A DNA stretch of 16,625 nucleotides, taken from the IMG/VR virus record IMGVR_UViG_2778261459_000008; one strand, given 5' to 3'. Origin of the DNA: a virus. Its lineage: Duplodnaviria; Heunggongvirae; Uroviricota; Caudoviricetes. Shown piece by piece: positions 1 to 16,625 of the stretch (the first letter of the stretch is position 1; each line of letters begins with the position of its first letter). The translations under genes were made by a program, and so were the position numbers. Below the pieces are notes generated by a model that did not search any database, had not been told where the DNA came from, and was given only the letters and a program-made list of their open reading frames with translations.

Positions 1-222
1 GTGGTGATATGGATGACGGATGGCTGGCCGCTGTATGAATCCCGCCTGAAGGGAAAGCTGCACGTAATCAGCAAGCGTTACACTCAGCGCATTGAGCGAC
101 ATAATCTGAATCTGAGACAACATCTGGCAAGGCTGGGACGGAAGTCACTGTCGTTCTCAAAATCGGTGGAGCTGCATGACAAAGTCATCGGGCATTATCT
201 GAACATAAAGCACTATCAATAA
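1..222 (+). CDS. insB: IS1 transposase InsB, C-terminal part (5' end cut by window edge)
   Basis: 73-aa in-frame translation [73 protein letters not shown] with stop at 220-222; recognised as InsB C-terminus. Confidence 0.85.
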
Positions 223-237
223 GTTGGAGTCATTACC
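1..237 (+). mobile_element. IS1 insertion sequence, right-hand portion; the window begins inside the element and its terminal inverted repeat ends at about 237
   Basis: The 1-222 translation ends ...[10 protein letters not shown], which I recognise as the InsB C-terminus. It is followed by CAATAAGTTGGAGTCATTACC, matching the IS1 terminal inverted repeat as I recall it. Left boundary is outside the window. Confidence 0.85.
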
Positions 238-570
238 AGAAAAATACAGTTCGCTATCCTACAAATTATCATTCGTCGATGTAAGGAATAGTTATGAATA
301 CAGGCATCTCAAGGCACATAAACACAAAAAAAGATTAATATTCTACTGTTTTATTTTGACGCGGGTTGAAAGAGGCAGAATTAAAACCTCGTAAATTGAA
401 ATATATATTGATGTAGTGAATGTATCTTAGGTAAATAATATATATTATTTATTTAACGATTTATAGCAACTCAATATTAGCCTCTCGTATAAATACACAT
501 TAGGTGATAGATTAACCTTCGCTATTTTCTCACTCTGTGTCGAATATATTTATTTCCTGAATAATTAATC

Positions 571-1233
571 ATGGCAAAAAGAACCAAAGCCGAAGCTCTG
601 AAGACCCGGCAAGAACTGATTGAAACTGCCATCGCCCAGTTTGCGCAGCATGGCGTAAGCAAGACGACGCTCAACGACATTGCCGACGCCGCTAACGTTA
701 CGCGTGGCGCTATCTACTGGCACTTCGAAAACAAGACTCAACTGTTTAATGAGATGTGGTTGCAACAGCCTTCATTGCGGGAGTTAATCCAGGAACACTT
801 GACGGCTGGATTAGAGCATGACCCGTTTCAACAATTGCGTGAAAAATTGATTGTCGGCTTGCAATATATTGCCAAAATTCCCCGCCAGCAGGCGTTGCTG
901 AAAATCTTATATCACAAATGTGAATTTAATGATGAGATGCTGGCCGAGGGAGTGATACGCGAAAAGATGGGCTTTAATCCGCAGACTCTCCGCGAAGTAT
1001 TGCAGGCGTGTCAGCAACAAGGTTGTGTAGCAAATAACCTCGATTTAGATGTTGTGATGATTATTATTGATGGTGCCTTCAGCGGAATTGTTCAAAACTG
1101 GTTAATGAATATGGCGGGTTATGATCTTTATAAACAAGCCCCCGCTCTGGTCGATAACGTATTAAGAATGTTCATGCCAGATGAAAACATAACGAAATTA
1201 ATTCATCAAACGAATGAATTAAGTGTCATGTAA
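571..1233 (+). CDS. envR: TetR-family transcriptional repressor EnvR/AcrS (regulator of acrEF/acrAB efflux)
   Basis: 220-aa ORF with N-terminal TetR HTH (TRQELIETAIAQFAQHGVSKTTLNDIADAANVTRGAIYWHF); length and sequence match my recollection of E. coli EnvR; followed by yhdU and yhdJ as in K-12. Confidence 0.85.
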   Translation: MAKRTKAEALKTRQELIETAIAQFAQHGVSKTTLNDIADAANVTRGAIYWHFENKTQLFNEMWLQQPSLRELIQEHLTAGLEHDPFQQLREKLIVGLQYIAKIPRQQALLKILYHKCEFNDEMLAEGVIREKMGFNPQTLREVLQACQQQGCVANNLDLDVVMIIIDGAFSGIVQNWLMNMAGYDLYKQAPALVDNVLRMFMPDENITKLIHQTNELSVM

Positions 1234-1235
1234 AT

Positions 1236-1415
1236 TCACATTCTGTCCTGAAAATTCAGTTCGTCACAGTTAACCAGTTTTAGTGGATTAACTGAGTTCA
1301 TATTGCGGCATTTGTCTGTTTCTGTTGCCAGCAGTTCAATCCACTGCATCAGTAAAGTATCAAACAGAAAAACGAAGACAGCGAAAACGACGAGCCACCA
1401 ATACTTGCGAATCAT
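1236..1415 (-). CDS. yhdU: small membrane protein YhdU (DUF2556-like)
   Basis: The minus-strand ORF 1236-1442 contains a 59-aa product from the internal Met (MIRKYWWLVVFAVFVFLFDTLLMQWIELL...) with one hydrophobic helix; it sits between envR and yhdJ as in K-12. Start choice (1415 vs 1442) is uncertain. Confidence 0.7.
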   Translation of the reverse strand: MIRKYWWLVVFAVFVFLFDTLLMQWIELLATETDKCRNMNSVNPLKLVNCDELNFQDRM

Positions 1416-1498
1416 TACCTGAGCCTGTGCATGTTTAACCAAGTCTGGCAGGAAATATACACGAAATGAATAATCTGAAAACCAGGCTTACACATCCT

Positions 1499-2383
1499 TT
1501 ACTTTGTAATGAGATCGGGGTCAACTTCGCTTAACCGGCTTCGTTTTGACAGGTTGCCGGTCTTTCTTTTTTTCACTTTCGCCAGTTCTTCCGCAGAGTA
1601 ATGCGACGCGACATCCAGCCGTCGAAGCCCCATTTTGATGTACTCGCTGTTGATCTCAATACCAATGAATTTTCGTCCGCTGGCGATGGCTACGGCACCG
1701 GTAGTAAAGCTACCAGCAAACGGGTCGAGAACGATATCGCCTGGGTTGGAAGAGGCGAGAATAATGCGTTTCAGTAAGGCTTCCGGTTTTTGCGTCGGGT
1801 GGTTTTCATATTCATCCATCAAATAACGCACGCGCGGAAAATCCCAAACGTTACCCGGTACTTTTTGATGATTGTAAGGCTGTGGAGGATTTTTGCGATA
1901 ATCGATCAACGCGCGCTGCGATCCGGTTTTGGCTTCTACCAGAATAGCATCACCGTTGAATGTGTAGTTCTTTGCGTCTTTCACCATCATCAGGATGGGT
2001 TCGTACATGGAGCCGTAGTGTTTTTTCGCCTGCACTCCAGAACTGTCATATGACCAGACGATGCGACTTTTGATGGTAAAAAGCTTGCGGCACTGGAGAT
2101 CGATAAAGGGCATGTTTTCCGTACTGTTCATGATGTACATGCTGCCCTGCTTTTTCAGAACGCGGTGGCACTCTGCAATCACTTCAAACAGCCAGTCGAT
2201 AAACAGATCTTCTTTCCAGGCTTCGATCAGACCATCAAAATTTTTACCGATGTTATATGGTGGGTCGGCAAAGATCAGATCGACACTTTCGGCGGGGATC
2301 TTTTTAAGTTCGGCAAGCGCATCACCGTGAATAATGGTCTTAGCTTCATTACCAAACCGGGTCGGTTCACATCCTGTTCTCAT
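1499..2383 (-). CDS. yhdJ: N6-adenine DNA methyltransferase YhdJ
   Basis: Minus-strand ORF with DPPY motif (LIFADPPYNIG) and SAM-binding region (VLDPFAGSFTTG). The ATG at 2383 is preceded by GGGAG; the ORF-track start at 2389 is a GTG two codons upstream. Confidence 0.85.
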   Translation of the reverse strand: MRTGCEPTRFGNEAKTIIHGDALAELKKIPAESVDLIFADPPYNIGKNFDGLIEAWKEDLFIDWLFEVIAECHRVLKKQGSMYIMNSTENMPFIDLQCRKLFTIKSRIVWSYDSSGVQAKKHYGSMYEPILMMVKDAKNYTFNGDAILVEAKTGSQRALIDYRKNPPQPYNHQKVPGNVWDFPRVRYLMDEYENHPTQKPEALLKRIILASSNPGDIVLDPFAGSFTTGAVAIASGRKFIGIEINSEYIKMGLRRLDVASHYSAEELAKVKKRKTGNLSKRSRLSEVDPDLITK

Positions 2384-2406
2384 GGTCACTCCCTTTGTGA
2401 CACCTA

Positions 2407-2445
2407 TAAAAAAGGCGCTTCCCCATGCCGAGTAGCGCCTTTTTA
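2407..2445 (-). terminator. rho-independent terminator in the yhdJ-fis intergenic region (A-run, GC stem, T-run; bidirectional in form)
   Basis: AAAAAAGGCGCT-tccccatgccgagt-AGCGCCTTTTT: stem GGCGCT/AGCGCC flanked by an A-tract and a T-tract. Confidence 0.6.
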
Positions 2446-2468
2446 ATCAAGCATTTAGCTAACCTGAA

Positions 2469-2487
2469 TTAGTTCATGCCGTATTTT
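2469..2487 (-). other. fis: fis 3'-terminal fragment (last codons K-Y-G-M-N-stop only), proposed core of the island attachment site / island-chromosome junction
   Basis: Reverse complement of 2469-2487 is AAAATACGGCATGAACTAA, encoding KYGMN-stop, which matches the Fis C-terminus as I recall it. A TGA occurs in frame immediately upstream and the preceding sequence is not fis-like. Position relative to yhdJ (about 85 bp upstream) matches K-12 synteny. Confidence 0.6.
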
Positions 2488-2670
2488 CAAAACCTACGTT
2501 TTTTACCGTTCGGATATGTTTGCTAATGTTCATCTATGATACTGATATAAAACAATAAAATTGATTTATCGGTTTGCCTTTGTTCATTGCCGTTCATAGA
2601 GTAACATTGATATGTGCAGTCAGTGGTGCAGTCAGTTTGGCGTACCAAATGATATGAACTGAGGTTTTCA

Positions 2671-3894
2671 ATGGCTGGTGGAACGAACAAATTAAGCGAT
2701 ACATCGCTTCGTAAAATGCTGGGAAGGGAGAGCCCCGGAGACAGCTTCTATGCTGATGGCGATGGGCTAAGTGTGAAGGTGTCCAGATCGGGCGTGTTGA
2801 CTTGGTATTTCACTTTCCGCATAGGTGGCCGGGAATCAACATCTCAGCGTATAAAGCTGGGTAATTATCCAGACCTTTCACTCAAAGCAGCTCGTGAGAA
2901 ACGAGAGCAGTGTCGCGCATGGCTCGCAGAGGGAAAGAATCCAAAGCACCAGTTGAGCGTTACGACTCAGGAAACGTTAAAGCCGGTGACAGTCAGGGAT
3001 GCCCTTGAATACTGGATCAGGGAATATGCCACCCATAACCGCGCTAATGTTGAAAAGCACATTGAGCAGCTCAATAAGCATATCTTTCCTTATATAGGTA
3101 CTTATCCGCTTTCTATGTGTGAAACTCGCCACTGGCTGGAATGTTTCGCCAGGGTAAGGAACGAAGCGCCTGTAGCGGCTGGCTATCTTTTGCAGATGTG
3201 TAAGCAAGCACTCAAGTTCTGCCGGGTTCATCGGTATGCGGTGAGTAACGTCCTGGACGATCTGACCATTGACGATGTTGGACGTAAACAGAATAAGCGG
3301 GACAGGGAGCATACCCGGCAAGAACTTGCTGATATATGGCGAGAATGCTCAGGCCTGAAATTTAAGCCCTACTACTCAGCTCTATTACGTCTGCTGGTGG
3401 TGTTTGGCTGCCGAACTCAGGAGCTGAGATTATCTCGCGTAACCGAATGGGATCTAAATGATTGGGTTTGGACGGTACCTAAAGAGCACAGCAAAGGTGG
3501 TGAGAAAATACTACGGCCTATTCCCGTAGATATTCGCCCATTTATCAAACAGCTTTTAGAGCAGCACCAAAGCACAGGGCTATTGCTGGGAGAGATAAAG
3601 AAACCGGAAGCTGTCAGTCAGTGGGGAAGGATGTTGTATAAGCGTCTGGGCCACTCTGAACCGTGGACGCTTCACGATTTACGCCGTACATTTTCCACGA
3701 CTCTGAACAACATGGGAATTGCTCCGCATGTTGTCGAGCAGCTTCTGGGCCATGCGCTGGGCGGTGTCATGTCCGTATATAACCGCAGTCAGTATTTACC
3801 TGAAAAGCTGGATGCACTGAATAAATGGATGCAGAGATTAGATGTTATTACCTCTGATATCTCAAATGTTACTATTCTTGAGGTCGCAAGATGA
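2671..3894 (+). CDS. int: tyrosine site-specific integrase (P4/CP4-57-like phage integrase family)
   Basis: 407-aa ORF; N-terminal DUF4102-like arm-binding region (GLSVKVSRSGVLTWYFTFRIGGRESTSQRIKLGNYPDLSLKAAREKREQCRAWLAEGKNP); C-terminal catalytic signature (HDLRRTFSTTL ... LGHALGGVMSVYNRSQY); SD GAGG 8 nt upstream of the ATG. Confidence 0.9.
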   Translation: MAGGTNKLSDTSLRKMLGRESPGDSFYADGDGLSVKVSRSGVLTWYFTFRIGGRESTSQRIKLGNYPDLSLKAAREKREQCRAWLAEGKNPKHQLSVTTQETLKPVTVRDALEYWIREYATHNRANVEKHIEQLNKHIFPYIGTYPLSMCETRHWLECFARVRNEAPVAAGYLLQMCKQALKFCRVHRYAVSNVLDDLTIDDVGRKQNKRDREHTRQELADIWRECSGLKFKPYYSALLRLLVVFGCRTQELRLSRVTEWDLNDWVWTVPKEHSKGGEKILRPIPVDIRPFIKQLLEQHQSTGLLLGEIKKPEAVSQWGRMLYKRLGHSEPWTLHDLRRTFSTTLNNMGIAPHVVEQLLGHALGGVMSVYNRSQYLPEKLDALNKWMQRLDVITSDISNVTILEVAR

Positions 3895-4733
3895 TAAAAA
3901 AAATTAACAGTAAAAGAGACTTACCAAAGTCATTCAGCTTAGAAAAATATGATGACCTTGAAAATATGTCTGATAAGGATTTGTTTCGTCAGCTTTATTG
4001 GCGATGCGATGATTTAACAATAAAAAATACAGACTGCCCTGACTATGGTTTGCAATATGGTGCTAAATACCCGCTTAACAATAATTTTGGTGATCCATTC
4101 GGGGAACTCAAAGCAGAAGAATGGTTTCTTGAAAAGCAAAAGGAATACGAGTACAAGACTCAGCCTGATTTGCTGAAATTAAGTTACGGCGATGGTATAA
4201 AACCATTAATGCGATTTGAGTTGGCATTTTTAAATAAAATCAATGCTGATAAAGGTCACTGGAAAGGAAAGCCAATAGTAGTTGACGATGATTTGGTGGG
4301 GGATTTGTTTACAGCAGATAACGGTATGTTTTGGGCTGTCATGCGTGAGCCAGTAAACTTACTTTCTGATGTTGTGGAAAACGTGATGATTACTGTTGAC
4401 TTAAACAACAGAGATGATCTTTTGATTGAAGCATTCACGAACCTCCTCCCAAAATGGCGCGAAGAACTCGGAATACCTGAACCAGATAAGCCAGTCTCAG
4501 GGGACTGGGAGAGCGTCAGACGGAAGATAATTGACTACAGAATAATTCCACTTATTGATTTGATGTCATGGGAAAGCGCTACCGACAGCAAAATATCCCT
4601 TGGCGTACTCGCAGTATCCCTGTTCCCGGATGGGGAAAAGGAGTCCTTTGCCATAGCTCAAACGGTGAAACCTTTCTTGGATAAAATTATGAGAAGTGAT
4701 TCTTTAGATAAAATCAGGAAAGAATTATCTTGA
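3891..4733 (+). CDS. hypothetical protein, 280 aa, AT-rich cargo gene translationally coupled to the integrase (ATGA overlap)
   Basis: Uninterrupted ORF whose ATG overlaps the int stop (ATGA at 3891-3894); visibly lower GC than flanking genes; no motif I can assign; followed by a strong terminator. Confidence 0.6.
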   Translation: MIKKINSKRDLPKSFSLEKYDDLENMSDKDLFRQLYWRCDDLTIKNTDCPDYGLQYGAKYPLNNNFGDPFGELKAEEWFLEKQKEYEYKTQPDLLKLSYGDGIKPLMRFELAFLNKINADKGHWKGKPIVVDDDLVGDLFTADNGMFWAVMREPVNLLSDVVENVMITVDLNNRDDLLIEAFTNLLPKWREELGIPEPDKPVSGDWESVRRKIIDYRIIPLIDLMSWESATDSKISLGVLAVSLFPDGEKESFAIAQTVKPFLDKIMRSDSLDKIRKELS

Positions 4734-4811
4734 TATAACTGAATCAGGGTAACTCCTTTAGAGGAATATAATTTTTTTCTCACCGTCGCGGTGATAATTT
4801 TTTTGAATAAG

Positions 4812-4848
4812 AATGCTCTCGAACCCTAGCGAACGAGAGCATTTTTTT
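4812..4848 (+). terminator. rho-independent terminator after the 280-aa gene; its T-tract runs into the alpA start codon
   Basis: AATGCTCTCG (4812-4821) pairs with CGAGAGCATT (4834-4843), followed by TTTTTTT and then ATG at 4849. Confidence 0.65.
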
Positions 4849-5058
4849 ATGAACAATATTAAACAATCCCAGCAGCCAGCAGAAAGAGTTATCCGTGAGG
4901 CTGAGTGCCGGCAGCTAACCGGTATTTGTCGAACCACTCGATACATGATGGAAAAAGAGGGGAGCTTTCCCGCCCGCCGCAAGCTGGGAGGTCGTGCTGT
5001 TGGTTGGCTTCTGTCTGAGGTCACAGCATGGCAGCAGAGCCGCAGCAAAGCAGCGTGA
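4849..5058 (+). CDS. alpA: AlpA-family phage/island transcriptional regulator (excisionase-like HTH)
   Basis: 69-aa product MNNIKQSQQP...CRQLTGICRTTRYMMEKEGSFPARRKLGGRAVGWLLSEVTAWQQ carries the AlpA signature (LTG.sR.T.Y....G.FP....LGGR.VGW...E...W). Start at 4849 chosen over the upstream in-frame ATG at 4813 by length similarity to AlpA; no clear SD for either. Confidence 0.8.
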   Translation: MNNIKQSQQPAERVIREAECRQLTGICRTTRYMMEKEGSFPARRKLGGRAVGWLLSEVTAWQQSRSKAA

Positions 5059-5399
5059 GGGGTGGGAAATGTCACATAAAACAAAAGCGGCCATGCAGGG
5101 CCGCCAATGTCACTACCAAAAACTTAAGCAAAGTCAGGATACCAGGGTTAATGCTAGTGGTCAAAGCCAGAGCGCTGCTGGGATTAAAGGAACTGCGGCA
5201 TTGGCGCACACCCTATTTCCCCAAATCTGGGGAGAACTGGATCATCATGCGGGGTGTGCTGCAATGCAGCATACCCCGGAGAAATCCCGTAGTTTCGACA
5301 AATACCCAGATATTGGGTGTTATGGCCTGCATAAAATCACACCTGCGGTTCTTATTCCTGTCCCCGGCTCTTCTTTAGCTCATTTGCAATGGCGGATAT

Positions 5400-5654
5400 T
5401 TAATCACGTGGTAACCAGCCTTTCGCATTCCTTTTGGGGATTGGAAGGTTCTTTTCCTTCAAAATACGTAAAATGGCAGGTTCTGAATGTGGTCCCCAAC
5501 CATCCCAATTACCTTCCCAACAGTCGTTACAGCAGAAAGCCCTACCGTATAATTGCAGTACACGTCCTTGGTAAAGGTCTGGGCCAAATCGTGTTTCTGA
5601 TCCACAGACTTCACATGTGCAATAAAAATGCCCTTTCTCATCTATGCGCATCAT
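5400..5654 (-). CDS. hypothetical Cys-rich small protein (putative zinc-binding), second gene of a two-gene minus-strand operon
   Basis: Product MMRIDEKGHFYCTCEVCGSETRFGPDLYQGRVLQLYGRAFCCNDCWEGNWDGW... contains C-x-C-x2-C and CC-x2-C clusters; GAGGA sits 5 nt upstream of the ATG at 5654; it lies 1 nt downstream of the stop of the upstream RHH gene. The ORF track extends it to a TTG at 5666. Confidence 0.5.
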   Translation of the reverse strand: MMRIDEKGHFYCTCEVCGSETRFGPDLYQGRVLQLYGRAFCCNDCWEGNWDGWGPHSEPAILRILKEKNLPIPKRNAKGWLPRD

Positions 5655-5667
5655 CTTCTTCCTCAAA

Positions 5668-5877
5668 TCAACCTTTTGGTTCTATTCCTTGCCGACGCAA
5701 TTCCGCGCGAGCTAATTCTTTTATCCAATTACCAAGACTTACGCCTTCGCGCTCCGCTGCATCGTTCAGTTGCTGGCGTAGATCAGGGTTGATTCTGATC
5801 TGGAAAGTAGGTGACCAGCCATCACCTTTAGGGGTTTTGTCTCGTTTAATTGTTGACACGTACGTACATAACCTCAT
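5668..5877 (-). CDS. ribbon-helix-helix (CopG/Arc/MetJ-like) DNA-binding protein; start codon uncertain (ATG at 5877 or GTG at 5859)
   Basis: The C-terminal 45 aa (SPTFQIRINPDLRQQLNDAAEREGVSLGNWIKELARAELRRQ) has the beta-strand plus two-helix pattern of RHH repressors. The ORF-track N-terminal extension to 5970 is merely the translation of the palindrome and is unlikely to be coding. Confidence 0.55.
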   Translation of the reverse strand: MRLCTYVSTIKRDKTPKGDGWSPTFQIRINPDLRQQLNDAAEREGVSLGNWIKELARAELRRQGIEPKG

Positions 5878-5904
5878 AGCATGTATTTTGTTATGTACGT
5901 ACGT
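5858..5904. promoter_or_regulatory. perfect 15-bp inverted repeat (ACGTACGTACATAAC, 17-bp spacer, GTTATGTACGTACGT): candidate operator in the divergent control region
   Basis: Read directly: 5858-5872 is the exact reverse complement of 5890-5904. It lies between the minus-strand RHH gene and the plus-strand replication operon starting at 5993; TTGACA is at 5852-5857. Confidence 0.6.
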
Positions 5905-5992
5905 TATCACGTCTGGCATAGAAAAGACAACGCCCCAAACTGTTGGAGCAGTATTGGGGCGTCTAACCAAACCGTTAGTTGAGGTAACAGTT

Positions 5993-6205
5993 ATGGCTGA
6001 ATTACAGCATACCCAAACTCGCCCGGAATTTACATGGAGATTTATCTCTGCTTCTGAGCGCTACCCTACCGCCAAACCATTGGTGATCTACGTCAACGCA
6101 TCCAGCGAACAGGAGGCCCGCGACACTATGCCGGGTGTAAACCTCATTTTCGCAGCACGTCTCCCATTCCATGCCTTTCAGGCAATGGAGGTACGCCATG
6201 CGTGA
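5993..6205 (+). CDS. hypothetical protein, 70 aa, first gene of the replication-module operon
   Basis: ATG at 5993 with GAGG 8 nt upstream; product MAELQHTQTRPEFTWRFISASERYPTAKPLVIYVNASSEQEARDTMPGVNLIF...; stop overlaps the next start. The 403-aa track ORF 4994-6205 is mostly spurious read-through; only this 3' part looks genic. Confidence 0.5.
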   Translation: MAELQHTQTRPEFTWRFISASERYPTAKPLVIYVNASSEQEARDTMPGVNLIFAARLPFHAFQAMEVRHA

Positions 6206-6383
6206 ATTAACCAATAAAAGTGCGTCAATAGCCTGTGAACTGGCTGCGTTGTTGATGGTTGTCGAAGAGTGCGACGTTGATCAGGTTGAGCGTGAAAACC
6301 TTATCAGTCTGGCCAGACGAGTATCGGATCAACTGGCGGCAAGCATGGTCGAGCAGAATTCAACGGGGGGGCTCAATGGATAA
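6198..6383 (+). CDS. hypothetical small protein, 61 aa, paralogue of the next gene
   Basis: ATG at 6198 with GGAGG 6 nt upstream; overlaps upstream stop and downstream start. Confidence 0.5.
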   Translation: MRELTNKSASIACELAALLMVVEECDVDQVERENLISLARRVSDQLAASMVEQNSTGGLNG

Positions 6384-6603
6384 CTTTTACACCTACCGCA
6401 GCAAAAAAGATTTGCTGTTACTGGCGCAAGAGGTTGCCGCGCTTCTGTCATGTGCTGCTTACCTTGCGACTACCAGAGGCGAGGAAGAGCGTATCCATGT
6501 AATGAGTTTGACGCACCTGGCTCAACGGCTTTCTGACGAGCTGGCAAACTCACTGGATATTTCTACTTTTTCAGACCCTGAATCGCGGGAGGCAAAATCA
6601 TGA
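6376..6603 (+). CDS. hypothetical small protein, 75 aa, paralogue of the previous gene
   Basis: ATG at 6376 preceded by a G-rich SD-like run; shares the pattern A..LAALL...ER...SLA.R.SD.LA.S with the 6198-6383 product; overlaps the next start (ATGA at 6600-6603). Confidence 0.5.
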   Translation: MDNFYTYRSKKDLLLLAQEVAALLSCAAYLATTRGEEERIHVMSLTHLAQRLSDELANSLDISTFSDPESREAKS

Positions 6604-6968
6604 TCAGCAATGTGAAGTTTTACGAGCTGGCTAAGCGCGTTGATCTGCTGGTTGAAAAGGTTTTGCATCTTGAGGCACAGGTTAAGTCACTCACTGATAG
6701 TCAGGGGGGGGAAATCCCTCCGGGTATGACGCCAGTAGCAACACTGGCCGCTGAATACGGTATCTCAACCAATAAGGCTGAGGAACTGGCGAAAAACACA
6801 GGGGTGATGCTGGTTAAGCTGAAATCTGGCGGGTTCGTTGCACCTGATGAAAAGTTCAGGGAAGCGGCGCGTCTGGTGCTGCGCAGCGCTAAGCGCAAAT
6901 ATGGCTCTGCGTACTGGTTCCATCCTCTGATCGGCAAATTCCAGATGAGCGGGGGCATTCCAAAATGA
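6600..6968 (+). CDS. hypothetical protein, 122 aa, translationally coupled to the helicase gene
   Basis: ATG at 6600 with GGGAGG 8 nt upstream; ATGA overlap with the downstream gene at 6965-6968; no recognisable motif. Confidence 0.55.
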   Translation: MISNVKFYELAKRVDLLVEKVLHLEAQVKSLTDSQGGEIPPGMTPVATLAAEYGISTNKAEELAKNTGVMLVKLKSGGFVAPDEKFREAARLVLRSAKRKYGSAYWFHPLIGKFQMSGGIPK

Positions 6969-8329
6969 CGGTACAACTGACAGCTGTAGAAACCGTTTCT
7001 GATGCCCTGTTCACCTGTTCGTATCTGTGGGCGCACGGCAAGCAATACAGTCGCAGCGATTTGGATAAAGCGCTCCACCAGCATAAGGACCCCACTACCC
7101 GTTACGGAAAGCTGGTGGCTCGCCTCAACCAGATAGCAGCAATGCCGTATGAGGAACTCTGTGATGCCGGATATCTCGATACGGACCGCAAACAAATGAT
7201 TACAGCGCGGCGTTCTGTGCTGGTGGAAGAGATAGGCGAAGGGGAAATGAATGCCATGCTGTCTGACGTGCAGCGCATTCACCGGGTCTTCCCTGATGCT
7301 GGTGCAAAGTTCAGGACAAAGCTGCCTCTCTCTCGCGGTTCTGAGGGCTTTGATATCCGTCAGGACTATGTCCTTAAACACTTTCTGCCAGCGCAATCAC
7401 TGTGCAGCATTTACGGTCCCAGCGGTTCGTATAAGAGTTTTCTCGCTGTATCGTGGGCCTGTCACATTGCTGCGGGTCTGCCATGGGCTGGGAAGAAGGT
7501 CACTTCCGGCGCGGTGCTGTATGTGGTTGGTGAGGGGGGCGTAGGCGTTCCCCGGCGTATAAAGGCTTGGGAGCAGGTGCACGGCATACAGGCGGACAAC
7601 CTCTGGCTGGTCAATCGTCCGGTGTTTCCTGTGCGCGAGTCAGAGGTAACGGAAGTGCTTCTGGCTGCCAGACAGATTGAAGCTGAATGTGGTGTGCCGG
7701 TTCGCATGGTGGTGATCGATACGCTGGCCCGTTGTTTTGGCGGTAACGACGAGAACGATGCTCGTGATATGGGGGCATTTATTGAAGGGTGTGACGTTAT
7801 CAAACAGAAAACGGGTGCAACGGTGCTGATAGTTCACCACTCCGGCAAAGATGAAGGGAAAGGCGCTCGCGGTTCCAGTGCTTTCCGCGCTGCGCTTGAT
7901 ACTGAATTTAACGTTAAGCGTGAAGGGGATGGAAAGGCGCTTATTCTGACCTGTACCAAGATGAAAGACGCGGAGGAGCCAGAGCGTAAAGCGTATGACC
8001 TGAGAACGGCAGAGCTTTACACCGATGAAGATGGTGAGCTTGTTTGCTCTCTGGTTGTGCACGATCAGCCGAGAGAGGCTAAAGAGGTTGAGCCTGAACT
8101 GGCCAATGTCTCCCGTCTTAGCGATAACCACCATGCATTATGGCAGGCAGTACGCAGCCGCACAGCTAAGGGGGAGCCATGCACTATCTCCGTCATTAAA
8201 GATGATCTGCGTGCAACACTGGGGACAGATAAAGTGAGAAAGTCATTCTCGCGCTGGCTGGACAAGCTGGAGAGTGAGCAAATTATTCGCATCGAGGGTG
8301 AGAACCTTTACCCGGTAACAGTCGAGTAA
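6965..8329 (+). CDS. replication initiator/helicase, RecA-like AAA_25 (RepA-like) ATPase with predicted C-terminal winged-helix DNA-binding domain
   Basis: Walker A (IYGPSGSYKSF), Walker B-like (VRMVVIDTLARCFGG), HHSGKD motif; C-terminal about 90 aa basic and helical; immediately followed by iterons. Confidence 0.8.
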   Translation: MTVQLTAVETVSDALFTCSYLWAHGKQYSRSDLDKALHQHKDPTTRYGKLVARLNQIAAMPYEELCDAGYLDTDRKQMITARRSVLVEEIGEGEMNAMLSDVQRIHRVFPDAGAKFRTKLPLSRGSEGFDIRQDYVLKHFLPAQSLCSIYGPSGSYKSFLAVSWACHIAAGLPWAGKKVTSGAVLYVVGEGGVGVPRRIKAWEQVHGIQADNLWLVNRPVFPVRESEVTEVLLAARQIEAECGVPVRMVVIDTLARCFGGNDENDARDMGAFIEGCDVIKQKTGATVLIVHHSGKDEGKGARGSSAFRAALDTEFNVKREGDGKALILTCTKMKDAEEPERKAYDLRTAELYTDEDGELVCSLVVHDQPREAKEVEPELANVSRLSDNHHALWQAVRSRTAKGEPCTISVIKDDLRATLGTDKVRKSFSRWLDKLESEQIIRIEGENLYPVTVE

Positions 8330-8330
8330 A

Positions 8331-8522
8331 TGCGGCGGTAAGTGCGGCATGTGCGGCATTTAGTATGTTTTATGACCAAATGCCGCACTTAGCCCCTGTA
8401 TACACGCGCTAAGTGCGGCATTTCACTGAAACCACCGTCATTACTGGTTTTGCATGATTTTTTGAGATAACTGGTGCGGCGCTAAGTGCGGCATTACTAA
8501 ACGCGGCACTAAATGCGGCAAG
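8331..8522. repeat. iteron array (replication origin): about 6-7 copies of TAAGTGCGGCATT-like repeats in both orientations plus an AT-rich stretch
   Basis: Copies read at about 8339-8349, 8351-8360, 8379-8393 (reverse), 8410-8424, 8484-8497 and 8510-8522, with degenerate TGCGGCGG at 8331 and CGCGGCAC at 8502; AT-rich 8440-8470. Confidence 0.75.
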
Positions 8523-8543
8523 TTAGACAAACAAGGAGAATTT

Positions 8544-8783
8544 ATGCCTATTACGATTCATGAAATAAAGGAACATTACGATTATTACGGGCTTCATGAT
8601 ATGGTCTCCATGTCAACGAAAGAATACCAACAGATTTTAGCTAATGGTGCTTTGTTCTGGATGGATCATCATGATTTTGTTCGCAGCACTCTTTCCGATG
8701 AAATCTTGGCAACAAACAAGGAGCAACTAGATGCAATAATTGAGCATCTACAACAATACAGAGACAGAATGCCTTCTGCCTAG
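8544..8783 (+). CDS. hypothetical small protein, 79 aa, AT-rich cargo
   Basis: ATG at 8544 with AAGGAG 5 nt upstream; product MPITIHEIKEHYDYYGLHDMVSMSTKEYQQILANGALFWMDHHDF...; followed by a hairpin at 8793-8813. Confidence 0.6.
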   Translation: MPITIHEIKEHYDYYGLHDMVSMSTKEYQQILANGALFWMDHHDFVRSTLSDEILATNKEQLDAIIEHLQQYRDRMPSA

Positions 8784-8792
8784 AAATTTGTT

Positions 8793-8813
8793 AGGGGCTG
8801 ATTCCAAGCCCCT
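8793..8813. terminator. hairpin between the convergent 79-aa and 414-aa genes (likely bidirectional terminator)
   Basis: AGGGGCT-gattcca-AGCCCCT: 7-bp stem, 7-nt loop; flanks only moderately T/A-rich. Confidence 0.45.
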
Positions 8814-8820
8814 GAATGTT

Positions 8821-10065
8821 TCAATAATTAAAGTGACTTTCAACTGAAAGTTGTTTGCAGCCCAATAATTTTAAAGCTTTTCGAATGTAATATAAAGCAG
8901 CGGTATTGTCGATAATGTAGCGGAAGGCTTCATTTTTATCTTGTTGTGCATCTCTTAAATTTCTTTCAAATTCTCTTTCATAATCTTCTGCGTAATATTG
9001 ATTGGATTGTCGGCCCATAATAATCAATGTGGTTAAATCTGCTAATTCTTCCTCTGAAAAGAGAGGTAGGTAAGTAGTGGTGATGCGCATTTTTAACCGT
9101 AGGTAGTCTAAAAAATCTTCTGCTCTGATATCGGATAAACTAATTCCTGAATCCTGTAGTGGGTCCAGAAATACGTTATTTTTTTTCATTACGTCTTTTA
9201 TATGTAGTGCGTACCAAGCTTTTTTAAAACGCAATAGTGTATTTTTCCCGCTATGTTTAAGTGGAAATTCAACGCCAATTAAAGATGATAGGTATCTATT
9301 TACAACAATTTTGTCGATTGCTTTTATAAGTTGTTTGTTGCTATTGAGATTAAATTTTTTCTTGATGAATTCCTTTTTTTTCACTGTAAGTGTAGTTACC
9401 CATTCATTTTTATTACCTAGAGCTTTTGAAAGCTTGATTAGATCACGGCGTGAAAATTTATCGGTATACGTACCTGTTTTATACTCATCTTTCAGATTTA
9501 GAGTGAGCTTAATTATTTCTCGCAAACCTTCCGTGAGCTTTTTGAAATAAACAACAAATCTTACAAGGTTAATGATCGGTGTTTTTTCCAAATGTGTCGC
9601 TCCGACATTGGACTCAGGGTATCTAAAAGTTTGTGCTGTGTCGTCTATAGCCACAAAGTCTAATATATAAGGCTCGATTTTTTTTGTAATGTGAAATAGT
9701 CGTATATCTGTCCTCTCAGCGACATCAATCGTGGCATCCCATAGTTTCTTGATGCTGTGGATTTTTGTCACATCAGGAACTGATATCGCCAATCCTCGGA
9801 GATCTGCCATGTCAATGAGGATAGTCTTTAGAGAAAGCTCAATTCCGTGCCTGGCAGAGTAGGCAATCGGATAAACAAGTAAATCAACTTCTCCTCTCTT
9901 GTTATTTTTGTATATATAGTCAGTAAGTATCTCTGGGGTTCTAAGGTAACCTTCAGCATAAGTTAATGAGTCAGGGAAACCATTCGTTCCGACGCAAGCA
10001 TTCAGCCAATCAAATCGACCATTGCCCAAACCAAAGGTGTTATTAAAGATTGTTTCTTTTTCCAT
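8821..10065 (-). CDS. hypothetical protein, 414 aa, AT-rich cargo gene on the opposite strand to the island backbone; candidate accessory/anti-phage function
   Basis: Uninterrupted minus-strand ORF with ATG at 10065 and AAGGA 8 nt upstream; markedly AT-rich versus flanking replication and capsid genes; no Walker, HNH, DPPY or other catalytic motif recognised. Confidence 0.7.
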   Translation of the reverse strand: MEKETIFNNTFGLGNGRFDWLNACVGTNGFPDSLTYAEGYLRTPEILTDYIYKNNKRGEVDLLVYPIAYSARHGIELSLKTILIDMADLRGLAISVPDVTKIHSIKKLWDATIDVAERTDIRLFHITKKIEPYILDFVAIDDTAQTFRYPESNVGATHLEKTPIINLVRFVVYFKKLTEGLREIIKLTLNLKDEYKTGTYTDKFSRRDLIKLSKALGNKNEWVTTLTVKKKEFIKKKFNLNSNKQLIKAIDKIVVNRYLSSLIGVEFPLKHSGKNTLLRFKKAWYALHIKDVMKKNNVFLDPLQDSGISLSDIRAEDFLDYLRLKMRITTTYLPLFSEEELADLTTLIIMGRQSNQYYAEDYEREFERNLRDAQQDKNEAFRYIIDNTAALYYIRKALKLLGCKQLSVESHFNY

Positions 10066-10312
10066 TAATCGATCCTTGCTTTGTAAATTATTTGTTCAAT
10101 GTCGTTCATTGCTGTTTGAATCAAAAAATACTCGTTTACATCAATAATTCAATATATATCTTAAAGAGTGGCACTCAGACGTGAGCCGCCACTGTTGCCG
10201 TCCGATCCCCTGCGCGATGCCGGGTTGATCTGCGAGATGCCGAGAGTGTCGGGCGGCGCTCCCTCCGTGTTGGTTTCACGTCCTGAATCTTAACCAATAC
10301 GAGAAAACCTTC

Positions 10313-11482
10313 ATGAAGAAATTAATCGAACTCCGCCAGCAAAAAACCGCCCTGAAAAACCAGATGCGATCCCTGCTGGAAAAAGCCGACAGTGAAAACC
10401 GCAGTCTGACCGATGACGAGGGCAAACAGTTTGATGAACTGCGTGCAAAAGCTGATTCCCTCGATACAGACATTTCCCGCCTCGAGTCTGTGGCTGATGA
10501 AGAACGCAGCAAGCCAGGAACGGGCATCCAGAAATTATCATCTGATGAATTGCGTAACTACATCGTAACCGGAGATGTGCGATCTCTGTCCACCAGCACT
10601 GACAGCGGCAGGGATGGCGGATATACCGTAATTCCTGAGCTTGATCGCGAAGTCATGCGCCAGCTACAGGATGACAGTGTTATGCGCGTGATCGCGACCG
10701 TGAAGACTGCAAAATCAAATGAGTTTCAGAAACTGGTTTCCACTGGCGGCGCAACTGTAGGACGAGGCACAGAAGGCAGCGCACGCAGTGAAACCAACAC
10801 CCCGAAAATTGAACGCGTAACCATCAAGCTGAATCCGATCTACGCCTACCCGAAAACCACGCAGGAAATCCTGGATTTTTCAGAGGTGGATATTCTGGGC
10901 TGGTTATCCTCCGAAATTGCCGACACGTTCGCCAGCACCGAAGAGGATGATTTTGTTAATGGCGACGGTAACGGCAAGCCGAAAGGCTTCATGGCTTACA
11001 CCCGTGCGGCGACCAGTGACAAAACCCGCGCTTTTGGCACCATTGAAAAAATGGTAGCGGCAAGTGGAACCGCCATTACAGCGGACGAACTGATCGACAT
11101 TCTCTACAAGCTGAAAGCGAAATACCGCAAAAATGCCGTCTGGGTGATGAACTCGGGCACGGCAGGGACACTACAGAAGCTGAAAAATGAGAACGGCGAT
11201 TATATCTGGCGCGACAGCCTTAAAGAAGGTGCGCCGGATATGTTGCTTGGTCGTCCTGTTTACTGCCTGGAGTCCATGCCGGACATCGGCGCAGGAAAAG
11301 CACCGCTAGCGGTTGGCGATTTCAGTCGTGGTTATTTCATCGTTGATCATGTAACAGGGATTCGCACCCGACCGGACAACATTACTGAACCCGGATTCTA
11401 CAAGGTCCACACGGATAAATATCTGGGCGGTGGTGTGGTGGATTCAAACGCCATCAAAATTCTGGAAATGAAAGCTGGCTAG
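10313..11482 (+). CDS. major capsid protein, HK97 fold, with N-terminal coiled-coil delta (scaffold) domain
   Basis: 389 aa; N-terminal about 70 aa is a charged coiled coil (LIELRQQKTALKNQMRSLLEKADSENRSLTDDEGKQFDELRAKADSLD); FVNGDGNGKPKGF motif typical of HK97-family capsids; strong terminator immediately downstream. Confidence 0.85.
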   Translation: MKKLIELRQQKTALKNQMRSLLEKADSENRSLTDDEGKQFDELRAKADSLDTDISRLESVADEERSKPGTGIQKLSSDELRNYIVTGDVRSLSTSTDSGRDGGYTVIPELDREVMRQLQDDSVMRVIATVKTAKSNEFQKLVSTGGATVGRGTEGSARSETNTPKIERVTIKLNPIYAYPKTTQEILDFSEVDILGWLSSEIADTFASTEEDDFVNGDGNGKPKGFMAYTRAATSDKTRAFGTIEKMVAASGTAITADELIDILYKLKAKYRKNAVWVMNSGTAGTLQKLKNENGDYIWRDSLKEGAPDMLLGRPVYCLESMPDIGAGKAPLAVGDFSRGYFIVDHVTGIRTRPDNITEPGFYKVHTDKYLGGGVVDSNAIKILEMKAG

Positions 11483-11494
11483 TCATGAGTAAGG

Positions 11495-11517
11495 AGGAGG
11501 CTGCGGCCTCCTTTTTC
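11495..11517 (+). terminator. rho-independent terminator directly after the capsid gene
   Basis: AGGAGGC-tgcg-GCCTCCT followed by TTTTT. Confidence 0.65.
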
Positions 11518-11536
11518 AGCTTTATGGAGTACACCG

Positions 11537-12097
11537 ATGAAAAACACCGATTTTGAAATCCGCACATCTGAACTGACCGCCAGCAATAAAAAGCTGGTGG
11601 GGTATGCCGTTCGCTGGAACAGCCTTTCAGAAATTATCTGGGACGAATTCCGCGAACAGTTCACGCCGGGGGCTTTTGCTGACTATCTGGCGGCGGGTAA
11701 TGATGTGCGCTGCCTGTATGAGCATGACTATACCCAACTGCTGGGGCGCACCAAATCCGGCACTCTGGTACTGACTGAGGATAACACCGGGTTACGTTTT
11801 GAGCTGACACCGCCGGATACCCAGCTTGGAAAAGATGTGCTTACGCTGGTGGAGCGTGGCGACATTACAGGAATGAGCTTTGGTTTTCGCGCATTATGCG
11901 AGGAGTGGAGTATCGCGCAAAAACCGTATCTGCGTACCGTAACCGCCGCTGAACTCCGTGAAATCACAATAACGTCGATGCCTGCTTATCCAGAATCTGG
12001 CGTGGAGATTGCCCGCCGTTCGTTGTTTGCACAGCACCCTGAATTACGTCCGACAGGAAATAATCGTCATCGTTGGTCTGAGTTGGCGGGGTTGTGA
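11537..12097 (+). CDS. prohead maturation protease (HK97 family, S78/U35-like)
   Basis: 186 aa; N-terminal ...KKLVGYAVRWNSLSEII...FTPGAF pattern typical of HK97 prohead proteases; GGAG 7 nt upstream of the ATG. Confidence 0.8.
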   Translation: MKNTDFEIRTSELTASNKKLVGYAVRWNSLSEIIWDEFREQFTPGAFADYLAAGNDVRCLYEHDYTQLLGRTKSGTLVLTEDNTGLRFELTPPDTQLGKDVLTLVERGDITGMSFGFRALCEEWSIAQKPYLRTVTAAELREITITSMPAYPESGVEIARRSLFAQHPELRPTGNNRHRWSELAGL

Positions 12098-12098
12098 T

Positions 12099-13313
12099 AT
12101 GTGGTGGCCTTTTAGTCGTAAAAAAAGCGAGCAGCGTAACCTGTCCATTGATGATTTTCTGGCGCTGTCCGGCGTACCGAATACCGGATCCGGAGAATAT
12201 GTTTCTGCCGGGACGGCTGAATCATTGCCTGCAGTGATGAACGCGGTTTCTGTCATCGCTGAGGCGGTGGCCACGATGCCGTGTTATCTGTATCTGGTAC
12301 GTAATGACAAGGGCAGGGAGGCGCGGGAATGGCTGGACAGTCACCCGGTAGATATTCTGCTGAATGAGCAGCCTAATTCGTGCCAGACACCTTACCAGTT
12401 TAAACGCACAATGATGCGTCACTGCCTGCTGAACGGTAACGCCTATGCGGTTATTGAGTGGGGGCGGGACGGGCAGCCCAAATCACTTCATCCTTATGCA
12501 CCGGGTTGTGTTGTACCGGAACGCACAGGCGCACACAAATACCGATATACCATCACCGAACCCTATACAGGAACGGTGCGCACGTATTTACAGGAAGAAG
12601 TTCTGCATCTCCGCTATGCCTCGGATGATGGCTTTCTGGGGCGCTCCCCCGTCACGATTTGCCGTGAGGCACTTGGGCTTGGCCTTGCTCAACAGCGCCA
12701 CGGAGCCAGCATTATGAAAGATGGCATGATGGCGGCAGGGATTATCACGTCAGGCGAATGGCTGGACGGCGTGAAAGGTAAACAGGCATTAGATGCTCTG
12801 GAACGCTACAAGGGGGCGAAAAATGCCGGAAAAACGCCAATCCTTGAAGGGGGCATGGATTACAAGCAACTGGGAATGAGTAACCAGGATGCGGAATGGC
12901 TGGCCTCCCGTCGCTTCTCCATTGAAGACATCGCCCGCATGTTCAACGTATCGCCTATTTTTCTGCAGGAATACAGCAACAGCACCTACAGCAATTTCAG
13001 CGAGGCAAGCCGCGCGTTTCTGACCATGACAATGCGCCCATGGCTGGCGAACTTCGAACAGCAAATCAAGGCCGCTTTGCTGGTGGCTTCTCCCGTACCT
13101 GGTACCCGTTATCTGGTTGAGTTTGATTCAGCCGATTTATTACGCGCCACACCCACCGAACGTTATGCCACGTATGAGAAAGGGATTAAGAACGGGATCA
13201 TGAATCCGAACGAAGCCCGTGAGCGTGAGGGTATGCCGCCGCGTGAAGGTGGTGACGAGTTCAGCCAGGCATGGAAGCAGACTGTGGAAATTAAAGGTGA
13301 AAAAGATGAGTGA
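12099..13313 (+). CDS. portal protein (HK97 family)
   Basis: 404 aa from the ATG at 12099 (2 nt after the protease stop); conserved portal block RRFSIEDIARMFNVSPIFL; the ORF track's upstream extension to 12009 overlaps the protease gene and is unlikely. Confidence 0.85.
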   Translation: MWWPFSRKKSEQRNLSIDDFLALSGVPNTGSGEYVSAGTAESLPAVMNAVSVIAEAVATMPCYLYLVRNDKGREAREWLDSHPVDILLNEQPNSCQTPYQFKRTMMRHCLLNGNAYAVIEWGRDGQPKSLHPYAPGCVVPERTGAHKYRYTITEPYTGTVRTYLQEEVLHLRYASDDGFLGRSPVTICREALGLGLAQQRHGASIMKDGMMAAGIITSGEWLDGVKGKQALDALERYKGAKNAGKTPILEGGMDYKQLGMSNQDAEWLASRRFSIEDIARMFNVSPIFLQEYSNSTYSNFSEASRAFLTMTMRPWLANFEQQIKAALLVASPVPGTRYLVEFDSADLLRATPTERYATYEKGIKNGIMNPNEAREREGMPPREGGDEFSQAWKQTVEIKGEKDE

Positions 13314-13608
13314 ATCCAGAATTACGCTTAATGAAGTAATGGCCCATCTTCGCCTTGATGATGATTTTTATGGTGAGGTTGAACTTCTGCAAATATATAC
13401 CGATGCGGCGCTGGAAGCCTGCCAGAAGCATATCGGGAAACGTTTTGAAGACGGCCTGGAATTTACCCCGGCAATACGTGTTGGTTGCCTGATGTACATC
13501 GCTTTTCTGTACGAGAACCGGGAAGCGGTTTCACCAGTTGAGCACTCGGAACTGCCTATGGCTATTTCTGCGCTCTGGTCGGTTTATCGTGATGTGGGGG
13601 TGTACTGA
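13306..13608 (+). CDS. head-tail connector / DNA-packaging protein (gp6-like)
   Basis: 100 aa from the ATG at 13306, overlapping the portal stop; N-terminal ITLNEVMAHLRLDDDFYGEVELLQIYTDAALEA pattern typical of gp6-like connectors. Confidence 0.7.
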   Translation: MSESRITLNEVMAHLRLDDDFYGEVELLQIYTDAALEACQKHIGKRFEDGLEFTPAIRVGCLMYIAFLYENREAVSPVEHSELPMAISALWSVYRDVGVY

Positions 13609-14048
13609 TGCCGTGGCAACCATTAAGGCGATGCACTGAGCCGGGCTGTAATAAGCGCGTGAAGTCCGGCAAGTGTGAAGAGCACAGGCGGGCTGCATGG
13701 CGTGCAGAGGATGCCAGACGGGGACACCGCCGCGCACGTGGGTATTCCCGACAGTGGGACAAATACCGCGCCCTGTACCTGAGCAAAAACCCGTTATGCG
13801 TGCGTTGTCTGGCTAAGGGTATTTATACACCAGCTCTTGTGGTGGATCACATCATTCCCATCAATGGCGGCGGTGATGTTCTCTTCTGGCCTGAGTGGAA
13901 TCACCAGGCATTGTGCCAGACGTGCCACAACCGTAAGACGACACGGGAAGATCCAGCCACGAAAGCAAACCGTAAAGCGGGCATGTATCGCGAGCAGGAA
14001 GAACGGGCGGCACACCGTAACGACTGGATGTATGGCGATGATGACTGA
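13608..14048 (+). CDS. HNH endonuclease (packaging-associated)
   Basis: 146 aa; CxxC ... DHIIP ... H ... CQTCHNRK zinc-finger HNH signature; start overlaps the connector stop (TGATG). Confidence 0.85.
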   Translation: MPWQPLRRCTEPGCNKRVKSGKCEEHRRAAWRAEDARRGHRRARGYSRQWDKYRALYLSKNPLCVRCLAKGIYTPALVVDHIIPINGGGDVLFWPEWNHQALCQTCHNRKTTREDPATKANRKAGMYREQEERAAHRNDWMYGDDD

Positions 14049-14217
14049 ACAGGAGCAAACCAGGCTGATACGTGGACTGATAAGGCAGCGTGACACATGG
14101 AAGACACAGGAGACAGAGCACAAAGCCAACAGGACAGGGCGCACAAAACGCACCACAGCGAAGCGATTAACCGACCGTGACCGCGAGGTCATGGAATGTT
14201 TTCGCAATCGCTGGTGA
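14041..14217 (+). CDS. possible small basic protein, 58 aa, overlapping the HNH stop; uncertain
   Basis: ATG at 14041 in an ATGA-type overlap with the HNH stop; product MTEQEQTRLIRGLIRQRDTWKTQETEHKANRTGRTKRTTAKRLTDRDREVMECFRNRW; no clear SD. Confidence 0.3.
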   Translation: MTEQEQTRLIRGLIRQRDTWKTQETEHKANRTGRTKRTTAKRLTDRDREVMECFRNRW

Positions 14218-14336
14218 GGCCGTCAGAGGGGGTGGGGGTGGTTTTCAGGACGAAACCGTCCCTGCCGGACACCGACCGCCCCCTCAAATTTTTGTGCACG
14301 GTAATTTTTTTGAAAATAATTGGGCGAAAAAAGAAC

Positions 14337-14693
14337 ATGGCAAGACCACCAAAAGCCCCCGCTTACCTGGATGAAATCGCGGTCAGGCAGTGGAAGGAAA
14401 AATCGCGCCAGCTTTCCGGGCGGGAAGACCTTACCCCCGCCGACTGGAGCAATCTGGAACTGTATTGTGTTAACTACTCCATATACCGCAAAGCCGTCGA
14501 AGACCTTGCGACGCGCGGGTTCAGCATTGTTAACAGTCAGGGCAGCGAGAGCAGAAACCCCGCACTGAGCGCAAAGGCTGACGCAGAAAGAATAATGATC
14601 AAAATGGCTTCTTTGCTGGGTTTTGACCCGGTAAGCCGTCGCAGAAATCCACCGGAAACAGAGGAAGAGGACGAACTTGACCGCCTGGCATGA
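14337..14693 (+). CDS. terminase small subunit (P27-family-like)
   Basis: 118 aa from the ATG at 14337 (MARPPKAPAYLDEIAVRQWKE...), an N-terminus typical of P27-type TerS; lies directly upstream of and overlaps TerL. Confidence 0.75.
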   Translation: MARPPKAPAYLDEIAVRQWKEKSRQLSGREDLTPADWSNLELYCVNYSIYRKAVEDLATRGFSIVNSQGSESRNPALSAKADAERIMIKMASLLGFDPVSRRRNPPETEEEDELDRLA

Positions 14694-16338
14694 GTACGCA
14701 GAAGGCGTAAAAAACGGCAAAATTACGGCCTGTAAACGACTGAAACAGGCCGTTAAACGGTATTTTTCTGACCTTGAAAACTCCCTTTACACGTTCGATC
14801 CGGAGGTCGTGGAGCGGTTTATTGCCTTTTCCCGGGTGTGTCCGCACGTAAAAGGCGCAATGCGCGGTAGTCCCATTGAACTGGAGCCGTGGCAGCAGTT
14901 CGCCTTTGCCTGCATCCTGGGCTTTAAGGTTAAGGCCACCGGACGGCGCAAATACACCAGCGCATTCATTGAAGTACCGCGAAAAAATGCCAAATCCACG
15001 GTCGCCGCTATCCTGGCTAACTGGTTTCTGGTTATGGAAAACGGGCAGCAGGATATTTACACCGCCGCCGTGAGTCGTGATCAGGCGCGGATCGTGTTTG
15101 ATGATGCGCGTCAGATGTGCCTTTTATCCCGACCGTTACGAAAGCGGGTAAATATTCAGGCGCACAAGGTGATACACCCGAAAACCAACAGCCTGTTAAA
15201 GCCACTGGCAGCAAAAGCGGCAACCATTGAGGGGACAAACCCGAGTCTTGCCATTGTGGATGAATATCACCTGCACCCAGACAACGGGGTTTATTCCGCA
15301 CTTGAGCTGGGGATGGGGGCGCGTCCGGAGGGGCTGTTATTTGCCATCACCACATCGGGGAGCAACGTTGTTTCAGCCTGTAAACAACACTATGACTATT
15401 GCTGTCAGATACTGGATGGTGAAGAGATGAACGAATCCATGTTCGTTCTGATTTACGAGCTGGATGATGAAAGCGAGGTTGACGATCCGGCGATGTGGAT
15501 AAAGGCGAATCCAAATATCGATGTTTCCGTCGATCGTGAAAAACTGGCCTCAACCATCCAGAAAGCGCGGGGTATTCCGTCGCAGTGGGTGGAAATGCTC
15601 ACCAAGCGATTCAATATCTGGTGTCAGGGGGCTACGCCGTGGATGGGTAACGGTGCATGGGCGGAGTGCGCCGGAACGTTCGCGGAGGCGGATTTATACG
15701 GGCAGGAGTGCTACGCGGGGCTGGACTTATCATCAACCAGCGATATTTCCAGCGTGTGCTATGCCTTTCCGGTCGGTAAAAAGATTATGCTGGTTTCCCG
15801 TCACTATCTGCCGGAATTTCAGCTACAGAACCCCGCCAATAAAAACCGCGCCATCTATCGCCAGTGGGTAAAGGCGGGCTGGATACGCACAACACCGGGT
15901 GACTGCATTGATTATGACCGTATCCGTGATGACATCATGGCGGATGCAGAGAATTTCAATATCAGGCTGGTGGGCTTCGATACATGGAACGCCACGCACC
16001 TGAGGACGCAGCTACAGGGGGCAGGATTTGAGGTGGAGCCGTTCCCGCAAACATACCTTCGTTTCAGTCCGGCGGCGAAATCGTTCGAAGTTTTTGTTAA
16101 CCGGAAGGTGATTGTGCATCGTGGTGATCCGGTGCTGGCCTGGTCAATGAGTAATGTTGTGATGCAGAGTGACGCGAACGCCAATATCAAGCCGAACAAG
16201 AAAAAATCATCCAACAAGATAGACCCGAGCGTTGCGGCGCTGATGGCGTTTGGCACATTCCAGGCAGAGCATGAGGAATTTGCATTTGATATGAGCGACA
16301 GCCACAAAGAGCGACTTGCGGCGTTTGATGGGGTATGA
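14677..16338 (+). CDS. terminase large subunit (ATPase/nuclease)
   Basis: 553 aa; apparent TTG start at 14677 with AAGAGG 6 nt upstream (no in-frame ATG/GTG until about residue 61); Walker A-like VPRKNAKST; acidic nuclease-domain motifs; 16-nt overlap with TerS. Confidence 0.85.
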   Translation: MTAWHEYAEGVKNGKITACKRLKQAVKRYFSDLENSLYTFDPEVVERFIAFSRVCPHVKGAMRGSPIELEPWQQFAFACILGFKVKATGRRKYTSAFIEVPRKNAKSTVAAILANWFLVMENGQQDIYTAAVSRDQARIVFDDARQMCLLSRPLRKRVNIQAHKVIHPKTNSLLKPLAAKAATIEGTNPSLAIVDEYHLHPDNGVYSALELGMGARPEGLLFAITTSGSNVVSACKQHYDYCCQILDGEEMNESMFVLIYELDDESEVDDPAMWIKANPNIDVSVDREKLASTIQKARGIPSQWVEMLTKRFNIWCQGATPWMGNGAWAECAGTFAEADLYGQECYAGLDLSSTSDISSVCYAFPVGKKIMLVSRHYLPEFQLQNPANKNRAIYRQWVKAGWIRTTPGDCIDYDRIRDDIMADAENFNIRLVGFDTWNATHLRTQLQGAGFEVEPFPQTYLRFSPAAKSFEVFVNRKVIVHRGDPVLAWSMSNVVMQSDANANIKPNKKKSSNKIDPSVAALMAFGTFQAEHEEFAFDMSDSHKERLAAFDGV

Positions 16339-16625
16339 CGAGAATGACTGAAACTGATCTACTAAAAATAATTCGCCGCATTACCGGAATCAGTCAGCAG
16401 CCTGACGAACAGGCTACACAGCCGGACAGCGTGATAGCCGAAAATTACGCGCGTGTGGTGGCTGAGGTGATGCGCCGTGACGGTATTGAGCTTAACGGCG
16501 TGGATATGCGCAACATACGAACCAGAGTCCTTGAGTTGCTGGCATACCGTCGCCGTTCTCAACAACGGAGGGAGAGCGCGAAAAATACTTACCAGTGGAA
16601 GAAGCCGGAACGACTGCGGCGGTAA
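16335..16625 (+). CDS. hypothetical protein, 96 aa, downstream of TerL (possibly a head-completion/packaging accessory protein)
   Basis: ATG at 16335 overlapping the TerL stop (ATGA); stop at 16623-16625; no recognisable motif. Confidence 0.5.
   Translation: MTRMTETDLLKIIRRITGISQQPDEQATQPDSVIAENYARVVAEVMRRDGIELNGVDMRNIRTRVLELLAYRRRSQQRRESAKNTYQWKKPERLRR

What the first reader, a model, noticed from the sequence alone, without database searches (positions are those of the whole stretch)
10168..10300. GC-rich structured segment with a 15-bp direct repeat just upstream of the capsid gene
In otherwise AT-rich DNA there is a hairpin GTGGCACTCAgacgTGAGCCGCCAC (10168-10192) and a repeat CTGCG(C/A)GATGCCG(G/A)G at 10210-10224 and 10230-10244, spaced 20 bp apart. 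This could be an activator-binding late promoter for the head operon or a packaging (cos) site.
Basis: seen in the sequence. Interest (0 to 1): 0.4.

Follow-up and report, generated by a model that had tools for sequence, protein, structure and literature searches.

The report
Structured RNA leader before satellite capsid gene
The GC-rich hairpin and repeat lie in the transcribed leader of the capsid operon of a phage satellite (a capsid-forming PICI) and form a conserved, previously undescribed folded RNA, not a DNA packaging site or an activator-binding repeat.

Summary
The window is an E. coli capsid-forming PICI inserted between yhdJ and fis. The hairpin (10168-10192) and the 13/15 repeat (10210-10224, 10230-10244) are real. 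Comparison with about 107 distinct homologous leaders shows one unit. It has a weak sigma-70 promoter (-35-like 10134-10140, -10 10157-10162) with a conserved TGT-repeat box at a fixed -86, then a 145-nt leader. The leader has three parts. H1 is an almost invariant hairpin at the predicted 5' end, with three compensatory pairs. H2 is a long hairpin of hypervariable sequence in which 10 of 11 basal pairs show compensatory changes. A C-rich linker then leads to H3, next to the ribosome-binding region. The loop and 3' arm of H1 are complementary to the invariant GGUUUCACGUC of H3, with one three-way covariation, which suggests a two-state switch. No Rfam family matches and I found no paper describing it. 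The cos site more likely lies between hnh and terS (about 14230-14320). The folded RNA is well supported; its mechanism (control of translation or stability) is inferred.

The parts
10080..10097 (+). Conserved upstream box TTTGTAAATTATTTGTTC. It is the first two units of a series of TGT-containing repeats phased about every 10-11 bp down to the -35 region, and is the candidate activator or architectural site of the capsid-operon promoter.
   Evidence: The 18-nt core is invariant in four divergent elements. TGTAAA lies at a fixed -86 or -87 from the first base of H1 in 117 of 124 distinct upstream sequences. The box is unique in the window. Function is inferred.
10134..10140 (+). -35-like element: GTTTAC, read as TTTACA by the promoter scan.
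   Evidence: Promoter scan, 9 of 12 matches with a 16-nt spacer. GTTT(A/T)C is conserved at -34..-29 in both upstream types.
10157..10162 (+). -10 element TATCTT. The predicted transcription start is at 10168-10170.
   Evidence: Across relatives, T, A and the final T of this hexamer are the invariant positions (TAnnnT at -11..-6 relative to H1), as expected for a sigma-70 -10 element. The start site is inferred, not mapped.
10168..10192 (+). H1: nearly invariant hairpin at the predicted 5' end of the leader (outer stem GUGGC/GCCAC, inner stem CUCA/UGAG, loop GACG).
   Evidence: 99.7% of cells are paired and 3 of 9 pairs show compensatory changes. Scans of IMG/VR for single-base variants at G30, C27 and G28 found nothing. 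-11.4 kcal/mol.
10197..10257 (+). H2: long hairpin of variable sequence. The basal stem pairs 10197-10206 with 10248-10257.
   Evidence: 10 of 11 aligned basal pairs have compensatory changes and 88% of cells are paired, against 32-46% when partners are slid. RNAalifold predicts it de novo. All but one of 94 distinct H2 sequences (L156) fold with a long closing stem at this position; the stems of L158 and L016 are weaker or shifted.
10210..10224 (+). Direct-repeat copy 1, part of sub-hairpin 10208-10224 (CCCUGC-GCGAU-GCCGGG) inside H2.
   Evidence: The same module is found in L213 with a different H1 class and H2 base.
10230..10244 (+). Direct-repeat copy 2, part of sub-hairpin 10229-10243 (UCUGC-GAGAU-GCCGA). 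It aligns with sub-hairpin 2b (CUGC-GAGAG-GCAG) of the commonest leader class.
   Evidence: Alignment A2. 2b is 93% paired with compensatory changes. The three-way-junction fold lies within 1 kcal/mol of the minimum-energy fold.
10258..10265 (+). C-rich single-stranded linker (GCUCCCUC).
   Evidence: A pyrimidine-rich unpaired tract follows H2 in nearly all leader classes.
10272..10282 (+). Invariant GGUUUCACGUC: the 5' arm of H3, complementary to the loop plus 3' arm of H1 (GACGUGAG).
   Evidence: 97% of cells pair in the long-range helix. U-A changes to G-C together with the H1 partner (A/U/A in 95 leaders, C/G/C in 12). No G or U variants were found in IMG/VR.
10264..10304 (+). H3: hairpin that ends at the weak ribosome-binding region of the capsid gene (ATG at 10313).
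   Evidence: z = -3.6, no shuffle of 200 folds as well. Inverted repeat 10266-10275 / 10292-10301. In most relatives H3 pairs GGUUUC(A)CGU with ACGGAAACC; 97% of cells are paired but no compensatory change was seen.
10313..11482 (+). Major capsid gene (HK97 type), the first gene of the regulated operon, followed by protease, portal, connector, HNH, TerS and TerL.

Best explanation
The segment is the transcribed 5' leader of the capsid and packaging operon of a capsid-forming PICI, and it acts as folded RNA.

A weak sigma-70 promoter (-35-like 10134-10140, -10 10157-10162) is preceded by a conserved array of phased TGT repeats that starts at 10080. Transcription is predicted to start at about 10168, so H1 forms the very 5' end of the mRNA. 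A C-rich linker then leads to H3, which abuts the ribosome-binding region.

The loop and 3' arm of H1 can instead pair with the invariant GGUUUCACGUC strand of H3. The most likely mechanism is therefore post-transcriptional control by two mutually exclusive folds. In the default fold (H1 + H2 + H3) the mRNA has a protected 5' end and a masked or poorly accessible initiation region. In the alternative fold (long-range helix) H3 opens. This would set how much capsid protein is made after helper induction.

Shown here: the motif is conserved, H1 and H2 are base-paired structures, it sits only in front of the capsid gene, it is non-coding, and no known family matches.

Inferred: the start site, the switch, its effect on translation or stability, and whatever triggers it.
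For: - Context: a cf-PICI between yhdJ and fis, with int, alpA, repA, capsid, protease, portal, connector, hnh, terS and terL.
- Promoter: the consensus scan, and the invariant T, A and final T of the -10 together with the box fixed at -86 or -87 in 117 of 124 distinct upstream regions.
- Structure: H1 is 99.7% paired with 3 compensatory pairs. The H2 base has 10 of 11 compensatory pairs. 0 of 500 shuffles reach the observed scores, and slid-partner controls give 32-46% paired against 91% observed. RNAalifold finds H1 and H2 de novo, with 12 of 18 pairs compensatory.
- Selection: H1 is identical between elements whose capsid proteins are only about 69% identical. No single-base variants were found at three loop and arm positions tested (C27, G28, G30).
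- Position: the motif occurs once per element, on the + strand, always 118-144 nt before the capsid ATG.
- Non-coding: no reading frame is conserved across the leader.
- Switch: there is a three-way association between the H1 5' arm, the H1 3' arm and the downstream strand, A/U/A in 95 leaders and C/G/C in 12. The long-range helix is 97% paired. The alternative fold is only 2.6-7.8 kcal/mol above the minimum in a model that cannot credit the retained outer stem.
- Parallel: a non-homologous leader in other cf-PICIs shows the same two-partner logic next to its Shine-Dalgarno sequence.
Against: - No transcript data are available, so the start site and even transcription of the leader are inferred.
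- The covariation that supports the long-range helix comes from one clade and may be a single evolutionary event.
- H3 has no compensatory change.
- In the window's own sub-lineage H3 uses a different 3' partner (AACCAAUAC) and leaves the GAGAAAA region at the foot of the stem rather than inside it. Masking of the ribosome-binding site is therefore weaker here than in most relatives.
- The excess of G-U over A-C pairs is only modest (30 against 13), so strand assignment rests mainly on context.
- For the window sequence alone, folding energy of the whole leader is only z = -2.1 and of H2 z = -0.7.
- No trigger for a switch has been identified.
Confidence: 0.62

Rival explanations
1. The leader is only a passive stabiliser or processing signal. 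H1 at the 5' end blocks 5'-end-dependent decay, and the long H2 duplex is an RNase III site. There would be no conformational switch; the H1/H3 complementarity would be incidental or tertiary.
For: H1 starts at the predicted +1. H2 keeps its shape and length while its sequence is free, which is what a structure-specific nuclease would require. The default fold is the minimum-energy fold in all four leaders folded in full.
Against: It does not explain why the H1 loop and the GGUUUCACGUC strand are invariant and mutually complementary, nor the three-way covariation. It also does not explain the conserved GNGA loops in H2.
Confidence: 0.17
2. It is a cis-acting processive antitermination RNA in the manner of HK022 put. 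The two stem-loops made right after the promoter would bind RNA polymerase and let it read through the 6-kb operon.
For: The architecture is the same as putL: two stem-loops starting at the transcript's 5' end, just downstream of a promoter, ahead of a long operon. The element is used by a mobile element that needs no protein of its own for this step.
Against: The covariance model of the leader finds nothing in the HK022 genome. H2, the larger stem, is free in sequence, whereas put activity depends on specific bases. No terminator-like site lies between the leader and the capsid gene. Terminator-like sites in the whole window exceed shuffles only modestly, 26 against 17.2 +/- 4.0. The idea does not explain complementarity to the strand next to the ribosome-binding site.
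Confidence: 0.1
3. One reading: the two 15-bp repeats are DNA sites for an activator of the late promoter.
For: The 20-bp spacing is about two helical turns. The repeat is unlikely by chance, 0.8% of shuffles. The region does control the head operon.
Against: The repeats lie 42-76 nt downstream of the conserved -10. They are absent from most relatives that share the promoter, H1 and H3. They sit in a stem whose pairing covaries. A better activator-site candidate exists upstream at a fixed distance.
Confidence: 0.04
4. One reading: the segment is the cos site recognised by the satellite's HNH, TerS and TerL.
For: It is GC-rich and structured, lies next to the morphogenesis genes, and cf-PICIs do have cohesive ends.
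Against: - In HK97- and HK022-type phages cos lies between hnh and terS.
- The block 14271-14319 in that gap is conserved 79-90% in all cf-PICI groups, including those that lack this leader.
- That gap aligns to the HK022 cos junction with score 37 against 17.6 +/- 3.4 for shuffles, while the leader scores at the shuffle mean.
- The linear particle-derived record LR881103.1 ends on either side of that block.
- Elements with identical TerS carry unrelated H2 sequences.
Confidence: 0.03
5. The leader, or a processed H1-H2 fragment, is a trans-acting small RNA or a binding platform for a satellite protein. One candidate is the small basic phrog_3173 protein encoded after hnh.
For: The small protein is present in 19 leader-bearing loci and in none of 58 leader-less loci. 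The apical GNGA loops and the H1 loop are sequence-constrained.
Against: The co-occurrence follows phylogeny. Three leader-bearing loci (L005, L047, L050) lack the protein. No complementary target was found in the window. The protein has no known RNA-binding domain.
Confidence: 0.04

Closest known systems
mRNA leaders with alternative pairings that control initiation (lambda cIII mRNA; phage Mu mom with its Com-opened stem)
   Same: A hairpin lies next to the initiation region, and an upstream strand can pair with one of its arms, giving two exclusive folds. Both examples are phage genes whose timing matters. (The comparison systems are cited from my own knowledge.)
   Different: There is no sequence relation. 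Here the competing strand is itself locked in an invariant 5'-terminal hairpin, and a hypervariable long hairpin separates the two partners. No trigger corresponding to RNase III or Com has been identified.
HK022 put RNA (putL)
   Same: Two stem-loops encoded immediately after a promoter, starting at the 5' end of the transcript, in a lambdoid-world mobile element.
   Different: The leader model has no match in HK022. The second stem is free in sequence. The element extends to the ribosome-binding region. No terminator to be overcome was identified.
5'-terminal stabilising hairpins and RNase III-processed phage leaders (ompA 5' UTR, T7 and lambda early leaders)
   Same: A hairpin at the 5' end, and a long imperfect duplex whose shape rather than sequence is kept. 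(The comparison systems are cited from my own knowledge.)
   Different: Those elements do not carry an invariant loop complementary to a downstream conserved strand. Processing here is untested.
Activator-dependent late promoters of satellites (P4 Psid with Ogr/Delta; SaPI operon I with LtrC-type activators)
   Same: A weak promoter in front of the morphogenesis genes of a satellite, with a conserved upstream element at a fixed distance. (The comparison systems are cited from my own knowledge.)
   Different: The box is TGTAAAT-N4-TGTTC with further phased TGT units. It is not the TGT-N12-ACA dyad at about -55 of P2/P4 promoters. The activator is unknown. This applies to 10080-10162, not to the flagged segment.
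cos sites of HNH-dependent HK97/HK022-type phages
   Same: The satellite carries the same HNH, TerS (Terminase_4) and TerL packaging set.
   Different: The cos-like block lies at about 14230-14320, 4 kb downstream of the finding.

Membership tests
Any Rfam 15 RNA family | Covariance-model score at or above the family's gathering threshold | tested here: not met
   No match in the whole window at gathering thresholds. In 10050-10400 at E up to 10, only three snoRNA models appear, on the opposite strand, at 16-17 bits against thresholds of 36-50.
HK022-type put antiterminator RNA | About 70 nt with two stem-loops, starting at or near the transcript's 5' end | tested here: inconclusive
   H1 plus H2 give two stem-loops from the predicted +1, but they span about 90 nt and the start site is not mapped.
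HK022-type put antiterminator RNA | Sequence and structure similarity to putL or putR | tested here: not met
   Model R1 searched over the full HK022 genome (L218) gave no match at E up to 1. The test runs in one direction only, because no put model was available.
HK022-type put antiterminator RNA | Terminator read-through that depends on the RNA polymerase beta' zinc-binding domain | not testable with these tools
   Needs transcription assays.
cos site of HNH-dependent (HK97/HK022-like) packaging | Located between hnh and terS | tested here: not met
   The finding lies upstream of the capsid gene, 4 kb before terS. In HK022 the genome ends lie just before terS.
cos site of HNH-dependent (HK97/HK022-like) packaging | Present in all elements that share the terminase module | tested here: not met
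   The leader is found in 22 of 80 related loci, whereas the hnh-terS block is found in nearly all of those long enough to include it.
cos site of HNH-dependent (HK97/HK022-like) packaging | Similarity to a known cos junction | tested here: not met
   The leader against the HK022 junction scores 21, equal to the shuffle mean of 21.3. The hnh-terS gap scores 37 against 17.6 +/- 3.4.
cos site of HNH-dependent (HK97/HK022-like) packaging | Ends of packaged DNA map there | not testable with these tools
   Indirect only: the ends of the linear record LR881103.1 flank the hnh-terS block, not the leader.
Activator-dependent sigma-70 late promoter | -10 and -35 elements in front of the operon | tested here: met
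   TTTACA-16-TATCTT at 10135-10162. The key positions are conserved in 124 distinct upstream regions. This lies outside the flagged coordinates.
Activator-dependent sigma-70 late promoter | Conserved upstream site at a fixed distance | tested here: met
   The TGTAAA box lies at -86 or -87 in 117 of 124 distinct upstream regions. Protein binding was not tested.
Activator-dependent sigma-70 late promoter | The flagged 15-bp repeats are the activator sites | tested here: not met
   They lie downstream of the -10, are not conserved in sequence, and sit within a covarying stem.
Lambda-type nut site (boxA + boxB for N) | boxB: short stem with a GNRA-like pentaloop | tested here: inconclusive
   The sub-hairpins of H2 have 4-6-bp stems and G-N-G-A-N loops. 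These resemble boxB in form only.
Lambda-type nut site (boxA + boxB for N) | boxA (CGCUCUUA) on the 5' side of boxB | tested here: not met
   No such motif lies 5' of H2 in the alignment. The only C-rich tract lies 3' of H2 and varies.
Q / P. aeruginosa AlpA-type antitermination promoter | Binding element between -35 and -10, plus a -10-like pause signal in the first transcribed bases | tested here: not met
   No TAnnnT-like hexamer occurs in the first 25 nt of the leader. The satellite's AlpA is the 81-aa PF05930 type, not the larger Pseudomonas antiterminator, whose DNA-contact residues lie at 128-142.

The most novel reading that the evidence does not exclude
The leader is a new class of riboregulator through which a capsid-forming satellite licenses its own capsid synthesis. 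In this reading it is a bistable 5' RNA: an invariant terminal hairpin must be opened, by a helper-phage or satellite factor or by co-transcriptional events, to release the strand that unmasks the capsid initiation region. The variable three-way-junction hairpin with GNGA loops would act as the scaffold. This would be an RNA-level link between helper infection and satellite morphogenesis, and a second, unrelated leader in other cf-PICIs would have reached the same logic by convergence.
Probability: 0.25. Interest if true: 0.75.

Novelty: new variant of a known kind. Interest (0 to 1): 0.55.

Why it matters
Capsid-forming PICIs build their own heads and take only tails from helper phages. I found no description of how they time and dose capsid production; no paper in the searched library mentions a promoter, leader or cos site for this operon.

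This analysis gives a concrete, testable control region: an upstream repeat box, a weak promoter, and a strongly covarying RNA leader that is more conserved than the capsid protein it precedes. It also moves the probable cos site to the hnh-terS gap, which matters for engineering these elements as DNA-delivery particles.

The leader is a candidate new RNA family. It is present in 168 of 5426 complete E. coli genomes and in many Enterobacterales genera.

Tried and rejected
1. Rfam, at gathering and at permissive thresholds: nothing relevant.
2. Leader peptide. An apparent 41-codon frame runs from the GTG of H1 in the window. It was rejected because the 3' anchor falls in all three frames (40, 32 and 35 leaders) and more than half of the leaders have stops.
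3. AlpA as a Q-like antiterminator. The Pseudomonas protein is a different, larger protein with its site between -35 and -10 and a pause element. None of that is present here.
4. put RNA: no similarity to HK022.
5. N/boxB. The loops look GNRA-like, but there is no boxA. An apparent N-like arginine-rich N-terminus (QTR...WK) in the small protein after hnh is not conserved among its homologues.
6. cos site at the finding: rejected in favour of 14230-14320.
7. A hunt for independent covariation in the H1 loop and arm and in GGUUUCNCGUC, using 'not-consensus' IUPAC scans of IMG/VR. It gave zero hits or only unrelated hits, so the long-range helix still rests on one clade.
8. Antisense partners of the H1 5' arm, or of the GGUUUCACGUC strand, elsewhere in the window: chance-level hits only.
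9. A second copy of the upstream box near alpA or anywhere else in the window: none.
10. Bona fide phages carrying the leader. There were only three 'phage' records. The one examined (LR881103.1) is a 16.5-kb cf-PICI deposited as a phage; the other two, a 3.8-kb fragment and a 106-kb record, were not examined. Plasmid hits were likewise not examined.

Full report
**Context.** The window carries a genomic island between yhdJ (1499-2389, minus strand) and the fis side of the chromosome. It is 100% identical to E. coli HZ13 across the 247-nt intergenic query. The gene order is as follows:
- integrase, 2671-3894
- a DUF6387 protein
- an 81-aa AlpA-family regulator (PF05930), 4813-5058
- a RepA-type helicase, 6965-8329
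- an AT-rich accessory gene on the minus strand, 8821-10065
- a head and packaging module on the plus strand: HK97-type capsid (10313-11482), prohead protease, portal, connector, HNH (13608-14048), a small ORF, TerS (Terminase_4, 14337-14693) and TerL (14677-16338)

This is the organisation described for capsid-forming PICIs of Proteobacteria. The finding lies in the 247-bp gap between the accessory gene and the capsid gene.

**The observation.**
- The hairpin folds at -11.4 kcal/mol, z = -2.6.
- The repeat matches at 13 of 15 positions, a level reached by 0.8% of dinucleotide-preserving shuffles.
- The segment is 61.7% GC. The promoter region is 25.5%, the upstream gene 34.8% and the operon 52.7%.
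- Similar DNA occurs in 168 of 5426 complete E. coli genomes, always on the chromosome.

**Comparative anatomy.** I collected relatives in three ways:
- E. coli hits of decreasing similarity
- 80 loci from other species, found through the capsid protein
- exact-motif scans of IMG/VR

A first alignment of four divergent elements already showed the pattern. Across about 107 distinct leaders, in IMG/VR contigs the hairpin always lies 118-144 nt before a capsid start codon.

**Promoter.** The promoter scan finds TTTACA-16-TATCTT at 10135-10162.
- In 124 distinct upstream regions, the T, A and final T of that -10 hexamer are the invariant positions.
- GTTT(A/T)C is kept at -34..-29.
- A TGTAAA box sits at exactly -86 or -87 from the first base of the hairpin, followed by TGT-containing units about every 10-11 bp.
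- This holds even though the spacer comes in two unrelated forms. The window has an A-rich spacer; many relatives have a terminator-like hairpin with a T run.

The predicted start is therefore 10168-10170, the first bases of the hairpin. Position 1 of the hairpin covaries with position 25 (G-C changes to A-U in 6 leaders), which fits a start at or before 10168. The promoter and the start site are inferences from sequence; no transcript data were available.

**The leader is a folded RNA.** I tested a structure on a 42-sequence alignment (A2).
- H1 is 99.7% paired, with three compensatory pairs.
- The basal stem of H2 has compensatory changes at 10 of 11 pairs, with up to four different pair types at one position.
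- Sub-hairpin 2b is 93% paired.
- Overall, 91% of cells are paired, against 32-46% when partners are slid. No shuffle of 500 reached the observed covariation.
- RNAalifold, given no structure, predicts H1 and the H2 base, with 12 of 18 pairs compensatory.
- All but one of 94 distinct H2 sequences (L156) fold on their own into a long hairpin at this position, although their sequences fall into several unrelated classes.
- No reading frame is conserved across the leader.
- A covariance model built from the alignment finds the motif once per element, on the plus strand, only in front of the capsid gene. It finds it in 22 of 80 species-level loci plus the window, and nowhere in HK022.
- Rfam has no matching family.

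In the commonest leader class H2 is a three-way junction. It has two tandem small hairpins, 2a (GCUGC-GAGAA-GUAGC or a longer form) and 2b (CUGC-GAGAG-GCAG), both with G-N-G-A-N loops.
- The window's repeat copies align to this part.
- Each copy can form the same kind of hairpin: CCCUGC-GCGAU-GCCGGG and UCUGC-GAGAU-GCCGA.
- This fold lies within 1 kcal/mol of the minimum-energy fold of H2.
- The same apical module occurs in L213 with a different H1 class and a different basal stem, so it moves by recombination.
- Other classes replace it with a single hairpin.

The repeat is thus a real feature, but it is lineage-restricted and belongs to the RNA. It is not a pair of DNA operator sites.

**A possible switch.** The loop and 3' arm of H1 (AGACGUGAG) are complementary to the invariant UUUCACGUCU that forms the 5' arm of H3.
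- In the 12 leaders where the inner H1 pair is C-G instead of A-U, the downstream base is C instead of A. That base is the bulged one in H3, so the change is not explained by H3.
- The long-range helix is 97% paired.
- Forcing it costs 2.6-7.8 kcal/mol relative to the minimum, in a model that cannot keep the outer H1 stem as a pseudoknot.
- In most relatives H3 pairs GGUUUC(A)CGU with ACGGAAACC just before the AUG. The two folds would then differ in how exposed the weak ribosome-binding region is.

Three caveats apply. The covariation comes from one clade. H3 has no compensatory change. In the window's own lineage H3 uses AACCAAUAC as its 3' arm and ends at the foot of the GAGAAAA region.

Scans designed to find further variants found none. 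That shows strong constraint but gives no second test. A different, non-homologous leader in some Xenorhabdus and Photorhabdus cf-PICIs shows a similar logic. It has a 5' strand with two alternative partners, one of them next to the Shine-Dalgarno sequence, and a central GC hairpin followed by a C-rich tail.

**The cos rival.** In HK022 the genome ends lie just before terS, after the HNH end of the genome.
- The window's hnh-terS gap contains a block (14271-14319) that is 79-90% identical in every cf-PICI group found, including the Pasteurellaceae, Gilliamella and Xenorhabdus elements that lack the leader.
- The gap aligns to the HK022 end-to-end junction with score 37, against 17.6 +/- 3.4 (maximum 34) for shuffles. 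The leader scores at the shuffle mean.
- A 16.5-kb cf-PICI deposited as 'phage vB_KppS-Ant' from induced particles is a linear record. Its ends flank this block and lack about 72 nt centred near 14286, the position predicted from HK022. This is suggestive only, because the assembly method is unknown.
- L002 and L003 encode the same TerS protein yet have unrelated H2 sequences.

The cos reading of the finding is therefore unlikely.

**Other rivals.**
- A put-like antiterminator shares the two-stem-loop layout at the 5' end but no similarity. It does not fit a sequence-free second stem.
- Q-type or Pseudomonas AlpA-type control needs elements that are absent, and the satellite's AlpA is the small PF05930 type.
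- A purely stabilising or RNase III role is compatible with much of the data and may coexist with a switch.

**Verdict.** The reading 'late promoter' is right for the locus but wrong for the elements flagged, and 'cos site' is not supported. What is there is a conserved, covarying 5' leader RNA of the cf-PICI capsid operon, with no described family. Its most likely role is post-transcriptional control of capsid expression. The structure is well supported; the mechanism is inferred.

Noticed in passing
window 14230-14320 (core 14271-14319): This is the probable cos site of the satellite, in the hnh-terS gap. It has a G-run, then GACCGCCCCCTCAAA/TTTTTG and a T-rich tract. It is conserved in all cf-PICI groups, resembles the HK022 cos junction, and is flanked by the ends of the particle-derived record LR881103.1.
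   Followed up: partly
window 14032-14217 (+): A small basic protein of 61 aa (phrog_3173, no Pfam match) overlaps the end of hnh. Homologues are present in 19 leader-bearing loci and in none of 58 leader-less loci, but are missing from leader-bearing L005, L047 and L050. It could be a partner of the leader, or the pattern could simply reflect co-inheritance.
   Followed up: partly
window 10080-10130: TGT-containing units recur about every 10-11 bp from -86 to the -35 region of the capsid promoter. The distance to the -10 is fixed in two otherwise unrelated spacer types, one of which carries a terminator-like hairpin overlapping the -35. The binding factor is unknown, and no second copy of the box exists in the window.
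   Followed up: partly
L043, L063, L067 (about 135 nt upstream of the capsid ATG): Some Xenorhabdus and Photorhabdus cf-PICIs have a different, non-homologous structured leader behind the same promoter type. A 5' strand CAUGUAGG can pair with either CCUGCAUG or the Shine-Dalgarno-adjacent CCUACAUG, and there is a central GC hairpin followed by a C-rich tail. Most other Xenorhabdus elements have a short AT-rich leader with no Shine-Dalgarno sequence.
   Followed up: partly
L004 (E. coli 2014C-3075), locus 1-615 and 15682-16425: A cf-PICI with this same leader is inserted inside the large terminase gene of a resident prophage and is co-oriented with it. This is the 'helper-embedded' configuration described for other PICIs.
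   Followed up: no
window 5059-5667: About 600 bp between alpA and the minus-strand YlcI/YnfO-like gene carry no gene in the identical RefSeq record. The stretch holds only long spurious-looking ORFs and the best promoter-like match in the window (5526-5553, 10 of 12; a second 10-of-12 site at 5853-5882 lies just downstream). It has no Rfam match.
   Followed up: partly
window 8821-10065 (-): An AT-rich (about 35% GC) 414-aa accessory gene with only a weak C-terminal DUF3775 match sits in the variable cargo slot just upstream of the capsid promoter. Other elements carry unrelated genes at this position, including a ProQ/FinO-family protein in L004.
   Followed up: no
L047 (Xenorhabdus kozodoii) 3207-3364: A leader copy lies about 600 nt downstream of the end of the capsid match that retrieved the locus. 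This suggests tandem or nested cf-PICI copies.
   Followed up: no

What the first reader, a model, noticed from the sequence alone, without database searches (positions are those of the whole stretch)
10313..16338. Non-canonical order of the head module, with a strong terminator right after the capsid gene
HK97-like phages usually run TerS-TerL-portal-protease-capsid; here capsid-protease-portal-connector precede HNH-TerS-TerL, and the capsid gene is followed by a stable hairpin with a T-tract (11495-11517). This suggests modular reshuffling and differential expression of capsid versus the downstream genes.
Basis: partly seen in the sequence, partly recalled or inferred. Interest (0 to 1): 0.5.

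Follow-up and report, generated by a model that had tools for sequence, protein, structure and literature searches.

The report
Capsid-forming phage satellite packaging operon
This is the capsid-and-packaging operon of a capsid-forming phage satellite (cf-PICI) in the E. coli chromosome; its capsid-first gene order is already the published hallmark of that family, and the hairpin after the capsid gene is a conserved but ordinary terminator-type signal also seen in phage HK97.

Summary
Window 10313-16338 encodes capsid, prohead protease, portal, head-tail adaptor, HNH, TerS and TerL on one strand. A GC hairpin plus T5 (11491-11516) sits 13 nt after the capsid stop.

The locus is a ~14.9-kb capsid-forming phage-inducible chromosomal island (cf-PICI): integrase, AlpA, RepA with iterons, 82-bp att repeats, no tail or lysis genes. 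Alqurainy et al. already describe "capsid-protease-portal-head connectors, then hnh-terS-terL" as the conserved organisation of proteobacterial cf-PICIs.

I found that order in every complete related locus examined. These include EcCIEDL933 and KpCIDSM30104. The nearest true phages (HK97, ST64B, phiP27) keep the canonical order. So the order is a family trait, not reshuffling at this locus.

The hairpin is not chance. A strict terminator motif follows the capsid gene in 63 of 71 non-identical genome modules, and occurs at any other module position in at most 2 of 71. Loops vary, and a few loci carry unrelated stems at the same spot.

It is not special either: HK97's own record annotates a putative terminator after gp5. 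Partial termination that favours capsid mRNA is plausible but untested. Low novelty. The side observations (structured capsid leader, Hc1-less neck variant) are more interesting than the finding itself.

The parts
2406..2487 (.). attL: left copy of an 82-bp perfect direct repeat bounding the island. The right copy lies about 720 nt beyond the window end, next to fis.
   Evidence: the repeat finder on L001: copies at L001 4407-4488 and 19345-19426, spacing 14,938 bp. Window position = L001 position - 2001.
2671..3894 (+). Tyrosine integrase of the island
   Evidence: Pfam Arm-DNA-bind_3, Phage_int_M, Phage_integrase
4849..5058 (+). AlpA-family regulator/excisionase
   Evidence: Pfam PF05930 Phage_AlpA 5.9e-16; PHROG 2790
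6965..8329 (+). RepA-like replicative helicase (replication module)
   Evidence: Pfam AAA_25; PHROGs helicase/primase families; RefSeq 'helicase RepA family'
8331..8521 (.). Four iteron-like repeats (GCGGCGCTAAGTGCGGCAT type) just after repA; putative replication origin
   Evidence: the repeat finder families D2/D3 at L001 10332-10522. The origin function is inferred.
10135..10162 (+). Sigma-70-like promoter candidate of the packaging operon (TTTACA-16-TATCTT)
   Evidence: Consensus scan. Key hexamer positions are invariant in 26 enterobacterial cf-PICI leaders (alignment A2). Promoter activity is not tested.
10168..10192 (+). Near-invariant palindrome/hairpin GTGGCACTCAGACGTGAGCCGCCAC at the predicted transcript start
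   Evidence: Alignment A2 and RNAalifold: two pairs change on both sides in 5 of 26 sequences. The motif lies 90-129 nt upstream of a cf-PICI capsid gene in 78 of 80 IMG/VR loci.
10197..10257 (+). Leader hairpin 2: variable interior with a covarying closing stem of about 9-10 bp, followed by a pyrimidine-rich tract
   Evidence: RNAalifold on A2: columns 122-131/174-183 hold many compensatory pairs
10272..10309 (+). Leader hairpin 3 (GGTTTCACGT...ACGAGAAAACC) ending 3 nt before the capsid ATG; no obvious Shine-Dalgarno
   Evidence: Sequence and conservation in A2. Only the inner pairs were predicted by RNAalifold; the outer pairing is read by eye.
10313..11482 (+). HK97-fold major capsid protein (389 aa)
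   Evidence: Pfam Phage_capsid 2e-71. 75-76% identical to the capsids of KpCIDSM30104/vB_KppS-Ant, at most 37% to true phages.
11491..11516 (+). Intrinsic-terminator-type hairpin: core stem 11496-11501/11506-11511, loop TGCG, T5 11512-11516
   Evidence: Sequence; fold -17.2 kcal/mol, z -3.57. Position conserved in 63 of 71 genome loci and 61 of 74 IMG/VR loci.
11537..12097 (+). Prohead serine protease (S78); GGAG Shine-Dalgarno at 11526-11529
   Evidence: Pfam Peptidase_S78 5.7e-46; sequence
12099..13313 (+). Portal protein
   Evidence: Pfam Phage_portal 6.4e-93. The frame reads to TGA at 13311-13313. The RefSeq table lists an end equivalent to 13280.
13306..13608 (+). Head-tail adaptor Ad1 (gp6-like). 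It is the only neck protein; no head-closure Hc1 gene is present.
   Evidence: Pfam Phage_connect_1; PHROG 40 Ad1 7.9e-30. tblastn with two Hc1 proteins finds nothing in the window.
13608..14048 (+). HNH endonuclease (packaging accessory)
   Evidence: Pfam HNH 8.8e-10
14032..14217 (+). Small conserved ORF (PHROG 3173). By position it is the counterpart of EcCIEDL933 hypothetical gene 1792.
   Evidence: PHROG 3173 6.3e-27. Homologs sit at the same position in many loci. The paper reports that transfer is severely affected in the 1792 mutant.
14272..14294 (.). cos-like sequence CGACCGCCCCCTCAAATTTTT between the small ORF and terS
   Evidence: Resembles the annotated cos-site region of phiP27 (sequences compared). 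The cos function is inferred.
14337..14693 (+). Small terminase, P27 family
   Evidence: Pfam Terminase_4 4.2e-23; RefSeq annotation
14677..16338 (+). Large terminase
   Evidence: Pfam TerL_ATPase and TerL_nuclease
16344..16625 (+). Conserved 93-aa ORF after terL (PHROG 1561), function unknown
   Evidence: PHROG 1561 9.2e-54

Best explanation
The region is the packaging operon of a cf-PICI, a phage satellite that builds its own small capsids and takes only tails from a helper phage. The island is about 14.9 kb and is integrated between yhdJ and fis in E. coli.

The order capsid-protease-portal-adaptor-HNH-TerS-TerL is the fixed, family-wide arrangement of proteobacterial cf-PICIs, not a local rearrangement.

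The hairpin plus T-tract after the capsid gene is a conserved intrinsic-terminator-type element of the kind also found after the capsid gene of HK97-like phages. The inferred mechanism runs as follows. Transcription starts at a conserved promoter and leader upstream of the capsid gene. Part of the polymerases stop at the hairpin, giving a short capsid-only mRNA with a protective 3' hairpin. The rest read through into the tightly packed or overlapping downstream genes.

This would give more capsid message than message for the low-copy parts, in line with need: EcCIEDL933's T=4 capsid implies about 235 capsid subunits against 12 portal subunits and catalytic amounts of terminase (subunit counts are textbook arithmetic, not taken from a tool result).

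Shown here: element identity, gene order, presence and positional conservation of the hairpin. Inferred: promoter use, partial termination, the effect on stoichiometry.
For: **Identity as a cf-PICI**
- Integrase, AlpA and RepA-like helicase are present.
- 82-bp att repeats lie 14,938 bp apart.
- No tail or lysis family was found among the ORFs scanned.
- The capsid is 75-76% identical to that of KpCIDSM30104 (L077, K. pneumoniae ATCC 13883; I equate ATCC 13883 with DSM 30104 from culture-collection knowledge) and vB_KppS-Ant, and at most 37% to true phages.

**Order**
- It is published as the conserved organisation of proteobacterial cf-PICIs.
- It is present in every locus with enough DNA among 80 genome loci, in 55 complete IMG/VR loci, and in EcCIEDL933.
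- HK97, ST64B and phiP27 have the canonical order.

**Hairpin**
- Fold is -17.2 kcal/mol, z -3.57.
- A strict terminator motif follows the capsid gene in 63 of 71 non-identical genome modules, against at most 2 of 71 at any other position. In IMG/VR it is 61 of 74.
- About 23 different loops sit on a preserved GC stem. Variant or unrelated stems occur at the same place: window GGAGGC/GCCTCC, L017, L030, L062, and GGGCGTTCCTG...CAGGAGCGCTC-T6.
- It is present in EcCIEDL933 and KpCIDSM30104.

**Read-through is required**
- Only 9-26 nt separate the hairpin from the protease start, too little for a promoter.
- The paper reports that mutating each packaging-module gene abolished EcCIEDL933 transfer, except gene 1792, where transfer was severely affected. 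The downstream genes must therefore be expressed.
Against: - There are no expression data of any kind; termination efficiency is unknown.
- The stem is mostly the same GGGGC/GCCCC sequence, so classical covariation support is thin. The case rests on position, loop turnover and a few replaced stems.
- Many relatives have short or interrupted T-tracts such as TTTCTG or TTTGAGG, so some copies may be weak terminators or only stability elements.
- The capsid gene has no recognisable Shine-Dalgarno and is preceded by a hairpin, so high capsid output cannot be assumed from transcription alone.
- HK97 has the same hairpin although its capsid gene is not promoter-proximal. The hairpin therefore does not explain the gene order.
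Confidence: 0.6

Rival explanations
1. Antitermination lock. The operon is transcribed by a polymerase made terminator-resistant at the conserved promoter-proximal palindrome or leader (by AlpA, a helper-phage Q-like factor, or the leader RNA itself). The hairpin after the capsid gene, together with hairpins in the leader, then serves to silence leaky transcription in the uninduced island rather than to set stoichiometry during induction.
For: - A near-invariant palindrome lies at the predicted transcript start, followed by a structured, covarying leader.
- EcCIEDL933 has a different leader, with a hairpin plus T8 abutting the capsid ATG.
- The island encodes AlpA, and alpA is required for EcCIEDL933 induction.
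- P. aeruginosa AlpA is a Q-like antiterminator that lets RNA polymerase bypass intrinsic terminators (PMC7969949, PMC9371919).
- As I recall, HK97-type late operons with similar hairpins are read by Q-modified polymerase.
Against: - Nothing here shows that PICI AlpA or any helper factor acts at this promoter.
- The palindrome could be an ordinary operator.
- Hairpin 2 of the window's leader is followed by a C-rich tract, not a T-rich one, so it is not a typical terminator.
- I did not test whether P. aeruginosa AlpA and this AlpA are homologous.
Confidence: 0.2
2. Pure RNA-stability or processing element. The hairpin does not terminate transcription to a useful degree. It protects the capsid cistron from 3'-to-5' exonucleases after endonucleolytic cleavage of the polycistronic mRNA, so capsid mRNA outlives the rest.
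For: - Many copies have weak or interrupted T-tracts, or T-tracts that can pair with an upstream A-run.
- phiP27 has a strong hairpin after its capsid gene without a 3' T-tract.
- The outcome (surplus capsid mRNA) would be the same, so conservation cannot separate this from partial termination.
Against: - Most copies, including the window's, do have at least 4 T in the 6 bases after a GC stem (63 of 71 and 61 of 74). That is the signature of intrinsic terminators, not merely of stabilisers.
- There are no data on processing sites.
Confidence: 0.15
3. The capsid-first order is a recent, locus-specific modular reshuffle, with a fortuitous hairpin (a literal reading of the first reader's proposal).
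For: The order does differ from HK97, ST64B and phiP27.
Against: - The same order occurs in all related loci across three bacterial orders and in the published prototypes.
- The hairpin is position-specific and conserved.
Confidence: 0.02

Closest known systems
Proteobacterial capsid-forming PICIs: EcCIEDL933 (prototype) and KpCIDSM30104 / EcCIGN02175 (Alqurainy et al., bioRxiv 10.1101/2022.09.08.507074; bioRxiv 10.1101/2025.02.11.637232)
   Same: Same element type and size class, with int and alpA. Same packaging-gene order capsid-protease-portal-neck-HNH-small ORF-TerS-TerL. Capsid 75% identical to KpCIDSM30104 (L077). Same hairpin after the capsid gene. Same leader motif as KpCIDSM30104.
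   Different: Replication module is a RepA-type helicase, whereas EcCIEDL933 has a DUF927 primase. The att site is yhdJ-fis rather than roxA-phoQ. A minus-strand DUF3775 cargo gene lies upstream of the capsid operon. Only one neck gene (Ad1) is present; the Hc1 head-closure gene found in both prototypes is absent. The leader differs from that of EcCIEDL933.
Head module of phage HK97 and relatives (ST64B, phiP27)
   Same: Homologous HK97-fold capsid, S78 protease, portal, Ad1 adaptor, HNH, TerS and TerL. The cos-like sequence resembles that of phiP27. A GC hairpin lies directly after the capsid gene; in the HK97 record it is annotated 'putative terminator' at 5192-5213.
   Different: Phage order is (HNH)-TerS-TerL-portal-protease-capsid-Ad1-Hc1, followed by tail genes. 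In cf-PICIs capsid/protease/portal are in the reverse order on the same strand, Hc1 precedes Ad1 where present, the packaging enzymes come last, and there are no tail genes. Capsid identity is at most 37%.
Partial terminator after a major capsid gene, e.g. T7 T-phi downstream of gene 10 (textbook knowledge, not tested here)
   Same: A stem-loop terminator immediately after the most abundantly needed structural gene. Read-through is needed to express downstream genes.
   Different: T7 uses its own RNA polymerase and an experimentally characterised terminator. Here the polymerase, efficiency and effect are only inferred.

Membership tests
cf-PICI (capsid-forming phage-inducible chromosomal island), criteria from 10.1101/2025.02.11.637232 Methods | Size about 10-18 kb, bounded by att repeats | tested here: met
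   82-bp perfect direct repeats 14,938 bp apart in the identical E. coli HZ13 locus
cf-PICI | Integrase plus regulation module (AlpA in Gram-negative PICIs) plus replication module | tested here: met
   Integrase domains; Phage_AlpA 5.9e-16; RepA-like helicase with adjacent iterons
cf-PICI | Own packaging module: capsid, protease, portal, HNH, TerS, TerL | tested here: met
   Pfam hits for all six
cf-PICI | Both neck proteins (adaptor and connector, i.e. Ad1 and Hc1) | tested here: not met
   Only Ad1 is present. No Hc1 by tblastn, and there is no room for one, because the portal stop overlaps the Ad1 start. The original description allows 'all, or most' components, and the Hc1-less type recurs in 8 genome loci and 20 of 61 IMG/VR loci. 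I therefore treat this as a sub-variant, not an exclusion.
cf-PICI | Conserved proteobacterial order: capsid-protease-portal-connectors, then hnh-terS-terL | tested here: met
cf-PICI | No lysis genes and no tail module | tested here: met
   No tail or lysis family among the Pfam/PHROG hits of the island ORFs scanned, and none in the RefSeq annotation. The small unannotated ORFs are too short to encode a tail module.
cf-PICI | Capsid groups with cf-PICI capsids and is distant from phage capsids | tested here: met
   58-76% identity to 80 island loci; at most 37% to the best true phages
cf-PICI | Helper-phage induction, small (T=4) island-encoded capsids, use of helper tails | not testable with these tools
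   Requires induction, transfer and EM experiments, as
Intrinsic (factor-independent) terminator | GC-rich stem, short loop, run of T immediately 3', on the sense strand after a gene | tested here: met
   GGAGGC-TGCG-GCCTCC-TTTTT, 13 nt after the capsid stop
Intrinsic (factor-independent) terminator | RNA 3' ends and reduced downstream transcription in vivo or in vitro | not testable with these tools
   No transcript data are available
Canonical HK97-like phage head module | Order TerS-TerL-portal-protease-capsid-Ad1-Hc1, followed by tail genes | tested here: not met
   Order differs and tail genes are absent

The most novel reading that the evidence does not exclude
The capsid-first order, the conserved promoter with its structured about 140-nt leader (near-invariant palindrome at the transcript start, covarying hairpin, hairpin masking the ribosome-binding region) and the post-capsid terminator together form one dedicated expression programme of cf-PICIs. 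In this reading an antitermination or attenuation switch is triggered on induction, and a built-in transcriptional step-down sets the capsid-to-portal ratio needed for exclusive T=4 assembly. The leader would then be a new cis-regulatory RNA/DNA element specific to these satellites. It has no Rfam match and is found only upstream of cf-PICI capsid genes.
Probability: 0.15. Interest if true: 0.55.

Novelty: new member of a known kind. Interest (0 to 1): 0.22.

Why it matters
As written, the finding matters little. The unusual order is the known signature of proteobacterial cf-PICIs, and the terminator is a feature shared with HK97. The practical value lies in correct classification: this is a satellite, not a rearranged prophage. 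Several database 'phages' with this order (vB_KppS-Ant, Pmp8) have the same satellite organisation.

If the hairpin does act as a partial terminator, it would give a simple account of how a 15-kb satellite with one operon makes hundreds of capsid subunits per dozen portal subunits. The conserved leader would then be the place to look for the still-unknown signal that switches on cf-PICI capsid production.

Tried and rejected
- **Built-in terminator scan.** It did not list the hairpin, probably because the maximal stem uses up the T-run. I replaced it with my own scan that trims stems to G-C closing pairs.
- **Rfam at E<=1 over the whole window.** Only two sub-threshold hits, both outside the operon (STnc40-like at 2408-2475, SAM-SAH at 6517-6557). 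Nothing for the hairpin or the leader.
- **MAFFT alignment of 45 hairpins (A3).** Differences in loop length put the 5' arms out of register, so I made no formal pair counts. The argument uses the arm/loop table instead.
- **Locating cos from the ends of the vB_KppS-Ant record.** That record lacks about 67 nt present in the identical KpCIDSM30104 locus, so its ends are not reliable. I used similarity to the annotated phiP27 cos region instead.
- **Looking for a hidden Hc1 gene.** tblastn with two Hc1 proteins found nothing in the window. The 93-aa ORF after terL is not a substitute, because homologs also occur in islands that have Hc1.
- **A simple Hc1 deletion.** Rejected: compared with E. 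coli E423, 467 nt are replaced by 125 nt that encode a different portal tail and a different Ad1 N-terminus.
- **The leader as a shared element of helper-phage late operons.** blastn against 50,697 phage records hit only three records, all among the cf-PICI-type capsid hits.
- **Literature.** No paper in the library combines cf-PICI with a relevant use of 'terminator'. Neither cf-PICI paper uses the word.

Full report
**What is in the window**

The window is E. coli chromosome. It is 100% identical to E. coli HZ13 and PD7 over 10000-16625. The host genes acrS, yhdU and yhdJ are followed by an inserted element.

In the HZ13 record the element is bounded by an 82-bp perfect direct repeat. The copies lie at window 2406-2487 and about 720 nt past the window end, next to fis, 14,938 bp apart.

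The element encodes:
- a tyrosine integrase (2671-3894);
- a DUF6387 protein;
- an AlpA-family regulator (4849-5058, Pfam 5.9e-16);
- an Icd-like protein and small ORFs;
- a RepA-like helicase (6965-8329), followed by iteron-like repeats (8331-8521);
- a low-GC minus-strand DUF3775 gene (8821-10065);
- the block described in the finding.

On the + strand lie:
- capsid (10313-11482, Phage_capsid 2e-71);
- S78 prohead protease (11537-12097);
- portal (12099 to the stop at 13311-13313);
- an Ad1-type head-tail adaptor (13306-13608);
- HNH (13608-14048);
- a small conserved ORF (14032-14217);
- P27-family TerS (14337-14693);
- TerL (14677-16338).

Thirteen nucleotides after the capsid stop lies GGAGGC-TGCG-GCCTCC-TTTTT (11496-11516), extendable to 11 pairs from 11491. 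It folds at -17.2 kcal/mol with z = -3.57 against shuffles.

The generic terminator scan did not list it, probably because its longest stem uses up the T-run. A scan that trims stems to a G-C closing pair finds it as the only terminator-like site in the window's module.

**What the element is**

The nearest 'phage' records by capsid protein are small 15-16.5-kb entries: vB_KppS-Ant at 75%, Pasteurella Pmp8 at 61%. They show the same gene order and have an integrase and a primase but no tail module. The next hits are true phages at no more than 37% identity.

The literature identifies this architecture as the capsid-forming PICIs. EcCIEDL933 was shown by mutagenesis to encode its own small capsids and packaging machinery and to need only helper-phage tails.

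[quoted passage not shown] The non-canonical order is therefore already described as a family hallmark.

**Synteny survey**

A scan of one genome per species with an alignment of three capsids returned 80 loci from Enterobacterales, Pasteurellales and Gilliamella/Frischella, with capsid identity of 58-76%. In every locus with enough DNA, tblastn places capsid, protease, portal, adaptor, HNH, TerS and TerL in the same order and on the same strand.

One of these loci, L077, is K. pneumoniae ATCC 13883. I equate that strain with DSM 30104 from culture-collection knowledge, which makes L077 the experimentally studied KpCIDSM30104. I also fetched EcCIEDL933 itself from the EDL933 chromosome. It has the same order with two neck genes.

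A further 80 IMG/VR loci, found through a leader motif, gave the same order. Fifty-five were complete and the rest were truncated.

In contrast, HK97, ST64B and phiP27 run (HNH)-TerS-TerL-portal-protease-capsid-Ad1(-Hc1) and then tail genes.

The relatives are satellites rather than phages. The rearrangement relative to phages is real but ancient and fixed. It cannot be a simple inversion or circular permutation:
- capsid, protease and portal are in reversed order on the same strand;
- where Hc1 exists, it precedes Ad1, the opposite of HK97.

**The hairpin**

The capsid-protease spacer is 32-58 nt in almost all loci and nearly always holds a GC hairpin followed by T's. The consensus is AGGGGC, a loop of 3-8 nt, then GCCCCTTTTT.

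With a strict definition (G-C closed stem, at most -8 kcal/mol, at least 4 T in the next 6 bases), results were:

| Set | Motif after the capsid gene | Motif at any other module position |
|---|---|---|
| Non-identical complete genome modules | 63 of 71 | at most 2 of 71 |
| IMG/VR loci | 61 of 74 | not scanned |

Among the genome loci about 23 different loop sequences sit on the preserved stem. Some loci have altered but still paired stems:
- the window's GGAGGC/GCCTCC;
- CGGGGC/GCCCCG in L017;
- extended stems in L003, L030, L031 and L034.

A few loci have unrelated hairpins at the same place:
- a 16-bp stem plus T7 in L062;
- GGGCGTTCCTG-TGATCT-CAGGAGCGCTC-T6 in IMG/VR loci.

Exceptions are two insect-associated bacteria with no spacer or a very short one (L021, L050), and loci where an extra ORF has been inserted after the hairpin (L025, which I read, and four IMG/VR loci with a 583-nt spacer that I did not read). 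EcCIEDL933 has AAGGGGC-TTAAAA-GCCCCTT-TAGTGTTTT.

Because the core stem is mostly identical in sequence, formal covariation is weak. MAFFT could not keep the arms in register. The support comes from position, loop turnover and stem replacement.

**The hairpin is not peculiar to the capsid-first order**

The HK97 GenBank record annotates a 'putative terminator' at 5192-5213, directly after gp5. Its sequence, GGGCGGG-GAAA-CCCGCCC-TTTT, folds at -21 kcal/mol.

ST64B and phiP27 also have strong GC hairpins right after their capsid genes. The phiP27 hairpin lacks a 3' T-tract.

A hairpin after the major capsid gene therefore looks like a shared trait of these HK97-like head modules that stayed attached to the capsid gene when the order changed.

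**Most likely mechanism (inferred)**

Upstream of the capsid gene there is a promoter-like site, TTTACA-16-TATCTT (10135-10162). Its key positions are invariant in 26 enterobacterial relatives. Because the preceding gene is on the opposite strand, the operon needs its own promoter.

Downstream of the hairpin only 20 nt remain before the protease start, and 9-26 nt in relatives. That is too little for a promoter. Yet mutating each EcCIEDL933 packaging-module gene abolished transfer, except gene 1792, where transfer was severely affected. Transcription must therefore read through the hairpin.

The downstream genes abut or overlap:
- protease to portal: 1-nt gap;
- portal and Ad1: 8-nt overlap;
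- Ad1 and HNH: 1-nt overlap;
- TerS and TerL: 17-nt overlap.

No other terminator-like site is conserved in the module. The simplest reading is a single operon with one internal partial terminator. This also provides a protective 3' hairpin for a capsid-only mRNA, enriching capsid message relative to portal, neck and terminase messages.

That fits the need for about 235 capsid subunits per 12 portal subunits. The T=4 symmetry is reported for EcCIEDL933; the subunit arithmetic is textbook. None of this is shown by data here.

**Rivals**

1. *Antitermination lock.* The near-invariant palindrome at the transcript start (10168-10192) and the structured leader could load an antitermination factor. 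In that case the hairpin mainly blocks leaky expression. Three points bear on this:
   - EcCIEDL933 has a hairpin plus T8 abutting its capsid ATG;
   - the island encodes AlpA;
   - P. aeruginosa AlpA is a Q-like antiterminator (PMC7969949, PMC9371919).
   The link is speculative, and I did not test homology between the two AlpA proteins.
2. *Pure stability or processing element.* Weak T-tracts in many copies allow this reading.
3. *Local reshuffle with a chance hairpin.* This is excluded by the survey.

**Comparison and novelty**

The locus passes the published cf-PICI criteria for size, integrase, regulation, replication, packaging genes, order, and absence of tail and lysis genes. The one exception is that it has a single neck gene.

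It is an apparently undescribed member of a known family. Its gene order is already published.

In the searchable literature, the conservation of the post-capsid hairpin across cf-PICIs is not mentioned. Both cf-PICI papers have zero occurrences of 'terminator', and the one paper that holds both words concerns a different system. This is a modest addition, since the same feature is annotated in HK97.

**Side observations**

*(a) The capsid leader.* In enterobacterial cf-PICIs of the KpCIDSM30104 type it is highly structured:
- an almost invariant palindrome, GTGRCACTCNGRCGKGAGCCGYCAC, with two pairs changed on both sides in 5 of 26 sequences;
- a variable hairpin whose closing stem of about 10 bp covaries extensively;
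- a hairpin ending 3-8 nt before the ATG, where a Shine-Dalgarno would be expected.

It has no Rfam match. It occurs in at least 120 IMG/VR contigs, and in 78 of 80 fetched it lies 90-129 nt upstream of a cf-PICI capsid gene. Among 50,697 phage records it occurs only in three, all among the cf-PICI-type capsid hits.

*(b) The Hc1-less neck variant.*
- This island lacks the Hc1 head-closure gene.
- Relative to the 97%-identical E. coli E423 island, 467 nt are replaced by 125 nt that encode a different portal tail and a different Ad1 N-terminus.
- The Hc1-less type also occurs in Leclercia, Pantoea, Erwinia, Serratia, Gilliamella and Yersinia loci, and in 20 of 61 IMG/VR loci.
- In E. coli, 133 genomes hold a place covering at least 80% of the 10100-13700 query, and nearly all rows listed at 92% identity or more are annotated without a head-closure protein.
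- Neck proteins set tail compatibility in cf-PICIs, so this variant may have different helper requirements.

**Verdict**

- The phenomenon is largely already known.
- The hairpin is real, conserved and probably functional, but ordinary.
- Interest is low. A modest upside lies in the leader-plus-terminator expression programme and the Hc1-less variant.

Noticed in passing
window 10135-10312 (alignment A2; L002, L004-L022, L066-L079, L089-L168): Conserved promoter-like site and structured leader of about 140 nt upstream of the cf-PICI capsid gene. It has a near-invariant palindrome GTGGCACTCAGACGTGAGCCGCCAC (10168-10192), a hairpin with a strongly covarying closing stem (10197-10257), and a hairpin ending 3 nt before the ATG with no clear Shine-Dalgarno. 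There is no Rfam match. It is found only upstream of cf-PICI capsid genes.
   Followed up: partly
window 13281-13405; L088 7113-7579: The island has no head-closure (Hc1) gene. Compared with the 97%-identical E. coli E423 island, 467 nt (portal tail, Hc1, Ad1 N-terminus) are replaced by 125 nt. The one-neck-gene type recurs in 8 genome loci from six other genera and in 20 of 61 IMG/VR loci.
   Followed up: partly
L087 8130-8199 (EcCIEDL933): The prototype EcCIEDL933 has a different capsid leader: a hairpin GTCCTGG...CCAGGAC followed by T8 that runs straight into the capsid ATG. That is a terminator-like element at the entry to the packaging operon.
   Followed up: no
L087 11176-11807; L084 5219-5883: Where both neck genes exist in cf-PICIs, Hc1 precedes Ad1, the opposite of HK97 (Ad1 then Hc1). 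Two separate blocks of the head module are therefore reversed in order without a change of strand.
   Followed up: no
window 12099-13313: The RefSeq feature table lists the portal CDS ending at the equivalent of 13280, but the reading frame has no stop there and continues to TGA at 13311-13313. 13280 is also where homology to the E423 island breaks.
   Followed up: partly
window 2406-2487 and L001 19345-19426: The 82-bp att repeat contains a GC hairpin flanked by A and T runs (AAAAAAGGCGC...GCGCCTTTTT), probably a host terminator duplicated by integration next to fis. It gives a sub-threshold Rfam STnc40 hit.
   Followed up: no
window 8331-8521: Four iteron-like repeats immediately after the RepA-like helicase gene; likely the island's replication origin.
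   Followed up: no
window 8821-10065 (- strand): A 414-aa protein with a weak DUF3775 match lies on the opposite strand. Its GC content is about 0.35, against about 0.52 for the rest of the island. It sits in the variable slot before the packaging operon, where the cf-PICI paper expects immune systems. It has no PHROG match.
   Followed up: no
L025 10177-11041; four IMG/VR loci with a 583-nt capsid-protease spacer: L025 has an extra ORF of about 265 aa inserted between the post-capsid hairpin and the protease gene, and the hairpin stays next to the capsid gene. Four IMG/VR loci have a 583-nt spacer at the same place, which I did not read.
   Followed up: partly
window 14272-14294: The sequence CGACCGCCCCCTCAAATTTTT between the small ORF and terS resembles the annotated cos region of phiP27 and is conserved in EcCIEDL933 and KpCIDSM30104. 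It is the likely cos site. The 165-aa ORF that starts at 14196 would span it, so the 118-aa TerS start at 14337 is more plausible.
   Followed up: partly
phage records LR881103.1, OR544139.1, OR850982.1, PQ569648.1: Two records deposited as phages (vB_KppS-Ant, Pmp8) have the cf-PICI organisation. S.Kent 1-2-1 is a 3.8-kb fragment with the same capsid. The 106.5-kb Klebsiella phage P12620-1 record carries a cf-PICI-type leader and capsid at its very end, which suggests a chimeric assembly.
   Followed up: no

What the first reader, a model, noticed from the sequence alone, without database searches (positions are those of the whole stretch)
14218..14336. Structured non-coding gap between HNH and TerS: candidate cos/packaging recognition site
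GAGGGGGTGG (14228-14237) can pair with CCGCCCCCTC (14276-14285), enclosing an inner hairpin GACG-aaac-CGTC, and is followed by T-rich/A-rich tracts just before terS. An HNH gene immediately upstream of TerS/TerL is characteristic of cos-type HK97-like packaging, where the cos site usually lies next to terS.
Basis: partly seen in the sequence, partly recalled or inferred. Interest (0 to 1): 0.4.

Follow-up and report, generated by a model that had tools for sequence, protein, structure and literature searches.

The report
Cos packaging site of a phage satellite
The 119-base gap between the HNH and small-terminase genes is very probably the cos site where this E. coli capsid-forming phage satellite cuts its DNA for packaging.

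Summary
The window is an E. coli yhdJ–fis region carrying a capsid-forming PICI (cf-PICI).

**Observation.** It is not unusual: 28% of dinucleotide shuffles contain an equal one. It shows no compensatory changes in 111 relatives, and the inner hairpin is not conserved.

**Interpretation.** The cos assignment is supported.
- A 15,518-bp IMG/VR contig of a Klebsiella-type relative starts at CTCAAATTTTT (= window 14283).
- The same contig ends 10 nt before that point. This matches a trimmed 10-nt 3' overhang, as in HK97.
- The particle-derived record LR881103 (KpCIDSM30104) breaks in the same gap.
- Edwardsiella phage EPP-1, whose record was corrected with PhageTerm, starts in the same register.
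- Three non-coding blocks are more conserved (82-89%) than the flanking genes (69-76%), across Enterobacterales and Pasteurellaceae.
- The layout matches HK97 cos: G-run at −55..−42, C-rich overhang at −10..−1, T7 tract at +23..+29.

**Predicted features.** The cohesive end is CGACCGCCCC (14273-14282).

**Verdict.** This is a new member of a known kind, of modest interest.

The parts
13608..14048 (+). HNH endonuclease gene, the accessory nuclease of the packaging machine
   Evidence: Pfam HNH PF01844, E = 8.8e-10. PDB hit 5H0M 'HNH endonuclease', E = 9e-16. RefSeq annotation of an identical copy.
14032..14217 (+). Small conserved ORF (61 aa, hypothetical) whose stop codon borders the gap
   Evidence: Annotated in RefSeq copies. 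No Pfam hit.
14228..14254 (.). Upstream conserved block GGGGGTGGGGGTGGTTTTCAGGACGAA. Candidate termination (cosQ-like) or nuclease-positioning element.
   Evidence: 87% mean identity to 10 divergent relatives, against 69-76% for the flanking genes. Present in Enterobacterales and Pasteurellaceae. HK97 has a G-run at -56..-43 and EPP-1 has one in the equivalent place. The function is inferred.
14255..14269 (.).
   Evidence: 53% identity to relatives, but no length change in the aligned relatives. The distance from CAGGAC to CTCAAA counts as 31 nt in both the E. coli and Klebsiella types.
14273..14282 (+). Predicted 10-nt 3' cohesive end CGACCGCCCC. Bottom-strand nick at 14272|14273, top-strand nick at 14282|14283.
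   Evidence: IMG/VR contig 3300022664_000095 ends at ...GCAAGGCAC and starts at CTCAAATTTTT. Integrated relatives have exactly CACCCGCCCC between these points. Contig base 1 aligns to window 14283. The position in this window rests on homology.
14283..14293 (+). Invariant CTCAAATTTTT, the first bases of the packaged left end and the nick-site context
   Evidence: At least 97% conserved in nearly all columns across 111 relatives. It is the start of the linear contig. EPP-1 starts with CCCCAATTTTT in the same register.
14294..14319 (.). Conserved GTGCACGGTAATTTTTTTGAAAATAA with T7 at +23..+29; candidate TerS binding site (cosB-like)
   Evidence: 82% identity to divergent relatives. The HK97 TerS site is +15..+29 with an essential A/T tract at +24..+29 (PMC11331095; HK97 sequence). 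The assignment is by analogy only.
14337..14693 (+). terS, P27-family small terminase
   Evidence: Pfam Terminase_4 PF05119, E = 1.6e-23.
14677..16338 (+). terL, HK97-type large terminase (ATPase plus nuclease)
   Evidence: Pfam PF03354 and PF20441. The only PDB hit is HK97 TerL 6Z6D, E = 2.3e-43 over the full length.

Best explanation
The gap is the cos site of a capsid-forming phage-inducible chromosomal island (cf-PICI).

Proposed mechanism. After induction, excision and replication, the island's own TerS binds just downstream of the cut. The candidate site is the GCACGG-AATTTTTTT block at about 14296-14311. TerS recruits the HK97-type TerL. TerL, together with the HNH endonuclease, makes two nicks 10 bp apart: bottom strand at 14272|14273 and top strand at 14282|14283. 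This leaves 10-nt 3' cohesive ends (CGACCGCCCC). DNA is then packaged rightwards, terS first, into the island's own small capsids until the next cos. The G-run block 42-55 bp upstream is a second conserved element, possibly used at termination.

What is shown. The ends of packaged or linear DNA of relatives map inside the gap. The missing stretch is 10 nt. Three non-coding blocks are conserved. TerL is an HK97 homologue.

What is inferred. The same positions apply in this window. The overhang is 3'. It is not known which protein cuts which strand. The TerS site and the role of the G-run are assigned by analogy.
For: **The element is a cf-PICI.**
- Gene order is int, replication genes, capsid, protease, portal, connector, HNH, terS, terL. 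There are no tail or lysis genes. It sits between yhdJ and fis.
- This architecture is described in bioRxiv 10.1101/2022.09.08.507074.

**Physical ends in relatives.**
- IMG/VR contig 3300022664_000095 is 15,518 bp. Its gene order is permuted: terS…int…HNH. It is colinear with LR881103.
- It starts at CTCAAATTTTTACGCACGG… and ends at …CAGGACAAAACCCAAGCCGCAAGGCAC.
- Integrated relatives carry exactly 10 nt, CACCCGCCCC, between these two points.
- LR881103 (vB_KppS-Ant) came from particles of K. pneumoniae DSM 30104 sequenced with Nextera XT. Relative to the integrated copy in ATCC 13883, it lacks 69 nt spanning the same site.
- He et al. report cohesive cos ends for KpCIDSM30104 DNA.
- Edwardsiella phage EPP-1 has HNH at its right end and a P27-family TerS at its left end. 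Its record was corrected with PhageTerm. It starts with CCCCAATTTTT, so its first base lies 4 nt before AATTTTT. That is the same register as the cf-PICI contig.

**Conservation.**
- The three blocks are 87%, 89% and 82% identical to divergent relatives. HNH is 69% and terS 76%. The spacer (53%) and the RBS region (28%) drift.
- The cut-block motif recurs in 20 species of Enterobacterales and Pasteurellaceae.

**Match to HK97 cos (PMC11331095).**
- G-run: -56..-43 in HK97, -55..-42 here.
- 10-nt C-rich overhang: CGCCGCCAAA in HK97, CGACCGCCCC here.
- T7 tract: +24..+30 in HK97, +23..+29 here.
- terS ATG: +50 in HK97, +55 here.
- TerL is a full-length HK97 TerL homologue.
Against: - No data come from particles of this very element. 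The cut positions are transferred from relatives that are about 77% identical over terS–terL and 83-92% over the cut block.
- Only one assembly gives nucleotide resolution. A scan of metagenome contigs found no further contig ending at the site. The nature of sample 3300022664 (virome or not) is unknown.
- The 3' polarity is deduced from the loss of 10 nt rather than their duplication. That assumes a standard end-repair library.
- TerS is not detectably related to HK97 gp1 (BLASTP E = 4; gp1 has no Pfam hit). The TerS-site analogy is therefore weak.
Confidence: 0.85

Rival explanations
1. The stem-loop acts in RNA, as an intrinsic terminator, attenuator or processing site. It would separate the capsid–HNH transcript from terS–terL or tune terS translation.
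For: A GC-rich stem of -45 kcal/mol is predicted in RNA, followed by AAAUUUUU. The gap lies within a co-directional operon.
Against: - The U-run is not adjacent to the stem, and the terminator scan does not call it.
- The fold z-score is only -2.
- There are no compensatory changes in 111 relatives. Pair 3 is a C·C mismatch in 74 of 111, and the inner hairpin is not conserved.
- There is no Rfam match.
- The conservation pattern is of sequence blocks at fixed spacing, not of pairing.
Confidence: 0.05
2. The conserved A/T-rich blocks are a promoter/operator for terS–terL, and packaging ends lie elsewhere or packaging is headful.
For: A/T-rich conserved DNA lies directly upstream of terS.
Against: - The scan finds no sigma-70-like promoter on the + strand of the gap.
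- The linear assemblies of two relatives break exactly here.
- Cohesive ends are reported for KpCIDSM30104.
- An HNH gene next to terS/terL is the hallmark of cos, not headful, systems (Kala et al. 2014, as cited).
- A promoter could still coexist with cos.
Confidence: 0.07
3. The G-run / C-run inverted repeat extrudes as a cruciform or hairpin in DNA, and that structure is what the HNH nuclease or TerL recognises.
For: Both arms are conserved and mostly complementary across the family. HK97 and EPP-1 also pair a G-run with a C-rich end. Own knowledge: some HNH-related nucleases cut branched DNA.
Against: - As DNA the stem has a T·G and, in most relatives, a C·C mismatch, plus a 40-nt loop.
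- Equal repeats arise in 28% of shuffles.
- In Xenorhabdus and Photorhabdus copies the two runs appear, by eye, to pair in a shifted register, as expected from mere G-run against C-run composition.
Confidence: 0.03

Closest known systems
cos site of coliphage HK97 (HNH gp74 / TerS gp1 / TerL gp2)
   Same: - It lies between the HNH gene and terS.
- It has a 10-nt 3' overhang that is C-rich on the top strand.
- The G-run lies about 43-56 bp upstream of the cut.
- The T7 tract sits at +23/24 to +29/30.
- terS starts 50-55 bp after the cut.
- TerL is homologous (6Z6D, E = 2e-43).

   Different: - TerS belongs to the P27 family (PF05119) and shows no detectable similarity to HK97 gp1.
- The sequences flanking the nicks differ: CTCAAATTTTT here, GTTTGAATTT in HK97.
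- The genome is a roughly 15-kb satellite, not a 39.7-kb phage.
cos region of cf-PICIs KpCIDSM30104 (= LR881103 vB_KppS-Ant) and EcCIEDL933
   Same: Same element family and gene order. The orthologous gap has the same three conserved blocks. O157:H7 copies are about 85% identical over the HNH–terS query (window 13600-14700), and Klebsiella TerS is 85% identical. Cohesive ends are reported for KpCIDSM30104.
   Different: The 10-nt end differs: CACCCGCCCC in Klebsiella and CGAACGCCTC in O157, against CGACCGCCCC here. In the papers held in the library I found no nucleotide-level map of the cf-PICI cos site.
Edwardsiella phage EPP-1 and similar siphophages with HNH + P27-family TerS
   Same: The G-run, the C-rich end (…CTGCCCGCCTC) and a left end starting 4 nt before AATTTTT. 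The TerS is of the P27 family and the HNH gene is at the right end. Termini were set with PhageTerm.
   Different: It is a full 38.6-kb phage. TerS is about 39% identical. The sequence after the T-run differs.
Phage lambda cos (cosQ–cosN–cosB)
   Same: The logic is the same: a nicking site flanked downstream by a small-terminase binding region next to the terminase genes, and upstream by a separate element used at termination.
   Different: Own knowledge: lambda makes 12-nt 5' overhangs, needs no HNH protein, and uses R-sites plus IHF. There is no sequence similarity.

Membership tests
HK97-type (HNH-dependent) cos site | Lies between the hnh gene and terS–terL, at the junction of the packaged genome's two ends | tested here: met
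   The gene order HNH – small ORF – gap – terS – terL. HK97 has HNH at its right end and terS 49 nt from its left end.
HK97-type (HNH-dependent) cos site | Packaged DNA has unique, fixed ends at the site | tested here: met
   Met for relatives only. The contig 3300022664_000095 ends and the LR881103 ends (against the integrated copy) fall in the orthologous gap. Not testable for this island without particle DNA.
HK97-type (HNH-dependent) cos site | 10-nt 3' protruding cohesive ends | tested here: inconclusive
   Exactly 10 nt are absent between the two ends of the linear contig. The length fits. The 3' polarity is inferred from loss rather than duplication and is not shown chemically.
HK97-type (HNH-dependent) cos site | Cognate HK97-like TerL nuclease and an HNH endonuclease encoded next to it | tested here: met
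   TerL against 6Z6D, E = 2.3e-43. Pfam TerL_ATPase and TerL_nuclease, and HNH.
HK97-type (HNH-dependent) cos site | TerS binding site with an essential A/T tract 15-29 bp downstream of the cut | tested here: inconclusive
   A conserved T7 tract lies at +23..+29. However, TerS is not homologous in sequence to HK97 gp1. Binding is not testable here.
Capsid-forming PICI (cf-PICI) | A 10-18 kb island with int, a replication module, capsid–protease–portal–connector–HNH–terS–terL, and no tail or lysis genes | tested here: met
   Criteria as listed in bioRxiv 10.1101/2025.02.11.637232.
Intrinsic terminator / structured RNA element | A stem immediately followed by a U-run, with pairing maintained by covariation, or a match to a curated family | tested here: not met
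   Not called by the terminator scan. No compensatory changes, and the inner hairpin is lost in relatives. No Rfam hit.

The most novel reading that the evidence does not exclude
The conserved G-run block at -55..-42 is shared by cf-PICIs, HK97 and EPP-1, yet no function for it is mentioned in the passages of the HK97 packaging papers retrieved here. It could be a general second recognition element of HNH-dependent cos sites, for example the docking site that positions the HNH nuclease or TerL for the second nick at termination. Its inverted relation to the C-rich cohesive end would then reflect a two-fold symmetric protein contact. The lineage-specific 10-mer overhang, together with the TerS block, would set packaging specificity between satellites and helpers.
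Probability: 0.2. Interest if true: 0.55.

Novelty: new member of a known kind. Interest (0 to 1): 0.3.

Why it matters
cf-PICIs package only their own DNA into their own capsids and move between species. The cis-acting site that confers this specificity is the handle needed for several things:
- building packageable plasmids;
- testing satellite/helper discrimination;
- recognising intact versus dead islands in genomes.

A nucleotide-level prediction now exists for the cohesive end and two flanking blocks, conserved from E. coli to Pasteurella. It turns 'cos is somewhere near terS' into a directly testable map. It also points to a G-run element shared with HK97 whose role is unknown. Conceptually it is what a specialist would expect.

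Tried and rejected
- **Megablast against phage records.** The region found nothing. Only the protein-level search found relatives.
- **RNA structure or terminator.** Rejected on the terminator scan, covariation counts, shuffles and Rfam.
- **An alternative conserved small hairpin in the spacer** (GTCC/GGAC, 14258-14270). It is not maintained in relatives.
- **Metagenome-contig scan for more contigs starting at CTCAAATTTTT.** None of the 80 contigs listed (100 matched) starts there.
- **IMG/VR loci that seemed to end in the gap** (L104, L174). These are storage-chunk boundaries inside large contigs, not contig ends. L066 starts at the stop codon of the small ORF and contains the whole gap, so it is not a cos end.
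- **HK97 TerS homology as a basis for the TerS site.** Rejected at the sequence level.
- **My first guess for the cut** (after CTCAAA, by eye from HK97 AAA|GTT). The contig ends corrected this to before CTCAAA.

Full report
**Context**

The window is E. coli chromosome between acrS/yhdJ and fis. It carries a roughly 14.5-kb island. The genes are:
- a tyrosine integrase (2671-3894);
- a replication module;
- an HK97-fold capsid gene (10313-11482);
- a prohead protease (11537-12097);
- a portal gene (12009-13313);
- a head-tail connector;
- an HNH endonuclease (13608-14048);
- a small ORF (14032-14217);
- the 119-nt gap;
- a P27-family terS (14337-14693);
- terL (14677-16338).

An identical packaging module is annotated this way in E. 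coli EA2. The query window 13600-14700 (HNH to terS) matches 515 of 5,426 complete E. coli genomes, including O157:H7 copies at about 85% identity.

The gene order, and the absence of tail and lysis genes, define a capsid-forming PICI (cf-PICI). The prototype, EcCIEDL933, was described by Alqurainy et al. (bioRxiv 10.1101/2022.09.08.507074).

**Checking the observation**

The inverted repeat is real, but its left arm is at 14226-14235, not 14228-14237. The right arm is at 14276-14285, and there is one T·G. The inner GGACG/CGTCC hairpin and the T/A tracts are also present.

The structure is not statistically remarkable:
- The fold z-scores are about -2.
- Because the gap holds a G-run and a C-run, 563 of 2000 dinucleotide shuffles contain an equally good repeat. 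So do 32 of 276 real tiles of the window.

I collected 111 distinct versions of the gap from E. coli genomes and IMG/VR. Both arms are nearly invariant, so there is no covariation. The third pair is a C·C mismatch in 74 of 111, and the inner hairpin is not maintained. Nothing in Rfam matches, and the terminator scan does not call the stem.

**What the gap is**

Three lines of evidence place physical DNA ends here.

*1. A linear IMG/VR contig.* Contig 3300022664_000095 is 15,518 bp and is a complete relative.
- Its gene order is that of an excised molecule: terS, terL, att, int, replication genes, capsid … HNH. It is colinear with LR881103.
- It begins with CTCAAATTTTTACGCACGG… and ends with …TTTTCAGGACAAAACCCAAGCCGCAAGGCAC.
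- Integrated relatives of the same type have exactly CACCCGCCCC between those two points.
- A circular or concatemeric template would give overlapping contig ends. A clean 10-nt loss is what end-repair does to 10-nt 3' overhangs.
- That is the overhang length of HK97 (PMC11331095 and PMC9410871).
- BLAST puts contig base 1 at window 14283.

*2. The GenBank record LR881103 (vB_KppS-Ant).* It was assembled from particle DNA of K. pneumoniae DSM 30104 using a Nextera XT library (PMC8006926).
- Own knowledge: tagmentation libraries under-sample the extremities of linear DNA.
- The record ends at …TTTTCAGGAC and starts at ACGAAAAGG….
- The integrated copy in K. pneumoniae ATCC 13883 has 69 further nucleotides between these points. 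Own knowledge: this is the same type strain. The extra stretch spans the same site.
- By strain of origin and gene content this record appears to be KpCIDSM30104. He et al. report that its packaged DNA forms concatemers through cohesive cos ends.

*3. Edwardsiella phage EPP-1.* It is a 38.6-kb phage with HNH at its right end and a P27-family TerS at its left end.
- Its record was corrected with PhageTerm.
- It ends with …GAGGGTAGGGGGTGGG…CTGCCCGCCTC and starts with CCCCAATTTTT.
- Its first base therefore lies four bases before AATTTTT, the same register as the cf-PICI contig.

**Conservation**

Mean identity of the window to ten divergent relatives:

| Segment | Coordinates | Identity |
|---|---|---|
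| HNH | 13608-14037 | 69% |
| G-run block | 14228-14254 | 87% |
| Spacer | 14255-14269 | 53% |
| Cut block | 14270-14293 | 89% |
| TerS-site candidate | 14294-14319 | 82% |
| RBS region | 14320-14336 | 28% |
| terS | 14337-14693 | 76% |

The spacer keeps a constant length. A search with the cut-block pattern matches 20 species representatives. They include Klebsiella, Enterobacter, Citrobacter, Kluyvera, Kosakonia, Pantoea, Rahnella, Xenorhabdus, Photorhabdus, Haemophilus and Avibacterium. The Pasteurella element Pmp8 has the same layout.

Within the cut block, the 10-mer between the invariant AC and CTCAAATTTTT is the most variable part. This fits a cohesive end whose sequence matters less than its flanks.

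**Comparison with HK97**

Positions are counted from the HK97 record ends.

| Feature | HK97 | This window |
|---|---|---|
| G-run | -56..-43 | -55..-42 |
| 10-nt end (-10..-1) | CGCCGCCAAA | CGACCGCCCC |
| T7 tract | +24..+30 | +23..+29 |
| terS ATG | +50 | +55 |

In HK97 the T7 tract lies inside the mapped TerS site at +15..+29.

TerL is a full-length HK97 TerL homologue, and 6Z6D is its only PDB hit (E = 2.3e-43). TerS is not detectably related to HK97 gp1. Assigning 14294-14319 as the TerS site therefore rests on position and conservation only.

**Mechanism proposed**

TerS binds the +12..+37 block and recruits TerL. TerL and HNH nick at 14272|14273 (bottom strand) and 14282|14283 (top strand). 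DNA is packaged rightwards from terS into the island's own capsids until the next cos. The G-run block may act at termination.

- Shown: the end positions in relatives, the conservation of the blocks, and TerL homology.
- Inferred: the same positions in this island, the 3' polarity, the division of labour between the nucleases, and the roles of the two flanking blocks.

Its right arm (14276-14285) overlaps the cohesive end and the top-strand nick, and its left arm is the G-run.

**Novelty**

cos-type, HNH-dependent packaging of cf-PICIs is already stated in the literature. The location next to terS is what HK97 predicts. In the papers available I found no nucleotide-level map of a cf-PICI cos site. 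The predicted ends and blocks are therefore a useful but incremental addition: a new member of a known kind.

Noticed in passing
L087 (LR881103.1, whole record); L357:3680-3880: The GenBank record 'Escherichia phage vB_KppS-Ant' is described in its paper as a filamentous ssDNA prophage and carries a 'tape measure' annotation. By gene content it is a cf-PICI of K. pneumoniae DSM 30104, evidently KpCIDSM30104. Relative to the integrated copy, the record lacks 69 nt at its ends.
   Followed up: partly
window 14273-14282 and orthologous positions in L343-L362: The predicted 10-nt cohesive end is the most variable part of the cut block across genera: CGACCGCCCC, CACCCGCCCC, CGCCTGCCCC, CGACCCCCTC, CGATGCTCCC and others. 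The flanking AC and CTCAAATTTTT are invariant. Lineages may therefore have mutually non-annealing ends.
   Followed up: partly
window 14284-14294; L339:635-647: The IHF core consensus TCAANNNNTTR overlaps the predicted left end (TCAAATTTTTG). Pasteurella Pmp8 has a perfect WATCAANNNNTTR (AATCAAATTTTTA). A host bending protein may take part, as at lambda cosB.
   Followed up: no
window 2400-2489: This stretch upstream of int is 84% identical to a stretch between terL and int in the excised/linear relatives. It probably marks the att region and the left boundary of the island.
   Followed up: no
window 6965-8329 and 8821-10065 (- strand): The replication/accessory part differs from the EA2 copy, whose HNH–terS stretch (window 13600-14700) is 100% identical. 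Here there is an AAA_25 protein and a 414-aa minus-strand ORF with a weak DUF3775 hit. EA2 is annotated with a DNA primase family protein. The island appears modular or mosaic.
   Followed up: no
PQ569648.1 90644-90967 (hit H33): The 106.5-kb 'Klebsiella phage P12620-1' record holds an unannotated TerS 82% identical to this one. A cf-PICI may have been co-assembled with, or inserted in, a phage record.
   Followed up: no
window 14175-14194: A terminator-like hairpin, CCGTGACCGCGAGGTCATGG followed by AATGTTTT, lies inside the 3' end of the small ORF. Its sequence is conserved among the E. coli copies. That is probably coding constraint on the conserved C-terminus (…ECFRNRW).
   Followed up: no
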